Below are positions 1 through 64,000 of a DNA stretch of 64,000 nucleotides, piece after piece. A program made the translations under genes and the position numbers. The notes below the pieces were generated by a model. The model was given only the letters and a program-made list of their open reading frames with translations, was not told where the DNA came from and did not search any database. The DNA lies in NCBI GenBank assembly GCA_003242315.2, contig QGUY02000003.1:141-64140 (forward strand), written 5' to 3'. Source of the DNA: Bacteroidota bacterium (lineage in GTDB: Bacteria; Bacteroidota; Bacteroidia; Cytophagales; Cyclobacteriaceae). Positions within the stretch are counted from its first letter, which is position 1. Every line of letters begins with the position of its first letter.

Positions 1-1251
1 ATCACGACCGGCGCCTGCATCCGCGCAGAGGGTACGCTCGTCCCATCACCTGCAAAGGGGCAGACGATGGAAGTGAAGGTTTCGTCACTCACAATTCTTG
101 GCGACAGCGATCCGGAAAAATACCCGCTTCAGCCCAAGCGCCACTCGCTTGAATTCCTTCGTGAGATCGCACATTTGCGACCCCGAACCAACACGTTTGG
201 CGCGGTAATGCGAGTGCGACATGCCCTGGCCTATGCCGTCCACACATTTTTTAACGACAGAGGCTTCGTTTATGTTCATACGCCCATCATCACGGGTTCC
301 GATGCTGAAGGTGCTGGCGCAATGTTCAGGGTGACAACCCTCGACGCGGGCAACCCTCCCCGATCCGAAGACGGCAGCGTAGACTTTCGGGAAGACTTTT
401 TCGGACGCGAAACCAACCTTACCGTCTCGGGACAGCTCGAAGGCGAAACGCATGCACTCGCGCTGGGTGAGATTTATACGTTCGGTCCATGCTTCCGGGC
501 GGAGAACTCCAACACGACCCGCCACCTTTCGGAGTTCTGGATGATCGAACCCGAAATGGCGTTCTATGATCTTGAAGACAACATGGACCTGGCCGTGGCA
601 TTCGTGCGATACCTGTGCAATTATGTCCTCAACAACTGTGCTGACGACCTGGCCTTCCTCGCCAACCGGCTCGCCGAGGAGGAACGATCAAAGCCGCAGG
701 ATCAACGCAGCGAAATGGGTCTTATCGAAAAGCTGAAGTTTGTTGTCGAGAACGACTTTGAACGGCTCACTTACACAGAAGCCTTCGAAATACTTAAGAA
801 CTCCACACCGAACAAGAAAAAGAAGTTTCAGTTTCCCGTTGAAACCTGGGGTGTCGACCTGCAGTCGGAACACGAACGGTTCCTGGTAGAAAAACACTTC
901 AAGAAGCCGGTGATCCTGTATAACTATCCGGCCGACATCAAGGCATTCTACATGAAACAAAACGACGACGGTTGCACCGTTGCAGCAATGGATGTTCTGT
1001 TTCCGGGTATCGGCGAGATCATCGGTGGTTCAGAGCGGGAGGCAGACTACAACAAACTGCTAAACCGCATCCGCCAACTTGGCCTTCCGGAAAAAGAACT
1101 CTGGTGGTACCTGGACCTGCGCAGATTCGGATCCGCGCCTCACAGTGGATTCGGATTGGGCTTTGAACGGATGATGCAGTTTGTCACAGGTATGACCAAT
1201 ATCCGCGACGTAATTCCTTTCCCCCGTTATCCGGGTAACGCCGACTTCTAG
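1..1251 (+). CDS. asnS: Asparagine--tRNA ligase (5' end lies outside the window)
   Basis: Frame 1 is open from nt 1 with no start. Class II aaRS motifs [21 protein letters not shown] and [15 protein letters not shown] are present. Stop at 1249-1251. Confidence 0.9.
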
Positions 1252-1257
1252 ACACAG

Positions 1258-2088
1258 CTACGGATGCTGGCGGAATGCGAGCAGTGGAATCCGACTTTGG
1301 AAAGCCAGCTTGCGGGTAAGACTCCTGTCAAACAGTTTTTCATAGACGCTGTGCTCGTGAGTAAACGTCGCGAGAAGATCGCCTGATGTTTCCTTTACAT
1401 ACGCCTCCACAGCCCTGTCGACATCCCGGTCAGCCACAACCTTTACTTCAAAGCGGTCGTAGTCGACCCTGGCAATCGCTTCGCGAATTCGCGACTCAGC
1501 AGCTGCCACATCCTTCGCGTTGGATGCAGCATGGAAGATATGCACGGTCGATTCAAAGATTTTTACGAACGGAAGCATGGTGGCGAGCTCATCGTCGATG
1601 TGCATCAGGTCAGTAGCATACACGAGTCTCTTGATGCCATTGAATTCTGCAAGTTCAGGAACGACCAGCACGGGGATGTGACTGATCTCGATAAGTGACG
1701 CCGTATTGCTTCCGAGGACAACTTTCTTTAACCCGTTGGCGCCTCGCGTTCCGATCACAATCAAACCTGACCGAAGCTTTTTCGCTTCATTCTTTACCGT
1801 CGCGTTAAACGATGACCCTTGCACGATCCGATGCTGGAGCGGTTTTGTCGTCTTCAGTTTCCCGGCAAGTTCCGCCGTCAGCAATTCCATGTCTTCCTTA
1901 GCGACGTGCATGAGTTCTTCTTCCAGCGCTTCGAGCCTTAGCCTCATACTTGCACGCGTGGGCTGAATTACCGTCACCACGTGGAGCAGGGTAAGGGTGC
2001 CATCCAGCTTATTTGCGAGCTTGATGGCATAGTCGATGGCAACGCGTGAAAGGTCAGAAAAATCGGTCGGTACAAGGATATTTACCAT
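1258..2088 (-). CDS. Universal stress protein, tandem UspA domains
   Basis: 276 aa with two halves, each opening with a USP-type strand (MVNILVPTDFSDLS; RLVYATDL). ATP-loop-like GTRGANGLKKVVLGSNT. Convergent with asnS across a 6-nt gap. Confidence 0.8.
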   Translation of the reverse strand: MVNILVPTDFSDLSRVAIDYAIKLANKLDGTLTLLHVVTVIQPTRASMRLRLEALEEELMHVAKEDMELLTAELAGKLKTTKPLQHRIVQGSSFNATVKNEAKKLRSGLIVIGTRGANGLKKVVLGSNTASLIEISHIPVLVVPELAEFNGIKRLVYATDLMHIDDELATMLPFVKIFESTVHIFHAASNAKDVAAAESRIREAIARVDYDRFEVKVVADRDVDRAVEAYVKETSGDLLATFTHEHSVYEKLFDRSLTRKLAFQSRIPLLAFRQHP

Positions 2089-2222
2089 TGGCGATCAGGT
2101 TTCAAATTCTAAAATAGCGTTTTTGTCCCTATCCGCATAGCGAGACATTTTGGACGGCACGAAAAACTCTGCACCCCTTGCGGCATCGCCGTAAAATTCG
2201 AACATTGTGCTTCATCGAAGTT

Positions 2223-3269
2223 ATGGGTAAACGCACCTTTGCGAGTGACAACTATGCCGGCGTGCATCCGGCAATTCTCGAGGCTTTGATCCAGGCGAAT
2301 GAGGGTCACGCTCCATCCTACGCGTCCGATGCATATACCCAACGGGCTGTCGGACGGTTCAAGGAATTGTTTGGCGAAGACGTCGAGGCCTTTTTCGTTT
2401 ACAACGGTACGGGCGCAAACGTGTCGGCGTTGTCCGCAATGACGCGGTCTTATCACGCGATCATTTGCTCGGAGCTTGCACACATAAATGTTGACGAATC
2501 AACGGCTCCGGAACACTTCACCGGATGTAAGCTGTTGCCCATACCCACTGACGATGGTAAGCTTTATCCACATCAGATCGAAGACCGGATTCAGCGTATA
2601 GGTGATCAACACCATGCGCAGGCAAAGGTCATCTCCATCTCGCAAAGCACAGAATACGGAACCGTCTATACCATTGATGAAGTCCGCGCAATCGCTGATA
2701 CGGCCAAACGGCACAACCTGCTCCTTCACATGGACGGATCCAGGATTTCAAACGCGGCCGTGGCGCTTAATGCCCCCTTTCGCGCATTTACGCGCGACGC
2801 GGGCGTCGACGTGTTGTCGTTTGGCGGCACCAAAAACGGGTTAATGTTTGGCGAGGCCGTGTTGTTTTTCAACCCGAAACTCGCGTCCGACTTTCCCTTC
2901 ATCCGAAAGCACGCCATGCAACTACACTCCAAGATGCGCTTTATCGGCGCTCAGTTCGACCGGCTCCTGGCCGATGATCTGTGGGCTGTGAATGCACGCC
3001 ACGCCAATCATATGGCACGCGAACTCGCAACGCGAATTGAAAAGATCAATGGTGTTACCATCACGAGAAAAGTTGAAGCCAATAGCGTCTTTGTTATCCT
3101 CCCTCCTGTCGTTGCTTCAAAGGTGCAGGAAGAATACTTTTTCTATCCGTGGAATGAAAAGATCAATGAATACCGCCTGATGTGCGCATTTGATACGACG
3201 CTGGAGGATATTGAGGATTTTGTGAAAAAACTGGAGAAGGCAATGATAACTTCACCAATTCGCAGGTAA
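2223..3269 (+). CDS. Threonine aldolase / beta-eliminating lyase family PLP enzyme
   Basis: Motifs FASDNYAGVHP, NGTGANV, HMDGSR and SFGGTKNG. I prefer ATG 2223 (MGKRTFASDN) over the ORF-track start at 2178. Confidence 0.75.
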   Translation: MGKRTFASDNYAGVHPAILEALIQANEGHAPSYASDAYTQRAVGRFKELFGEDVEAFFVYNGTGANVSALSAMTRSYHAIICSELAHINVDESTAPEHFTGCKLLPIPTDDGKLYPHQIEDRIQRIGDQHHAQAKVISISQSTEYGTVYTIDEVRAIADTAKRHNLLLHMDGSRISNAAVALNAPFRAFTRDAGVDVLSFGGTKNGLMFGEAVLFFNPKLASDFPFIRKHAMQLHSKMRFIGAQFDRLLADDLWAVNARHANHMARELATRIEKINGVTITRKVEANSVFVILPPVVASKVQEEYFFYPWNEKINEYRLMCAFDTTLEDIEDFVKKLEKAMITSPIRR

Positions 3270-3277
3270 TGTTTCTG

Positions 3278-3302
3278 TAGAGACGCAAGGCGTGCGTCTC
3301 TA
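3278..3302. repeat. GAGACGC palindromic element, copy A
   Basis: tagagacgca / aggcg / tgcgtctcta: a perfect 10-bp stem with a 5-nt loop and no flanking T-run. It sits between convergent stops at 3269 (+) and 3311 (-). Confidence 0.75.
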
Positions 3303-3310
3303 TTGGGAGT

Positions 3311-3676
3311 TTAACGCTTCAGGAATTTGAATACTCCTCGATACTGGGAGACGTTGTCCCGAATGGAGAGAAAATAATAGCCGGGTGCGAAATCCTTGAC
3401 GGTCACCCGCATTTCATGGTCGCTGATGGTTTCGACCTCCGGTCGAAGTTCGTTGCCGATTATGCTATGCACTGAAAGGCTGACGTCAGATGCTTTAAAG
3501 TCGCCGAGTTGGACGTAGAGGTAGTCGGGTGTGGGGTTGGGGTGCAGCTTGATACCGGCGCCTTCCCTCGCCTCGGTGCCATAAGAAAGGTCTGAGCCCG
3601 GCTGCCCTTCAGATTGGGCGGAGGCCGAAATCATCCCCAGGGATAGTACGATCAACAATAATGAGCGTAAAATCAT
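3311..3676 (-). CDS. Small secreted protein that is almost only a T9SS C-terminal sorting domain
   Basis: Signal peptide MILRSLLLIVLSLGMISASAQ, a linker of about 20 aa, then a CTD-like IKLHPNPTPDYLYVQL...GYYFLSIRD...FKFLKR. I prefer ATG 3676 over the ORF-track start at 3733. Confidence 0.65.
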   Translation of the reverse strand: MILRSLLLIVLSLGMISASAQSEGQPGSDLSYGTEAREGAGIKLHPNPTPDYLYVQLGDFKASDVSLSVHSIIGNELRPEVETISDHEMRVTVKDFAPGYYFLSIRDNVSQYRGVFKFLKR

Positions 3677-3867
3677 CGTTCTATAGGCAAACTCTTTGAA
3701 TCCTCTCTGGATATACGGCAAATTCCGCACCAAAGTTCCGACTTTTCCACGAACTGTGGTACGGTGACGCGTTCACCATATTAGATACCATTAAGGTCGG
3801 AAAAGTTTAGGCGCGTTCTGAAAATTTTGGAAAAAATTCCCGTTTTGGGGTCGAAAAAACGCCCAAC

Positions 3868-5352
3868 CTACCTAAAAGCCTGCGGAAGGTACTCTATGAG
3901 GTCCGAAGCAATCAGTCCCTCCGTTCCCTTATCGGCCGCCGCCACATCCCCAGCCCGTCCGTGAAGGTACACGCCCATGATGGCCGTTTCCAGGGGCTCG
4001 TATCCCTGGGCCAGGATACCCGTGAGTATGCCGGTAAGCACGTCGCCACTGCCGCCGGTCGCCATCCCCGGGTTACCGGTGGGGTTGAAGTAGACATTGT
4101 CATCAGGACTGGCGATTGTGGAATAGGCACCCTTCAGCACCACGATAACTTTATGCCTCCGGGCAAATTCGCGTACAAGATTCAGCCTGGCGAAGTCGTC
4201 CGACCAGGGGCCCGCAAGCCGCTCGAATTCCCTGGGATGAGGCGTTAGAATGCTTTGCGGCGGAACGAGATCTATCAAACCCGCATTGGCGGACAGGATG
4301 TTCAACGCATCCGCATCGATGACCATGGGCTTGCGATGCTCCTCCAGGAACCGGCGGAACGCTTTGGCGGTCGCATCTGCGGTACCAATTCCTGGTCCTA
4401 TGCCTACAGCGTCAGCCTCCACACCAGGCAGTTCAGTAATGGCGTGTGCCCCGGCATCAACGCGGGCCATTGCTTCGGGAACGGCAGTCTGGACGATCTG
4501 GTAACCACATTCAGGAACGTGAAGGGTGAGCAGTCCCAGCCCGGACCGCAATGCGGCACGCGCGCAAAGCACAGCGGCACCCATCTTGCCGTAGCCACCA
4601 GCCACGATCACTGCCCTGCCGTAGTCGCCCTTATGGCCAAACTTTGATCGTCGTTTTCGAATCCGCCGGACGTCCTTACGTTGAACCTGGTACGTTGTGG
4701 TCGTCACGTTGTCCAGGAAAGCATCAAGCAACCCGATGTCCACCACGTGCCATTCACCCGTGAAGGGATAACTGCCGGGAAGGTAAAAGGCAAGTTTGGG
4801 CGACTGAAACGTGACGGTGTAATGTGCCCGGACGATTGCACCCGTCGATGGTCCATCCACCATTAGCCCCGAGGGTATGTCGATGGCCACTCGTGTCGCT
4901 TGCGCGTCGTTTATTCGTTCAATCGCGTAAGCGTATATACCCTCTGGCTGACGGGATAGTCCGGATCCGAATATGCCATCTATGATGATATCGCATGCGC
5001 TGAAATCCATGGGATCACCCGGCTGGGTGACCTCCGCCACCGGAATGGCTTGAGGCAGTCTTTGACGATTGGTGTTAAAATCAGCCGACCCCTGTCCCTG
5101 CCCTTTCACAATCCACACCCTCACCGTGTAGCCCCAGTCTCGCAGCATGCGGGCGATACCCAGGCCGTCGCCACCGTTGTTCCCCGTGCCACACACTACC
5201 CCCACTCGTCGGCTGGCGTTGAAATGCTCTGCGAACCACACGACAAACGCGCGGCACGCCCGTTCCATGAGATCGATGGAAGCAATGGGTTCATTGCTGA
5301 TGGTGAAGGCATCCCATTCCCTGATCTGGCCGGAAGAAAGTATCTTCAGCAT
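3868..5352 (-). CDS. nnr: Bifunctional NAD(P)H-hydrate repair enzyme (epimerase + ADP-dependent dehydratase)
   Basis: N-terminal YjeF_N motifs (VVCGTGNNGGDG) and a C-terminal carbohydrate-kinase-like part (GPGIG, GNPGMATGGSGDVLTG). ATG 5352 removes the overlap with the neighbouring gene. Confidence 0.85.
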   Translation of the reverse strand: MLKILSSGQIREWDAFTISNEPIASIDLMERACRAFVVWFAEHFNASRRVGVVCGTGNNGGDGLGIARMLRDWGYTVRVWIVKGQGQGSADFNTNRQRLPQAIPVAEVTQPGDPMDFSACDIIIDGIFGSGLSRQPEGIYAYAIERINDAQATRVAIDIPSGLMVDGPSTGAIVRAHYTVTFQSPKLAFYLPGSYPFTGEWHVVDIGLLDAFLDNVTTTTYQVQRKDVRRIRKRRSKFGHKGDYGRAVIVAGGYGKMGAAVLCARAALRSGLGLLTLHVPECGYQIVQTAVPEAMARVDAGAHAITELPGVEADAVGIGPGIGTADATAKAFRRFLEEHRKPMVIDADALNILSANAGLIDLVPPQSILTPHPREFERLAGPWSDDFARLNLVREFARRHKVIVVLKGAYSTIASPDDNVYFNPTGNPGMATGGSGDVLTGILTGILAQGYEPLETAIMGVYLHGRAGDVAAADKGTEGLIASDLIEYLPQAFR

Positions 5353-5377
5353 GGGATCAAATATAGAGACAATAGGT

Positions 5378-6334
5378 CTAATCGCGTTTGGCATCAAGCC
5401 AGGCGACCTTCTGCTCGGGTTGATGCTCCTTCCCGATGATTGACGCGTATAAGTCGGGTCGCCTTGCTTTCCTATACCGGTATCCTCCCGCGCGGGTCAG
5501 CTTCTCCGGGGTAAGTAAGGCAGTACACAAATCGTCGCCCAGGACACGACATTCAGCAACTATGTCGCCGTAAGGATCGATGATCATAGAACAACCATTC
5601 TTCAACTGATCATCATCCATCCCGATCGGATTGGAAAACACGACATACACCGCGTTGTCGTACGCTCTCGAGGGCAGCCATTTCATAAGCCATTGTCTTC
5701 CCTTGAGTCCATCAAACTCCATGCGAAGGGTTGTCGGATCGGCTTCGCGGTTTTCCCACAGCTTTGGATCGACGAACCCGGCGCCCGGGCGTGTTGAAGG
5801 TGTACACATGGTCACGTGCGGCATAAAGATCACGTCAGCGCCCAGCAACGCCGTCGCTCTGACGTTCTCTATAATGTTGTTGTCATAGCAAATGAGAATT
5901 CCACATTTCCATCCCCGCAATGTGAATACACAATACGAATCACCCGGTGAGAGATTGGGATTTATGAACGGGTGAAGCTTTCTGAAACTCGTCACATATC
6001 CTTCTTCGTCGACACATACATACGTATTGTATAATTTACCGTCCTTATCTTTCTCGAAAAGACCTGCAAGGACAGCAATGTTATGGCGTCGTGAAATTCC
6101 GATGAGGCGGTGTACACTCGGTCCATCAGGAACCATTTCAGCTACGGCAGTCAGTTGTTCACGCGAGAGATGACGCGCGAAAGAATACCCCGTTATGGAG
6201 CATTCATGGAAGGCTACTACAGACGAGCCTTCCGCGGCGGCTTTTTCCGCCAGTAATTCAATAACAGAAAGGTTGTACGCCTTATCGCCGCTCCTGTTTT
6301 CAAACTGCGCGGTCGATACCTTGATCGGATTCAT
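5378..6334 (-). CDS. Carbon-nitrogen hydrolase (nitrilase superfamily)
   Basis: 318 aa. Shows the E-K-C triad context of the family (VVAFHECSITGY, FRKLHPF, KCGILICYD). Confidence 0.8.
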   Translation of the reverse strand: MNPIKVSTAQFENRSGDKAYNLSVIELLAEKAAAEGSSVVAFHECSITGYSFARHLSREQLTAVAEMVPDGPSVHRLIGISRRHNIAVLAGLFEKDKDGKLYNTYVCVDEEGYVTSFRKLHPFINPNLSPGDSYCVFTLRGWKCGILICYDNNIIENVRATALLGADVIFMPHVTMCTPSTRPGAGFVDPKLWENREADPTTLRMEFDGLKGRQWLMKWLPSRAYDNAVYVVFSNPIGMDDDQLKNGCSMIIDPYGDIVAECRVLGDDLCTALLTPEKLTRAGGYRYRKARRPDLYASIIGKEHQPEQKVAWLDAKRD

Positions 6335-6342
6335 ATTGAATT

Positions 6343-6858
6343 TCAGGTAAGAAGTAGTTCAGCGATTTCCTCCCAGGTGTCTACCCTCCGATGTCTTGTT
6401 TGTAACCCGCTATTGTGAGGCTGACTGAAAAGGAAGGTGTCGCCTTCAAATTTATCCAGATTTTTGAGATGGTCGTCGATCATGATATCCGCCTTCACGA
6501 TTTCCTTCGAGCCGCAAAACGCGATCTGCCGCCAGTGAATAAACGGAAAGTGTTCGTTCAGCCATTCGCGTTTGTCGCCAAGACTAGACGGAAACTCCAT
6601 GGCTGCTGAGACGATAAAGATTTCGTATTGCTGATTTAACTGTTCCAGCACCTCGCGACTGCCAGGCACGACAGGGACCGTACGAAAGAATCCCCTGGTA
6701 TTCGCGTGGCGATGGCCATGCGGGAAAGCCTTGAATTCCGGGAGTCCTTTGAGTTGCTCGATCTCTAGTCGAACTCCGGTATCCTTTTCATGGTATGCAA
6801 TGAACTGTTTGTACACGTCCGCGAGGACGCCGTCCATGTCAACCGCAATTCTCTTCAT
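6343..6858 (-). CDS. HAD-family 5'(3')-deoxyribonucleotidase-like hydrolase
   Basis: DxDGV motif at the N-terminus (IAVDMDGVLAD), 171 aa, and a late IDD motif (MIDDHLKNL). Confidence 0.7.
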   Translation of the reverse strand: MKRIAVDMDGVLADVYKQFIAYHEKDTGVRLEIEQLKGLPEFKAFPHGHRHANTRGFFRTVPVVPGSREVLEQLNQQYEIFIVSAAMEFPSSLGDKREWLNEHFPFIHWRQIAFCGSKEIVKADIMIDDHLKNLDKFEGDTFLFSQPHNSGLQTRHRRVDTWEEIAELLLT

Positions 6859-6868
6859 GCTAAACCTG

Positions 6869-8590
6869 TCACAGGTTCCGCTTCTTGAGTTCGTCGACCG
6901 CGTGATTGGCAGCGCGGGCAGTTATCGCCATAAAGGTAAGCGTCGGGTTTTGCGTACCTGTGGATGTCATGCATGCCCCGTCGGTGACGAAGACGTTGGG
7001 GCAGTGATGCATTTGATTCCACGCATTCAACAAGGAAGTCTTAGGATCACGTCCCATACGCACGCCGCCCATTTCGTGGATGTCGGAACCGGGAGGCGCA
7101 CCGGTATCGTTGGCCGTTATGTTTACAAAACCAGCTTTTTCAAACATTTCGCGCGATTGCTCCACATAGTCCTGCGTCATCTTATCGTCGTTGTCGGTCC
7201 ACTCACACGAGATGACCAATTGGGGAATGCCATACTTGTCCTTAAGGTCCTCATGCAACCGGACGTGATTTTTTTCTATCGGGATCACCTCTCCCATCAT
7301 CCAGCTGCTGATATGCCATGTGCCGAGTTTGGGATGCAACAGGTTTTCGCGGAGCTCATCACCAATCATTGAGGTGTCCGATGATGTCCCTCTTCCTCCT
7401 CCGATTCCAATCGCATAGCCCCTCAAAAAATCCATCTCCTGTTTGCGAACATTACGGAAGCGGGGAATATAGCTATGGCTTGGATTTCTGCCGGATGTCT
7501 TCTTGTCTTTGAATCCTTCGTAGATGGCGTTCGCCTTGCCGCGATAGTTGTGCCATGCGATGTACTTACCGAGCAGGCCACTGTCGTTACCGAGACCGTT
7601 GGGGAATCTTGATGATTTAGAATTCAACAGGATGGCATTGGTGTTCAACGCGGACGCGTTTACGAAAATGATCTTCGCATAAAACTCAATCATTTCCTTA
7701 CTGTGACGGTCGATAACGCGCACTCCCGTAGCACGTCCCTTCTTATCATCATAGATGATGGAATGCACCACAGAATCGGGACGTATCGTAAGGTTACCCG
7801 TCTTCATTGCCCAGGGCAACGTGGACGAGTTGCTGCTGAAATATGCACCGTACACACACCCCCGATTACACATCGCCTGATTCATACACTTCGCACGCCC
7901 TTGCTGGGTGTGGATTGGTTGGGGATCGGTGATGTGTGCGCAACGCGCCTGGATGAGATGTCGATCGTTGTAGTGTTTCTTCAGGCTTTCCAGGAAGTGC
8001 TTTTCAATGCAACTCATTTCAAAGCCCGGCATGCATTCGCTGTCCGGGAGTTCAGGAAGTCCATCGCGGTTGCCGGCGATGCCAGCAAACTTTTCTACGT
8101 GCGCGTACCAGGGCTCAAGGTCTTTATAACGTATGGGCCAATCGACAGCAAAGCCATCGCGCGCGGGACCTTCAAAATCAAAATCACTCCATCGTTGTGT
8201 TTGCCGTGCCCACAGCAGTGATTTTCCTCCGACGTGGTATCCGCGAAACCAACGAAAGGGCTTTTCCTGGATGTAAGGCTGTTCATCTTCCTTCAACGCC
8301 CAGTGCAGGGTTGCTTCGTTCAGGAAGCGACCGCCGCCATAGCCCACTCTTTTGTCGAGCGGCACCGTTCCGCGAAACTCAAACTGCCAGGGGGCCTTGG
8401 ACGCTGTGGGGTAGTCCTTGATGTGTTTCACGTCGCGTCCCCTTTCCAGCACGAGCGTCTTCAGCCCATTGTCGCAAAGTTCTTTTGCCGCCCATCCTCC
8501 GGAGGCGCCGGAGCCGATGACGACGGCGTCAAAGGTACGGTCCTTTATGGAGTCGATATTAAGATTAGCCATAGCCTCAGGAGTTAACAT
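6869..8590 (-). CDS. GMC-family FAD oxidoreductase (large subunit)
   Basis: Rossmann FAD motif DAVVIGSGASGGWAAKEL, 573 aa, and the C-terminal GMC region HEMGGVRMG. An alternative start at ATG 8572 would remove the 14-nt overlap with the upstream gene. Confidence 0.85.
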   Translation of the reverse strand: MLTPEAMANLNIDSIKDRTFDAVVIGSGASGGWAAKELCDNGLKTLVLERGRDVKHIKDYPTASKAPWQFEFRGTVPLDKRVGYGGGRFLNEATLHWALKEDEQPYIQEKPFRWFRGYHVGGKSLLWARQTQRWSDFDFEGPARDGFAVDWPIRYKDLEPWYAHVEKFAGIAGNRDGLPELPDSECMPGFEMSCIEKHFLESLKKHYNDRHLIQARCAHITDPQPIHTQQGRAKCMNQAMCNRGCVYGAYFSSNSSTLPWAMKTGNLTIRPDSVVHSIIYDDKKGRATGVRVIDRHSKEMIEFYAKIIFVNASALNTNAILLNSKSSRFPNGLGNDSGLLGKYIAWHNYRGKANAIYEGFKDKKTSGRNPSHSYIPRFRNVRKQEMDFLRGYAIGIGGGRGTSSDTSMIGDELRENLLHPKLGTWHISSWMMGEVIPIEKNHVRLHEDLKDKYGIPQLVISCEWTDNDDKMTQDYVEQSREMFEKAGFVNITANDTGAPPGSDIHEMGGVRMGRDPKTSLLNAWNQMHHCPNVFVTDGACMTSTGTQNPTLTFMAITARAANHAVDELKKRNL

Positions 8591-9098
8591 CTACACAGCC
8601 ATAGTAATGGCCGGGTGCGACCTTGTAATTATGATAGTTGACCATCACCTCTTTGGAGGTGCTGAAACCGCGGATGGTTTCACGCTTGACGAGTTCGAAG
8701 AACTCGCTTTTATCCTTTTCGCCGGAGTCCGCAAAACTCAGGAGCATTTTCTTTCGCTGTTCCTGATCACACACAGTAAAGGATTTTCCGTGGGTGCTTT
8801 GGGCCAATGCGTTTAGCGCGCCAAGCTGCTTTTTTAAATTATCCTGGACTTCTTCTTCATAACACCGATCGAAGAGCGCAACGAGAAATTTGTCCACGCC
8901 GACAGACAGTGCACCAATGCTGTTACCCGGTGGTATGATCGTATCAGCGACAGCGGCGAGCAGGTCCTGTTCGGTTGAACTGAACACTGATAAACGGGCA
9001 GGCAGTGTTTCTGCTGTCCAGGCGTCCGCCCAGGCAGGCAAGGCTATGAGCCCGGCCGATGCCGCCATGAGGGTACGGATAGTTTCCCTTCGGTTCAT
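8577..9098 (-). CDS. Gluconate 2-dehydrogenase subunit-3-like small subunit with Tat signal
   Basis: Twin-arginine signal MNRRETIRTLMAASAGLIALPAWA. About 170 aa and paired with the GMC flavoprotein gene. Confidence 0.7.
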   Translation of the reverse strand: MNRRETIRTLMAASAGLIALPAWADAWTAETLPARLSVFSSTEQDLLAAVADTIIPPGNSIGALSVGVDKFLVALFDRCYEEEVQDNLKKQLGALNALAQSTHGKSFTVCDQEQRKKMLLSFADSGEKDKSEFFELVKRETIRGFSTSKEVMVNYHNYKVAPGHYYGCVDVNS

Positions 9099-9192
9099 GG
9101 TAGGTTGATAGGTGCAAACTTTCCCGAAGATAACCAATCATGGAAAACGATTGCAGCATTTATGACGAGTGGACGGTATCGCGGCCCTTTTT

Positions 9193-9200
9193 TAAATTTG
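9193..9200 (+). promoter_or_regulatory. Candidate Bacteroidota -7 promoter box (TAAATTTG)
   Basis: Exact TAnnTTTG match 34 nt upstream of ATG 9234. No clear -33 element. Confidence 0.35.
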
Positions 9201-9233
9201 GCAAACCTCAACCCTCGACTGCCATTATATATC

Positions 9234-9830
9234 ATGGAAATGAAAACCAAGATATCAACTGCACTACTCGTATGTCTAGCGGCCTTTTCTGGCTGCAAGG
9301 ATGACAATAACGATAGGGAAGTAGTAAAGCCATCAGAGAATCCGATAACAACTTTTATTGCCGGAGTGACCGGCTTCGAAATTCTCAGGGGGACGACGGG
9401 TCCCTGGGAATTTGGCGTTGTATTCAGCGCGTCTGTGCCCGGAAAGATTACCCAATTGGGCTCCCAGATGCCGGATCCTGGCAATTACCGCGTCTTAATT
9501 TGGGAATGGGATACACAAAAACTCACCAGGCAGAAAACAGTTGAGCAGACAACCCCGGGAACCCTGGCTCTCGCAAACGTAGAGCCTTTAGCTATCGAGC
9601 CTAACAAGAAATATGTTATCAGCATAAATAGCAGCGAATCTGGGGTAAACAAAGCTTTCTATTACGCGCACAAGATCGGCGCGGCTGAATACATGCCTTT
9701 CACGATAGGAAACATACTTATACAGGAAGCCTGCTACAAGGGAACCAGTGGGCCGGAATTTCCATCGACCGTGGTAGGAGTAAAATATGAACTCTACGGT
9801 TATCCTGAATTTACATTTATTCCTGACTAA
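9234..9830 (+). CDS. DUF4082-like lipoprotein, paralog 1
   Basis: Lipobox AAFSGC. The pattern EFGVVFSASVPGKITQLG...YRVLIWEW resembles DUF4082. Start moved to ATG 9234. Confidence 0.7.
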   Translation: MEMKTKISTALLVCLAAFSGCKDDNNDREVVKPSENPITTFIAGVTGFEILRGTTGPWEFGVVFSASVPGKITQLGSQMPDPGNYRVLIWEWDTQKLTRQKTVEQTTPGTLALANVEPLAIEPNKKYVISINSSESGVNKAFYYAHKIGAAEYMPFTIGNILIQEACYKGTSGPEFPSTVVGVKYELYGYPEFTFIPD

Positions 9831-9866
9831 CCAGAACGCTCTTCAAACTAAGCCAGCTTACGCTCT

Positions 9867-10466
9867 ATGAGAACGAGAACCTGGATACGATTTGTGCTAC
9901 TGGCATCTCTGCCTGTCTTCTTAGGTTGTAAGGACGACGATAAGGAAATTACGCCTACGCCTAAAGAGCCTGAAAATCCAATCACGACCTTCCTGGAGGA
10001 AAGCGACGATTTGGCGGAAGGCACCCGCACATCAGGTCCCTGGGAACTGGGTGTATTGTTCACTGCTTCGGTACCCGGAAAAATCACACAAGTGGGTAGC
10101 AAAATGCCGGAACCTGGCAGCTATCGGGTTATCATATGGGACTATGATACCGAAGAAATTCTCAGGCAGAAGACCGTCGAACAGACGGCTCCGGGAATAT
10201 TAAAGCTTTACGACATTGAGCCCTTGCTCATAGAAGACAATAAGAAATACATCATCAGTATCAATACCCGGGATTCAGGCGTGAATAAACCTTACTATTA
10301 CGCCGTCAAAACGGGTGGAGGCGATTTCGTGCCATTTACCCGGGGAAGTATCCTGGTACATGAGGCGTGTTACACATCGACCAGTGCAGCAGAGATGCCC
10401 GCCGCGGTGACCGACGTAACGTATGAGTTGTACGGCTTCCCGGAGTTTACGTTCATCCCGGATTGA
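9867..10466 (+). CDS. DUF4082-like lipoprotein, paralog 2
   Basis: Lipobox VFLGC. Collinear with paralog 1 through shared blocks ENPITTF, SGPWE, ASVPGKITQ, RQKTVEQT, YELYG and PEFTFIPD. Confidence 0.7.
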   Translation: MRTRTWIRFVLLASLPVFLGCKDDDKEITPTPKEPENPITTFLEESDDLAEGTRTSGPWELGVLFTASVPGKITQVGSKMPEPGSYRVIIWDYDTEEILRQKTVEQTAPGILKLYDIEPLLIEDNKKYIISINTRDSGVNKPYYYAVKTGGGDFVPFTRGSILVHEACYTSTSAAEMPAAVTDVTYELYGFPEFTFIPD

Positions 10467-10479
10467 TATAGCGCAAGCG

Positions 10480-12636
10480 TTACCGGATGCTTTCCGGTAA
10501 CGCAAATGCAATGATCTTACCCGAAGGATCTTCTCTGTTGCCAGATACCGCGATTACAACGTATTGCCGACCGCCGCAGGAATATGTCGCTGGCGTGGCG
10601 TAGCCAGGCCCCGGGAGTTCTGTTTCCCACAAGACATCACCCGTTTTCTTGTCAAATGCCCGGAACTTATTGTCACGTGTGGCCGCGATAAAGACAAGTC
10701 CGCCCCCAGTCACCATCGGTCCTCCCCAGTTTTCCATTCCAGTTTCAGGAGCGCCGGGTGCCTGAAGGTCGGGGTAATTTCCGAGCGGTCGTCTCCAGAG
10801 GTATTCGCCTGTGTTAAGGTCAATAGCATTGAGCGTTCCCCACGGCGGCTTGATCGCCGGCTTTCGACTCGGTCCACTAAAGTGTCCGTACGCCGTTGTG
10901 TTGAAATAATGCGTAGTGGTATCCTCTTCAACGGCTATGCTATTGGAAGGCGACGACTCAGTTTTGATGTCAAAAAGAAATGCAATGATCGCGTCGCGGT
11001 TCCCTTCAAGGAAAGGAGCGAACGCAGGCATCCTGCCCGAACCGTTCTCGATCACTGTTAACACTTGCGCTTTTGACAGGCGATCAGGCACTCCGAGCAG
11101 GCTGGGGTACAGTGGTTCCTGTCCTGCTCTGTCCGGACCGTGACACGACGCGCAGTTCTGATAGTAAAATGCTCTGCCCCGTTCATATGTCGATTGATTG
11201 TCCTTTGGAGCACTCTTTCTCACGCGTTCAACACGCGCTACCTCTGGCGACTCATTCGCGTTGATGTAGAGTACAGACGATTCCGGATCGTAGGCAGCAC
11301 CGCCCCATTCGGCACCGCCGCGTGTTCCCGGAAGCATCAATGTCCCTTTCGGATCTGGCGGTGTAAAAAGACCTTCATATCGAAGCGATGAAAGCGCATG
11401 AACAATTGAATCGCGAAAAGCCGGTGTCAAGTCGTTGATCTCTCCTTCCGTCATCTCCTGGCGCGCATAAGGCGCCGGATGTAGCGGGAAAGGCTGCGTG
11501 GGCCACGCTTCTTCACCCGGAATACGCGAGGGCGGCACAGCACGTTCCTCAATGGGAAACACCGGCTCGCCGGTTACGCGGTCGAACACATACAAAAAGG
11601 CGGTCTTGGAAATAAGTGCAACAGCATCGATAGTTTTTCCGCTGCGACGAATTGTGACGAGGTTAGCCGGGGCCGGCAAATCATAATCCCACAGATCGTG
11701 ATGCACGGTTTGGAAGTACCATAACAACTTTCCCGTGTTCGCATCTAGCGCGACGAGGGAATTACCAAAGAGGTTCTGGCCTTTTCGATCAGCACCATAG
11801 AAGTCGTACGTCGGTGATCCCAGTGGCGCATATACAATGCCTCGTTTCTCATCAAGACTCATTCCGCCCCAGTTGTTCGCACCACCTGCGTATTTCCAGG
11901 CATCAGGCGGCCATGTATCATACCCCTCCTCACCGGGATGAGGTATAGTATGAAAGATCCATTTCCGTTCACCGGTGCGAACATCATAAGCACGGATGTG
12001 TCCGGGCGCGGCGTCATATAGTTCAGATACTTCACCGCCAATGATGAACAAGTCCTTCCAGATAATTCCCGGCGAAGTAGGAATTACCCAAACGCCTTCT
12101 TTGTCTGTGTCGAGATTTTTATTCAGATCAACGCGTCCGTTTTCACCAAACGTAGCAATGGCCTCTCCGGTCAACGCATTAACTGCGTACAGATAATGAT
12201 CCGCCGTAAAAAGAATGCGCTTATCGCTACCGCTTTCCCAATACGTTACGCCTCTGCAATTGCCGCCACCCCGTTCACCCTGGAACGGATCGAACGACCA
12301 GACTTTCTCCCCTGTACGCGCATCGATGGCATACACATGACGCCGGGCCGACGTGGCATAGAGGAGTGTGTCAATGATGATCGGATTGCATTCATACTTA
12401 CCAAGTCTCATGCCGGGTAGTGCATCAGCCGGATCGAATGTCCAGGCAATCTCGAGCTGTCCAACGTTGTCTTTGTTGATCTGCGCGAGTGAAGAATAGC
12501 TGGAACTGGCAGCATCTGCCTTGTACACGCGCCATGTGTCGCCTTCCCTCTCGTCACCCGAATCACACGAGACGACACCTGCGAACAGGCAGCCAACAAC
12601 CACACACCCCAGAATGCGCCGCGAAATGGAATTCAT
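10480..12636 (-). CDS. PQQ-dependent dehydrogenase-type beta-propeller with internal c-type cytochrome domain
   Basis: Repeated Trp-containing blades (IAWTF, KVWSF, KWIFH, LLWYF, YLWRRPLG, VLWETELPG). CASCH heme-c motif at 11140-11154, ahead of the last blades. Lipoprotein-like signal ending VVSC, with start at ATG 12636. Confidence 0.8.
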   Translation of the reverse strand: MNSISRRILGCVVVGCLFAGVVSCDSGDEREGDTWRVYKADAASSSYSSLAQINKDNVGQLEIAWTFDPADALPGMRLGKYECNPIIIDTLLYATSARRHVYAIDARTGEKVWSFDPFQGERGGGNCRGVTYWESGSDKRILFTADHYLYAVNALTGEAIATFGENGRVDLNKNLDTDKEGVWVIPTSPGIIWKDLFIIGGEVSELYDAAPGHIRAYDVRTGERKWIFHTIPHPGEEGYDTWPPDAWKYAGGANNWGGMSLDEKRGIVYAPLGSPTYDFYGADRKGQNLFGNSLVALDANTGKLLWYFQTVHHDLWDYDLPAPANLVTIRRSGKTIDAVALISKTAFLYVFDRVTGEPVFPIEERAVPPSRIPGEEAWPTQPFPLHPAPYARQEMTEGEINDLTPAFRDSIVHALSSLRYEGLFTPPDPKGTLMLPGTRGGAEWGGAAYDPESSVLYINANESPEVARVERVRKSAPKDNQSTYERGRAFYYQNCASCHGPDRAGQEPLYPSLLGVPDRLSKAQVLTVIENGSGRMPAFAPFLEGNRDAIIAFLFDIKTESSPSNSIAVEEDTTTHYFNTTAYGHFSGPSRKPAIKPPWGTLNAIDLNTGEYLWRRPLGNYPDLQAPGAPETGMENWGGPMVTGGGLVFIAATRDNKFRAFDKKTGDVLWETELPGPGYATPATYSCGGRQYVVIAVSGNREDPSGKIIAFALPESIR

Positions 12637-12712
12637 AATGTTCGAAATCCCGTAAAAGAAGGCCCAACGTACGGAGGAAAGCAAGACCGTTCACGTAGGC
12701 CTTCTGCCTTCG

Positions 12713-15700
12713 CTATTCCCGGGAAGCGCTTTTGGATGTCAGCGAAGAAAGGAACTCGATCACATCACGGATTTCTCGCTTCGTAAGCAGCGTGCCCATA
12801 GGTGGCATGCTCGACGGCAGGTTTTCCCGTTTGCTAATGCGGGATTTTGCCACCACCAGTGGCTCCGCGTCGGAGGTTTTGAGGATCAACTGATCGGCAC
12901 GTTCTTCCATGAGTGTTCCTGATACAGTCTGTCCATCATTCAACGTGAGCGTAACCATTCCATAGCCAGGTGCAAGGCGAGCGCTTGGCTCGATAAGCGC
13001 CTCGAGAAGTTGCTGACGCGTAAGCTTGTCGCCAATCTCTGTTAACGGAGGTCCGACCTCAGCTCCGGGGTCTCCCACCGTGTGGCATCGCGCACACTGT
13101 GCTGTCTCATGTCGGATGAAGATCATACGCCCACGCCTGGCATCGCCGCCGAACAACGTCTCACTGAAGGCCGCGACACCGGTTGTAGCCGTTGGCCTCA
13201 GGGAGGCAGCCTTGGCAATCAGCTGTTCCGAACGCGTTGAGTCAACCGCTTCGAGAAGATCAAGGGTCACACCGGGCGACAGTTGTTTGTTCACCGCGCG
13301 CTGGATCAACGGCTCCAAAACAGGGCCGCTCTTCGCCGCATCCATTGCACCCAGTGCACGAAGGAGTTCCTGTTGCTCCCGGAGTGTACCCTGGCGGAAT
13401 ACGGCATTTGCAACAGCCTGAAGGTTCTGCACGGACATCTCGACGTCATTCAGCAGGCTCAGCGCGGTTGTCCGCACAGATCCATCGCGATCTTCCATGG
13501 CGCGGCGGACGGCATCCTGCAATCCGCTGAACCTGAGCTTATGCAGTGCCTGTAGCGCCGCAACGCGAATGCCGGACGACGGGTGACGCTGAAGCATGGC
13601 AAACAGATCATTTTCATAGCCTTGTATGCCAAGCTCACTGATCATCTTAGCTGCGGCGATGGCCACTTCCTCTACATTGCTCTTTAGTAATGCGCCGGCC
13701 GGTCCGCTCACTTTGGCAATCACCTCAGCGGGATCGCGCTTTATTACGCCGCGGTATCTTCCGTCCACCCGATCAGTGACTGACGGCTCCGGCCAGGTTG
13801 CCAGTGTCGCCAATGCTTCGGCGCGCATTTCCGCGGGCGCATCTTCGCGTTGAGCAAAGGCCACCAGCGTTTCAAGTTCCTTTGTTCCGCCAACGCGCAA
13901 GCACGCGTTAATCGCGCGGCGCAATAACGGCTCGGAAGTAAAGCGGGGATCGTTCAGAGTCTCAGCAAGGGCCGGAAGTGCGGCTTCTATAGACCAGTCG
14001 TCATTGATTGCCCGAGCTGCTTCCGTGACGATGTATTCATCCTCATCCTTCAGGAACAATGCAACCTGATCGCTGGCCAGACGGCGAAGGACAAGCACCG
14101 CTGCGATTCTCAACGAACGGCTGGGATGGTTGACCAGTTCAGCCATGGGCTTCGCAAATCCTATCCTCGAAAGCGCGAGCACACCGGCGTGACGGATGTA
14201 CACATCGCGGTCGCGATTGTCATCGATCATTCTCAGCAATGGCTCAATGGCAGGTGCGTACGCGATGCGTCCTAACGCCTGCGCGGCGAAGAATTTTACG
14301 CGCGGATTGTCGTGCTGCAGTAACGGTACGAGTGATTCGGCGGCTTTCTCGAACCGCTCATCACCGAGCACCTTTGCAGCCTGAGCGATAATTTCGGGGT
14401 CAGAGTCGTCCAGCAATTCAAGAAGGTCATCACCATAATCTTTGTTCTGGCGCATGAGTTGTCCCATTCCCCAGATGCCGTGAATTCTCGCCAGCTGATT
14501 GTCGGTTTGTTGAATGGCTTTCATGAAAGCCTCACGTCCCCTTTTAGCGCGGGACGCCAACTCAAACTGCGCCTTCTGCCGGATGCGCATATCGCCATAG
14601 AAGAGAAGATCGTATAGCACATCGACAGACTGGCTTTTGTAGTCCAGGGCCATGAGTCTTTTCGTCTCTGCCCGTTGTTCGGCCAGGTCATTCCTGTCCT
14701 GAGCCACATCAATTTTCCAGACTCTGCCGTAATTCTTTGTGCCCCATCCATTCACCCAGTCGGCCACATAAAGCGCCCCGTCAGGACCAAAGCGTATCCC
14801 TGTCGGGAGGATTCCGCTGATCACATCCTTTTCGTCCTTCAATTTGAAGGACGCTCCTTCCGGTTCCAGTCGAAATGCCCAAATGTGAGAGCGCGTAGGA
14901 TTGCCTACGAACTCCACGAGAAAGAAGGTATTCTTCCATTCGGACCCCAGGGCTGTTCCGGGATTATATGCCATACCCGTAGGCCCATTGTGATAGTTGA
15001 TGATTGGCGGAATGATATAGGCTGCCTGTCCCTCCCATCGCGGCTTGTACAGCTCTTCATCCATCCACACCTTGTACGTGTTGTTTTTCGGATCGGTATA
15101 CTTGCCATACTGCCAGTTGGCGCGCCATCCGGCATCATGTCCTTCAACGATGTGAACAAGACGTTCGCTTTCACCGGGATGATCACCATCGTTGTCTGAG
15201 GAGATGATGTTGCCGTATTCATCGAACACAAATTCATGCGTGTTTCGAAGACCGGCAGCAAACACTTCGAAATCGCTGCCGTCGGGATTAGATCGAACGA
15301 TAATACCCTGGTTGGGATATTTGAATTGTCGTCCATCGGGTGTCGTGATATTCGCGCCGATGTCACCGATGCCCCAGTATATCTTACCGTCCGGACCTTC
15401 AACGATGCCCGACATCCCGTGACCACTGAATCCGATGTGAACGGCGTAACCATGACTGATGGATACTTTCTTGTCCAGCACGCCATCACCGTTCGTATCC
15501 CAAAGCCGCCAAAGGTCTGGTCCCACGCCTACGAATACATCTTCATCGCGAACGAGCAATCCTCCGGCAACATCAGTGATCTCTTCGTTGAAATCCTTGA
15601 GTATACGTTCCGAGATATCGGCTTTGCCGTTGCCATCCGTGTCGGTCAGTCGCCACACCTCTTCCTGTTCCACTGCGAGATCGCGCCAGTCGTGCGACCC

Positions 15701-16123
15701 ATCGCCGTTCAAATCCTTTAACCATTCGTTTTCCTTGCTCTTTTCCGGTGCAAAGGTGCTGCGAAGAAAGGCGCGCCGATCTTCGACGGATTGCAAAGCG
15801 ATAGACGGTGTCATCCAGTGCCTGAATCCGCGGATGTCAAACTCGGAGTTTTTCTGACGGTTGGTACGTGTAAGGTAAACGCGACCCAGGTCGTCTACCG
15901 AGAGCGCTACGGGATCTGGTGCGAGCGAATCGGATGCCCAGAGGTCAATCGTGAGTCCCGGCGCAAGTTCGATGGCGAGGCTTTCCATCACTGTCTTGGC
16001 CATCTCTTCTTCCATTGCAGGATCTGCTTTGACGGCTACCGGAGTTTCTTTGGGGACGCGATTACAGGAAATGGCCGCCATCCAGATAATGGGCAGGGCG
16101 AGAACCAGACTGCGGAGGTTCAT
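12713..16123 (-). CDS. PVC-type heme-binding CxxCH protein (dehydrogenase-like propeller + HEAT repeats + cytochrome c)
   Basis: 1136 aa with lipoprotein signal AAISC. Central HEAT-like repeats (DPEIIAQAAKVLG, NPRVKFFAAQALG, SLRIAAVLVLRRL). C-terminal CARCH at 13082-13096. Confidence 0.8.
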   Translation of the reverse strand: MNLRSLVLALPIIWMAAISCNRVPKETPVAVKADPAMEEEMAKTVMESLAIELAPGLTIDLWASDSLAPDPVALSVDDLGRVYLTRTNRQKNSEFDIRGFRHWMTPSIALQSVEDRRAFLRSTFAPEKSKENEWLKDLNGDGSHDWRDLAVEQEEVWRLTDTDGNGKADISERILKDFNEEITDVAGGLLVRDEDVFVGVGPDLWRLWDTNGDGVLDKKVSISHGYAVHIGFSGHGMSGIVEGPDGKIYWGIGDIGANITTPDGRQFKYPNQGIIVRSNPDGSDFEVFAAGLRNTHEFVFDEYGNIISSDNDGDHPGESERLVHIVEGHDAGWRANWQYGKYTDPKNNTYKVWMDEELYKPRWEGQAAYIIPPIINYHNGPTGMAYNPGTALGSEWKNTFFLVEFVGNPTRSHIWAFRLEPEGASFKLKDEKDVISGILPTGIRFGPDGALYVADWVNGWGTKNYGRVWKIDVAQDRNDLAEQRAETKRLMALDYKSQSVDVLYDLLFYGDMRIRQKAQFELASRAKRGREAFMKAIQQTDNQLARIHGIWGMGQLMRQNKDYGDDLLELLDDSDPEIIAQAAKVLGDERFEKAAESLVPLLQHDNPRVKFFAAQALGRIAYAPAIEPLLRMIDDNRDRDVYIRHAGVLALSRIGFAKPMAELVNHPSRSLRIAAVLVLRRLASDQVALFLKDEDEYIVTEAARAINDDWSIEAALPALAETLNDPRFTSEPLLRRAINACLRVGGTKELETLVAFAQREDAPAEMRAEALATLATWPEPSVTDRVDGRYRGVIKRDPAEVIAKVSGPAGALLKSNVEEVAIAAAKMISELGIQGYENDLFAMLQRHPSSGIRVAALQALHKLRFSGLQDAVRRAMEDRDGSVRTTALSLLNDVEMSVQNLQAVANAVFRQGTLREQQELLRALGAMDAAKSGPVLEPLIQRAVNKQLSPGVTLDLLEAVDSTRSEQLIAKAASLRPTATTGVAAFSETLFGGDARRGRMIFIRHETAQCARCHTVGDPGAEVGPPLTEIGDKLTRQQLLEALIEPSARLAPGYGMVTLTLNDGQTVSGTLMEERADQLILKTSDAEPLVVAKSRISKRENLPSSMPPMGTLLTKREIRDVIEFLSSLTSKSASRE

Positions 16124-16204
16124 GTCAAATCATTCAATTGAAAGTGGATACAAAGGAACAATTATAGACAAAAACCCGTCAAGGGAAAACAATGTATCCG
16201 GGTG

Positions 16205-17440
16205 TCACCGGTCCACTTCACCAAGAACAATGTCGATAGAGCCCAGGATGGCGATTAGATCGGCTACAAGGACACCGCGGGCAATTTCTGGCAGCACTGA
16301 AAGATTGACAAAACTTGCTGAACGGCATTTGCAACGGAAAGGAATGTCGCTGCGACCATCGGCGCGGAAAAAGAAGCCCAATTCCCCTTTTGGCATTTCA
16401 CCCCGAATGTAAAAATCCTGTTTGGCGGGCCGAATCTTTTTAGGCACCATAGCCTGCGGATCGAAGTCGCGCGTTCGCTTGTGGTCTGTCAGAAGTCTGT
16501 CAATGCATTGTTCAACGATGTACAGCGACTGATAAATTTCTTCCAAACGTACCCATGTTCTGTCCCAGCAGTCGCCAACGGTTCCCATCTTTCCTTCGCC
16601 TATGGGAACGGAAAATTCCAATTCCGGGTAAACGGAATAACCGTCAACCTTGCGGAGATCAAAGCGAAGGCCCGACGCGCGAAGCATTGGACCTGTAACA
16701 CCGCAGTTGATGGCGAGGTCGAGGGGAAGCACGCCGACATTCGCGGTACGTTCAACAAAGATCTTATTCTCGACAAGTACTATTTCGAGTTCCTTGAGTT
16801 TCGGTTTGAAATAATTGACAAACTCGCGGCAACGTTCTTCAAAACCAATAGGGAGGTCGTAATACAGACCGCCGATCCAAATATAGTTGTAAAGAAGTCT
16901 TGCGCCGGATGCCCATTCAAGAAGCCGGAGAATGTGTTCGCGATCGCGCATGATCCAAAAGAACGGCGTGAACGAACCGATGTCCATGCCGTATGTACCG
17001 ATGGCGATCATGTGCGACGCAATGCGGTTGAGTTCGGCGACGAGGACACGAATGTACTCCACGCGCTTGGGTATCTGATCGGCAATTCCAAGCATGCGCT
17101 CCACACCCATGGCGTAGATATGCTCGTTGTTCATTGCTGTCACGTAATCACATCGATCAACAAACGGGATGATCTGGTTGTACGGAAGGTTTTCCGCGTG
17201 TTTCTCGAAGCATCGGTGGAGATAGCCGATGTGTGGCACCACTTCTTTGACGATCTCACCATCGAGCAGGACTTCCAGTCTTAGCACACCGTGCGTCGAA
17301 GGGTGCTGCGGCCCAAGGTTGATGATCAATTCCTCCTCTTTCAGGTCCTCCGCGCGAAGCGCGTTAGGCTCTGACTTGAGCAGGTTTTCTTCCTCAAACC
17401 GATACTGGACCTTATTCAATGTCTTTTCTCTAGTATTCAA
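16205..17440 (-). CDS. nuoD: NADH-quinone oxidoreductase subunit D
   Basis: NLGPQHPSTHGVLRL and a C-terminal ...DIVLGEVDR, typical of NuoD/49-kDa subunits. Confidence 0.95.
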   Translation of the reverse strand: MNTREKTLNKVQYRFEEENLLKSEPNALRAEDLKEEELIINLGPQHPSTHGVLRLEVLLDGEIVKEVVPHIGYLHRCFEKHAENLPYNQIIPFVDRCDYVTAMNNEHIYAMGVERMLGIADQIPKRVEYIRVLVAELNRIASHMIAIGTYGMDIGSFTPFFWIMRDREHILRLLEWASGARLLYNYIWIGGLYYDLPIGFEERCREFVNYFKPKLKELEIVLVENKIFVERTANVGVLPLDLAINCGVTGPMLRASGLRFDLRKVDGYSVYPELEFSVPIGEGKMGTVGDCWDRTWVRLEEIYQSLYIVEQCIDRLLTDHKRTRDFDPQAMVPKKIRPAKQDFYIRGEMPKGELGFFFRADGRSDIPFRCKCRSASFVNLSVLPEIARGVLVADLIAILGSIDIVLGEVDR

Positions 17441-17906
17441 CTTTAATACCGCGATAGTACTCCTGGTGGCGATAGTCTTTTCGCAGCGGGTAGCCTTCCC
17501 AGTCGGCAGGAAGCAAGATTCTTCTCAGATCGGGATGATCGGTGAAGCGTATTCCAAAGAGGTCATAGGCTTCCCTTTCGTGCCAGTTCGCGGTTCGATA
17601 CACAGATGTAACAGACGGCACCTCCGGATTATCGCGGGGCACTATAACGCGAACCATCAAATGATGATCAAACGGGATGGAATAGAGGTTGTAGATCACT
17701 TCCATCGTGCCGGCTTCAGGGCCGTTATCAAGGCCGGTAAGGCATGACAACATGTCGAAATAGCAATCAGGATCGCGTTGAAGAAATTCACACACATCGC
17801 GAATGTGTGAAGCCTCGACAATGACCATGCCCGGAGCGTCGCCTGGTTTTACCTTGTCACTCCACGTCGAGGTTAACTTCACTACGATGTCATTTACACT
17901 AGCCAT
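17430..17906 (-). CDS. nuoC: NADH-quinone oxidoreductase subunit C
   Basis: [27 protein letters not shown] motif. Overlaps nuoD by 11 nt. Confidence 0.9.
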
Positions 17907-18432
17907 TTACTGTCGTTTCATTAACCAGTTTCTCCAACGCTTTTGGCGCGACGAGGCTTTCTGACCGGATTTTTTCCTGCAACTTCAAAAAGCCACCGAT
18001 CAGCGCTTCCGGTCGCGGCGGACAGCCCGGGACGTAAACGTCCACAGGAATAATCCGATCAACACCCTTGACGACATGATACCCGTGCTGCCAGTAGGGC
18101 CCGCCGCAGTTAGAGCATGAGCCCATGGAAATAACATAACGGGGCTCCGCCATCTGTTCATACAACCTACGGATACGATCGGCCATTTTAAATGTGACCG
18201 TCCCCGCCACGATCATCACGTCCGCTTGTCTGGGGGATGCCCGGGGAGCCATACCAAAGCGGTCCATGTCGTACACCGTTGTGCCTGTAACCATAAACTC
18301 GAAGGCACAGCATGCGATACCGAAAGTCATGGGAAACATGGACGACAGCCTCGCCCAGTTGATCAGATCATCAAGCGCGGCTACGATGACGCCTCCCTCT
18401 TCAAATCTTCTGTCCAATAACCCTTTCATCAA
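17899..18432 (-). CDS. nuoB: NADH-quinone oxidoreductase subunit B
   Basis: N2 cluster cysteines in [18 protein letters not shown] and VPGCPPRPE. Overlaps nuoC by 8 nt. Confidence 0.95.
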
Positions 18433-18452
18433 GTCCAGTTAACACCGAGCGA

Positions 18453-18920
18453 CTATCGGTAACGGTTGTACATTTCTTTGGGGATCGGCGACTTGTACTC
18501 GGTGGGTCGGGGTTCAGGTTTAACCCAATCGAGGTAACCTTTTGCCCATGCCCAGACAAGTCCCAGCGCCAGAATAAAAATAAAGAGGATCATCTCCACG
18601 AGAGAAAACCAGCCCCACAGGCCGTTGGTTTTCTCGATCAGCTCAGTCCTGCTGAAAATCGTTGCCCAGGGAAATAACAGCACAAGTTCTACCTCAAACA
18701 ATATGAAGATCAGTGCGATGACGTAAAATCTTGCATTGAACTGTCCCCACGACGCGCCAACAGGTTCTTCCCCGCTTTCATAGGGAGCACGCTTTTCTAC
18801 ATTGGGCCGGTTCGGCCGAGCCAAACGAGAGATCAGCAGGCTAACGATAATAAACAGTGCTCCTCCTACGATGAAGAGCAAAACCTCAGCAAATTCTGAG
18901 AGATATTCCTCTTGTTGCAT
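18453..18920 (-). CDS. nuoA: NADH-quinone oxidoreductase subunit A
   Basis: PYESGEEPVG...FYVIALIFILFEVELVLLFPWA. I prefer ATG 18920 (MQQEEYL) over the ORF-track start at 19013, which would overlap the upstream gene. Confidence 0.9.
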   Translation of the reverse strand: MQQEEYLSEFAEVLLFIVGGALFIIVSLLISRLARPNRPNVEKRAPYESGEEPVGASWGQFNARFYVIALIFILFEVELVLLFPWATIFSRTELIEKTNGLWGWFSLVEMILFIFILALGLVWAWAKGYLDWVKPEPRPTEYKSPIPKEMYNRYR

Positions 18921-18954
18921 GGACAAATATACAACAAGCTTGTTTGGGCCCAGA

Positions 18955-19638
18955 CTATTTTTCGGGAAGGTATTTCGACAACACCTGTTGCCATATCTGA
19001 TAGCCCTTAGCATTCAGGTGTAAATTGTCCTTCACGAAGATGTCCTTTTTCACGTTGCCATCCGCATCCAGCGCGGGCGTCCATACGTCCGCAAATTCCG
19101 TGTTGGGTTCGCTCTCCGCGTATTCCTTCAACGCCTTGTTGACGGCTTCATAGGTTTCCTTCAGATGCCATCGTGCAACGCTTGGCTTCGGCGAGATGAA
19201 CACAACCGGTGTATCACCCAGCTTTTCGCGTATCATCGCCCTCAGTTTGCGCGCGTTGGCAAGTATCTTCTCTGCCCCATCGCCCTGCACAATGTCGTTA
19301 TCTCCTTCATAAATGAAAATCTTAGTGGGCTTGTACGGCATGATGACACGCTCAGCATAGTAAATCAGGTCTGTAAAGTTGGAACCACCAAATCCCCGGT
19401 TGAGCACGCGATGCTCCGGAAAGTATGATGCAATATCCTTCCACAAGGCTATTGAAGAACTGCCCGTGAACAGCACCCCACCCGGCTGCGGAGGATTCGC
19501 GCGATCGGCCTTTTCAAACTCACGGATCGTTTTCTCCCATTTTTCCGGACCCTCACCCTGGCCAAACAGGGGAATTGCCAGGCAGGTGAAGAGAATAATC
19601 GCAAGGGCGGTTGATGTATGGATTGATTTCAATTTCAT
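18955..19638 (-). CDS. SGNH/GDSL-type hydrolase, secreted
   Basis: Blocks FTGSSSI, NRGFGGS, YEGDNDI and DNLHLN, plus an N-terminal signal peptide. Lies 34 nt upstream of nuoA on the same strand. Confidence 0.8.
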   Translation of the reverse strand: MKLKSIHTSTALAIILFTCLAIPLFGQGEGPEKWEKTIREFEKADRANPPQPGGVLFTGSSSIALWKDIASYFPEHRVLNRGFGGSNFTDLIYYAERVIMPYKPTKIFIYEGDNDIVQGDGAEKILANARKLRAMIREKLGDTPVVFISPKPSVARWHLKETYEAVNKALKEYAESEPNTEFADVWTPALDADGNVKKDIFVKDNLHLNAKGYQIWQQVLSKYLPEK

Positions 19639-19639
19639 G

Positions 19640-19664
19640 TCGCGTATCGTTTAGCGATACGCGA
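19640..19664 (-). promoter_or_regulatory. Perfect 10-bp hairpin abutting the SGNH start codon
   Basis: tcgcgtatcg / tttag / cgatacgcga. It lies one nucleotide upstream of the ATG (19636-19638 on the minus strand), with no same-strand upstream gene in the ~500-bp spacer for it to terminate. Confidence 0.4.
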
Positions 19665-20141
19665 TTATAGGAAATTGAAGTATAAGTAAGTAGTGAAAAG
19701 GGAATAAACGACCAGGAATCTTTCACCACAGAGGCACAGGGTCACAGGCCTGCCAGCGGCAGACAGGGCTAATCGTTCAATCAACTCAACAGCTGATCAC
19801 GTCAGCACGTGCGCCAAGTCACTGACTGCCTTTATCCCTACTGCGCGAAAGCGCCTGTGATCTCCCGATCAATTGCTGCGGACGGCTTCGCGTATTGCGT
19901 TAATTTATCGATTTTAGATGCTGGGTCACAATACGGAAACTACCGGACCGGCATGAAATACACCTCAACCGGAATAAAAGCACCGTTAACATTTACGGTT
20001 GCGCTCATCAATGTGATTTGCGTTCTCTTTGTCAAACATGTTTATGAAACCGTGTTCATGGTAAAGGAGCACGAGAACGAGTTGTTGCGTTGAATATTTG
20101 ACATGGATCTAATCAACCCCATTTCGCAAAGAAGGATCGGA

Positions 20142-20897
20142 ATGAACGTTATCATTATCGAAGATGAGCTGCTGGCACAGGAGAAGCTGGAGGTGATGCT
20201 CAAGCGGATCGATCCTGACATAAAAGTTTCGGGGCGGCTCACAACGGTGAAGGAAACGATACAGTGGTTGTATCGAAACCCCAAACCCGACCTCGCGTTC
20301 GTGGATATCCAACTGGCGGACGATCATTGCTTCGAAATATTTCGTCAATACATGGTGGACTTCCCTGTCGTGTTCACGACGGCATACGATAAATATCTTC
20401 TCCAATCATTCGAATACAACACCATCGACTACCTGCTGAAACCGATCACCGAGGAAAAGCTGACTCGGGCAATTCAGAAAATCAAAAGTATGGAGCGGCA
20501 CTTCATCCAACAAAACATCATGACGCTCATCCAGCAGGAACGAAGGCCCGGAAAACTCAGCAGGCTTGTTGTGCGAAAAGGAACGGATTTCATTGCACTC
20601 AACGTTGACGACGCCGCCTACTTTTTTACGGATCACAAGATTGTGTTCGTGCGTGATTTTGCGGGGCGTCAACTTACCGTCGACGCAACATTATCCGAAC
20701 TCCAGGAAATGCTCGATGAAGAAAAGTTCTTCCGGATCAACCGGAAGTATCTCAGCAGTCACCGCGCCATCGAGAAATTCAAACCCGATAATGGGAAGAT
20801 TAAGGTGTCCCTTCAGCCGCCAGTCAAAGAGGACGTTCACGTCAGTAAGGAAACCGCCCCGGCATTCCGAAGTTGGATCGCAGGGAGAGCACTGTAG
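20142..20897 (+). CDS. LytTR-family response regulator
   Basis: REC domain (MNVIIIEDE, DLAFVDIQLAD) followed by a LytTR domain (FFRINRKYLSSHRAIEKF). No histidine kinase gene is adjacent. Confidence 0.85.
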   Translation: MNVIIIEDELLAQEKLEVMLKRIDPDIKVSGRLTTVKETIQWLYRNPKPDLAFVDIQLADDHCFEIFRQYMVDFPVVFTTAYDKYLLQSFEYNTIDYLLKPITEEKLTRAIQKIKSMERHFIQQNIMTLIQQERRPGKLSRLVVRKGTDFIALNVDDAAYFFTDHKIVFVRDFAGRQLTVDATLSELQEMLDEEKFFRINRKYLSSHRAIEKFKPDNGKIKVSLQPPVKEDVHVSKETAPAFRSWIAGRAL

Positions 20898-20919
20898 AGA
20901 CGCGCGACTTGCGTGTCTC
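20897..20919. repeat. GAGACGC palindromic element, copy B
   Basis: gagacgcgc / gactt / gcgtgtctc: a 9-bp stem with one G-T pair. It overlaps the last base of the TAG stop of the LytTR gene, between convergent gene ends (20897 + / 20972 -). Confidence 0.7.
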
Positions 20920-20971
20920 ATAAACTGCGCATCTCATGTAACGGATATTCATACGGTAAATACCGTGATGT

Positions 20972-22270
20972 CTACGGCTTCTGCAGGCCCGGCTCGCGGT
21001 GAAGGAATTCGTCGTACAATAATGTCTGACGAGAAACGAGGGGAATATCCCACCCCCTGATGAAAAGATACTTTATGTTGGTGGCAGGCTCAAGCGGATC
21101 ACCGTCACATACGAACAGCGTTGCATCCTTTCCGGCTTCCAGGGATCCCATTCGATCGGCCACGCCGAAAATTTGGGCGGGCACGATCGTGATCGCACGC
21201 AATGCCTCCTCTTTTCCAAGTCCGAACGCGGCAGCAATGCCGGCGTTGTACGGAAGGTTGCGCACGTTGTAGGCTTCGTTCGTGCGCAAGGCTACGGTAA
21301 CACCTGCTTTCCGCATAATTCCCGCATTGGCATAGGCCCTGTCGTAACGATCATACGCCCTTCCTTGAAGTGCGAGCACCTTTCCTGCAATCACAGGAAT
21401 ACCTGCCGCCGCGATCTTGTCGGCAACACGCCAGCCTTCACTCACCCCAGCAAAGATCACCTTGCTGATCTCCTTTTCCCGAACCCATTCCAGCGCGCGC
21501 AGTATGTCGCCGGCATCATGCACTTCAACAATCAACGGCATTTTTCCTTGTATCACGGGTTGAAGGGCGATGAGCTCGGGGTAGTAGTCAGGCTTTGTAT
21601 CTCCCAAAGCGGAATCCAGTTTATTGTATTCTACCGCCTTCTGCCATACCTCGTTCAGCTTCTTCATGGCTTTTGACGCCGCCTTGCTGATCTCTTCAGG
21701 TTTTCGCTTGTCATTGGCACCACTGCGCGAGGTTGAAGGGAAGGTCAGCACCACACCCTCAAAGCCTGCAAACATCTGGTCAGGTGTATATCCATGCAGG
21801 TTGATCAACGCGGCGGTACCACTGAACATTCCGCCTTGCGGTGCGGCAAGTACGGTTGTGACGCCATTCACTCGTGTTACGGGTATCAATGCTGAATTCG
21901 GGTTGACCGCCGTGAGCGCGCGCATCTGAGGAACAACGTCACCCACTTCGTTGTAGTCGACCGTTCTGGGTTCTGAACCAATCTCCGTCAGACCCAGGCG
22001 CGTGCCACTATCTATAAACCCGGGATACACGTGAAGACCCTTGCAGTCGATCACGCGAACATCCGCTGGCACCTGTATGTTCGATCCAATCGCTTCGATC
22101 TTTCCATCCCGAAGGATGAGCGTACAGTTTTCGATCGGTCCGTCCGTGATTGTGTGCGCCGTAGCACCCACCAGTGCAACCGGATCATAGGAACCTTTGG
22201 GCACCTGGGCCTCACCCGCGATCGCAAATAGCAGGAGAAAAGCGTTAACAAGGAGCACAAAGCGTTTCAT
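20972..22270 (-). CDS. Amidohydrolase-fold protein, HxH motif degenerate (third of trio)
   Basis: Signal peptide and composite-domain layout of amidohydrolases. The HxH position reads D-S-G-T-R (21998-22012). Its start overlaps the stop of the upstream gene by 1 nt (TAATG). Confidence 0.75.
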   Translation of the reverse strand: MKRFVLLVNAFLLLFAIAGEAQVPKGSYDPVALVGATAHTITDGPIENCTLILRDGKIEAIGSNIQVPADVRVIDCKGLHVYPGFIDSGTRLGLTEIGSEPRTVDYNEVGDVVPQMRALTAVNPNSALIPVTRVNGVTTVLAAPQGGMFSGTAALINLHGYTPDQMFAGFEGVVLTFPSTSRSGANDKRKPEEISKAASKAMKKLNEVWQKAVEYNKLDSALGDTKPDYYPELIALQPVIQGKMPLIVEVHDAGDILRALEWVREKEISKVIFAGVSEGWRVADKIAAAGIPVIAGKVLALQGRAYDRYDRAYANAGIMRKAGVTVALRTNEAYNVRNLPYNAGIAAAFGLGKEEALRAITIVPAQIFGVADRMGSLEAGKDATLFVCDGDPLEPATNIKYLFIRGWDIPLVSRQTLLYDEFLHREPGLQKP

Positions 22271-23649
22271 TAACGGTTCTCAAATAGTTGGTTAAACGTC
22301 GCGGTAGCCGTTCCCAGGCAGTCGTGATAACTTTCAGGACTCTCAAAGCCGGACTGATCGAAGCGCTCTTCCGGATCAACGTAAATGCGCATGTCGTCAG
22401 GGTCTTTTTCACGATCAAAGCGCACAATGCCATCCACGATGGTCATAACAGGTACTGTATAGATCGACAGTGGATGTCCGCGAAAGATCGCCACGTCTCC
22501 GTCCTTGCCAACTTCAAGAGATCCAACTCTGTCGTCAATACCCAGTTGTTTCGCGGGATTGATGGTAATCAGTGCCAATGCTTCGTCGCGCGACAAACCA
22601 CCGTATTTGAGTGTCTTTGAAGCTTCGTGGTACAGATGACGAATCACGCCGGGATCGTCAGAGTTTATCGACGTCACCACGCCGTTTCGCGTCAGGATGG
22701 CCGCGTTGTAAGCCGTGGAATAGTACACTTCGAATTTGTATGCCCATGCGTCTGAAAACACGGACGCCATCGCGCCAAAGTCGGCAATCTCAGGTGCCAC
22801 TTTGAATCCTTCATTCGCGTGCTGCAATACGAGTTTCTTTATACCGAAGTCGCGACACACGTTCAACAGCATGACAATCTCGTCAGCCCGATAGCTGTGA
22901 CAGTGAACGGTGATGTTTCCGCGAAGTATTTCGGCAAGCGTTTCGAGACGATCGTCATACTCAGGCGGCGCACCTCTGAATCCTTTTTTCTTCTTTTGCT
23001 CGTTGTATTCGTCCCATTTCCTCTGATACTCCCTTGCCTCGGTAAGAGCGTTTCGAATAACGAACTCCACACCCATCCTTGTGCGCGGAACCATGTTGTG
23101 CCCTGCGCCATGGATGCGTGTAGGGTTCTCTCCCAAAGCGAACTTGATTGCTTTTGGTGCGCCTTCAAAGATAAGGTCAGAAGGATTCAGGGTTCCATAG
23201 CGAAGCTTCATAACAACGCTTTGCCCGCCGATGGCGTTGGCCGATCCATGAAGCGTCTGAATTGTTGTGACTCCTCCTGCGAGAGCGCGATAAATGGAGA
23301 TGTCGAGTGGATTGAGCGCATCGCGCATCCTTAACTCAGGCGTTACTGGGGTCGACATTTCATTGATGGCCTCCAATGCAATGTGCGAGTGCGCATCGAT
23401 GATACCGGGCATCACAAATAATCCTGTAGCATCAATAACCCGACAACCTTCAGGAGCCGTGAGGTTTTTGCCAATGTCCGTGATCTTTCCCCTGCGAATC
23501 AATAAGTCGGTATTTTCCAGCGTACCCTTAGTAACGGTAAGCAGCGTGCCATTTCTGATCAGCACGTCTCCGATTTCGGGTTGGCCGATCACCGCTGTCG
23601 GCACAAAGGCGATCAGTGCAAATATGAAATGGCTGAGAAACTGTCTCAT
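22270..23649 (-). CDS. Amidohydrolase, metal-binding motifs intact (second of trio)
   Basis: PGIIDAHSHI (HxH at 23383-23391), HCHSY, LQHAN and INSDD motifs. 4-nt start/stop overlap with the upstream gene. Confidence 0.85.
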   Translation of the reverse strand: MRQFLSHFIFALIAFVPTAVIGQPEIGDVLIRNGTLLTVTKGTLENTDLLIRRGKITDIGKNLTAPEGCRVIDATGLFVMPGIIDAHSHIALEAINEMSTPVTPELRMRDALNPLDISIYRALAGGVTTIQTLHGSANAIGGQSVVMKLRYGTLNPSDLIFEGAPKAIKFALGENPTRIHGAGHNMVPRTRMGVEFVIRNALTEAREYQRKWDEYNEQKKKKGFRGAPPEYDDRLETLAEILRGNITVHCHSYRADEIVMLLNVCRDFGIKKLVLQHANEGFKVAPEIADFGAMASVFSDAWAYKFEVYYSTAYNAAILTRNGVVTSINSDDPGVIRHLYHEASKTLKYGGLSRDEALALITINPAKQLGIDDRVGSLEVGKDGDVAIFRGHPLSIYTVPVMTIVDGIVRFDREKDPDDMRIYVDPEERFDQSGFESPESYHDCLGTATATFNQLFENR

Positions 23650-25304
23650 CGCTCGGGGTCTTTTGTGCCTTCGATGGGAAAGTTGCCGTATTCTCCAACG
23701 GTAATCTTTCCCTTAAATGTCTTTCCTTCAACCTCTCCTTCCACAACAACGTCTTCCGGCTGACCTTCAAGGAGAAAATCGTAAGTGAACTTCAAAGTCT
23801 TGCCATCAAAGGTCACATCCGTAAGTTCAATTCCTTCAGGCATGCGCGTACCGGTTATAGTGCCGCCATAGTGTTTACCCAAACTCTTACGCAGCACTAC
23901 CTTTAGCGCAATCTCCTCCTTTGGTGTTTGCGCGGTCAGGCGCCACGTTCCTTCTACTGCTGAGGCTGACTTCTTGTGCGCATCCTTTTCGAAGCAGGTG
24001 TATAGCGCTCCATCAACGAACATTGTCATCACCTTCGCGTCTTTGTCGAACATAGGCTTATTGAACAGGGCCACGTTGGCAATCTTACCCTTCTCAATGG
24101 TTCCCAGCCTGTCATCGACTCCGAGAATTTGCGCGGCATTGATCGTGAGGGCGGCTAAGGCCGACTCCGGATTCAGGCCTGCTTCAACCATCCTGCGTAG
24201 GTTCTTGTGCAGTTCGCTGTATTTGGTGTCCATGGCGGAGAATCCAAACTTGATTCCTGCAGAGTCAAATGCCGCTGCCTGTGCCGTCATCTTTTGAATG
24301 AATTCAGAGCGCCGTTTAACAAGCGCCTTCAATTCGGGGTTTGAGAGACTGTCTGCCTTCGCTTTCTCTTCCTCGGCAGGATCTTCCGGAAGGTCAAGAG
24401 AGAGAAAAACGCGTGCACCCGATGCTTTGATCATTTCTGTGAGATCCCATCCCTCGCTCACGTCGGCGAGGATAAGAACGAATCCAAGTTCTTTCTGCAA
24501 TGAAAGGACGCGCTGAATGTCAAGCATCTTTGAAGCGCGGAAGAGCACGGGCTGCTGTCGCGTCGTTACGGGATAGAGCGCCTCCAGTGTGCGGTTGGCC
24601 TCGGGGCGAGGCAAACCGCTCGCATTTGTGGCGTACAAAGCAGCATAGTCCCGCGCAAGTTCAGCCTGGCGATAAAGCTCCCGCCATTTGGCGAGGACAG
24701 CCATCACGGTGCTGGGATAAACCGTCCTGTTCGATGTGAGTTCAGAATAGCATGCACTGCGCGGCTTTAGCACCAACTCATCGGACGTTTTGCCCCCGAG
24801 CAATATCACCGCAGCGGACCCGGGTAATAATATTCCTCTCGGCACCACCTGCGAAGCGCCAAATCCTGCGCAACGCAGTTCTTTGATTGTGGGGTCGTTG
24901 GGGTCAAGGTAATCGCGCACATCGCGTTGCGGGTTGATGCCGGCGCGGGATGGCGGTGGATTGCCGGGGTCTTCTATGCGTCCAGGTTCCTCTTCACCGG
25001 GGCTTTTTACCCCTGTTTTCGACAGGCCTTCAATGAACGCGGGGTATGCAAACAGGCTATCACCCTCAATGATTATTGCTTTTGGCGGGATGGGGACGTT
25101 CTCCCCTACGGCTTCAATAAGCCCGTTCTGAATGATAATCGTGCCTTTTTCGATGCGGCGACCCGGGGCTGGAATGATGGTGAGATTCCGGATTGCATAT
25201 GTGTCGGACACAGGCGCCAACTCCTTATCCTGCGCGACTGCCGTGGTAAGTACCAGCAGTGCGCCCACGGCAATCCATATCGTGTTGGCGACAAATATTC
25301 GCAT
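23646..25304 (-). CDS. Amidohydrolase-fold protein, HxH motif degenerate, with extra C-terminal beta-rich domain (first of trio)
   Basis: Signal peptide. The HxH position reads E-G-L-S-K (about 25017-25031). About 100 extra C-terminal residues (WRLTAQTPKEE...KGKITVGEYGNFPIEG). Confidence 0.7.
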   Translation of the reverse strand: MRIFVANTIWIAVGALLVLTTAVAQDKELAPVSDTYAIRNLTIIPAPGRRIEKGTIIIQNGLIEAVGENVPIPPKAIIIEGDSLFAYPAFIEGLSKTGVKSPGEEEPGRIEDPGNPPPSRAGINPQRDVRDYLDPNDPTIKELRCAGFGASQVVPRGILLPGSAAVILLGGKTSDELVLKPRSACYSELTSNRTVYPSTVMAVLAKWRELYRQAELARDYAALYATNASGLPRPEANRTLEALYPVTTRQQPVLFRASKMLDIQRVLSLQKELGFVLILADVSEGWDLTEMIKASGARVFLSLDLPEDPAEEEKAKADSLSNPELKALVKRRSEFIQKMTAQAAAFDSAGIKFGFSAMDTKYSELHKNLRRMVEAGLNPESALAALTINAAQILGVDDRLGTIEKGKIANVALFNKPMFDKDAKVMTMFVDGALYTCFEKDAHKKSASAVEGTWRLTAQTPKEEIALKVVLRKSLGKHYGGTITGTRMPEGIELTDVTFDGKTLKFTYDFLLEGQPEDVVVEGEVEGKTFKGKITVGEYGNFPIEGTKDPER

Positions 25305-25400
25305 CCTCGCGATGGTTATTCAGCTCAAATGAACCTGAAAGATAAAATATTCCGCTTCGACTCGTTTTGCGCAATACAGGAATGGCGGAAATGATGGGTA

Positions 25401-25415
25401 GGGTGGCGACCACCC
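25401..25415 (-). terminator. Short GC hairpin after the SUI1 gene (no T-run)
   Basis: gggtgg / cga / ccaccc, 9 nt downstream of the stop at 25424. Confidence 0.25.
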
Positions 25416-25423
25416 GGGAAAGA

Positions 25424-25768
25424 CTAGCGCTTTTGAGCCCGGTACCCGGTAGATTTCAAAATACCCAGCACTTTTTCACGCAAATCCCCCTGAATGATGA
25501 TTTCGCCCGCTTTTACTGAGCCTCCGACACCACAGCGCGTTTTCAGTGTTCGGGCAAGCGCCTCCAGGTCGTCAGAAGTGCCCGTAAAGCCTCCCACCAC
25601 TGTTACCTGTTTCCCTGCGCGGCCACTCTTGTCCAGGAATACCACCAGTCTCTGCTGATCCGGGGGCAGCGTAGCGAGTTCCTCGTGTTGGGGGACAGAG
25701 TAATTAAAGTCCGCATCAGTGGAATAAACCACTCCTTCCCGCCTCTTCCATTCGTTCTTTTTAGCCAT
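25424..25768 (-). CDS. SUI1/YciH-type translation initiation factor
   Basis: C-terminal SUI1 fold pattern VTVVGGF...LKTRCGVGGSVKAGEIIIQGD. Start moved to ATG 25768 (MAKKNEWKRREG). Confidence 0.8.
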   Translation of the reverse strand: MAKKNEWKRREGVVYSTDADFNYSVPQHEELATLPPDQQRLVVFLDKSGRAGKQVTVVGGFTGTSDDLEALARTLKTRCGVGGSVKAGEIIIQGDLREKVLGILKSTGYRAQKR

Positions 25769-25788
25769 TTCGCTTTGTAATGTCTGCC

Positions 25789-26574
25789 CTACCGAAAGAG
25801 GAGCCAAAACAACAGGCACAAAAATAAGAGAAACATGTTAACCACCCCCAGGCTGTTCATGAGCCGACGATCGCTTCTGCGGAACACACCCAGCACTGAC
25901 GTCACCGCCAGTACCAAGGGAAAAAATACAAAGTTGCCCAAGAGGGTGACAGGAATACGCTCAATAACTCCATTGGATGCAATTCTGCGTGGGATCGAAA
26001 GAATTCGGGTGCGGTACAGGTAGACGACCGTCCCTTCCGAGAACACCCAAGCCTCATGCGTGTCGAAGCTAATCTCGCTGCCGTAATTTGTGCGAATCAC
26101 CAGCCGGTCCGACCTGTTGGCACCATCACCCAGATCGATCAGCTGTATTATTTTCTCATCGTCCTGTCGCGTGGGCAAAACGACATCTATGAGCAGCAAC
26201 ACACAAAAGACAAGGGCCACACGGGAAATGACCCGCGCGTACTTTTGATACCGCACAACCCACGGGTTGACAGGCGGGGGTCCTGACTGTGGCCGGGGCC
26301 TGGCCCGGCGGTGATAAGCCGGGTCGCGATGCGCTGGCTGCGGGGTTACGACAGGCTCCGTCCAGGATATTGTTCGCGACAGATCGTATTTCCGCCTTTT
26401 CTCCGGATCGCTTAGTACGTCATAAGCGACGTTTATCTGGCGGATTTTCTCGGCGGCGGAAGGATCGGGATTTCGATCGGGATGATACCGGATGACAAGC
26501 TTCCGGTAAGCCGTTCGGATATCTTCCTGCGAAGCATGATCGGTTACACCGAGGATCTCGTAATAGTCAGCCAT
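25789..26574 (-). CDS. J-domain (DnaJ-like) membrane protein
   Basis: DYYEILGV...YHPDRN (HPD motif), a Pro/Arg-rich linker, and hydrophobic segments in the C-terminal half. Confidence 0.8.
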
Positions 26575-26580
26575 CAGGCA

Positions 26581-26606
26581 AAAATAAAAAGCCCGGAATG
26601 CCGGGC
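26581..26606 (-). terminator. Rho-independent terminator after the USP gene
   Basis: gcccgg / aatg / ccgggc hairpin followed on the minus strand by TTTTTATTTT. Lies 26 nt downstream of the USP stop. Confidence 0.7.
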
Positions 26607-26631
26607 CCCAAAATCAGTGATGCGCAAGCGG

Positions 26632-27486
26632 TTATTTACGATGTTTCGTAACGAAGGTGAGAACCGGACGCTTGGCATGCGTCACCACTTCCTCCGCAAT
26701 GCTGCCGGCAAGGACGTGGGCGACACCTGTTCTTCCATGAGTAGCCATCGCGATTAGATCAGCGTCAATGCTGTCTGCAAAATAGGCGATGCCTTCTTCC
26801 TCCGTAAGGTCGTTGTAGACATTGAGTGTATAATTCTTGAGCTGAAGCTTCTTCGCGAAGTCCTGCATGTATTTCAGCACTACCGCATCGCGTTGGAAGT
26901 TACCCGGCGTGTTGATACGGACGAGGTGAATCGTTGAGTTGTACATCTCCTGCGTACGGCGAACGATGCGCGAGAAAACTTCTTCCTCTTTGCTCATGGA
27001 AGTAGCATACACGATGTTCTTGAAGTCAACACGCGCAGGCTTCTTTTGAACGGTGAGTACCGGACAATGCGAACGACGCACAACCTTCTCGGTATTGGTT
27101 CCGAGGAATACCTTGTCAAGTCCCGAGTGTCCACCAGTGCCCATAACGATAAGGTCGACCTTGGAATTGGCAACAATAGTATTGATGCCGTGGAAAGGCG
27201 TACCAACACGCAGTTCCGTGCTCACCTTGATTCCCTTGAGCTTATCGTCTGCACTGAGCTTTTCGAGCTGCTTCTTGGAACGCTCAATAAGCTTCATTGT
27301 AAACAGGGCGTCTTCTGAATCAGAAAGCCCCACATCTCCTGTGACAGCAAAAGAAGTTGACGAAGCAGCTTCCGCTACGTGAAGCAGGATAAGTTCGGCT
27401 CCGGCCTTACGGGCAATCTCCGAGGCCACGTCAAGTGCAATACGGGCAGGTTTGGAAAAATCGGTAGGGACAAGAATCTTCTTCAT
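26632..27486 (-). CDS. Universal stress protein, tandem UspA domains
   Basis: MKKILVPTDFSKPA, GTGGHSGLDKVFLGTNT and ATHGRTGVAHVLAGSIA. Confidence 0.85.
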   Translation of the reverse strand: MKKILVPTDFSKPARIALDVASEIARKAGAELILLHVAEAASSTSFAVTGDVGLSDSEDALFTMKLIERSKKQLEKLSADDKLKGIKVSTELRVGTPFHGINTIVANSKVDLIVMGTGGHSGLDKVFLGTNTEKVVRRSHCPVLTVQKKPARVDFKNIVYATSMSKEEEVFSRIVRRTQEMYNSTIHLVRINTPGNFQRDAVVLKYMQDFAKKLQLKNYTLNVYNDLTEEEGIAYFADSIDADLIAMATHGRTGVAHVLAGSIAEEVVTHAKRPVLTFVTKHRK

Positions 27487-27560
27487 AAAAAATGGTTCAG
27501 GGATTCGGTTATTGGTGAAAGTAAAGCATTTTTTGATTCGTGAACAAGACAGGATGTCAA

Positions 27561-27986
27561 TTAAGGCGACGGGGTGTCGCCACCGACGATAATAACCGGA
27601 ACAGGAAGGGAGCCAAGGAAACTCTCATGCGGACGTTCGACAATCAGCCTACGCATATTGCTGTCCAGAACGATCTTGTCGACCTGGTTGTTTCGAACCT
27701 GCCGTAGTATGCAATCAGAGAAAAATCCAATCTCGATCAGGAACTCGTGGTCAGTAACGGTACCGTTATGGAAGAAGGGTTCAAGCATACAGAAGCGCTC
27801 CCGGGCGCGAAGCTCCACGCGATTCCTGAACTTGAGGATTTCTTCCTCCTGGTCTGGCTGAATGAGGCGATAGGAATAGAGCACCGTGACGCCCCGGCCT
27901 TCCTTATTCGCCATTTCGATGGCGTATTTGAGTGCCTCGATGGACGACTCAGAAAAGTCAATTGGGCAAAGGATCTTCCCTTTCAT
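27561..27986 (-). CDS. Universal stress protein-like, single domain
   Basis: MKGKILCPIDFSESS start and 141 aa. The ATP-loop is degenerate. Confidence 0.65.
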   Translation of the reverse strand: MKGKILCPIDFSESSIEALKYAIEMANKEGRGVTVLYSYRLIQPDQEEEILKFRNRVELRARERFCMLEPFFHNGTVTDHEFLIEIGFFSDCILRQVRNNQVDKIVLDSNMRRLIVERPHESFLGSLPVPVIIVGGDTPSP

Positions 27987-28000
27987 AACACAAATTCATC

Positions 28001-28008
28001 CAAAGCTA
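28001..28008 (-). promoter_or_regulatory. Candidate -7 promoter box for the single-domain USP gene
   Basis: The plus strand reads CAAAGCTA, which is TAGCTTTG on the minus strand (TAnnTTTG). It lies 15 nt upstream of ATG 27986. Confidence 0.3.
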
Positions 28009-28039
28009 ACCGGCCCGCCTGGCCAATTTCAGGATGAGT

Positions 28040-28062
28040 GTCAGGTCATTAACCTGACTTTT
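28040..28062 (+). promoter_or_regulatory. Terminator-like hairpin in the leader of the kinase operon
   Basis: gtcagg / tcattaa / cctgac followed by TTTTAT, 24 nt upstream of the kinase ORF, in a divergent spacer. Confidence 0.3.
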
Positions 28063-28085
28063 ATCATCCCCCCGGGTGGCCTATA

Positions 28086-29378
28086 TTGCACAATATTGCC
28101 ACAACCATGGCTGTAGAGCAGAAAGATTCGATCCTTTCCCAGGACACCTTTCGCCAGATTTTCCAGAATTCTGCCGAGGGAATCATTATTGTTAATGAGG
28201 AGGGTCGGATATTTCTGGCCAACCCGGTTGCGGAAAAGATGTTCGGCTATGAGCCCGGGGAGCTGGTGAACATGCACCTCGGCAAACTCCTGCCCGAACG
28301 ATTTCGCGCCCGCCATGCCGTCTACCGCGAGCAGTTCTTTCAGGATCCCCGCCCCCGTCGAATGGGTGTAGGTCGCGATCTGCTGGCCGCCCGAAAGGAC
28401 GGCACAGAATTTCCCGTTGAGGTCAGTCTCAGCAGCGTCACCATCGATGGCCATTCCCTGGTGATCGCCTTCATCATCGACATAACGCTGCGCAAGAAAT
28501 CAGAAGAAGCCCTGAGAAAGAGTGAGGAACAGCTCATCATCTACGCTGCCGAGCTTGAACGAAAGGTCAAGTCGCGAACCGAAGCACTCGACAAAACCAT
28601 CCGGGAGTTGGAAAAGCTGAATAAGGATCTCGAAGAGCAAATACAGGAACGCCGACGTGCTGAAGAGGAAGCCAAGAAAGCCCTTCAGAGAGAACGCGAA
28701 GTGAACGAGCTCAAGACGAAGTTCGTTTCGATGGCTTCCCATGAATTCCGGACACCGCTGAGTTCTGTGTTAAGCTCCGCATCGCTGATCAGGAAGTATA
28801 GGGACAAGGGCGACTTGTCCCGCATCGACAAGCACATCGACCGAATCAAGTCGTCCGTCAACCACCTTACAAACATCCTGAACGATTTCCTTTCACTAGG
28901 CAAGCTTGAAGAGGGCAAGGTGGAAGTGCTATCCGAAGAAATCGACGTCGAAGAAATTTTCGAAGATATCGTTGAGGAACTGAGACTCACCCTGAAGCCG
29001 GGTCAGGAGATCAAGATCAGCTGCGAAGGATCCAAACGCAGAATCCAATCAGACCCCAAGGTACTCAGAAACATCACCTTCAACCTGGTGTCCAACGCCA
29101 GCAAGTACTCGGACGAAGGCAAAACCATATACCTGGGCCTGACCTTTGATCCCGACCGGCTCCGCATTTCGGTACGTGACGAAGGTGTGGGCATTCCCGA
29201 AGACGAGGCGAAACACATTTTCGAGCGGTTTTACAGGGCCAGCAACGTGTCAAACATTCAGGGTACCGGTCTTGGCCTGAACATTGTAAAGCGCTACGTG
29301 GGCCTGCTGAATGGCACCATTGATTTTAGCTCGGAATTCGGAAAAGGTAGTACCTTTACTGTGACGCTGCCCTGCTGA
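28086..29378 (+). CDS. PAS sensor histidine kinase with FixL-like heme-PAS pocket
   Basis: PAS segment LLPERFRARHAVYREQFFQDPRPRRMGVGRDLLAARKDGTEFPVEVSLS, a coiled coil, H-box SHEFRTPL, and HATPase boxes NLVSNASKYS, DEGVGIP and GTGLGLNIVK. The start may be ATG 28107. Confidence 0.85.
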   Translation: MHNIATTMAVEQKDSILSQDTFRQIFQNSAEGIIIVNEEGRIFLANPVAEKMFGYEPGELVNMHLGKLLPERFRARHAVYREQFFQDPRPRRMGVGRDLLAARKDGTEFPVEVSLSSVTIDGHSLVIAFIIDITLRKKSEEALRKSEEQLIIYAAELERKVKSRTEALDKTIRELEKLNKDLEEQIQERRRAEEEAKKALQREREVNELKTKFVSMASHEFRTPLSSVLSSASLIRKYRDKGDLSRIDKHIDRIKSSVNHLTNILNDFLSLGKLEEGKVEVLSEEIDVEEIFEDIVEELRLTLKPGQEIKISCEGSKRRIQSDPKVLRNITFNLVSNASKYSDEGKTIYLGLTFDPDRLRISVRDEGVGIPEDEAKHIFERFYRASNVSNIQGTGLGLNIVKRYVGLLNGTIDFSSEFGKGSTFTVTLPC

Positions 29379-29396
29379 TCCAGAACCATTTTAGAC

Positions 29397-30458
29397 ATGA
29401 AGAAGATACTCCTTATCGAAGACAACGCGGAGGTACGCGAGAACACCAGCGAAATCCTTGAGCTTGCCAATTACGAGGTCATCACAGCAGAAAACGGAAA
29501 GATTGGCGTTGAGCTGGCGCAAAAAGAACTTCCCGACCTGATCATCTGCGACATCATGATGCCGGAGCTGGATGGCTATGGCGTTCTTCACATCCTGGGA
29601 AAAAAAGCAGAAACCGCGCGGATACCATTCATATTCCTTACGGCAAAAACCGAAAAGAGCGACATCCGAAAAGGCATGACGCTCGGCGCGGATGACTATC
29701 TCACCAAACCGTTCGACGACACCGACCTTCTGAATGCGGTTGAGGCGCGTTTGCGCAAGAGTGAGTTCCAGCGCAGCGACTATGAACCTTCCACGGAAGG
29801 ACTTGACCGCTTCATCAACGACGCACAACGGGCGCTGAATCTCAAGGACCTTTGCAAAGACAGAAAGGTAAAGCGCTACAAGAAGAAAGCTGAAATATAC
29901 TCCGAGTCGGAAACACCGCTTTACCTGTTCTACATCGTCTCAGGAAGCGTAAAGGAATTCAAATCGCATCCCGACGGAAAAGAGCTAATTACAAACATCT
30001 ACAAAGAGAACGATTTCTTCGGATTTGAACCGCTGCTGGACAACGGCATCTACCACGAATCGGCTATTGCCATGGAGGACACCGAACTGACGCTGATTCC
30101 GAAGGCCGACTTTCTTACGCTCGTACATGCACGTCCGGATATTTCGGCGACTTTCATTTCTCTGCTGTGCAAGAAGGTGGCCGATAAGGAAGATCAACTC
30201 CTCCACCTGGCATACAATTCTGTCAGACAACGTACTGCAGAAGCGTTGTTGCGCGTCTGGAACTTCAAGAATTCGAAAGAAGTTATTAGTGTGTCGCGGG
30301 AAGACCTCGCGAAGCTTGTAGGGACTGCGTCAGAGTCGGTGATCCGGGTGTTGTCAGATTTCCGTGAAGAGGGCATCATCGACGTCATAAGCGGCAAAAT
30401 CAAGGTCAAGCATCCCGAAAAGCTGGAGAAGGTGATTCGCTGGAGTGTCGCCCGCTGA
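29397..30458 (+). CDS. Response regulator fused to a Crp/Fnr-type cNMP-binding + HTH module
   Basis: REC domain (KILLIEDN, DLIICDIMMPELDG, FLTAK), then a beta-barrel (LFYIVSGSVKEF...NDFFGFEPLL) and an HTH (SREDLAKLVGTASESVIRVLSDFREEGII). Confidence 0.85.
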   Translation: MKKILLIEDNAEVRENTSEILELANYEVITAENGKIGVELAQKELPDLIICDIMMPELDGYGVLHILGKKAETARIPFIFLTAKTEKSDIRKGMTLGADDYLTKPFDDTDLLNAVEARLRKSEFQRSDYEPSTEGLDRFINDAQRALNLKDLCKDRKVKRYKKKAEIYSESETPLYLFYIVSGSVKEFKSHPDGKELITNIYKENDFFGFEPLLDNGIYHESAIAMEDTELTLIPKADFLTLVHARPDISATFISLLCKKVADKEDQLLHLAYNSVRQRTAEALLRVWNFKNSKEVISVSREDLAKLVGTASESVIRVLSDFREEGIIDVISGKIKVKHPEKLEKVIRWSVAR

Positions 30459-30487
30459 CCGTTGGGTGTAACAACGGAACGGTTTTC
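30459..30487 (+). terminator. Weak hairpin terminator after the regulator gene
   Basis: ccgttg / ggtgtaa / caacgg, followed after 5 nt by TTTT. Confidence 0.3.
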
Positions 30488-30523
30488 GCTACTAATTCGT
30501 CAGGATACTAACAATCCCTTACT

Positions 30524-31111
30524 ATGAAAAAAATACTGGTCATCGGCGCTGTCATCGTAGGCGCTATCATCCTCTACCGTCTGTTCGCCGGAACGTATAA
30601 CAACCTCGTTTCCAGAGAACAAGATGTGGAAGCGCAATGGGCTCAGGTAGAGAACGTTTACAAACGCAGGGCTGACCTGATTCCCAACCTGGTCAATACG
30701 GTAAAGGGGTATGCGGACTTTGAGCAGGAAACGCTGACCCGCGTGATCGAAGCGCGTGCAAAAGCTACGTCGATAACCGTCGACCCTAACGAACTCACGC
30801 CTGAAAAGGTGGCCGAGTTCCAGCAAGCGCAGAGCGAACTGTCAACCGCCCTGGGCCGTCTTCTGGTCAGTGTGGAACGGTATCCTGACCTTAAGGCCAA
30901 TCAAAACTTTCTCGACCTGCAGACTCAATTGGAAGGGACGGAGAACCGAATTGCAGTAGAGCGTATGAAGTTTAACGAAACCGTTAGGTCGTACAATACT
31001 TACGTGAAAACATTTCCGCGCAACCTGTTGGCTAGCATGTACGGCTTCGAGGAACGGGGCTATTTCGACGCGAGCCCGGAAGACGAGCAAGTACCTCAGG
31101 TACAATTCTGA
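30524..31111 (+). CDS. LemA family protein
   Basis: N-terminal TM helix, then QWAQVENVYKRRADLIPNLV and ERYPDLKAN motifs. Confidence 0.85.
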   Translation: MKKILVIGAVIVGAIILYRLFAGTYNNLVSREQDVEAQWAQVENVYKRRADLIPNLVNTVKGYADFEQETLTRVIEARAKATSITVDPNELTPEKVAEFQQAQSELSTALGRLLVSVERYPDLKANQNFLDLQTQLEGTENRIAVERMKFNETVRSYNTYVKTFPRNLLASMYGFEERGYFDASPEDEQVPQVQF

Positions 31112-31114
31112 TCG

Positions 31115-31552
31115 ATGGCAAGGGATTTTTTCACAATTACGGAACGACAACAAATTCGGCAGGCAATCATTGACGCTGAACAGAAGACAACCGGTGAAAT
31201 CCAGGTTCACCTCGAAGGCCATGCCATGAAGCCTGTGGCGGAACGCGCGGTGGAGGTCTTCAACATACTTGGCGTGTCGAAGACAAAAGCCCGTAATGGC
31301 GTACTGTTTTACCTCGCATTTAAAGATCGCAAATTTGCTGTACTTGGCGACCAAGGCATTGACAAGGTCGTGCCTCCCGGCTTCTGGGATCAGATTCGCG
31401 CACATATGGAAAACCTCTTTCGCCAGGGCCGATTCACGGATGGTCTATGTGATGGAATCCGGATGACCGGAGAGCAATTGGCGAAATATTTTCCGATCAC
31501 ACGAGACGACAAGAACGAACTTCCCGATGATATTTCGTTTGGCAACCAATAG
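31115..31552 (+). CDS. TPM-domain protein (small, cytoplasmic type)
   Basis: FTITERQQIRQAIIDAEQKTTGEIQV...NGVLFYLAFKDRKFAVLGD. Confidence 0.75.
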   Translation: MARDFFTITERQQIRQAIIDAEQKTTGEIQVHLEGHAMKPVAERAVEVFNILGVSKTKARNGVLFYLAFKDRKFAVLGDQGIDKVVPPGFWDQIRAHMENLFRQGRFTDGLCDGIRMTGEQLAKYFPITRDDKNELPDDISFGNQ

Positions 31553-31556
31553 CCGC

Positions 31557-32348
31557 ATGATACGAGCTCTTATTCCTTTGCTTTTGCTGGTATCTGCGGC
31601 TATTGCCCAGGACGTTCCACCGGCACCCAACCCTCCACGGCTGGTTAACGACTTTGCCGGTGTGCTGAGCGCATCGGATAAAGCCGCCCTTGAACGAAAA
31701 CTCAATGCTTACCACGACACAACATCAACACAGATTGCCGTGGTGATCGTAAAAGACCTGGGCGGTTACGACGTGATGGACTATGCCTATCGCATCGGCG
31801 AAGTGTGGGGTGTGGGTCAGAAAGGAAAGAACAACGGTGTGGTGGTGTTGGTGGCCATCGACGATCGCAAGGCAGCCATTGCTACCGGCTATGGTTTGGA
31901 AAGTGTCATCCCTGACATTGCCACGCGACACATTCGCGAGAACCAGATGAACCCGAACTTCCGCGAGGGCAATTTTTATAAGGGCCTTGATGAGGCCACC
32001 ACAACGCTGATGAAGCTCGCATCCGGTGAGTTTACCGCCGATGACATGAGACAGGAAGTTCCTCCCGGCGTGGTTATCGGCATGGCCGTCTTTTTCGTCA
32101 TCATGGTCATAATGATCATCGTGTTTATCGCTGCTGTGAGTCGCAGGAAAAATCACATCGGTAGCAAGGGCCTCGACTTCTGGACAGCCCTGTGGCTTAT
32201 GAGCCATATGGGCCGGGGCAATCGCGGAGGCGGATCCGGATGGGGTGGCGGCTCCGGATGGGGCGGTTTCGGCGGTGGCTCAGGTGGCGGATTTGGCGGA
32301 TTTGGCGGCGGTAGTTTTGGTGGCGGCGGATCGGGTGGAAGCTGGTAA
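31557..32348 (+). CDS. TPM-domain membrane protein (YgcG-like) with Gly-rich tail
   Basis: Signal peptide, TPM core (VNDFAGVLS...QIAVVIV...NNGVVVLVAIDDRKAAIATGYG), a TM helix, and a C-terminal GGGSGWGGGSGWGGFGGGSGGGFGGFGGG tail. Start moved to ATG 31557. Confidence 0.8.
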   Translation: MIRALIPLLLLVSAAIAQDVPPAPNPPRLVNDFAGVLSASDKAALERKLNAYHDTTSTQIAVVIVKDLGGYDVMDYAYRIGEVWGVGQKGKNNGVVVLVAIDDRKAAIATGYGLESVIPDIATRHIRENQMNPNFREGNFYKGLDEATTTLMKLASGEFTADDMRQEVPPGVVIGMAVFFVIMVIMIIVFIAAVSRRKNHIGSKGLDFWTALWLMSHMGRGNRGGGSGWGGGSGWGGFGGGSGGGFGGFGGGSFGGGGSGGSW

Positions 32349-32822
32349 CGCATCTTCATCCTCCCTGCCGTTTAGCTGGCCTTCTATCTGGTTTGCATTC
32401 TTAACGTTAATCAGCATGAACGTGGCGAGCGCACCCGACAACGATCCTTCCGCAATGAGCGCACAGGCGACGAGGTAAGGATTAAGGTATTCTCCAAGAG
32501 GCGCCTTCTGCCTTACCGTTTCCATCAATGCGGGATCTAGGAACTGGATGTAGAAGAAAATAAAAACGGCAAACACCACTGTGCCGATAGCGGTTGTGAA
32601 AAAGCCAAACATGAAGGCCTGAAGGTAGTTGAATTGCTTGTTAATGTCGCGCTCCCGGAAGGTTTTGAAAGCACGATACAATACGGCAAGCACGATGAAG
32701 AAATTCAACACGCGGAGTTCGGTGATGTGGGTAAGTCCCAGAATCTTCGTGATCAGAAAGTAAATGATCAGTCCGGCTGTCATTGTCAGCCCATACCGCA
32801 GTTCAGGTCGCATGGATTTCAT
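32280..32822 (-). CDS. Multi-pass membrane protein (DUF4199-like)
   Basis: Four hydrophobic segments in 180 aa. The 3' end overlaps the converging TPM gene by 69 nt. Confidence 0.55.
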   Translation of the reverse strand: MKSMRPELRYGLTMTAGLIIYFLITKILGLTHITELRVLNFFIVLAVLYRAFKTFRERDINKQFNYLQAFMFGFFTTAIGTVVFAVFIFFYIQFLDPALMETVRQKAPLGEYLNPYLVACALIAEGSLSGALATFMLINVKNANQIEGQLNGREDEDALPASTRSAATKTTAAKSAKSAT

Positions 32823-33011
32823 AGCCGTATCCTTTATTGGTTCTACGTGGATATAATGACAAATTCCCTACCAAAGGATCAGAAGCGCCCGAAAGGCGTC
32901 AGTGGAGACTATCAGGTCCGGGATGACGTGGAAAATCATCCTCTCATTATTCCCCACTGATGGACGTAGACCGACCCATGCGCTCATTCACTGATTTCAT
33001 TACCTTGTAAT

Positions 33012-33488
33012 ATGGACACATTCCTGCAAATCCTCGGCGCACTGCTGGTACTTGGCGGTATCATCGGCAGTGTTCTGCCATTTCTTCCGGGCCCTCCCCT
33101 GGCGTATGTCGGATTGTTGGTACAGCAGCTTAAGAGTGATCCGCCTTATACAATAAAGTTTCTTCTCATCTGGGCTGCGATAACAATAGTTGTATCCGTC
33201 CTGGATTATTTGGTCCCGCTCTATGGCACGAAAAAATTTGGCGGCAGCAAGTATGGAATGTGGGGTTGTACGATTGGACTAATCGTCGGCTTGTTCTTCC
33301 CGCCATGGGGACTTATCGCCGGCCCATTCATCGGCGCATTCGTGGGTGAGTTGGTTGCGAACAATCAATCAGACCTGGCGCTTCGGGCCGCATTTGGATC
33401 CTTCATTGGTTTCCTGTTTGGTACCCTTCTGAAACTCGTGGCTTGTTTCATGATGGGCTGGTACCTCATTAAGCCGTGGTTGCAGTAG
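33012..33488 (+). CDS. DUF456-like membrane protein
   Basis: 158 aa, almost entirely hydrophobic helices. Motif GSVLPFLPGPPL near the N-terminus. Confidence 0.6.
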   Translation: MDTFLQILGALLVLGGIIGSVLPFLPGPPLAYVGLLVQQLKSDPPYTIKFLLIWAAITIVVSVLDYLVPLYGTKKFGGSKYGMWGCTIGLIVGLFFPPWGLIAGPFIGAFVGELVANNQSDLALRAAFGSFIGFLFGTLLKLVACFMMGWYLIKPWLQ

Positions 33489-33494
33489 GTGCCA

Positions 33495-34382
33495 TCATTT
33501 GAACGTCCTACCCGGAACAGCCGTCCGGAACTTCTCCATTCCCTTTCTATCCTGCAAGGTCACGAACACCGTCTTACCATCGGCACCACCAAATACGAGG
33601 TTGCTGCAACGCTTACCCGTCAGCGGAATTTCCCGTATCAATTGACCTTGAGGGGATAATACAGCGATCACGCCCTTGCCGTACCTGGTGACGTAGAGAT
33701 TTCCATCCCTGTCGCACTTCATGCCGTCGAATCCATAGTCGTCGAATGAAGCGAATAGTCGCTTGTTGCTGATGTTTCCTTTGCGGTCGACGTCGAAGGC
33801 CCAGATTTTGCGCTGAACACTCTCGTTGACGTACAGAATATTTTCGTCAGGGTTGAGTTCGATTCCATTTGTAGTACCCATGTCGTCCGTAAGGAGAACA
33901 GCCTTCCCTCCCCTGTCGATGCGCCACAGCTTGCCTGTCCCGTTACTCCAGTTGGGATCTGAAACGAAAAGCTGCCCGCGGCGATTGATGCAGAGATCAT
34001 TGGGCTGATTGAATTGATCGTTATGAACATAGACGCTTACGGCCTTGGTCTTCATATCGACATGCAGGACGTTGTGTCCTGTGAAGTCGGCCAGATACAT
34101 ATTCCCCTTGCGATTAAATTGAATGCTGTTTGCCGTACTTCCTTCCGGAAGGGAAACGAACAATTCAACGGAACCATCGGATGCTACCTTTCCGATGGTA
34201 CCGTCGCGCTCGAAATTCACTACGTATAGATTTCCGTTCTTGTCGACAGCAGGACCCTCAATGTTGGTTGAAAACAGGTTCTCGGCTGTATGATCCACAC
34301 TCTCATACAGCGTGGCTTCGAACGACTGACCAGGACTAACAAGGGCGGAGCTTAAGAGTCCGCACAGCGCCACATACTTCAT
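33495..34382 (-). CDS. SMP-30/gluconolactonase/LRE-family beta-propeller
   Basis: Signal peptide and repeated blade motifs (GPAVDKNGNLYVV, PNDLCINRRGQLFVSD, NGIELNPDENILYV, DGMKCDRDGNLYV). Confidence 0.8.
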   Translation of the reverse strand: MKYVALCGLLSSALVSPGQSFEATLYESVDHTAENLFSTNIEGPAVDKNGNLYVVNFERDGTIGKVASDGSVELFVSLPEGSTANSIQFNRKGNMYLADFTGHNVLHVDMKTKAVSVYVHNDQFNQPNDLCINRRGQLFVSDPNWSNGTGKLWRIDRGGKAVLLTDDMGTTNGIELNPDENILYVNESVQRKIWAFDVDRKGNISNKRLFASFDDYGFDGMKCDRDGNLYVTRYGKGVIAVLSPQGQLIREIPLTGKRCSNLVFGGADGKTVFVTLQDRKGMEKFRTAVPGRTFK

Positions 34383-34450
34383 AGTTGTAATTGGTTTGGA
34401 GAAACAATATATAAATTATGAACGATGGCGCGTTGCCGTTCAGGGAAAAC

Positions 34451-34475
34451 AAAAAACCCCGACTCAATGTCGGGG
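34451..34475 (-). terminator. Rho-independent terminator
   Basis: ccccgac / tcaat / gtcgggg hairpin followed on the minus strand by TTTTTT. Lies about 34 nt downstream of the stop at 34509. Confidence 0.8.
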
Positions 34476-34508
34476 CTTTCATGATCTATGTATACGAGGG
34501 GTCGTTGC

Positions 34509-35093
34509 TTAGAAGCTGGCGCTTGTAGTCTTACCGTTCTTGTCGGTAACGGCGATTGTCACCTTACCGCTCGGTTTTACGGCATAGATTCTGGCGAAGT
34601 CGTCGGCAAGTGTGTTTCGCTCTCTGTAGATGAGCTTGTCGTCTTGATAGATTTGCAGCGAAATGCTCTCATCTTCAGTATCATTTCCCTTGGCTACTGA
34701 GACCAGGAACTTACCGTCTTCGTTAACAAGTTTAGAAATATGCACGAAGGCGCTGGGCTCAACCTTAGGGAAGTGGTTGATGGTTACAGTCTCGCGCGAC
34801 TTGCCGTTCACGATCTCCACTGTATAGACGCCAGCATCAAGACCCTTGAAGTTCAACGGTTGAATAAAACCGCGACCTTCTATGGTGTGAGTGAAGATGC
34901 GTGTCCGGTTCTGATCATAAATGTTCAGTTTGATTTTACCGGCCTTTTCGGATTCGTATACCACCTTGTACGTTGTATTATCTCTCAAGGGGATCGCCGC
35001 CAGGCCGTACTTATCACCCGGCTTGTTGGCAAATGCCGAAGCCGATACTCCAAGCACAAGAAGTGCAGCAACAAAAATTGAATTCGTTTTCAT
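34509..35093 (-). CDS. Secreted two-domain beta-rich hypothetical protein
   Basis: Signal peptide MKTNSIFVAALLVLGVSASAFA and 194 aa. The ORF-track extension up to 35582 has no protein-like character. Confidence 0.6.
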   Translation of the reverse strand: MKTNSIFVAALLVLGVSASAFANKPGDKYGLAAIPLRDNTTYKVVYESEKAGKIKLNIYDQNRTRIFTHTIEGRGFIQPLNFKGLDAGVYTVEIVNGKSRETVTINHFPKVEPSAFVHISKLVNEDGKFLVSVAKGNDTEDESISLQIYQDDKLIYRERNTLADDFARIYAVKPSGKVTIAVTDKNGKTTSASF

Positions 35094-35118
35094 TCTAGTT
35101 TTAAATGTTTTGACTTTA

Positions 35119-35126
35119 CAAATGTA
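35119..35126 (-). promoter_or_regulatory. Candidate -7 promoter box
   Basis: The plus strand reads CAAATGTA, which is TACATTTG on the minus strand (TAnnTTTG). It lies 26 nt upstream of ATG 35093. Confidence 0.35.
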
Positions 35127-35537
35127 CGGGCTTAGGCAGGTAAGGTTTTCCCGTTGTAAGGAAAGCAATCGTATTTCAGATAATATCGATTGCAGTGGAA
35201 CTAACGTAATCGCCACAGGCAGGTTACAAGAGTGTTGCAAAATTATTTTGATATCTGGATACAATGATGCGCTACCCTTCTGCAATCGTATTCGCGTCAT
35301 CGCAGACATTGATCCCCGAACACCTGCTGTTTCGAAATCGGACGGTAACCTCTTTGCGGTGGGGTTTTCAAGAGAAATTCGGCTACCATGTAAGTTTGGC
35401 ATTGACTTAGCCTGGAGTAAAGACAATATATTAGATGCAAACGCGTGCGCCACTAAACGTTTGGTTGGCGAGTAACAATGGATTCGAATAGCAAGCGCAT
35501 GTTTCCAATACCTCGTTGCAGGATTTCGTGTATTTTT

Positions 35538-35551
35538 TACGCAATGGGTTG
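35538..35551. promoter_or_regulatory. Degenerate copy of the LacI-type operator
   Basis: tacgcaatgggttg compared with the consensus tacgcaatcggttg: one mismatch in 14. Confidence 0.3.
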
Positions 35552-35633
35552 TTTTGATGGAACGCTCAAAAGGCTCGCCCATTCCGTTAATTCTGCGGTA
35601 ATTGGCGTGAGGGGGTCAATAAATTGTTATATT

Positions 35634-35649
35634 TACGCAATCGGTTGCG
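35634..35649. promoter_or_regulatory. LacI-type palindromic operator (TACGCAATCGGTTGCG)
   Basis: Identical over 16 nt to the reverse complement of the site at 43302-43319. Lies 72 nt upstream of the LacI gene start at 35721. Confidence 0.5.
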
Positions 35650-35720
35650 CTGAACGTTGGGGATCGGTGACAAGCGGGATGGAGGGCGTTCCCGCCGAGA
35701 TCTGACAAACGGATATTACC

Positions 35721-36755
35721 ATGAAGCAAAAGAAACGGGAGATCACCATATACGACATCGCCAGTGAACTCAATGTCTCTCCCTCCACTGTTTCCCGTGC
35801 CCTCAAGGACCACTACAGCATTGGCAAAGAGATGATCGAAGCGGTAAAGAAGCTCGCCCGCGAGCGCGGATACCGCCCTAACCACATTGCAGCCAGCCTG
35901 CGAAAGAACAAGACCAATACCATCGGCGTGATGATCTCATGGATCAACCGCCCTTTCATCTCATCCATGATCAGCGGGATCGAAGAAGAAGCGAGCAATG
36001 CTGGCTGCAACGTCATCATCTCGCAGTCGCACGACAGCTACGAACATGAGATCGCCAACGCGCGTGCACTGTACAACAGCCGCATCGGTGGTTTGATCGT
36101 CTCCCTGGCGATGGAGACGAGGAAGTACAATCACTTCTCAACGTTTCTTGAGAACGATATACCCGTCGTATTCGTCGACCGCGTTACAGACGACTTGAAT
36201 TGCGACAAGGTTGTCATTGACAACTTCGCTGCCGGTCTCATGGCAACCAATCACCTGATAGAACAGGGCTGCAAGCGCATCGCCCACATCGGTGGCGCGC
36301 AACACAGAAGTATATACAAGCAACGCGCGGAAGGGTACATGGAAGCACTCCGGAGAAACAACATGGAGATCGACGAAAGTCTCATGCTCAGCGGTGTCAT
36401 GCTGAACTCCGAAGAGGGCTACCGCATGACAGAACATCTGATGAGTCTCCCAAATCCTCCCGACGCCATCTTCTCAGCGAACGACACCGCCGCCGTGAGT
36501 GCCATTCAATACGCTAAGCACAACGGAATAAAGATTCCGCAAAAGCTGGCGGTAATGGGCTTCAATAACGATCCCATCTCGCTCATTATCGATCCTCCGC
36601 TCTCTACGGTTTCTCACCCCGCGGTCGACATGGGTAAGATCGCGGCACGTCAGGTACTAAAACACCGTGAACACAAAGACATCATTACGTCGGAAACAAT
36701 CACCCTGAAGACCGACCTCATCATTCGGGAATCAACTCTCAGAAAGAAACGCTGA
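35721..36755 (+). CDS. LacI-family transcriptional regulator (paralog 1)
   Basis: HTH ITIYDIASELNVSPSTVSRALKD followed by a periplasmic-binding-protein-like core (TIGVMIS, DIPVVFVDR, FSANDTAA). Confidence 0.9.
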   Translation: MKQKKREITIYDIASELNVSPSTVSRALKDHYSIGKEMIEAVKKLARERGYRPNHIAASLRKNKTNTIGVMISWINRPFISSMISGIEEEASNAGCNVIISQSHDSYEHEIANARALYNSRIGGLIVSLAMETRKYNHFSTFLENDIPVVFVDRVTDDLNCDKVVIDNFAAGLMATNHLIEQGCKRIAHIGGAQHRSIYKQRAEGYMEALRRNNMEIDESLMLSGVMLNSEEGYRMTEHLMSLPNPPDAIFSANDTAAVSAIQYAKHNGIKIPQKLAVMGFNNDPISLIIDPPLSTVSHPAVDMGKIAARQVLKHREHKDIITSETITLKTDLIIRESTLRKKR

Positions 36756-36770
36756 ACATGTATTTGTACT

Positions 36771-37979
36771 TCAGCGCTCAACCCACAGCTTTCTTGTAAG
36801 CGTTTTTCCCACGTGGGTTATGGTGACCACGTAAAGTCCGGGAGCAACACCATCCAGGTCCAGGGTAATGGATGTCTCACCCCGTGCATCCACTGACGTT
36901 AACACATGGCCAAGGGTATCAATGATTTTTACAGTGCCAATACCATCAGTTCGTTCAACACGAACGAGGTGGTCAACTGCTGGATTCGGATAAAGTCTCA
37001 AGCCGGATTCCTCACCTTCGACTCCTGTTACCAGGTCGCAATACGGCTCGTCGGGAGTGTTCTCAACAAAGTCCTTAAGCCATACGAGTGCCGGCCGTTC
37101 CGTCCCTCCTGCCCTCAGCAGGTGCGCTTCATCACGCCACATCTGTCCTTGAATGTATCCCCACAGGGTAATGCCTTCGACAGCAGGGTGAGCCCACATG
37201 ACAGGAAACTGGTTGCGATAAATGTCCAGCTGCTTGTTGTCAGTCCCTCTCACGTCGTATTCTGTAATGTACAAGGGCAAGCCTGCGGTGGCCATCGCAT
37301 CTAATCGCGACTTCAACTCGGAAGCCGTCGTTTCTTCAATACTATGTCCTTGCAACCCGATGCCGTCAATAAGACCACGATCTTTTAAGAGGTTGACAAC
37401 CTGTAAATACGATTGTGTGGAGGTAAAACCATTCAGTATGTTGTATTCGTTGATGAGCAGCTTCGCATCGGGGCAATAATTCCTTGCAAGTTCGAATGCC
37501 TTAATCACCCAATCATACCCCGTGCTGCCCGCGCCGCCCAGCGCCGGCGCAAAAGTTGGAGGCGCGTTTAAGGGTTCGTTTACTACCTCGATCATATCGG
37601 TAGCAGGGTATCGACTGCAAAACGCCTCCATCCATTCCTCAATCTCTTCCAACTGTTCCGCGGCACTGAGTCCGGCCAGCCATCCGGGTTTTTGCTGCTC
37701 CCAGATAAAGGTATGCTGCTTAAATATATAACCTTTTGCAAGTGCGTGATTGTATGCCGCATCGAGAGGAGCCCAGTTCATTGCATCGCGCTGTGGTTCC
37801 GCCTCTCCCCACTTCCCCGCGTTCTCCGGCGTTATCTGGTTCCAGTACTGATCGAACGACGCAGGAACAGAATTCCCTACCACATTCCCAAGAAACTTGC
37901 ACTTGTTCACCGCAAGCTGCGCTGAAACGGGATAAGTAAGCAACAGCAGGATGCCCAGCGTGATAACTATCAACCGCAT
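36771..37979 (-). CDS. GH10 endo-1,4-beta-xylanase with T9SS C-terminal sorting domain
   Basis: MIEVVNEPLN (acid/base Glu) and LPLYITEYDVRG (nucleophile Glu). C-terminal LRLYPNPAVDHLVRV...GLYVVTITH...RKLWVER. Confidence 0.85.
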   Translation of the reverse strand: MRLIVITLGILLLLTYPVSAQLAVNKCKFLGNVVGNSVPASFDQYWNQITPENAGKWGEAEPQRDAMNWAPLDAAYNHALAKGYIFKQHTFIWEQQKPGWLAGLSAAEQLEEIEEWMEAFCSRYPATDMIEVVNEPLNAPPTFAPALGGAGSTGYDWVIKAFELARNYCPDAKLLINEYNILNGFTSTQSYLQVVNLLKDRGLIDGIGLQGHSIEETTASELKSRLDAMATAGLPLYITEYDVRGTDNKQLDIYRNQFPVMWAHPAVEGITLWGYIQGQMWRDEAHLLRAGGTERPALVWLKDFVENTPDEPYCDLVTGVEGEESGLRLYPNPAVDHLVRVERTDGIGTVKIIDTLGHVLTSVDARGETSITLDLDGVAPGLYVVTITHVGKTLTRKLWVER

Positions 37980-38117
37980 ACGAATTTCTGATCACATTTT
38001 ATCAACCACGGATCGTCGATTACCATATAGTCTATACATTATTTTACCACCCTTTCCACACCGCCATACCATCAATTAGTGACTACCCGATCGCCGATCA
38101 CCCCATCACCATTACAT

Positions 38118-38152
38118 AAAAAAAGCGGGGTGGCTCTGTTGGCCAACCCCGC
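38118..38152 (-). terminator. Rho-independent terminator after susD
   Basis: The minus strand reads gcggggttggcc...ggccaccccgc followed by TTTTTTT. Lies 43 nt downstream of the stop at 38195. Confidence 0.7.
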
Positions 38153-38194
38153 CGTTCTTCTTGCAGCTATTTGCGTTCGTCGTCCATCAAAATC

Positions 38195-40159
38195 CTATTC
38201 AGTAACATAACCAGGATTCTGATAGGCTTGCTTTTCTTCAGGAGTCATTTCAAGCGCGTCGATCTGACCTTGCGGTATCGGACGGAGGTAGTGGTACGGC
38301 TGGATCTGGCGATTCACTACCTGAACCGTATGGTCTCCTTTCGCAGGGCCGCAGATTTCATATGTGGAAGCGTACTCTTCCCATTTCTGCGTGCGAATCA
38401 GGTCATACCAACGGTATCCTTCACCGAAGTATTCGCGCGACCGTTCTTCAAGGATATAGTCGATGTCAATGTCCGTCGGAGTGGCCGCAACCATAGCAGC
38501 GCTGTTGTCCTCGATACGCTCCGTGTTGGCAGCGTTGTCGAAGCGCCATTTACCTGCGCGGGCGCGGATGACGTTGATCAGGTCATATGCCGTCTTGCCA
38601 GCTACGGTAGCAGCACCCTTCACTGCCGCTTCTGCAGCGATGAAGTACAGTTCCGAGAACTTAGCAATATTGAAGGGACGCGTGTTGGTGGCGTTCGGTT
38701 GACCCAGGCCGTTACCGTTGTTCGTACGGTATGTACCCAGCTTCCATAGGCCTGGATACATGAGTCGGCTTATAGCACGAGGCGTTACAACATAGTCGGG
38801 TCTTCCGGGAATCGTACCTGCACCCACGTTGCTGGGGCCGGGGCCATCCGGATAGGTAATGTTAGGAGCCTCAGTTTCGTCCGGCAGGAATGTCAGGATC
38901 GGGTCGCCAGGGCTAACCGGGAGGTTGTTTGCGTTATACAACACCTCGTTGGTAACACCACCCTTGGGCCAGTTGCCACGATACACTGTTGTGAAGGTAC
39001 CGTCGTACCGTGAATCCAACGTCTTGTCTGCGAACGTGTTTGTGAATACACCTATGGTCGGACACATCCGAATCCACGGGCGACCCAGCGGTTGCACCGC
39101 TTCACGCTGAACAGAGCTAACGGGACCCGAGCCGTCAGGATTAGCTGCGCTTCTGATTTCCGTATAGTTCCACGTCATGAACCACACAGCAAAGTTTCCG
39201 GGCGCTGCACCGTCCCCAAAGCAGTTGGTACAAGCTCCGTTGTAGAAGTCGCTTTCTTCGGTGTGGTCGGCGTACAACAGAATTTCGTTGTTGCGGTCGT
39301 TGCTACCAACGTGAACGTCATAGTAGGTTGGTTGCAAACCAAACGGTCCCGGATCATCGATGGCCTCGACAGCCACGTTGTAAGCTTCCTGGAAGTACCA
39401 GGCGGCGTCGTGACCGTCAGGATCCACGCGAGGTGTTTCAGGATAGGTCGGGATGTTGTTCGGGTTTTCCAACCACCATGCATACGTCAGGTATGCTTTT
39501 GCGAGATAAAGACGCGCAAGCGTCTTCGTTGCGCCGCCGGTAACACGACCTACAGCAGGCAAGTCCTGAACAGCAATTTTGAGGTCGGGGAATATGGCCT
39601 TCGTATAAACTTCAGGCACAGTATTGCGCACCGAAGTTCTCACAGGAGACGTATTGAACTTGAGTTCACCGTTACCCAGATCCAGCGGCACGCCGCCGAA
39701 TGTCTGCACGAGCATGAAGTAGTCGAACGCACGGAAGAACCGGGCCTCAGCAATCAGCGCTGCGGGTATTGTACCTACTTCCGTCGCATTCTCAATGATA
39801 CCGTTCGCGGTGTTGATATTGGCGAACGCATTTCCCCATAGTACATCGGCACGGCTGTTTTGAGGAGTAATTTGACCCTGACCGCTGATGTCCATGACTT
39901 TGAAGTTTTCATCAGCGCTCTGTCCCCACGTAGCCTCGTCTGTACCTACAAGTGTCGTGTTGTAGAAGTAACCCTGGCCGAAGATGTAGCGCAGGTGCGC
40001 ATACATGGCTGTCAGCCCACCGTAAACGCCCTTTTCTGTTTTGAAGAACCCGGGCTCGTAGATGCTGCGCGGTTGTTCCTCCAAAATGTTGGAGCAACCG
40101 ACCAGGAACATCGTCAACGCAAGTGTTCCCGCAAGCTTATTTATTTTAAACCTTTTCAT
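38195..40159 (-). CDS. susD: SusD/RagB-family nutrient-binding lipoprotein
   Basis: Lipobox LVGCSN, 654 aa, TPR-like SusD pattern (RAFDYFMLVQTFGGVPL), and a position directly downstream of susC. Confidence 0.9.
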   Translation of the reverse strand: MKRFKINKLAGTLALTMFLVGCSNILEEQPRSIYEPGFFKTEKGVYGGLTAMYAHLRYIFGQGYFYNTTLVGTDEATWGQSADENFKVMDISGQGQITPQNSRADVLWGNAFANINTANGIIENATEVGTIPAALIAEARFFRAFDYFMLVQTFGGVPLDLGNGELKFNTSPVRTSVRNTVPEVYTKAIFPDLKIAVQDLPAVGRVTGGATKTLARLYLAKAYLTYAWWLENPNNIPTYPETPRVDPDGHDAAWYFQEAYNVAVEAIDDPGPFGLQPTYYDVHVGSNDRNNEILLYADHTEESDFYNGACTNCFGDGAAPGNFAVWFMTWNYTEIRSAANPDGSGPVSSVQREAVQPLGRPWIRMCPTIGVFTNTFADKTLDSRYDGTFTTVYRGNWPKGGVTNEVLYNANNLPVSPGDPILTFLPDETEAPNITYPDGPGPSNVGAGTIPGRPDYVVTPRAISRLMYPGLWKLGTYRTNNGNGLGQPNATNTRPFNIAKFSELYFIAAEAAVKGAATVAGKTAYDLINVIRARAGKWRFDNAANTERIEDNSAAMVAATPTDIDIDYILEERSREYFGEGYRWYDLIRTQKWEEYASTYEICGPAKGDHTVQVVNRQIQPYHYLRPIPQGQIDALEMTPEEKQAYQNPGYVTE

Positions 40160-40170
40160 GTTGTACTATT

Positions 40171-43100
40171 CTAGAATGTGAAGTTGACACCGAAGACGTA
40201 ATTGCGTGTGGACGGCGTGTTAGTACCGAGCGTGAGTATACGCCTCAGGTTTCCAGACAGAGGTACCGCCGCATTCTCGTTGCCATACGAGTTGGTTTCA
40301 GGATCCATGCCGGACTCGTCGTGGTACGGCGAGAACAGCACAAACGGATTCTGCACAGTAAAGTACGCTCTCAGGTTAATATCCGCATTCGGGAAGAGCT
40401 TGCTAAAGTCGTAGCCCAGCGTGATGGTCCTAATCTTCATATAGGACGCGTCAAAATAACCGAGCGTAGAAGCATACTTCGGGTTGTCGTTGCTCCGAAC
40501 GCCATTTGGTGCCGGATACCTGGTATTCGGGTTTTCAGGTGTCCACCAATCAACGTCGACGTTACCGTTGCGACCTGTCAGCAGGTTGGTGTAACCTCCG
40601 GATCCATAGATAGTGGCGTTAAGAATACCACCTCTCTTGAACACACCCACAGCGCTCAGGTCAAAGCCTTTGTAAGTGACACGTGTGCTGAAACCGCCCT
40701 GGAAGTCAGGTTCAAGACTGATAATCTGCCTGTCGTCCGGTCCAATAGCACGCGTCGGCGTACCATCAGGGTTATATGATCCGGTGTATTCTACCTTGAT
40801 CATCCCAACGTTTCCTCCCGGTTCCAGGATGTCGCGATAGGGATCTTCTTCCTGCCAGAGCCCGATACGCTTGTAGTCGAAGATCACATCAATAGGATGG
40901 CCTACGAACCACCAGTTGGCTTCATTTCTGTCAGCACCTGAATACAGCGACACGAGCTTGTTGCGGTTAGCATACAGGTTGATGCCAGCTTCCCAGGTCC
41001 ATCCGTTGGATTCGACGATCACACCGTTGAGGCTGATTTCGATACCCTTGTTTTCGGTCTGACCAATGTTTTCTGTAACTGACGATACACCTGAGGTTGG
41101 AGGAAGGCTGACATTCAGCAACAGGTCCTTCGTCTTCGTCACGTAGTATTCGATGGTACCAGACAGACGATCGCCCAGGAGGGAGAAGTCTACACCATAG
41201 TTCATAGTCTCAGAGTACTCCCATCCAAGGTGAGGGCTGGGCAGCTGCGTTACATAATATCCGGTAGAGAATTCGCTTCCGAAGTTGTAAGGCCTTGTGC
41301 TGAGGCGACCCAGGGTTTCATACGGGGCAACTGCCTGGTTGGAAGTTTGTCCATAACCGGCGCGAATCTTCAGCATGTTGACCGCTCCAACATTAGCCAT
41401 GAAGGGCTCGCGTGCAATATTCCAACCCACTGACACAGCGGGATACGTATGCCACTTGTGGCCTTCTGCGAGCCGCGACGAGCCATCTGAACGGACTGTT
41501 GCAGTGAGCATGTACTTGTCATCATAAGAGTACATCACACGTCCCATGTACGACATGAGGCCCCACAGTTCGTACTGTTGATCGCCGGGGTTGATGATCA
41601 GCTGGCCACCGGCTTGACCGAGGTTATAGAATTGGAAGTGATCGGCAGGGATATCGGTGGCCTCCATGCGCGAACGTGTGAACCTGTTTTGTTCAGCAGA
41701 ATACAGGGCGACCACATTAATGTTATGCTTGTCAGCAAACGTGCGGTCGTAGGTAAGCATGTTTTCAATCAGCCAGTGCCATGTGTGCGAATTGGTGACG
41801 GAGGCGCGCGATTCCGTAGTAGGGTTCGTGCTCATGATACCTTGTCCCGTGTAAGAGCCGCCGTTGCTCTGGCGAAAATCGAGACCAAGGTTGGTGCGGA
41901 ACGCGAGTCCTTCCACCCAGGGAATTTTCACTTCGCCATAGAGCGAGTTGTATGAAGCATAACCCCTGGTTTCGCTGAGCCATTGATCTTTCAGGTTTTC
42001 GACAATTTCTCTTGAGTATACCCAGGGCTCGTCGATACCAGCGCGTACCGTGCGCTTCCAGGTACCATCCGGATTGAACGGATTCGCAAGAGGCGACATT
42101 CTCAGGATACCTCCCACATCGATCTGGGTTCCTTCCGTAAGGTTGTAGTTGTTGTTGGTCGTAAATCCAACCTTGAAATGTTTGCCAATTTCCTGGTCGA
42201 TAGAACCACGTACGGTGTAGCGAGTGTATTGCTGGGTAGGAATAACAGCCTGGTCGAGGAAGTATCCGATGCCAAAGTTGTAGTTGCCGCGGTCGGTTCC
42301 TCCGGAAATTCCAACGTCGTGGCTAGTAATAGTTCCGGTACGATACAGCAGATCCTGCCAGTCGGTGCTCACATCTTCAGCTTCATCCAAACCGAGTGAG
42401 TAAAGACCAGCGGCTTCGCGAAGCGCAAGGAACTTCGGTCCGTCCATCATAGGATACTTGGCGAACACCTTCTTCGCGCCGTAGTAGCCGTTGTACGAAA
42501 CCCTGGCCTTTTGACCTTTTTGACCCTTGTGGGTGGTGATGAGGATGACACCGTTCGCACCGCGCGAACCGTAGATGGCGGTTGCGGAGGCATCCTTCAG
42601 GATGTCAACACTCTTAATGTCATTTGGGTTGATGTCGGCGATGGTACCAACAAACGGAATACCGTCAAGGACGATGAGGGGATCGTTGCTGGCCGTAAGC
42701 GATCGCGTACCGCGAACGCGGATCTGCATGGTAGCTCCCGGCTTGGACGATGTTTGGGTGAATTCGACACCGGGGAGACGACCCTGCAATGCCTGGGTAA
42801 TGTTTCCTGCGGGTATCTCCCGGATAGCGTCACCACTGATGGAAGCAACCGAACCTGTCACCGCCTCCTGGCGTTGCACACCGTAGCCGACCACAACCAC
42901 TTCGGTGAGTGATTCAACGGACGGTACAAGGGTGACATTGATGGTCGTTCGACCCGCCACGCCAATCTCCTGCGATTCATACCCAATGAACGAGAAGACG
43001 AGCACTGCGTCCGACTGCGGCACTTCTATGGCATAGTCGCCATTAGAGTCGGTGGTCGTACCCGTCGTTGAGCCCTTGACCAAGACGTTGGTGCCGGGGA

Positions 43101-43257
43101 GTCCTGCGCCCGTCTCGTCGGTAACCTTGCCCCTTACGGCAACCTGTGCCTGGGCGACAAACGCCGACATTAATAGCAATGTCAGCATCAAACTGAGCGA
43201 GAAGCGTGTGGGACGCTTCCCCGTCATCAGCGTCAGGAATAGTAACACTCTTTTCAT
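40171..43257 (-). CDS. susC: SusC/RagA-family TonB-dependent transporter
   Basis: Carboxypeptidase-regulatory-like N-terminus (VRGKVTDETGAGLPGTNVLVKGS), a plug region (GVILITTKKG-like GVILITTHKG), 1028 aa, and a terminal ...GVNFTF. Confidence 0.95.
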   Translation of the reverse strand: MKRVLLFLTLMTGKRPTRFSLSLMLTLLLMSAFVAQAQVAVRGKVTDETGAGLPGTNVLVKGSTTGTTTDSNGDYAIEVPQSDAVLVFSFIGYESQEIGVAGRTTINVTLVPSVESLTEVVVVGYGVQRQEAVTGSVASISGDAIREIPAGNITQALQGRLPGVEFTQTSSKPGATMQIRVRGTRSLTASNDPLIVLDGIPFVGTIADINPNDIKSVDILKDASATAIYGSRGANGVILITTHKGQKGQKARVSYNGYYGAKKVFAKYPMMDGPKFLALREAAGLYSLGLDEAEDVSTDWQDLLYRTGTITSHDVGISGGTDRGNYNFGIGYFLDQAVIPTQQYTRYTVRGSIDQEIGKHFKVGFTTNNNYNLTEGTQIDVGGILRMSPLANPFNPDGTWKRTVRAGIDEPWVYSREIVENLKDQWLSETRGYASYNSLYGEVKIPWVEGLAFRTNLGLDFRQSNGGSYTGQGIMSTNPTTESRASVTNSHTWHWLIENMLTYDRTFADKHNINVVALYSAEQNRFTRSRMEATDIPADHFQFYNLGQAGGQLIINPGDQQYELWGLMSYMGRVMYSYDDKYMLTATVRSDGSSRLAEGHKWHTYPAVSVGWNIAREPFMANVGAVNMLKIRAGYGQTSNQAVAPYETLGRLSTRPYNFGSEFSTGYYVTQLPSPHLGWEYSETMNYGVDFSLLGDRLSGTIEYYVTKTKDLLLNVSLPPTSGVSSVTENIGQTENKGIEISLNGVIVESNGWTWEAGINLYANRNKLVSLYSGADRNEANWWFVGHPIDVIFDYKRIGLWQEEDPYRDILEPGGNVGMIKVEYTGSYNPDGTPTRAIGPDDRQIISLEPDFQGGFSTRVTYKGFDLSAVGVFKRGGILNATIYGSGGYTNLLTGRNGNVDVDWWTPENPNTRYPAPNGVRSNDNPKYASTLGYFDASYMKIRTITLGYDFSKLFPNADINLRAYFTVQNPFVLFSPYHDESGMDPETNSYGNENAAVPLSGNLRRILTLGTNTPSTRNYVFGVNFTF

Positions 43258-43301
43258 AGAAAATGGTTAAATGGTACAGCTGTTAAAACGTATGTTAAAT
43301 C

Positions 43302-43319
43302 TACGCAACCGATTGCGTA
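43302..43319. promoter_or_regulatory. LacI-type palindromic operator (TACGCAA-CCGA-TTGCGTA)
   Basis: Perfect 7-nt arms, about 45 nt upstream of the susC ATG (43257). Confidence 0.55.
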
Positions 43320-43369
43320 AAACAAAAACTAAATGCACACTTTTGATGTGTTTTTTGTCTGATCAAAGA

Positions 43370-45565
43370 TTATCGTACCGTCAAACGAGCCTGTGCTGGG
43401 GGATTTATCCCCAGTTCTGCGCTGCGCTTACCCGGCACAGCGCCCGCAACCGAAATCGTAAATTGACCGGGTTCAAGCACCTTTTCGCCCGTGTCCGTTA
43501 CCACGGAAAGCATGTCCGGAGTGATCTCAAACTCTACCTGGGTCGACTGGCCCGGCTCAAGTCGAACTCGCTTGATACCTGAAAGGGTAAACAACGGTAC
43601 GCGGTACTTTGAAGCCTCATCTGTAACATAGAGTTGCACCACTTCCTCCGCGGCAAACTTGCCGGTGTTGGTTACCGTCGCCTTCACAGTAATGGGTTCC
43701 ATATTCCTCCTGCGTACAACGTCACGCGACAACGTTGCCCCGGAATATTCAAACGTCGTATAGCTCAACCCAAAACCAAACGGATACAACGGCTCTTCTT
43801 TCATGTACCGGTATGTCCGGCCTTCCATATTGTAATCAGCATAGTCAGGCAGTTGGTCGAACGACTTGGGGAAGGTTATCGGAAGACGACCTGAAGGTGA
43901 CGCCTTCCCAAAAATGACATCAGCCACGGCATTGCCGCCTTCTTCACCGGGATACCATACGAGTAGCACGGCGTCCGCCAGCTCGTGAACTTCAGCCAGG
44001 TTCATCGGGCTGCCACCAGTGATGATGGCAATGACAGGGCGGTCATTGTTCTCGCGGATTTTCCGAAGGAAGTCAATCTGATTCTGCGGTAAGTTGTAAT
44101 CCAAACGATCGCCATAGTGTGGCGATGCTATAGCGGCACCCTCCTCCCCTTCAATAAGTCCGGTAATTCCTAACACCACAAAATTTGCATCACTGATCTT
44201 CGTGTTGCCGGTAGTCCAATCGATAGGATTAGCGTTTGGCCGATCGAGCAAGATGCCATGGCGATACTGGAGTTGGCTGCCTGGCGCAATGGCCGCTGCA
44301 ATACCCTCGAGGATGGTGACCATCTCGGGGTTCACACCATAATAATTGCCGATCAACGCCTCTACGCTCGCCGCATTGGGACCCGTAATGAAATAGTAGG
44401 ACAGGTCATTCCTCAGGGGAAGTACTCCATTGTTCTTAAGCATCACGATGGACTTCAACGCCGCTTCGCGCGCGAGTTTTCGGTGTGCCTCGCTGTTGAT
44501 GACCTCGGGGCCAATACGGTCGTACGGATTCTTCCCCTTCGGATCGAACATGCCGAGCTTGAATCGCGTCCGCAGCAGGATGGCCAGCTCGCGATTAATT
44601 TCCTCCTCAGTAATAAGTCCCTGCTTTATGGCATCAAGCAAAGCGTTGTACTCCGTACCGCAGTCCAACCCTACGCCCGCCTTGACAGCCATGGCAGCTG
44701 CCTCAGCCTCTGTAGCGACGACCTTATGTCCCGTGTACAAGTCACCCACCGCACCGCAGTCGCTTACTATGTGTCCTTTGAAACCCCATTGATTGCGGAG
44801 AATATCCGTAAGCAGTGTGTTGCTGGAACAGCAGGGTTCACCGTTGGTGCGATTATAGGCACACATGACCGCCTCCACGCCGGCATCAACAAGCGCCTTG
44901 AAGGCGGGAAGGTATGTTTCGTGAAGATCTTTCGCGGAGCTGATCGCGTCAAACTCATGCCGCAGACGTTCGGGTCCGCTGTGCACGGCGTAGTGCTTTG
45001 CACATGCTGCCGCCTTCAGGTACACCGGATCATTGCCCTGCAAACCTTTCACATACGCGGCCCCTAACCGGGCCGTCAGGTAAGGATCTTCCCCGTAGGT
45101 TTCCTGGCCCCGACCCCAACGCGGGTCGCGGAAGATATTGATGTTCGGCGTCCAGAACGTTAGTCCCCCATAACGCTTATGGTAATCCTTTTCCATGGCG
45201 GCGTTGTACATCGCCCGCGCCTCATCGGAGATTGCGGACGAGATCCGGAAGATCAGATCCTCATCAAACGTGGCGCCCAGGCCAATAGCCTGGGGGAAAA
45301 CGGTGGCCACACCGGATCGCGCAACGCCGTGTAAGCTTTCATTCCACCAGTCGTACGCCGGGATGTTCAGCCTCGGGATCGCCGGCGTGGCGTTCATCAT
45401 CTGCTGAACTTTTTCTTCCAGGGTAAGCCGGCTGATAAGATCATTAACCCGTGCATCGAGCGGTTGTGATGGGTCAAGATACGCCTGGCCCCGGCAGACC
45501 GTAACAGCTGCCACAACAAGAATGAGCGTTCTGACAGTAGAGATGATCATAGGCTTGGTGGTCAT
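43370..45565 (-). CDS. GH3 beta-xylosidase/beta-glucosidase
   Basis: KHYAVHSGPE and GFKGHIVSDCGAV (nucleophile Asp region), a C-terminal Fn3-like domain, and a signal peptide from ATG 45565 (MTTKPMIIST). Confidence 0.9.
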   Translation of the reverse strand: MTTKPMIISTVRTLILVVAAVTVCRGQAYLDPSQPLDARVNDLISRLTLEEKVQQMMNATPAIPRLNIPAYDWWNESLHGVARSGVATVFPQAIGLGATFDEDLIFRISSAISDEARAMYNAAMEKDYHKRYGGLTFWTPNINIFRDPRWGRGQETYGEDPYLTARLGAAYVKGLQGNDPVYLKAAACAKHYAVHSGPERLRHEFDAISSAKDLHETYLPAFKALVDAGVEAVMCAYNRTNGEPCCSSNTLLTDILRNQWGFKGHIVSDCGAVGDLYTGHKVVATEAEAAAMAVKAGVGLDCGTEYNALLDAIKQGLITEEEINRELAILLRTRFKLGMFDPKGKNPYDRIGPEVINSEAHRKLAREAALKSIVMLKNNGVLPLRNDLSYYFITGPNAASVEALIGNYYGVNPEMVTILEGIAAAIAPGSQLQYRHGILLDRPNANPIDWTTGNTKISDANFVVLGITGLIEGEEGAAIASPHYGDRLDYNLPQNQIDFLRKIRENNDRPVIAIITGGSPMNLAEVHELADAVLLVWYPGEEGGNAVADVIFGKASPSGRLPITFPKSFDQLPDYADYNMEGRTYRYMKEEPLYPFGFGLSYTTFEYSGATLSRDVVRRRNMEPITVKATVTNTGKFAAEEVVQLYVTDEASKYRVPLFTLSGIKRVRLEPGQSTQVEFEITPDMLSVVTDTGEKVLEPGQFTISVAGAVPGKRSAELGINPPAQARLTVR

Positions 45566-45609
45566 GGTGGTTTTTCTTTGCCTCCAATTTTGGCAAATGA
45601 TATGATTTT

Positions 45610-45623
45610 TGCAACCGATTGCA
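45610..45623. promoter_or_regulatory. LacI-type palindromic operator (TGCAACCGATTGCA)
   Basis: Same GCAACCGATTGC core as 43302-43319 and 35634-35649. It lies in the 123-bp divergent spacer, 45 nt from the GH3 ATG and 66 nt from the LacI ATG. Confidence 0.5.
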
Positions 45624-45688
45624 TAAAAACCTCTCGACGCGGTCAGAACCCTGTGCCAATTGACTATTTTGCGATGCATGCGATTGAA

Positions 45689-46714
45689 ATGAGCCATAAA
45701 GAGGTCACGATTTACGACATAGCCCGCGCCCTTAACCTTTCGCCCGCAACCATCAGCCGGGGGCTAAAGGACCACCCGGGCCTGCGCCAGGAGACCCGCG
45801 AACGCATCCAGAAGGCCGCCCGCGAAATGGGATACCGCCATAACGCGTTTGCCAGTAACCTGCGACGAAAACGAACCAATACAATTGGCGTGATGATTCC
45901 GCGACTCAACAGCTACTTCATGGCGACAGTAATAGCGGGAATCGAAAAGGTAGCCAACGCCGCAGGCTATAACCTGATCATCAGCCAATCGGAGGAATCG
46001 TATAAAAAAGAGATGTCGGGCGTGACCACCATGTTTAACAGCCGGGTGGACGGCCTGCTGGTGTCACTCGCTTACAACACAGAAAATCTTGACCACTTCG
46101 AGGCACTCCTCAAAAAGGAAATACCCATCGTGTTTTTCGATCGCGTGATAGACCATCCCGCTTGCACCAGTATAGTTATCGACAACCGTCGCGCAGGCTA
46201 CGAGGTCACGCGCCATCTGCTCGAACAGGGATGCACCCGCATCGTCCATCTCGTAGGCAATCTGAATCGAAATGTGTACGCCGACCGTCTCGACGGTTAC
46301 CGACAGGCCCTTAGTGAATTTGGCATAGCCTACGATGAACCACTGGTAGTACAGGGCGACCTGACTGAACAGGCAGGCAAAGAAGCAACGGAGAAAATGC
46401 TCGCGATGAATCCAAGACCAGACGGCGTGTTCGCCTCGAACGACACCACTGCAGTCGCTGTGATTCGGACATTAAAGCAGGCCGGACTCCGTGTGCCGCA
46501 TGACGTCGCTGTTGCCGGCTTCAACAATGACCCTTTGGCCAGTGTCATCGAACCAGGACTCACCACGGTAAACTATCCCGGCGACATCATTGGTGAAGTT
46601 GCCGCTCAAACCCTGATGAAAAAACTTGACGGAGCACAACAGGAAACTTCAAACGTCATTACCATTGAACATAACCTGATCATCAGACAGTCGACACTGC
46701 GAACGAATCATTGA
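45689..46714 (+). CDS. LacI-family transcriptional regulator (paralog 2)
   Basis: HTH VTIYDIARALNLSPATISRGLKD. Collinear with paralog 1 (TIGVMIP, IPIVFFDR, FASNDTTA). Start moved to ATG 45689. Confidence 0.9.
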   Translation: MSHKEVTIYDIARALNLSPATISRGLKDHPGLRQETRERIQKAAREMGYRHNAFASNLRRKRTNTIGVMIPRLNSYFMATVIAGIEKVANAAGYNLIISQSEESYKKEMSGVTTMFNSRVDGLLVSLAYNTENLDHFEALLKKEIPIVFFDRVIDHPACTSIVIDNRRAGYEVTRHLLEQGCTRIVHLVGNLNRNVYADRLDGYRQALSEFGIAYDEPLVVQGDLTEQAGKEATEKMLAMNPRPDGVFASNDTTAVAVIRTLKQAGLRVPHDVAVAGFNNDPLASVIEPGLTTVNYPGDIIGEVAAQTLMKKLDGAQQETSNVITIEHNLIIRQSTLRTNH

Positions 46715-46733
46715 GAGCTTAACATTGACAGAC

Positions 46734-48896
46734 ATGATAAGAAAATGCGTTCTCATTGCACTCCTCGTATTCATGGCCGTAAGTAGTACTCTGGCGGAAG
46801 ATGGATACCGGCTTTGGTTGCGCTATGATAAAATCACAGATTCCGGAAAACTAAAACAATACCGGGAGTACCTCAAAGGCTACTGGCTCACGCATGATTC
46901 TCCGACAATGCAGGTGATTGACGATGAACTACAGATGGCATTGCCGGGCCTTCTGGGTTCGGGTGTTACCAAAGTTTCGTCGGTTACCAACAATGGTACC
47001 CTCATCATCGGAAAGCCAAGCCATCCGGCACTCCAATCGCTAAATCTTGGCGCGCACCTTCAGAATGCAGGCACAGAAGGGTTTGTCATCACCAGCACGA
47101 CCCTTAACAAGAAGAAGGTCATCATTATCGCTGCCAATGAAGACGCGGGGTTGCTTTACGGTGTTTTCCACCTGTTGAAGCTCATGCAAACGCATAAAGA
47201 TCTCAAGGATCTTACAATTACAAGTGTCCCCAAAATCAAATACCGGATACTCAACCACTGGGACAACCTCGACCGAACTGTCGAACGCGGCTATGCGGGC
47301 TTTTCGATATGGGACTGGCATAAACTTCCCGACTACATTGACCCACGCTATCGCGACTACGCCCGCGCCAACGCTTCAATAGGCATTAACGGCGCGGTGG
47401 TGACGAACGTCAATGCCAACGCGCTTGTGCTTACACCCGCGTACCTCGAAAAGGTCGCCGCGCTGGCAAACGTATTTCGCCCCTATGGTATCAGGATCTA
47501 TCTCACGGCGAGGTTCAATGCGCCGATGGAAATCGACAAATACGAAACGGCCGACCCGCTGGACCCTAAAGTACGTAAATGGTGGGCTGACAAGGTCACA
47601 GAGATTTACCGGTACATTCCCGACTTCGGTGGATTCGTTGTGAAAGCTAACTCCGAGGGTCAGCCCGGACCTCAGAACTACAACCGCACCCATGCCGATG
47701 GCGCCAACATGCTTGCTGAAGCACTGAAACCGCATGGTGGAATCGTTATGTGGCGCGCTTTTGTGTATGACGATAAGGTGCCTGACGATCGACATAAGCA
47801 AGCGTATAACGAGTTTGTGCCTCACGACGGTCAACTGAAAGACAACGTCCTTATCCAGGTGAAGAATGGTGCGATCGACTTCCAGCCGCGCGAACCCTTC
47901 CATCCATTGTTCGGCGCCATGCCGAAAACACCCCTGATGATGGAATTCCAGATCACCCAGGAGTACCTGGGCTTTGCCACGCACCTAGTCTATCTGGCCA
48001 CATTGTTTAAGGAGTGTCTTGACGCAGACACATACGCGAAAGGACCCGGCTCAACGGTGGCAAAGGTGATTGACGGATCTCTTGACGGACACTCGATCTC
48101 CGGCATGGCGGGCGTCGCAAACATCGGCACAGATCGCAATTGGTGTGGTCATCCCTTCGGACAGGCAAACTGGTATGCATTCGGACGGCTCGCATGGGAT
48201 CATCAGCTCAGCGCGGAAGAGATTGCAGAAGAATGGATTAGGATGACGTTCGGTAACGATGAGATTGTTATCTCAACCATTCTGCCGATGATGATGGTGT
48301 CACGAGAGATCACAGTCAACTACATGACGCCGCTGGGTCTGCATCACCTCATGGGCCGAAACCATCATTACGGTCCGGGTCCGTGGGTGGATGGCGGGCG
48401 TCCCGATTGGACATCGGTTTACTATCACCGTGCTGACTCAATGGGCATTGGCTTTGACCGTACAACTTCTGGAAGCGACGCGGTAAGCCAATACTTTCCC
48501 CCCGTCGCTGAAACGTTTAACAGCCTGGAAAAATGTCCAGAAGAATACCTGCTCTGGTTCCATCACGTGCCGTGGGATTACAAGATGAAATCCGGAGAAA
48601 CACTCTGGAATGCCCTGGTTCACAAATACTACGCTGGTGTCGACTCGGTTCGCTGGATGCAGCGCATGTGGAACACTCTTGAGAATCGCATCGACCCTTA
48701 CAGATTCAGCCAGGTAAAGATGCTGCTCAACATCCAGGAGAAGGAAGCCGTCCTTTGGAGGAACAGCTGCGTTTTGTATTTTCAGACGTTTTCACGACGA
48801 CCAATTCCAGAAGGATTGGAAAAACCAGAACATTCCCTGGACTACTATATGAAGTTATCGTTCCCTTATGCCCCGGGGATACGACCCAGATGGTAA
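46734..48896 (+). CDS. aguA: GH67 alpha-glucuronidase
   Basis: EDGYRLWLRYD N-terminus, NHWDNLDRTVERGYAG, and VKANSEGQPGP, characteristic of GH67. ATG 46734 gives a signal peptide. Confidence 0.9.
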   Translation: MIRKCVLIALLVFMAVSSTLAEDGYRLWLRYDKITDSGKLKQYREYLKGYWLTHDSPTMQVIDDELQMALPGLLGSGVTKVSSVTNNGTLIIGKPSHPALQSLNLGAHLQNAGTEGFVITSTTLNKKKVIIIAANEDAGLLYGVFHLLKLMQTHKDLKDLTITSVPKIKYRILNHWDNLDRTVERGYAGFSIWDWHKLPDYIDPRYRDYARANASIGINGAVVTNVNANALVLTPAYLEKVAALANVFRPYGIRIYLTARFNAPMEIDKYETADPLDPKVRKWWADKVTEIYRYIPDFGGFVVKANSEGQPGPQNYNRTHADGANMLAEALKPHGGIVMWRAFVYDDKVPDDRHKQAYNEFVPHDGQLKDNVLIQVKNGAIDFQPREPFHPLFGAMPKTPLMMEFQITQEYLGFATHLVYLATLFKECLDADTYAKGPGSTVAKVIDGSLDGHSISGMAGVANIGTDRNWCGHPFGQANWYAFGRLAWDHQLSAEEIAEEWIRMTFGNDEIVISTILPMMMVSREITVNYMTPLGLHHLMGRNHHYGPGPWVDGGRPDWTSVYYHRADSMGIGFDRTTSGSDAVSQYFPPVAETFNSLEKCPEEYLLWFHHVPWDYKMKSGETLWNALVHKYYAGVDSVRWMQRMWNTLENRIDPYRFSQVKMLLNIQEKEAVLWRNSCVLYFQTFSRRPIPEGLEKPEHSLDYYMKLSFPYAPGIRPRW

Positions 48897-48922
48897 GCCG
48901 AGGCACGAAAGTGGATAACAGA

Positions 48923-49014
48923 CAACTTCAACACTTCAAGACTTGAGCACTTCAACACATATCCAGCACTCACGTGGAAGCCAGACAACGTAAACACATA
49001 AGCACGTAAACACA
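48923..49014. repeat. Intergenic word repeats (CAACTTCAACACTTCAA; ACGTAAACACA x2 with 16-nt period)
   Basis: The 17-mer at 48923-48939 is identical to 57412-57428. ACGTAAACACA occurs at 48988-48998 and 49004-49014. Confidence 0.7.
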
Positions 49015-49021
49015 AAAGCAC

Positions 49022-50200
49022 ATGTATTTGATGGAACAAACCATGCGGTGGTATGGACCCAACGATCCGGTCAGCCTGCAGGATATCAGGCAGGCGGGTT
49101 GCACGGGCGTGGTCACCGCGTTGCATCACATCCCTGTTGGAGAGATCTGGACAGTAGAAGAAATTGACAAACGCAGGAAGCATATAGAAGACGCAGGCAT
49201 GACCTGGACAGTCATCGAAAGCCTTCCTGTTCATGAAGATATCAAGAAGCATTCAGGGCAATACGAAAAATACATTGAGAACTACAAAGTCAGCCTGAAG
49301 AATGTCGCAGCGTGCGGGCTGAAAGTTGTTACGTACAACTTCATGCCTATCCTCGACTGGATGCGGACGGATCCCAACTACACGCTTCCCGAAGGAAGTA
49401 AGGCATTGCGCTTCGAGAAGTCGGCGTTCATTGCTTTTGATCTGTTCCTGTTGAAGCGTCCCGGTGCGGAAAAAGATTATACCCCCGAAGAGATTGCAAA
49501 GGCCAAAGCACGGCTAACAAGCATGACGGACCAGGAAAAGGAGACATTGTATCGCAATGCTTTGCTGGGCCTTCCCGGAAGCGAAGAGCGTTTTACGGAA
49601 GAACAGATACTCACAGCCCTGAAAACCTACGCGCATATTGATGCCGCGCGTTTGAAGGAAAATCTATTCTACTTCCTAAAACAGGTAGTGCCTGTCGCGG
49701 AAGAGCTTGGATTGAAGATGGCTATCCATCCCGATGACCCCCCCTATCCCATTCTCGGCCTGCCGAGGGTTGTGAGCACGGAACAAGACGCAACCGAACT
49801 CATCCAGGCTGCGCCGTCGCCCGCCAATGGACTTTGCTTCTGCACGGGTTCATACGGCGTACGGCCAGACAACGACCTGCCGGGCATGGTTAGGAGGCTT
49901 GGCGATCACATTCACTTCCTCCACCTCCGAAACACGAAGCGCGACAGCGAAGGGAACTTCTACGAGGCCAATCACCTCGATGGCGATACCGACATGGTGG
50001 CGGTAGTGACCGAAGTGCTCCATCTTATGCAGCGGCGAAAGGTATCTATCCCTATGCGCCCGGATCATGGACACGTGATGTTAGACGATCTGAAGAAGAC
50101 AACCTATCCAGGGTACTCGGCGATTGGGCGGTTGAAAGGATTGGCGGAACTGAGAGGGCTGGAGTTGGGACTTAGCAGGACTATTGATAGTAGGCAGTAG
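49022..50200 (+). CDS. uxuA: Mannonate dehydratase
   Basis: [17 protein letters not shown]-terminus and the overall UxuA pattern (HPDDPP, FCTGSYG). The start may be ATG 49031. Confidence 0.9.
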
Positions 50201-50238
50201 GCAGTTATTACGACGGCGCAATCGGTAGAGACGTAGTA

Positions 50239-50261
50239 GAGACGCGCAACTTGCGCGTCTC
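50239..50261. repeat. GAGACGC palindromic element, copy C
   Basis: gagacgcgc / aactt / gcgcgtctc: 9 perfect bp, extendable to 11. It is preceded by a half copy gtagagacg at 50225-50233. It lies 39 nt after the uxuA stop, between convergent genes. Confidence 0.75.
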
Positions 50262-50627
50262 GCGGCAGAACAAGCCAGCGTCCGTGGGAGTACGAGTGTG
50301 AGTCGCACCGACCACCTTCAGGGCTTCCAGGCCGGAGACGGACCGTTCGGAAAGTTTTATTTTGATGAGGTTGACAGATTCCTGGCGACTGTCTTTTAGG
50401 GGGCCTTGTCTTTATCACCTGGGAGTTGATATTTGCTTCTCCACCGGAAAAATCGGAAAAGGAAAGAGAAGTCACCTACTACGTCGAAGCACCCCGAAAA
50501 CGACATCACAATCTCGGAGCGATAGTCGTCTTTGTGCTGATGCTTGCTGGGGTAACACTAATACTGCTGCACGTTCTAAGCAGGGTGTGATGAGGACGCG
50601 ACCCTAGTCGCAGAGCGGTTGAGTAAG

Positions 50628-51371
50628 TCAGATCACCTTAAACAGCTTCGAAAACTCTTTCAGCCGCTCATCTTCCGGCCGGAGTTCAGTAATGAGATGA
50701 TCGATCGATGATAAAGGGCACACCTGCATGCGTTGCGCAGTGCCCAACTTTTCGGAGATCGTGAGAACGGCAGTAGATTCGGCGCATCGCACCATTGCCT
50801 TCTTTACCTGAACGACCTCCCAGTCGTTATCAGTAATTCCTTCTTTCAGGGCGATACCATTCGTACCCATCAGGCACAGGTCCGCGCGCAGTTCTGCAAG
50901 CTGGCTCACAACGGAAGATCCGGTGCAGATATACGAGTTTCTGGCGAGCCGACCGCCGAGAAGAATGACTTCTACTGTAGATCGTTGCGTAACTTCAAGC
51001 GCAACGAGGGGGCTTACCGTAAAGAACGTACCCTTCAAATTCTCCGGGAACAGCCGGGCCAACTCAAGCATCACAGTGCCTCCCCCAGCGAGTATCACCA
51101 TTCCATCTTTTATCAGCGACAGCGCTTTTCGCGCAATGGCAATCTTTTCCTCCCGCGCATACACTTCCGGCTGCTGATACGGATAATGGAACATGTTGGA
51201 TAACGCTCCACCATGAACCTTCACCAGCTTTCCTTTGCGTTCAAGCTCTGTGAGGTCACGCCGCACTGTATCCAACGACACATTCAGCAATTGACATAAG
51301 TCAGAAGTGAGTACCTTGTGATGGAGGTTGATTCGCTGAAGGATGAATCGTTGACGCTCTTCCTGTAACAT
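50628..51371 (-). CDS. DeoR/GlpR-family transcriptional regulator
   Basis: N-terminal HTH (ERQRFILQRINLHHKVLTSDLCQLLNVSLDTVRRDLTELE) and a C-terminal sugar-phosphate sensor domain. Confidence 0.85.
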   Translation of the reverse strand: MLQEERQRFILQRINLHHKVLTSDLCQLLNVSLDTVRRDLTELERKGKLVKVHGGALSNMFHYPYQQPEVYAREEKIAIARKALSLIKDGMVILAGGGTVMLELARLFPENLKGTFFTVSPLVALEVTQRSTVEVILLGGRLARNSYICTGSSVVSQLAELRADLCLMGTNGIALKEGITDNDWEVVQVKKAMVRCAESTAVLTISEKLGTAQRMQVCPLSSIDHLITELRPEDERLKEFSKLFKVI

Positions 51372-51495
51372 CGATCGGGGTCTGTGCCGCAAAGTTGCAG
51401 CTTTTTGCTGTATCTGTCAAAAAATGGCCGTCCCTGTAAAACGATCGGAAGAAAATCTTGCTGATTGTTGCTTTATTTCTTTACTTAGTAAAACA

Positions 51496-53337
51496 ATGAC
51501 GCAAAAAAACGCATGCCAGTTCCGATCCCACCCGCTCTGGTTCGGCGTATGGATCGCCCTGCTCCTTATCTCTACGCTCTCATCAGGGCAGCAAAAAACT
51601 GATTCCTGGATCCGCATCAATTTGCTGGGATATGCGCCCTCTTCAGTGAAGGTGGCCGTACTCGCATCGAAGGCGAGTCAGCCGGGGCCTGAAACTTTTG
51701 AGTTGGTTGACAGCCGTTCTTCCAAAGTCGTTTTTAAAGGCAAAACAGGAAAAGATTTTGGCGCTTACGGCCCCTTTACGCATACCTACCGTCTCGACTT
51801 CTCCAAATACAACCTGCCTGGAACCTACTACCTGCGCGCAGGCAGTGCACAATCACCAGAATTCAACATATCCGCTGATGTCTACAAAGGACGTCCCGAC
51901 TTCCTGCTTCAATATATGAGACAGCAACGAAGCGGGTATAATCCTTTTCTAAAGGATTCATGTCATACTCACGACGGATACACGATTTACGGACCCATGC
52001 CGGACGGCACGCACATCGACGTCTCGGGAGGATGGCATGACGCTACCGACTATCTTCAGTACTCCACAACGTCTGCAAACGCGACCTATCACCTCCTGGC
52101 CGCCTACCGCGATTTCCCCGGCTCCTTCGGAGACGAACACCTGGACAACGGACTGGAAGGAAGCAACGGAAAAGCGGATGTTCTCGACGAAGCGTTGTGG
52201 GGGCTCCAATGGCTTGAAAAAATGCATCCGCGTCCCGACTGGATGTTTAATCAACTTGCCGACGACCGCGATCACGCGGGCTTCAGACTCCCTACGCTCG
52301 ACTCAGTCGACTACGGATGGGGCAAAGGTAAAGGCCGTCCCGTATACTTTATCTCGGGCGAAGTTCAGGGCCTCTTCAAACACAAGAACCGCGCAACAGG
52401 GGCAGCTTCTACCGCGGGCAAATTTGCAAGCGCGTTCGCTCTCGGCGCACAGGTATTGAAAGACATAGATCCTTCAAGAGCGACCCGGTTTCGCGAAAAA
52501 TCACTAACCGCTTATGCATTCGGAAAAGCAAAGCCAGGTGTTGCACAGACCGCACCCGGCAGGGCACGTTACTTCTACGAAGAAGACAACTGGGTTGACG
52601 ACATGGAACTGGGCGCAGCTTCCATATTCCAACTCATAGGAGACCGAGCATATTACGATGAGGCGCTTCAGTACGGCAAACAGGAACCGGTCACGCCGTG
52701 GATCGGCACAGATACTGCGCGTCACTATCAATGGTATCCGTTCCACAACTTTGGTCACTATGAACTCGCGAAGAATGCAAATCCGGACGACCGCAAACTC
52801 CTGATCGGATTTTACCGTCAGGGAATCGAAAAGGTGTGGAACAAGGCAAAGAACAATGCCTTCTATCGCGGCGTGCCGTTTATATGGTGCTCCAACAACT
52901 TGACAACATCCTTTGCCATTCAATGCTATCTGTACCGTCAACTCACCGGCGATGAAACGTTCATCGAACTTGAGCAGGCGTGTTTCGATTGGATCTTCGG
53001 ACTCAATCCCTGGGGAACCAGCATGGTGTACGGTCTTCCTGCCGACCGGGACACGCCGACTGATCCGCATTCATCGTATACGGTACTGTACAACTATCCG
53101 ATTAACGGTGGACTGGTCGATGGCCCCGTCTACACAGCAATATTTAACAACCTGTTAGGACTGGAACTTCACGAACCTGACGAGTATGCAGAGTTCCAAT
53201 CCGACCTCGCGGTTTATCACGACGACTACGGCGATTACAGCACGAACGAACCAACTATGGACGGAACGGCATCGCTCGTTTATCTCCTCGCTGCAAAAGA
53301 TCACGAGTCCCGGGAGGTGGGCAGGAAAAAAAAGTAA
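51496..53337 (+). CDS. GH9 glycoside hydrolase with N-terminal Ig-like domain, secreted
   Basis: Signal peptide from ATG 51496. GH9 motifs DVSGGWHDATDY and STNEPTMDGTA. Ends in ...EVGRKKK-TAA on an A8 run. Confidence 0.85.
   Translation: MTQKNACQFRSHPLWFGVWIALLLISTLSSGQQKTDSWIRINLLGYAPSSVKVAVLASKASQPGPETFELVDSRSSKVVFKGKTGKDFGAYGPFTHTYRLDFSKYNLPGTYYLRAGSAQSPEFNISADVYKGRPDFLLQYMRQQRSGYNPFLKDSCHTHDGYTIYGPMPDGTHIDVSGGWHDATDYLQYSTTSANATYHLLAAYRDFPGSFGDEHLDNGLEGSNGKADVLDEALWGLQWLEKMHPRPDWMFNQLADDRDHAGFRLPTLDSVDYGWGKGKGRPVYFISGEVQGLFKHKNRATGAASTAGKFASAFALGAQVLKDIDPSRATRFREKSLTAYAFGKAKPGVAQTAPGRARYFYEEDNWVDDMELGAASIFQLIGDRAYYDEALQYGKQEPVTPWIGTDTARHYQWYPFHNFGHYELAKNANPDDRKLLIGFYRQGIEKVWNKAKNNAFYRGVPFIWCSNNLTTSFAIQCYLYRQLTGDETFIELEQACFDWIFGLNPWGTSMVYGLPADRDTPTDPHSSYTVLYNYPINGGLVDGPVYTAIFNNLLGLELHEPDEYAEFQSDLAVYHDDYGDYSTNEPTMDGTASLVYLLAAKDHESREVGRKKK
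53328..53334 (+). other. Candidate -1 frameshift heptamer A_AAA_AAG
   Basis: The heptamer is in phase with the GH9 frame, with TAA immediately 3' and GGGAGG at 53312-53317, 10 nt 5' of it. The -1 frame runs open into the deacetylase ORF. Confidence 0.45.
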
Positions 53338-53339
53338 TT

Positions 53340-54050
53340 GTTGACCCCTATGGGGCGATCGTCAGGGGTGACACGACAGAAAAAAGCATCTTCCTCGTAT
53401 TCACCGGTGATGAATTTGCGGACGGAGGTGCGGTAATTCGCAGCGTGCTGCGGCAGCGCAATGTCAAAGCAGGGTTCTTCTTCACGGGCAACTTTTACGC
53501 TAACGATGAATTTGAACCGCTGATCAAAGACCTGCTTCAGGATGGGCATTATCTCGGCGCGCATTCTGACAAGCATTTGCTGTACTGCGACTGGTCCAAA
53601 CGCGACAGCCTGCTGGTAACACGCCGTCAGTTCCGACGCGACCTGAAACGGAATTACAAGCGGATGGCGGAATTTGGGATTGATAAGAACGAAGCGAAGG
53701 TATTCCTGCCTCCGTACGAATGGTATAACGCCTCCGTTGTGAAGTGGACGCATGAGTTGGGACTCACCCTGGTGAACTTTACACCGGGAACTTTGTCGAC
53801 TGCGGATTATACCTACCCTGATATGGGTACGCGGTACAGAAACTCGGATACGATTTTTCGATCCATTATGGACTACGAATCGAATGCGCGCATCGGAATG
53901 AATGGCTTCATATTGCTTGTGCATATCGGAACTGATCCGAGGCGAACCGACAAGTTCTACGATCGACTTGACCAGTTATTGGTGACTTTGATGGAAAAAG
54001 GTTATTCATTTAAACGGATCGATGAACTTGTCCCTGAAGGGACGGAATAA
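53340..54050 (+). CDS. Polysaccharide deacetylase-family protein (NodB-like), start codon unresolved
   Basis: IFLVFTGDEFADGG, GHYLGAHSDKHLLY and LLVHIGTDPRRTDKF. The frame is open from 53181, but the first ATG/GTG/TTG is GTG 53445, which lies downstream of the first conserved motif. Confidence 0.65.
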   Translation, partial: VDPYGAIVRGDTTEKSIFLVFTGDEFADGGAVIRSVLRQRNVKAGFFFTGNFYANDEFEPLIKDLLQDGHYLGAHSDKHLLYCDWSKRDSLLVTRRQFRRDLKRNYKRMAEFGIDKNEAKVFLPPYEWYNASVVKWTHELGLTLVNFTPGTLSTADYTYPDMGTRYRNSDTIFRSIMDYESNARIGMNGFILLVHIGTDPRRTDKFYDRLDQLLVTLMEKGYSFKRIDELVPEGTE

Positions 54051-54076
54051 TTTGATATCACAAAAAATTAGAGCGC

Positions 54077-55015
54077 ATGGCAATTCTCGGTATCGACCTG
54101 GGTGGGACAAAGCTGGCCACCGCCGTGTTTTCGCTGGATGGCGAGATCATATTCAGCGAGTCAGTGGCACTGGGAAAGCGCAGGGATAAAGAGGTTGGCG
54201 CACTGATTACGGAGGCCGTGGCATCGCATTGTAAAAAAACAGACGTGAAGTCTATCGGCGTGTCGGTTCCCGGCATCAGCCGCCGGGAGACGGGAACCGT
54301 GTGGGCTCCGAACATTCCGGGATGGGATGACTATCCCCTGTTGAAAGAGCTCCAGGATGCGTGTCCCAACGTGCCCGTTATCATCGACAACGATCGCGCA
54401 TGCTGTATCTCAGGAGAAATATGGCGAGGGAGTGCGAAGGATTGTAAAGATGCCATCTTTCTCGCAGTGGGCACGGGCATTGGCGCGGGCATACTTTCCG
54501 GAGGTCAAATCATACGTGGCGCGCACGATATCGCCGGCGCGGTTGGCTGGATGGCGCTCCAAAAGCCCTTTCTCATGAAATACATCTCCTACGGATGCTT
54601 TGAATACTATGCGTCCGGGGATGGAATTGCACGACTCGCCAGGGAGCTGCTCACGATCCGACAAGATTACAAAGGCATGCTACGCGTGAACCCTTCTGAA
54701 CTGACGGCTCACCACGTGTTCGCTGCTTATGAAAAGCGTGATCCGCTGGCGATTACTGTGATCAGAGAATGCATTGAGTATTGGGGCATGGCTATAGCCA
54801 ACCTCATCAGCATTTTCAATCCCGAAAAGATTATTCTCGGTGGCGGCGTGTTTGGACCTGCCGTGAAATTTATCCCGGAGATCAAAGATGAAGCACTTAA
54901 ATGGGCACAACCCATCAGCGCAACTCAAGTCGACATTATTCCTTCAGCGCTGGGTGGACAGGCTGCAATCTACGGCGCGGGATACCTGGCGTTAGCCAAC
55001 CTTGCCGACCAGTAA
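54077..55015 (+). CDS. ROK-family sugar kinase
   Basis: ILGIDLGGTKLA, IDNDRACC and AVGTGIGAG. The zinc-Cys motif is only partly preserved. Confidence 0.8.
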   Translation: MAILGIDLGGTKLATAVFSLDGEIIFSESVALGKRRDKEVGALITEAVASHCKKTDVKSIGVSVPGISRRETGTVWAPNIPGWDDYPLLKELQDACPNVPVIIDNDRACCISGEIWRGSAKDCKDAIFLAVGTGIGAGILSGGQIIRGAHDIAGAVGWMALQKPFLMKYISYGCFEYYASGDGIARLARELLTIRQDYKGMLRVNPSELTAHHVFAAYEKRDPLAITVIRECIEYWGMAIANLISIFNPEKIILGGGVFGPAVKFIPEIKDEALKWAQPISATQVDIIPSALGGQAAIYGAGYLALANLADQ

Positions 55016-55019
55016 CACG

Positions 55020-56183
55020 ATGAATCAATACAAACTCACATTCGCTTCCTCCTGCTTCGGTATGCTACTCTTTGGAGTCAGTCTCATTACCCTCGGCTCC
55101 GTTTCATCCGACCTGCAGGAAAAATTCCAGCTTGATGCCGTCGACTCCGGAACACTATTTTCGATTTTGCCCATTGGCATTATCCTGGGGTCGTTGCTAT
55201 TCGGCCCCGTATCGGACCGATACGGCTACAAGTTTTTCTTCATCGCTTCGTGTATCTGTTTGCTTATAGGATTTCAGGGCATAGCGTGGTCAGATAATCT
55301 CGGGCTGCTTCGTTTTTGCATTTTTCTCTTCGGCTTTGGAGGTGGAGCGATCAACGGTGCGACGAACGCTGTTGTTGCTGACATCAGCAGCAACAACAAA
55401 GGCGCAAACCTGAGCTTGCTCGGCGTTTTCTTTGGCATTGGAGCCTTAGGAATGCCTTCCGTGCTCGGAGCGCTTGAGAAGCAATTCTCCGTGCAGCAGA
55501 TCGTGACTTCCGTGGGATTGCTTCCCGTCGCTGCGGCAGTGCTCTTCATGTTTACTCCTTTTCCTCCCCCGAAGCAAAGTCAACCGGTCGGCAGGAATGC
55601 TATACTATCCTTACTGCGCAGTGGTTTTCTGTGGCTCATTGGCTTCTTCCTTTTCTGTCAAAGCGCTGCGGAAGGTGTCATCAACAACTGGACGACGACA
55701 TACCTGGAAAAACATCTCGATTTCTCAGGAAGCGCGGCGCTGTTCAACCTATCGCTTTACGTGGGTGGGTTAACGGTCATGCGACTGGCGTTGGGAAGCG
55801 TGTTGAGAAACACTTCACCATCGCGCATTATGGCACTATCACTCGCCTTATTGTTCACAGGTGCGCTGGTACTTCGGATGACACAGACACCGGCGTTTGC
55901 AACTGCGGCGCTGATCATAACCGGCGCGGGCCTTGCGGCCGGATTTCCCGTCATGTTGGGCTTTGCAGGAGCACGTTTTGCAGAACTGTCGGCAACCGCC
56001 TTCAGCATTATTCTTACGGTAGCACTAACTGGAAATATGATCGTCAACTATGTCACCGGCGTCGTGATCGACAGGTTAGGCATAGGACAGTACACAACGA
56101 TGACGCTGGTGCTTTACGCTGCGATGGTTCCATTGACCTATTTCATTCTCAGACAACATCAAACCGAATTACATAAATCATAA
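55020..56183 (+). CDS. MFS transporter
   Basis: About 12 predicted hydrophobic helices and an MFS loop motif (GPVSDRYGYK). I prefer ATG 55020 over TTG 55002. Confidence 0.8.
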   Translation: MNQYKLTFASSCFGMLLFGVSLITLGSVSSDLQEKFQLDAVDSGTLFSILPIGIILGSLLFGPVSDRYGYKFFFIASCICLLIGFQGIAWSDNLGLLRFCIFLFGFGGGAINGATNAVVADISSNNKGANLSLLGVFFGIGALGMPSVLGALEKQFSVQQIVTSVGLLPVAAAVLFMFTPFPPPKQSQPVGRNAILSLLRSGFLWLIGFFLFCQSAAEGVINNWTTTYLEKHLDFSGSAALFNLSLYVGGLTVMRLALGSVLRNTSPSRIMALSLALLFTGALVLRMTQTPAFATAALIITGAGLAAGFPVMLGFAGARFAELSATAFSIILTVALTGNMIVNYVTGVVIDRLGIGQYTTMTLVLYAAMVPLTYFILRQHQTELHKS

Positions 56184-56199
56184 CCACTCTAATCAAATT

Positions 56200-56961
56200 A
56201 TGCTGGCTCAACAATGGCTCAACAATGCGCGTCAGGTAATGGCGCGAATCGAGGAAACTCAACTGGACAACATCAGGAAGGCGGCTGAAATCATGGCTGA
56301 CACCATCGAAGCAGGCCGATGGGTTCACACCTTTGGTTGCGGACACGCCACCATACCCATCGAAGAAATGTATCCCCGCATTGGGGGCTTCGTTGGATTT
56401 CATCCCCTGATCGAACTTCCTTTGACATTCTTTACAAGGATCACCGGTGAGATGGGCGTCCATCAGTTCCTCTTCCTCGAACGCGTAGAAGGATACGGAG
56501 GTGCCATCATGAAGAGCTACGATTTCGATCCTCGCGACACGATGTGGATATTCTCACACTCCGGGATCAACAACGTCAATATTGACGTCGCTCTCGAATC
56601 CAAAAAGCGGGGAATGAAGGTCATCGTGTTTGGCTCCGCGGCAGAAGCAAAAGGAAAAAAATCACGGCATTCGACCGGAAAGACGCTTTTCGAGATCGCT
56701 GATCTCGTCGTCGACTCCTGCGCCCCGATTGAGGACGCGTCGGTACCGCTAAAAAATCACCAGGATAAAGTAGGACCCGTCTCCACCATGGCCTTCATCA
56801 CCTGCGTCTGGATGACCGTAACTACCGTCGCCGAAATCCTCGCCGACCGTGGCGTTAAACTCTTCATTCACCCGTCACACAACGTTCCCGGTGACACCAC
56901 CGCCCGCGAACGTTTAGACGCGGCGTTGGCAGAGTATAAAAGAAGAGTGCAGGGAGTGTAA
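56200..56961 (+). CDS. SIS-domain protein (UPF0309-like)
   Basis: 253 aa. HTFGCGHA and IFSHSGIN motifs of the sugar isomerase/phosphosugar-binding fold. Confidence 0.7.
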   Translation: MLAQQWLNNARQVMARIEETQLDNIRKAAEIMADTIEAGRWVHTFGCGHATIPIEEMYPRIGGFVGFHPLIELPLTFFTRITGEMGVHQFLFLERVEGYGGAIMKSYDFDPRDTMWIFSHSGINNVNIDVALESKKRGMKVIVFGSAAEAKGKKSRHSTGKTLFEIADLVVDSCAPIEDASVPLKNHQDKVGPVSTMAFITCVWMTVTTVAEILADRGVKLFIHPSHNVPGDTTARERLDAALAEYKRRVQGV

Positions 56962-56962
56962 C

Positions 56963-56988
56963 GTGTTTACGTGCGTACGTGTTTACGT
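56963..56988. repeat. GTGTTTACGT x2 (16-nt period), inverse of the uxuA-upstream doublet
   Basis: Copies at 56963-56972 and 56979-56988. The reverse complement ACGTAAACAC matches 48988-48997 and 49004-49013, with the same period. Confidence 0.7.
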
Positions 56989-57059
56989 GTTCATGTTGAC
57001 TCCAACATCGTCGTGGCATGCGGGATCCCGGGGTCTGAGCGTCGTGGAGGGACCGGAAA

Positions 57060-57109
57060 GATTAGTGATTTGTGATTAGTGATTAGTGATTTTTGATTTA
57101 CTGATTACG
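57060..57109. repeat. Tandem heptamer array GATTAGT-type (7 units)
   Basis: gattagt gatttgt gattagt gattagt gattttt gatttact gattacg. Confidence 0.8.
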
Positions 57110-57170
57110 GTTTCGGGTTAAGGAACCACGCTATAAGTTTCACCCAACTCTGTAGTGGAGAATCATTCGT

Positions 57171-57205
57171 AAATCGCAGATCGCAAATCACAGATCACTA
57201 ATCAC
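57171..57205. repeat. Tandem heptamer array AAATCGC/AGATCAC-type (5 units), inverted relative to 57060-57109
   Basis: aaatcgc agatcgc aaatcac agatcac taatcac. The reverse complement gives GTGATTW/GCGATYT units like those of the left array. Confidence 0.8.
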
Positions 57206-57280
57206 CACCCCTTACCCTAAAGAGGCTCAACCCGCAGGTATTCCCTTTTCAATGCGATGTCTCATATAGCCGCACGTACC

Positions 57281-57318
57281 AACATCAACACACGCACACA
57301 CATCAACACATCAACACA
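57281..57318. repeat. CA-rich CATCAACACA array
   Basis: catcaacaca at 57283-57292 and 57301-57310, and tcaacaca at 57311-57318. Confidence 0.6.
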
Positions 57319-57326
57319 TTTTCGGC

Positions 57327-57369
57327 CCTTCGACAAGCTCAGGGACCTCCTTCGACAAGCTCAGGGACC
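57327..57369. repeat. Tandem direct repeat of a 21-mer (CCTTCGACAAGCTCAGGGACC x2)
   Basis: Identical copies at 57327-57347 and 57349-57369, with a 22-nt period. Confidence 0.85.
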
Positions 57370-57444
57370 ATTGACCCATCAACACCGTGTGGTGATGAGC
57401 GAAAAGAGGCTCAACTTCAACACTTCAACATCCACCTCAACACT

Positions 57445-59268
57445 TCACTCGTACAACTTTTGATGCAGTTCCCGCAGCGTTTCCTCCGGCATCTTAATCA
57501 CCTTCCTGTCGTAGGTCATCAGTCCGTTGACTTCAATTTCAACATCAGTTGTCTGCGTGTATACTGCTGCTGAAAGGCCCTTATCAACAAGTTTGTCGAG
57601 GTTGTTGATGTATGTAGTATAACGCTCGAGTAACGCGTCTTTATCGGGGAAGCTCTGATAACCCCAGTTGTCCTTGGCTTGCCATGTATGGCCTTCGAGA
57701 GGAAGTCCTAACCCGCCGTATTCGCCAAGCACCAGCGCGTAGTTCTTGCCGAATAGTTCAGGCCGGGGCATAACCGGATCAGGATAATTGTGTATATCGA
57801 GAATATGTCCCACATCGTAAAAGTTACCTCCGCTTGCCTGGTTGACGAGTCGCGAAGGATCATACTTCATGGTCCATTCGACAATTTCGCGTGTCTTGAA
57901 CTGTCCCCACGCTTCATTGAAAGGAACCCACACTACAATGCATGGGAAATTGTAAGTGGCATCGATGATAGCCTTCCACTCGTTGCGGAATATTTGTTCT
58001 GATTCAGGTGTTCGTTGTTTTTCCGTTTCGACACCTGTGATTCCCGGCCGGCTGTCCCAACGGTTGCCCATGTCGCCACTCGGCATGTCCTGCCACACAA
58101 GGATACCCAGCTTGTCGCAGTGGTAATACCAGCGCGCGGGCTCGACCTTAACATGCTTTCGGATCATGTTAAAACCCATCGCTTTGGTTTTTTCAACATC
58201 AAATCTCAACGCCTCGTCTGTGGGTGCCGTGTAAAGACCGTCGGGCCACCAGCCCTGATCGAGTGGACCGTACTGAAAGACAAACTTGTTGTTGAGCATC
58301 ATGCGTTTAATGCCATCGCTACCGGTAGCCACCGAGATTTTGCGCATGCCGAAATAGCTTTTGATCTCATCGATCACCCTCCTGCCGCGGCGGATCTGCA
58401 CCGTGAGGTCGTAGAGAAACGGATCCGCCGGGGACCACAACTTTGCATTGGGGATGGTGAGCGTGGTTTCAGGTCCGGCTACCAACTGTTCTGCTACTTT
58501 TTGCTGTCCGTCCCACGCAGCAACAATAATTTCATCTTCTTGCTGGAGGTTGACTGTTTTCACCTGAACACTGAGGCTTTGCGCATCAACGTTCGGCGTA
58601 GTCCAAATTGATTCGATGTAGGTACGGGGTACGGCTTCAAGCCACACGGTCTGCCAAATTCCGGTAACGGGTGTATACCAGATACTCTGAGGATTCTTTA
58701 CCTGCTTTCCCCTTGGCTGAGGTCCGTCATCAGATGGATCCCATACGGACACAATAATCTCCTGCGTTCCGGAGCGCTTCACATGCTGAGTGATGTCAAA
58801 TGAAAACGGATCATAGCCGCCTTTGTGTGAGCCAACCGCCGTGCCGTTGACAAACACCTCGCATTGCCAATCTACAGCGCCAAAATGCAACAGCACATTC
58901 TTGCCCTTGAAAGACGATGGCAGCGTAAACGTGCGACGATACCAAAGCTTGTTGTCCTTGCCGACGGTTTTGCCTACACCGGAGAGTGCCGACTCAATGG
59001 CGAAGGGAACAAGAATCTTCCCCTCATATGCAGATGGCCTACCCGCTGTAGCAGGCTGAATGGCGTAGTCCCAAAGACCATTGAGATTGTGCCAGGTATC
59101 GCGTACCATCTGAGGTCTGGGATACTCAGGCAGCGGCTGTGAGGAATTGACTCGCTCAGCCCAGGGGGTGGTGATCTTGTCGCCAGCGATTTTCCAGCTT
59201 TCTTGCGCGTAAAGCGCGCCATGAAACAACCAAAGACAAAGGACGAAACAGTTTTTCAGATGCATCAT
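57445..59268 (-). CDS. GH2-family glycoside hydrolase, secreted
   Basis: Signal peptide, sugar-binding N-domain (LHFGAVDWQCEVFVNG), and a TIM-barrel with WVPFNEAWGQ (acid/base Glu region). Confidence 0.8.
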   Translation of the reverse strand: MMHLKNCFVLCLWLFHGALYAQESWKIAGDKITTPWAERVNSSQPLPEYPRPQMVRDTWHNLNGLWDYAIQPATAGRPSAYEGKILVPFAIESALSGVGKTVGKDNKLWYRRTFTLPSSFKGKNVLLHFGAVDWQCEVFVNGTAVGSHKGGYDPFSFDITQHVKRSGTQEIIVSVWDPSDDGPQPRGKQVKNPQSIWYTPVTGIWQTVWLEAVPRTYIESIWTTPNVDAQSLSVQVKTVNLQQEDEIIVAAWDGQQKVAEQLVAGPETTLTIPNAKLWSPADPFLYDLTVQIRRGRRVIDEIKSYFGMRKISVATGSDGIKRMMLNNKFVFQYGPLDQGWWPDGLYTAPTDEALRFDVEKTKAMGFNMIRKHVKVEPARWYYHCDKLGILVWQDMPSGDMGNRWDSRPGITGVETEKQRTPESEQIFRNEWKAIIDATYNFPCIVVWVPFNEAWGQFKTREIVEWTMKYDPSRLVNQASGGNFYDVGHILDIHNYPDPVMPRPELFGKNYALVLGEYGGLGLPLEGHTWQAKDNWGYQSFPDKDALLERYTTYINNLDKLVDKGLSAAVYTQTTDVEIEVNGLMTYDRKVIKMPEETLRELHQKLYE

Positions 59269-59396
59269 TGAAGTTCGTTAATGAGTGTTTGTACCGGGCG
59301 GATAATTTACGGGAAATATCTACGCAACAACACTGTGAAACTGAGGTGTGTGTTTTGTGTTTTTTATATTTTCGTGGGATAACCAATTAACCAATC

Positions 59397-60509
59397 ATGA
59401 ACCTGACCAGCAAATACATTCCCGTTTGGGCACTTTCACTCGCAGTCCTGGTAGCAGGATGCGGAAAATCATCACAAGAAAAGGCTGAAACGTCGGCATC
59501 TTCCGACTCCGCTTCTGCTCAGCCTGTAGGCATCTCCGAACCCCTCGTAACGCACATTTACACCGCAGACCCGTCGGCCCATGTGTTCGATGGTAAGATT
59601 TATATCTACCCGTCGCACGACATCGACGCTGGCACCCCGGAAAACGATATGGGGGATCACTTCGACATGCGCGACTATCACGTGCTGTCGATGAGCACCA
59701 TTCCCGGTGAGGTGACGGATCACGGCGTCGCGCTGGATATCAAAGATATCCCCTGGGCAGGACGTCAGCTCTGGGCGCCTGATGCCGCTTTCAAGGACGG
59801 CAAGTACTATCTGTACTTCCCGGCAAAAGACAAGCAAGACATCTTCCGAATCGGCGTGGCCATCAGCGATTCACCCGCAGGGCCCTTCAAAGCTGAGCCC
59901 GAACCCATCAAAGGAAGCTACAGCATTGACCCGGCCGTTTTTCAGGACGACGATGGAAAATTTTATATGTACTTCGGCGGCATATGGGGTGGCCAACTGC
60001 AACGGTGGAGCACCGGAGAATATGCGGGACACGATGCATCAAAGACCGATCTTCAGAAGGACGACGCTCCGGCCATCGGTCCGCGTGTTGCGATGCTGAG
60101 CGACGACATGGTGAGCTTTGCTGAACCTGTGAAAGAGATCAGTATCGTGGATGCTGAAGGCAATCCTATCCTGGGTGGCGATCACGACCGTCGATTCTTC
60201 GAAGCACCATGGATGCACAAATACAATGGCACGTATTATCTGTCATACTCTACGGGCGATACGCACTACATCGTTTACGCTACTGGTGACAATCCCTACG
60301 GGCCGTTTACTTACCGCGGTGTTGTGTTGAATCCTGTTATCGGCTGGACAAACCACCACTCCATCGTAGAGTATAACGGCAAGTGGTATCTCTTCTATCA
60401 CGACAGCAGCCTCTCCGGAGGAAAAACCCACCTGCGGTGCATAAAGGTGACAGAGTTGACGCATAATCCGGATGGCACAATACAAACAATCAATCCCTAT
60501 GTCCAGTAG
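59397..60509 (+). CDS. GH43-family xylosidase/arabinofuranosidase lipoprotein
   Basis: Lipobox VAGCG. ADPSAHVFDGKIYIYPSHD (catalytic Asp region), WAPDAAFKDGKYYLYF and FEAPWMHKYNGTYYLSYS. Confidence 0.85.
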   Translation: MNLTSKYIPVWALSLAVLVAGCGKSSQEKAETSASSDSASAQPVGISEPLVTHIYTADPSAHVFDGKIYIYPSHDIDAGTPENDMGDHFDMRDYHVLSMSTIPGEVTDHGVALDIKDIPWAGRQLWAPDAAFKDGKYYLYFPAKDKQDIFRIGVAISDSPAGPFKAEPEPIKGSYSIDPAVFQDDDGKFYMYFGGIWGGQLQRWSTGEYAGHDASKTDLQKDDAPAIGPRVAMLSDDMVSFAEPVKEISIVDAEGNPILGGDHDRRFFEAPWMHKYNGTYYLSYSTGDTHYIVYATGDNPYGPFTYRGVVLNPVIGWTNHHSIVEYNGKWYLFYHDSSLSGGKTHLRCIKVTELTHNPDGTIQTINPYVQ

Positions 60510-60541
60510 CAGTAGGCGGTAGTGGGCCACCTGTTAGCTAC

Positions 60542-60599
60542 CTAATCAACCTGGTCTGCCGCAATCAAGTACGGGTTATTGGCAGACCAGGTTGGTTAA
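60542..60599. repeat. Long inverted repeat (18-bp arms, 20-nt loop) between convergent genes
   Basis: taatcaacctggtctgcc pairs with ggcagaccaggttggtta: 14 perfect bp, one G-T pair, then 3 more bp. There is no T-run on either side. Confidence 0.7.
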
Positions 60600-60622
60600 G
60601 GCGCCCGGCCAGGAAAGATTAG

Positions 60623-60724
60623 TTATTCTACAATCAGTCGCTCTGTTTTTAAGAGTTCTTTATTGTGGTAGACGCGAAGGATGTACGTTCCTTTTTCCCA
60701 TCCGCTCACATCAATCTTCTCGCC
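60623..60724 (-). pseudogene. Relic of a T9SS C-terminal sorting domain
   Basis: The minus strand reads GEKIDVSGWEKGTYILRVYHNKELLKTERLIVE-stop. The frame is closed by a stop at 60773-60775 and has no ATG or GTG start codon. Confidence 0.4.
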
Positions 60725-60758
60725 TGAACAGTACCTAAGGGTGGTCAAAGCGAAGATA

Positions 60759-62066
60759 TCAGTTACCCCTCCTCAAGAACATCCAGCCGAGCAATCCCGC
60801 CAAAACTGAGGCCGCGAGTATCCCGATCTTGGCTTCAATGGCATGATCGGTGGTGGTTCCAAAAGCAAGCGTTGTGATAAACAGCGACATCGTGAAGCCA
60901 ATGCCGCCCACCATGCCGAGGCCGAGGATGGTTCTGAAGTCCACGCCCTCGGGAAGGTTCGACCATTTGAGTTTGACGAACAGCCACGACATGCCGAAGA
61001 TTCCGAGCACTTTGCCCAGCAGCAGCCCGAAGAAAACGCCCATCGTCACGGGTGTCAACAAGTCATCCATTGAAATTTCCTTCAGCGAAATTCCCGCGTT
61101 GGCCAGCGCAAAGATGGGCATCACAACGAAGAGTGCTACGGGACGAAGGGTATGCTCCAGACGCTGCAGCGGCGTATCGGCTGAGCGGGTAAGACTTTTT
61201 ATCTTTTCGATCGCGTGCACTTGTCCTGGCTCGAGAATAGAAACGTCGTTGGGTCGGACACTTTCGAACTCAGTTACGTACTGCCTGAGATGCGTTGCAA
61301 AACTTGCCTCCTTGATCTTGGTACGGGCAGGTATCGCTAACGCTGCAAGAACGCCGGCAACCGTGGCGTGCACACCCGACAACAGGAACGCAAGCCACAA
61401 TCCCCCTATCCCCAGTATTCCATAAAGAATAGTGCTGCGAACACCGAGGTAGTTCGCCGTCAGCAACACCCCAAGAAAGCCTGCCCCAATGGCAAGATTC
61501 GCAATTGAAATGTCCGAAGAATAATTAATGGCAATAACAAGCACAGCGCCCAGGTCATCTGCGATGGCAAGCGTAGTGAGAAATATCCGGGCCGCGTAAG
61601 GTACCCGATTACCCAGGATCGATAATACGGCAAGAGCGAAAGCAATATCCGTTGCCATGGGAATACCCCACCCGACGACACCCGGCGAATCATAATTAAA
61701 GATGATGTAGATCAATGCAGGAAGAAGCATGCCTCCCAAAGCAGCTGCCAGGGGAAGCAAGGCGTTGCGCGGATTGGATAATTCGCCACCAATGATTTCA
61801 CGTTTGAGTTCCAGGCCTACGACAAAGAAGAACATAGCCATCAAACCGTCGTTGATCCAGTCGTGCAAAGACTCCGCAACTTCATACCCGGCAAATCCAA
61901 TCGAAAATTCCAATGACCAAATGTCGTGGTAGATATCGCTAAGCGGGGAATTGGAAAGGATTAAGGCGATAACGGTACAGACGAGTAACACGATGCCAGA
62001 CGAAGACTCTTCGTGGATAAACTTCTGAAAGGGACGCAGGATTTTATCTATGCGCTCAGCATTCAT
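60759..62066 (-). CDS. nhaA: Na+/H+ antiporter NhaA
   Basis: FFFVVGLELKRE and LAIADDLGAV (the Asp pair), with about 11-12 TM helices. I prefer ATG 62066 over 62087. Confidence 0.9.
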   Translation of the reverse strand: MNAERIDKILRPFQKFIHEESSSGIVLLVCTVIALILSNSPLSDIYHDIWSLEFSIGFAGYEVAESLHDWINDGLMAMFFFVVGLELKREIIGGELSNPRNALLPLAAALGGMLLPALIYIIFNYDSPGVVGWGIPMATDIAFALAVLSILGNRVPYAARIFLTTLAIADDLGAVLVIAINYSSDISIANLAIGAGFLGVLLTANYLGVRSTILYGILGIGGLWLAFLLSGVHATVAGVLAALAIPARTKIKEASFATHLRQYVTEFESVRPNDVSILEPGQVHAIEKIKSLTRSADTPLQRLEHTLRPVALFVVMPIFALANAGISLKEISMDDLLTPVTMGVFFGLLLGKVLGIFGMSWLFVKLKWSNLPEGVDFRTILGLGMVGGIGFTMSLFITTLAFGTTTDHAIEAKIGILAASVLAGLLGWMFLRRGN

Positions 62067-62224
62067 GTTAACATACCATTGTCCCACAAGTTGGTAAAAA
62101 GGCTACTATTATGCGTATATGAGCCATTTCTCTGTGTTTTGAGTCGCTTTGACGATTGCATCTGCCAAACGACGGTTGTATAACATTAATATCTCTTTAT
62201 AGTAGCCGGATTGATTATTAATCC

Positions 62225-62232
62225 TACCTTTG
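62225..62232 (+). promoter_or_regulatory. Candidate -7 promoter box (TACCTTTG) for the cold-shock gene
   Basis: Exact TAnnTTTG match 29 nt upstream of ATG 62261, in an AT-rich spacer. Confidence 0.35.
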
Positions 62233-62260
62233 TCAATTATTATAACACTATCACAATTTA

Positions 62261-62452
62261 ATGAACACAGGAACAGTAAAATTCTTTAATGAATCCAAAG
62301 GATTCGGATTTATTAAGGACGACCAAACAGGAAAAGAGTACTTTGTACATGCTTCCGGCCTTATTAATCCGATCAAGGAGAACGATGAGGTTACCTTCGA
62401 ACTCAGGGAAGGTAAAAAGGGATTAAATGCAGTTAATGTTAAACTATCATAG
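62261..62452 (+). CDS. Cold-shock protein (CspA family)
   Basis: GTVKFFNESKGFGFI (RNP1) and YFVHASGL (RNP2). 63 aa. Confidence 0.95.
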   Translation: MNTGTVKFFNESKGFGFIKDDQTGKEYFVHASGLINPIKENDEVTFELREGKKGLNAVNVKLS

Positions 62453-62480
62453 TTGACATACAAGATCATTTAGTTTGCAA

Positions 62481-62505
62481 AACCCCGACGATGTCGGGGT
62501 TTTTT
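62481..62505 (+). terminator. Rho-independent terminator after the csp gene
   Basis: aaccccgac / gat / gtcggggtt: a 9-bp stem running into TTTTTT. Confidence 0.85.
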
Positions 62506-62569
62506 GTTTGCCGCCCACCACACCCCAAAAAAAAATTTCCGGCCACTTTCAAAACCCGGGGACGTTTTG

Positions 62570-62577
62570 TACGTTTG
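62570..62577 (+). promoter_or_regulatory. Candidate -7 promoter box (TACGTTTG) for the TetR operon
   Basis: Exact TAnnTTTG match 23 nt upstream of ATG 62600. Confidence 0.35.
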
Positions 62578-62599
62578 TTTAACCAAATGGTTAAATCAA

Positions 62600-63208
62600 A
62601 TGGTTAAAGAGGATATTGGGACTGAAAAGCTGATTCTGGAGGCCGCGAAGCGGGTTTTTCACGAGCGCGGACTCGCCGGCGCCCGAATGCAGCAGATTGC
62701 TGACGAAGCGGGTATCAACAAGGCGCTTCTTCATTACTATTTCCGAAACAAGGAACAGCTGTTTAAGGCGGTGTTCACGGATGCCTTCGCGCGTCTCATC
62801 CCCCAGATCAATGAAATATTTGACTCCGATGAGCCGCTTTTTGATAAGATTCGGTCGTTCGCGGACCGCTACACCGCCATCCTGATGGAAAACCACTACC
62901 TGCCGGGGTTTATCATCCAGGAGCTTAACAGCAATCCCAATTTTGCGGCCGAGTATCTTACCCCAGAGCGGAAACCGAACCCGCAAAAGCTGTTCAGCCA
63001 AATTCGGCAGGAAGTGGAAGCCGGTCGAATCAGGCCCGTAGAACCCCAACAGTTCGTGATTAGCCTGCTGGGGCTATGCCTTTTCCCCTTCATCGCAGCG
63101 GAAATGATCCGTCACGTGACGGGTATGTCGAAGGAGCAATACATGCTTTTCCTCGCAGAACGCAAGAAACACATTCCTGAGTTTGTCATTAACGCCATAA
63201 AACCGTGA
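62600..63208 (+). CDS. TetR/AcrR-family transcriptional regulator
   Basis: HTH KLILEAAKRVFHERGLAGARMQQIADEAGINKALLHYYF. Start moved to ATG 62600. Confidence 0.85.
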   Translation: MVKEDIGTEKLILEAAKRVFHERGLAGARMQQIADEAGINKALLHYYFRNKEQLFKAVFTDAFARLIPQINEIFDSDEPLFDKIRSFADRYTAILMENHYLPGFIIQELNSNPNFAAEYLTPERKPNPQKLFSQIRQEVEAGRIRPVEPQQFVISLLGLCLFPFIAAEMIRHVTGMSKEQYMLFLAERKKHIPEFVINAIKP

Positions 63209-64000
63209 GAACGCTATTCAACCATCGCGTCCCTCTCCTGCTGATCGCGACCTTCATGATCATCACGGCACCCTCACGCTCACAGGATTCGTTGGGACTG
63301 CAGGAGTGCTACCGGCTGCTTGAACAAAACTACCCGCTTGTGAGGCAGAAGGGCCTCCTTATCGAACGCACTACGCTGACGCAGGAGTCCATCCGGAAAA
63401 AATTTCGTCCATCAGTAAACTTCAATGCACAAGCTACTTGGCAGTCCGATGTGCCACACGTACCCATTGCTCCACCCGGCAGCGATATACCCATGCCAAA
63501 CAAGGATCAGTACCGCGCTACGCTGGATGTTAACCAACTGCTGTACGATGGGGGAACGATCAGGAGCTCCATCGACGTCGAAGACCTGAGTGCACAGGCA
63601 GAACAGCAACAGGTTGATGTTGCTATCCATCAGGTAAAGCGTCGCGTTAATCAGGCCTATTTTACGGTGCTTCTTCTCCAGGAAACCGACAAGCTGTTTG
63701 CTCTTTCTGAACGGAATTTGTTGACCCAACTCAGAGAAGTGCGCTCAGCCATTCGGAATGGCACCGCCATCCCATCTGCTGCTGATGTTCTTCAGGCGGG
63801 AATTCTGCAAACCCGTCAGCAACGGTTCGAAAATCGCGCCGACCGCGCAGCAGCGTTGCAGACACTCGGTGATCTCATCGGGATAAAAATCGATACGGGC
63901 ACCGTCCTGCAGCGTCCCGTACTCGACATAAGCGTGGACGATGTGCTTTCACGGCCTGAACTCAATCTATATAACCTCCAACAACAGTACGTTGACGCAT
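63205..64000 (+). CDS. TolC-family outer-membrane efflux protein (3' end outside the window)
   Basis: A GTG start overlaps the TetR stop (GTGA). Signal peptide VRTLFNHRVPLLLIATFMIITAPSRSQ, then LQECYRLLEQNYPL and coiled-coil-like repeats typical of the TolC N-terminal half. The frame is open to nt 64000. Confidence 0.75.
   Translation, partial: MRTLFNHRVPLLLIATFMIITAPSRSQDSLGLQECYRLLEQNYPLVRQKGLLIERTTLTQESIRKKFRPSVNFNAQATWQSDVPHVPIAPPGSDIPMPNKDQYRATLDVNQLLYDGGTIRSSIDVEDLSAQAEQQQVDVAIHQVKRRVNQAYFTVLLLQETDKLFALSERNLLTQLREVRSAIRNGTAIPSAADVLQAGILQTRQQRFENRADRAAALQTLGDLIGIKIDTGTVLQRPVLDISVDDVLSRPELNLYNLQQQYVDA

Follow-up and report, generated by a model that had tools for sequence, protein, structure and literature searches.

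The 3' end of a gene for a presumably secreted glycoside hydrolase of family 9 (GH9) most probably carries a programmed -1 ribosomal frameshift site of the dnaX type, as judged from its sequence and from comparison with related species. The gene lies in the 64-kb stretch of Bacteroidota DNA that was analysed as a whole (hereafter the window). Most ribosomes would decode AAA AAG, terminate at the TAA at 53335 and produce GH9 on its own. Some ribosomes would instead slip one base back on the heptamer A_AAA_AAG (53328-53334), with two tRNA-Lys re-pairing to AAA AAA, and would then read GTA ATT GTT GAC and onwards in the -1 frame up to position 54050. The predicted fusion pre-protein, of 851 or 875 aa and with the junction ...EVGRKKK/VIVDPYGAIVRGD..., would comprise a signal peptide, an Ig-like CelD_N domain, GH9, a Lys-rich linker of approximately 20 aa and a NodB/CE4 deacetylase, in this order. 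The frameshift would fix how much GH9 is made relative to the GH9-deacetylase fusion, and it would be the only route to translation and export for a deacetylase that has no leader of its own.

The GH9 gene, the deacetylase frame and their junction

The GH9 open reading frame extends from 51424 to 53337 on the forward strand, including the TAA stop, and encodes 637 aa in the 0 frame. An alternative start at ATG 51496 would give 613 aa, and the NCBI and JGI gene models have these two lengths. The Pfam matches CelD_N (residues 59-143, 75.2 bits) and Glyco_hydro_9 (residues 161-622, 224.4 bits, E = 4.7e-66) were obtained, with PF00759 and PF02927 both above their gathering scores, which identifies a GH9 enzyme with an N-terminal Ig-like domain. 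Its closest relative in the PDB is the endoglucanase 3x17 (E = 3e-28). By inspection, the N-terminus after ATG 51496 resembles a signal peptide, MTQKNACQFRSHPLWFGVWIALLLISTLSSG/QQ.

The -1 frame stays open over positions 53181-54050 and, as a preliminary description of this DNA had claimed, contains no ATG, GTG or TTG before GTG 53445. Read from GTA 53334 (53334-54050, forward strand, 238 codons plus stop), it encodes a polysaccharide deacetylase of the NodB/CE4 type. Residues 12-146 of this translation match profile positions 2-123 of PF01522 with 51.1 bits, compared to a gathering cut-off of 23.1 bits; the onset of the domain lies 12 codons past the heptamer, and the match includes the N-terminal Asp motif. 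The segment IFLVFTGDEFADGG, encoded at 53388-53429 upstream of GTG 53445 and taken for a NodB-type motif in the preliminary description, does fall inside this match. The alignment with Bacillus subtilis PdaA (1ny1) begins at residue 2 of the translation, and the motifs HSDKH, LPPYEWY and LLVHIG were found by inspection. Against the NCBIfam equivalogs the deacetylase scored below every cut-off. The start-less first 37 codons show dN/dS values of 0.05-0.29 against orthologues, with dS near saturation, and these substitution ratios indicate that the N-terminal codons are under purifying selection.

The databases annotate two separate genes. Gene callers give a deacetylase that either has 201-205 aa and lacks the catalytic Asp motif or begins at ATT, as in the 237-aa NCBI model, and none reports a bifunctional enzyme. 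Neither trans-frame protein, of 851 or 875 aa, had an exact match in a collection of 15 billion proteins. Initiation at GTG 53445, as in Prodigal-type calls, has a practically negligible probability: no canonical start precedes it in the frame and its 201-aa product has been called in approximately 100 assemblies, but this product would lack Pfam profile positions 1-26 together with the conserved TGDEFADGG motif, and would leave out the 37 selected codons and the beginning of the alignment with PdaA.

The GH9 gene ends with GAG GTG GGC AGG AAA AAA AAG TAA, and the gene end, A run, heptamer, GGGAGG and stop were all located where the preliminary description had placed them. Inside the GH9 sequence, a Shine-Dalgarno (SD)-like motif, GGGAGGTG, occupies positions 53312-53319 of the forward strand. 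Its GGGAGG (53312-53317) is separated from the heptamer by 10 nt, and its GGAGGTG, a 7-nt complement of the 16S rRNA 3' tail CACCUCC, by 8 nt. The run of eight A residues (A8, 53326-53333) contains the slippery site and may itself, to a minor extent, permit transcriptional slippage. The heptamer is in the 0-frame phase, with AAA at 53329-53331 and AAG at 53332-53334. Directly 3' of it lies the TAA (53335-53337) that ends the stand-alone GH9 and probably acts as a 'shifty stop' stimulator. RNAfold predicts a local, lineage-specific stem-loop at 53339-53378 (-14.7 kcal/mol, z = -2.12) on the same strand.

The combination GGAGG-N10-AAAAAAG occurs once in the window, against 0.02 occurrences expected, whereas AAAAAAG by itself is ordinary there (9 matches vs 11.5 expected). 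The real weight of the cassette lies in its conservation across species. A scan of positions 53200-53500 against Rfam at E<=10 gave no match, curated frameshift elements included, which suggests that the site is an analogue and not a homologue of the known ones. tRNA-Lys(CUU) would lower slippage on AAG; a tRNA scan of the 64-kb window detected no tRNA gene, hence no tRNA-Lys species.

The gene pair sits in a conserved sugar-utilisation locus and not in a mobile element. Upstream, a DeoR-family regulator is transcribed divergently (50628-51392, reverse strand), with synteny in loci L001, L003 and L004. Downstream and co-oriented, on the forward strand, genes for a ROK sugar kinase (54077-55015), an MFS transporter (55002-56183) and a protein with a SIS sugar-isomerase domain (56200-56961) follow in conserved order. 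The PDB and NCBIfam matches single out no substrate for the enzyme pair, which may act on a chitooligosaccharide or another acetylated beta-glycan.

States of the junction in related genomes

The orthologous loci called for in the preliminary description were compared in 80 GTDB species-representative genomes plus the window; deacetylase domain positions were placed via coordinates extrapolated from tblastn, and the statistics of the survey are not corrected for phylogeny. Three states were found: a -1 overlap in 33 cases, an in-frame fusion in 29 and separate genes in 19. Neither +1 junctions nor junctions with an in-frame stop occurred in this set. The states are interspersed on the tree, with at least 16 switches, which argues that the pattern is not one inherited accident. 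The -1 arrangement is also present in cultured isolates of Pontibacter, Pedobacter, Flavihumibacter and Arcticibacter, with A6, A8 or A9 runs.

All 33 of the -1 junctions contain an in-phase, A-rich X_XXY_YYZ heptamer within the permitted shift window, i.e. between the upstream stop of the -1 frame and the stop of the 0 frame, even where it spans only 10-28 nt. Their A runs are A6 (20 junctions), A7 (2), A8 (3) or A9 (8), and a G directly follows the run in 30 of them. TAA or TAG comes immediately after the heptamer in all type-i loci, the subtype to which the window belongs. The codon preceding the heptamer ends in A throughout (NNA), whether it encodes K, R, P, A, G or V; given x-K-K, the probability of NNA AAA AAG is approximately 0.04 per lineage.

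Eighteen of the 19 stand-alone deacetylases have their own start and a hydrophobic leader, compared to none of the 33 in the -1 class, when the leader is defined by a Kyte-Doolittle window (a stricter rule of 12 uncharged residues gave 3/19). This agrees with the earlier proposal that the deacetylase would obtain its missing signal peptide by fusion. The in-frame fusions of Chitinophagaceae, Pedobacter and Dyadobacter have the domain order, linker length and junction peptide of the predicted trans-frame product, but they arise by standard decoding, which yields 100% fusion and no stand-alone GH9. For instance, the in-frame junction TPKKVLVSIEGGETKFL of L072 matches the predicted trans-frame junction KPKK/VLAPVRGGETVSL of L078, and the in-frame L074 junction reads DKKSVIIDHG, compared to KKK/VIVDPYG predicted for the window. 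L072 is fused in frame through an A7 variant of the type-ii site, so that a single base separates the two states.

That A8 is an error for A9, which would give a plain fusion, or a recent deletion that has left the deacetylase a pseudogene, is very improbable. Homopolymers are error-prone, and the L072 variant illustrates that one base makes the difference; yet five metagenome contigs assembled independently from different samples (L087-L091) agree in every base of positions 53280-53460, the same pattern of gene calls is found in at least 24 contigs, and 32 other species, isolates among them, share the -1 state. The deacetylase gene is intact and has a dN/dS of 0.05-0.3, and +1 cases, which random indels would also yield, are missing. 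These results speak against the sequencing error considered earlier.

Two separate proteins are likewise improbable as products. The deacetylase would then be initiated at ATT 53337, or by re-initiation after the overlapping TAA (TAATT), as a cytoplasmic enzyme of 237 aa. The NCBI entries MFO7256261.1 and PZN52506.1 begin with MVDPYG at the position of this ATT, four type-i loci with GTG there (TAGTG; L001, L003, L008 and L020) are called as proteins of 237-239 aa, coupling through overlapping stop and start codons is common, and ATT, ATA and ATC are near-cognate starts. However, the codon overlapping the stop in 15 type-i representatives is ATA (4), ATC (3), GTC (2), GTG (2), ATT (2), GTT (1) or ACG (1), and of these GTC, GTT and ACG are not starts; the pattern indicates that coding for Ile/Val is preserved and not a start codon. 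A canonical start overlapping the stop, as expected for coupled translation, is absent from 13 of the 15, and the window itself has TAATT. In 29 of the 33 junctions the -1 frame contains no ATG, GTG or TTG upstream of the domain, and type-ii junctions have 38 nt without any start. At the other four, where a GTG or TTG lies near the junction, independent initiation may occur. The SD-like motif, 19 nt from the ATT, is too far away to drive initiation, and a leaderless deacetylase would stay in another compartment than its relatives, which are otherwise fused to GH9 or bear a leader. Separate proteins would also leave unexplained the in-phase heptamer, the NNA codon and the -1 sense of all 33 overlaps. 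The ATT start envisaged in the preliminary description is thus weakened, and the comparative data strongly favour the reading towards which it leaned, a fusion by programmed -1 recoding.

Candidate stimulator signals and the probable mode of slippage

The programmed ribosomal slip would probably be stimulated by pairing of GGGAGGTG, 10 nt upstream, with the 3' tail of 16S rRNA and by the adjacent stop. An SD-like motif was found in 26 of the 33 -1 loci but in only 3 of the 29 fused loci (Fisher p = 4e-8, not corrected for phylogeny), and its GGAGG lies 10-13 nt upstream of the heptamer. In the type-i loci GGAGG is invariant (18/18), with a variable 10-nt spacer. Within the motif, Glu is encoded by GAG in 16/16 loci (background 0.44) and in 9/9 loci (background 0.26), and GAG in 25/25 loci against a background of 0.26-0.44 indicates that the motif is held at synonymous sites.

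The sequestration of the anti-SD by Bacteroidia ribosomes (PMC10798248) makes the earlier caveat about SD usage in Bacteroidota a legitimate one, and prfB frameshifting in Flavobacterium johnsoniae, at approximately 7%, is SD-independent (PMC10798248), so that the SD-like motif may not work as in E. coli. The caveat is countered by the conservation of GGAGG at synonymous sites. We consider it possible, but doubtful, that the cassette is a natural and widespread instance of Bacteroidia ribosomes using SD/anti-SD pairing, in elongation and not in initiation, in spite of the anti-SD being sequestered on the 30S platform.

Downstream structure differs between the subtypes. CCCC (53345-53348) and GGGG (53352-53355 and 53365-53368) are present in the window, and the local hairpin (z = -2.1) perhaps adds to the stimulation. 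For this subtype the earlier description of the structure as weak is borne out, RNAalifold having given no consensus across the 18 type-i junctions, and a conserved downstream hairpin for type i was therefore dropped as a candidate. The type-ii relatives (Pedobacter and Chitinophagaceae) have a 6-bp GC hairpin 5 nt downstream of the heptamer, which is 98% paired, compared to 40-60% in slid controls, and includes two compensatory pairs; L063, with a shorter loop and misaligned by MAFFT, was left out of this count.

The same fusion could be obtained by programmed transcriptional realignment, in which RNA polymerase adds one A to the A8 run in some of the mRNAs and standard decoding does the rest. 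One extra A does restore the fusion frame, the window has A8 and several relatives A9, and the A9 junctions L035, L037, L039 and L055 (Chitinophagaceae) and L060 (Chryseosolibacter) have neither SD-like motif nor hairpin, which fits slippage that needs no ribosomal stimulators. This minority A9 subtype without SD may therefore qualify for realignment. As an account of the window it is nevertheless unlikely. An A6 run is too short for efficient polymerase slippage. Realignment would go with a phase-free run of approximately nine or more A/T residues, whereas the window has A8 and the run is only A6 in 20 of the 33 junctions. Each of these 20 A6 runs has the A_AAA_AAG phase required for tandem tRNA slippage, while transcription is phase-independent. 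The SD-like motif at 10-13 nt, the adjoining stop and the hairpin at 5 nt are signals directed at the ribosome and under selection, and we infer from them that the slip would take place in translation.

Relation to known recoding sites and significance

In E. coli dnaX, which encodes tau and gamma, the A_AAA_AAG heptamer is preceded at 10 nt by an SD-like AGGGAG and followed after approximately 6 nt by a stem-loop. The site described here has the identical heptamer, phase included, an SD-like motif that is likewise spaced at 10 nt and a -1 reading frame without start, and it too belongs to a chromosomal, non-mobile gene predicted to give two products from one mRNA; the 5' elements found thus correspond to those of a dnaX-type site, with the SD-like sequence within approximately 10-14 nt. 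On the 3' side, the -14.7 kcal/mol hairpin of the window finds no consensus among the 18 type-i loci, and the GC-rich stem-loop at 5 nt is present in the sister lineages of type ii; the window's own subtype has an adjacent 0-frame stop instead of a conserved hairpin. Two further differences are that the shifted dnaX product is shorter, due to an early -1 stop, whereas the shift here would add a whole enzyme domain, and that the host phylum sequesters its anti-SD.

Elements of the IS3 family such as IS911 join orfA and orfB into a fusion transposase by means of A_AAA_AAG, an upstream SD and a downstream structure. The GH9 cassette shares with them the upstream ORF with a heptamer near its stop, the -1 ORF without efficient start and the trans-frame fusion as functional product (here predicted), but it is not mobile and its partners are two carbohydrate-active enzyme domains. 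In the archaeon Sulfolobus solfataricus, the alpha-L-fucosidase gene fucA1 reportedly uses -1 frameshifting on an A-rich heptamer to join two ORFs; these are two halves of one enzyme, whereas here two complete, different enzymes would be joined, the upstream one also being made alone. In Bacteroidia prfB, an SD inside the gene is conserved at a recoding site that adjoins a stop codon, within a phylum where SD sequences are otherwise avoided (PMC10798248, PMC8710568). The intragenic motif and the adjoining stop are common to both sites; prfB differs by a +1 shift on CUU_UGA, an SD spacing of 3 nt and autoregulation, as opposed to a -1 shift on A_AAA_AAG, 10-13 nt and a fusion enzyme.

Neither the GeneTack survey, with two supplements, nor a 2016 review on recoding mentions the gene pair, and a keyword search of the literature found no earlier description of a GH9/deacetylase frameshift; a proteomics paper on soil Bacteroidetes mentions a GH8-CE4 enzyme but no GH9-CE4 enzyme. 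To our knowledge, few chromosomal, non-mobile bacterial genes use programmed -1 frameshifting. The site would add a conserved case that spans Cytophagales, Chitinophagales and Sphingobacteriales and has cultured carriers, such as Pontibacter lucknowensis DM9 and Pedobacter aquatilis CECT 7114, and the annotation would be corrected from a truncated or ATT-started deacetylase to a predicted bifunctional enzyme. With three interchangeable states one base apart (separate genes with a leader, in-frame fusion and frameshift fusion), the pair would lend itself well, as a clean natural case, to the question of why selection favours a fixed ratio between two products.

Because the ribosomes of this phylum sequester their anti-SD, the conserved SD-like stimulator would also be notable as a second natural site, besides prfB, for testing the role of the anti-SD in Bacteroidia. 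If it does pair during elongation, frameshift efficiency and the ratio of GH9 to fusion could be tuned by freeing the 16S 3' tail, through the state of bS21 or stress. A structural peculiarity of the phylum would then become a regulatory input for polysaccharide degradation, and the conservation of the anti-SD, in spite of the avoidance of SD sequences in this phylum, would be easier to understand.

Anatomy of the junction in the window

The glycoside hydrolase family 9 (GH9) ORF (51424..53337, + strand, 637 codons), which matches the Pfam families CelD_N (E=7e-21) and Glyco_hydro_9 (E=5e-66), ends with ...CGG GAG GTG GGC AGG AAA AAA AAG TAA. This 3' end contains an A8 run (53326-53333, +) and an A_AAA_AAG heptamer (53328-53334, +), which has the phase required by tandem tRNA slippage and is immediately followed by the 0-frame TAA. 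A GGGAGG motif (53312-53317, +) is located 10 nt 5' of the heptamer and continues into GGAGGTG, whose 7 nt are complementary to the 3' tail of the 16S rRNA. The -1 frame, which encodes a NodB/CE4-type deacetylase (PF01522), is open from 53181 to 54050 (+), and its first ATG, GTG or TTG is GTG 53445. The preliminary description, which had proposed a dnaX-like -1 frameshift cassette linking the two genes, proved exact throughout in its account of the sequence when junction, frames and coordinates were rechecked. By itself, AAAAAAG is unremarkable in the window (9 observed vs 11.5 expected); the composite GGAGG-N10-AAAAAAG is unique (1 observed vs 0.02 expected). Two ATG codons are candidate GH9 starts, at 51424 (637 aa) and 51496 (613 aa), between which public gene calls are split; a signal-peptide-like segment is N-terminal only in the 613-aa form. 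A second AAAAAAG lies within the deacetylase at 53380-53386 (ACA GAA AAA AGC), and also in the orthologous locus L001. It is out of X_XXY_YYZ phase for the deacetylase frame and is therefore probably ordinary coding sequence.

The NCBI models for the source genome comprise a GH9 of 613 aa (MFO7256260.1 / PZN52507.1) and a deacetylase of 237 aa beginning with MVDPYG (MFO7256261.1 / PZN52506.1), the start of which is ATT 53337, with one base in common with the GH9 stop. In other gene calls the deacetylase has 201 aa and starts at GTG 53445. Initiation at this GTG would truncate the deacetylase domain, with loss of profile positions 1-26 and of the TGDEFADGG motif; the PF01522 match begins 12 codons past the heptamer, at profile position 2, and Bacillus subtilis PdaA aligns to the -1 product from residue 2. 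The predicted trans-frame fusion protein was absent from a collection of 15 billion proteins. Many stand-alone deacetylases of ~250-300 aa (e.g. the homologues P0024, P0027, P0056 and P0062) carry the JGI label 'endoglucanase', probably an annotation transferred from GH9-deacetylase fusions.

Five contigs (L087-L091) from independent assemblies of different samples agree at every base of the 181-nt junction, and the same gene-call pattern occurs on at least 24 contigs. The junction in the window is thus not an assembly error.

Junction states and coding constraint across species

One genome per GTDB species was scanned by alignment of the deacetylase, which yielded 80 loci from Cyclobacteriaceae, Pontibacter, Roseivirgaceae, Chitinophagaceae, Pedobacter, Dyadobacter and others. 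Together with the window, the deacetylase lies in the -1 frame directly behind the GH9 stop in 33 loci, forms a single continuous ORF with GH9 in 29, and is separate from, or does not adjoin, a close GH9 in 19; neither +1-frame junctions nor in-frame stops were found in this set. Carriers available in culture include Pontibacter lucknowensis DM9, P. flavimaris, Pedobacter aquatilis CECT 7114 and Flavihumibacter soli. A start codon of their own and a hydrophobic leader are present in 18 of the 19 separate deacetylases and in none of the 33 -1 cases. The deacetylase therefore comes in one of three arrangements: with a leader of its own, as a fusion to a leader-bearing GH9, or start-less in the -1 frame behind GH9. 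A rough neighbor-joining tree intersperses the states and shows at least 16 changes between -1 and the others, and the pattern is therefore not one inherited accident. In the 320-aa homologue P0058, a signal peptide resembling that of GH9 and a portion of the CelD_N Ig domain (MKRLLVFSFLFVLLTSFNSEKTPDSWIGTNQL...) run straight into the deacetylase, and the catalytic domain of GH9 appears to be deleted. Such a layout would fit dependence of deacetylase export on the GH9 leader, or may result from chimeric assembly.

For the 37 codons that separate the heptamer from GTG 53445, comparison with 14 orthologues gives dN/dS values of 0.05-0.29 (dS close to saturation), and the junction peptides predicted for the trans-frame products agree with those of in-frame fusions in sister species. 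For example, the in-frame fusion at locus L074 reads ...DKKSVIIDHGAVVRG..., and the window ...GRKKK|VIVDPYGAIVRG.... The -1 segment thus seems to be translated and to equal the fused protein. Within the limits of sequence data, the five identical independent contigs, the dN/dS values and the fusion-matching peptides rule out an assembly error or a pseudogenisation event as the origin of the junction.

In Pedobacter mendelii (L072, ~2940-3000; compared with loci L071, L073 and L078), a type-ii-like junction, CCA AAA AAA GTC..., is an in-frame fusion and retains a hairpin-like GTCTCC...GGAGGC. The A run is A7 where the relatives have A6, and the resulting peptide ...TPKKVLVSIEGGETKFL... compares with ...KPKK|VLAPVRGGETVSL... 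(L078) and ...RPKK|VGASAARGETKFL... (L071). A one-base change in the A run would turn the frameshift form into one read by standard decoding.

Conservation of the proposed slip site and its putative stimulators

An in-phase A-rich X_XXY_YYZ heptamer is present in all 33 -1 junctions between the last -1-frame stop and the 0-frame stop, even where this stop-bounded interval is only 10-28 nt long. All 20 A6 runs begin at the third codon base, which gives the A_AAA_AAG phase, and a G directly follows the A run in 30 of the 33 junctions. The codon 5' of the heptamer is always NNA (AAA, AGA, CCA, GCA, GGA or GTA), although it encodes different amino acids; judged by codon usage in the same genes, NNA AAA AAG is expected at ~4% of x-Lys-Lys sites. 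Slippage of the transcribing polymerase could contribute at the A8 and A9 runs, but cannot account for this phase-locked A6 majority.

By stimulator layout, the -1 junctions fall into three subtypes. Type i, to which the window belongs, consists of GGAGG, a variable 10-nt spacer, A_AAA_AAG and TAA or TAG, and is also carried by Cyclobacteriaceae, Pontibacter, Flavihumibacter, Daejeonella and Arcticibacter. In the alignment of 18 type-i loci, GGAGG and AAAAAAGTA are invariant islands, and no conserved downstream structure was found. Type ii (Pedobacter, Chitinophagaceae) consists of AGGAGG, 13 nt, A_AAA_AAG, 5 nt and a 6-bp GC-rich hairpin, in which 98% of the cells are paired (vs 40-60% in slid controls) and two pairs show compensatory changes. 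Type iii (L035, L037, L039, L055 and L060) has A9 runs with neither a Shine-Dalgarno (SD)-like motif nor a hairpin. Within this subtype, the -1 frame of L035, L037 and L039 opens in the A run itself, after a TAA made of T plus AA. Type iii loci may use transcriptional slippage instead of ribosomal frameshifting.

The SD-like motif is found in 26/33 -1 junctions vs 3/29 in-frame fusions (Fisher p=4e-8, a value uncorrected for phylogeny). The Glu codon within it is GAG in 16/16 type-i loci (usage 0.44) and 9/9 type-ii loci (usage 0.26), which shows selection at synonymous sites. Because the motif in the window is 10 nt from the heptamer vs 19 nt from ATT 53337, its spacing is that of frameshift stimulation, not of initiation.

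This spacing also bears on initiation or re-initiation of the deacetylase at ATT 53337, which agrees with the current NCBI model and with the few TAGTG loci. No canonical -1-frame start exists in 29/33 loci, and the stop-overlapping codon of type i is ATA (x4), ATC (x3), GTC (x2), GTG (x2), ATT (x2), GTT (x1) or ACG (x1), a pattern that keeps Ile/Val and not a start codon. Initiation at ATT is at odds with the GTC, GTT and ACG loci, the type-ii junctions, the SD spacing and the division of deacetylases among own leader, fusion and start-less -1 position. The sequences show the anatomy, conservation and selection of the cassette, and dnaX-like -1 ribosomal frameshifting is their best-supported reading; that ribosomes slip here, how efficiently they do so, how the SD-like motif acts and that the product is exported are what we infer.

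Known frameshift systems and the possible role of the locus

The site would work like those of dnaX and of IS3-family orfAB. It shares with the dnaX type the in-phase heptamer, the start-less -1 ORF and the SD-like motif at 10 nt; a downstream structure is present in the type-ii relatives, the window having a local hairpin only (-14.7 kcal/mol, z=-2.1). The site has no match among Rfam families, curated frameshift elements included, and is thus an independently arisen analogue of known elements. The GeneTack survey, a 2016 recoding review and keyword literature searches gave no description of a GH9-deacetylase site, and archaeal fucA1 (PMC8037382) was the only glycoside-hydrolase precedent to surface in the literature searches. 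The main caveat to the dnaX-like reading is that Bacteroidia ribosomes sequester the anti-SD; prfB frameshifting in Flavobacterium johnsoniae is SD-independent (~7%), although Chitinophagales and Sphingobacteriales retain a conserved prfB SD (PMC10798248, PMC8710568). Besides prfB, the present site would be a second natural recoding site with a conserved intragenic SD in Bacteroidota.

According to the proposed mechanism, ribosomes that do not shift would stop at the TAA and release a secreted GH9, and shifted ribosomes would read on to produce one protein that carries, in this order, a signal peptide, an Ig-like domain, GH9, a linker and the deacetylase. The first Val past the slip would come from GTA, a codon that shares bases with the stop and precedes every candidate start. 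Among PDB entries, the GH9 is closest to the endoglucanase 3x17 (E=3e-28). PdaA-type NodB enzymes are the nearest relatives of the deacetylase, which scores below every NCBIfam equivalog cut-off.

The mannonate dehydratase gene uxuA (E=1e-167, 49022-50200) lies just upstream of the DeoR regulator gene, and a mannonate dehydratase gene also adjoins the locus in L004, which hints at a link with hexuronate metabolism. The MFS transporter ORF (TTG 55002) begins inside the 3' end of the ROK kinase gene, with which it shares 14 nt (55002-55015); its start is called further downstream in other assemblies, the product length being 373-393 aa across calls. The order DeoR / GH9 / deacetylase / ROK kinase / MFS / SIS is conserved. 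These neighbouring genes, for a regulator of the DeoR family, a ROK kinase, an MFS transporter and a SIS isomerase, suggest that the released sugar is imported and catabolised, and we infer, only tentatively, a role of the locus in the breakdown of an acetylated or amino-sugar beta-glycan.
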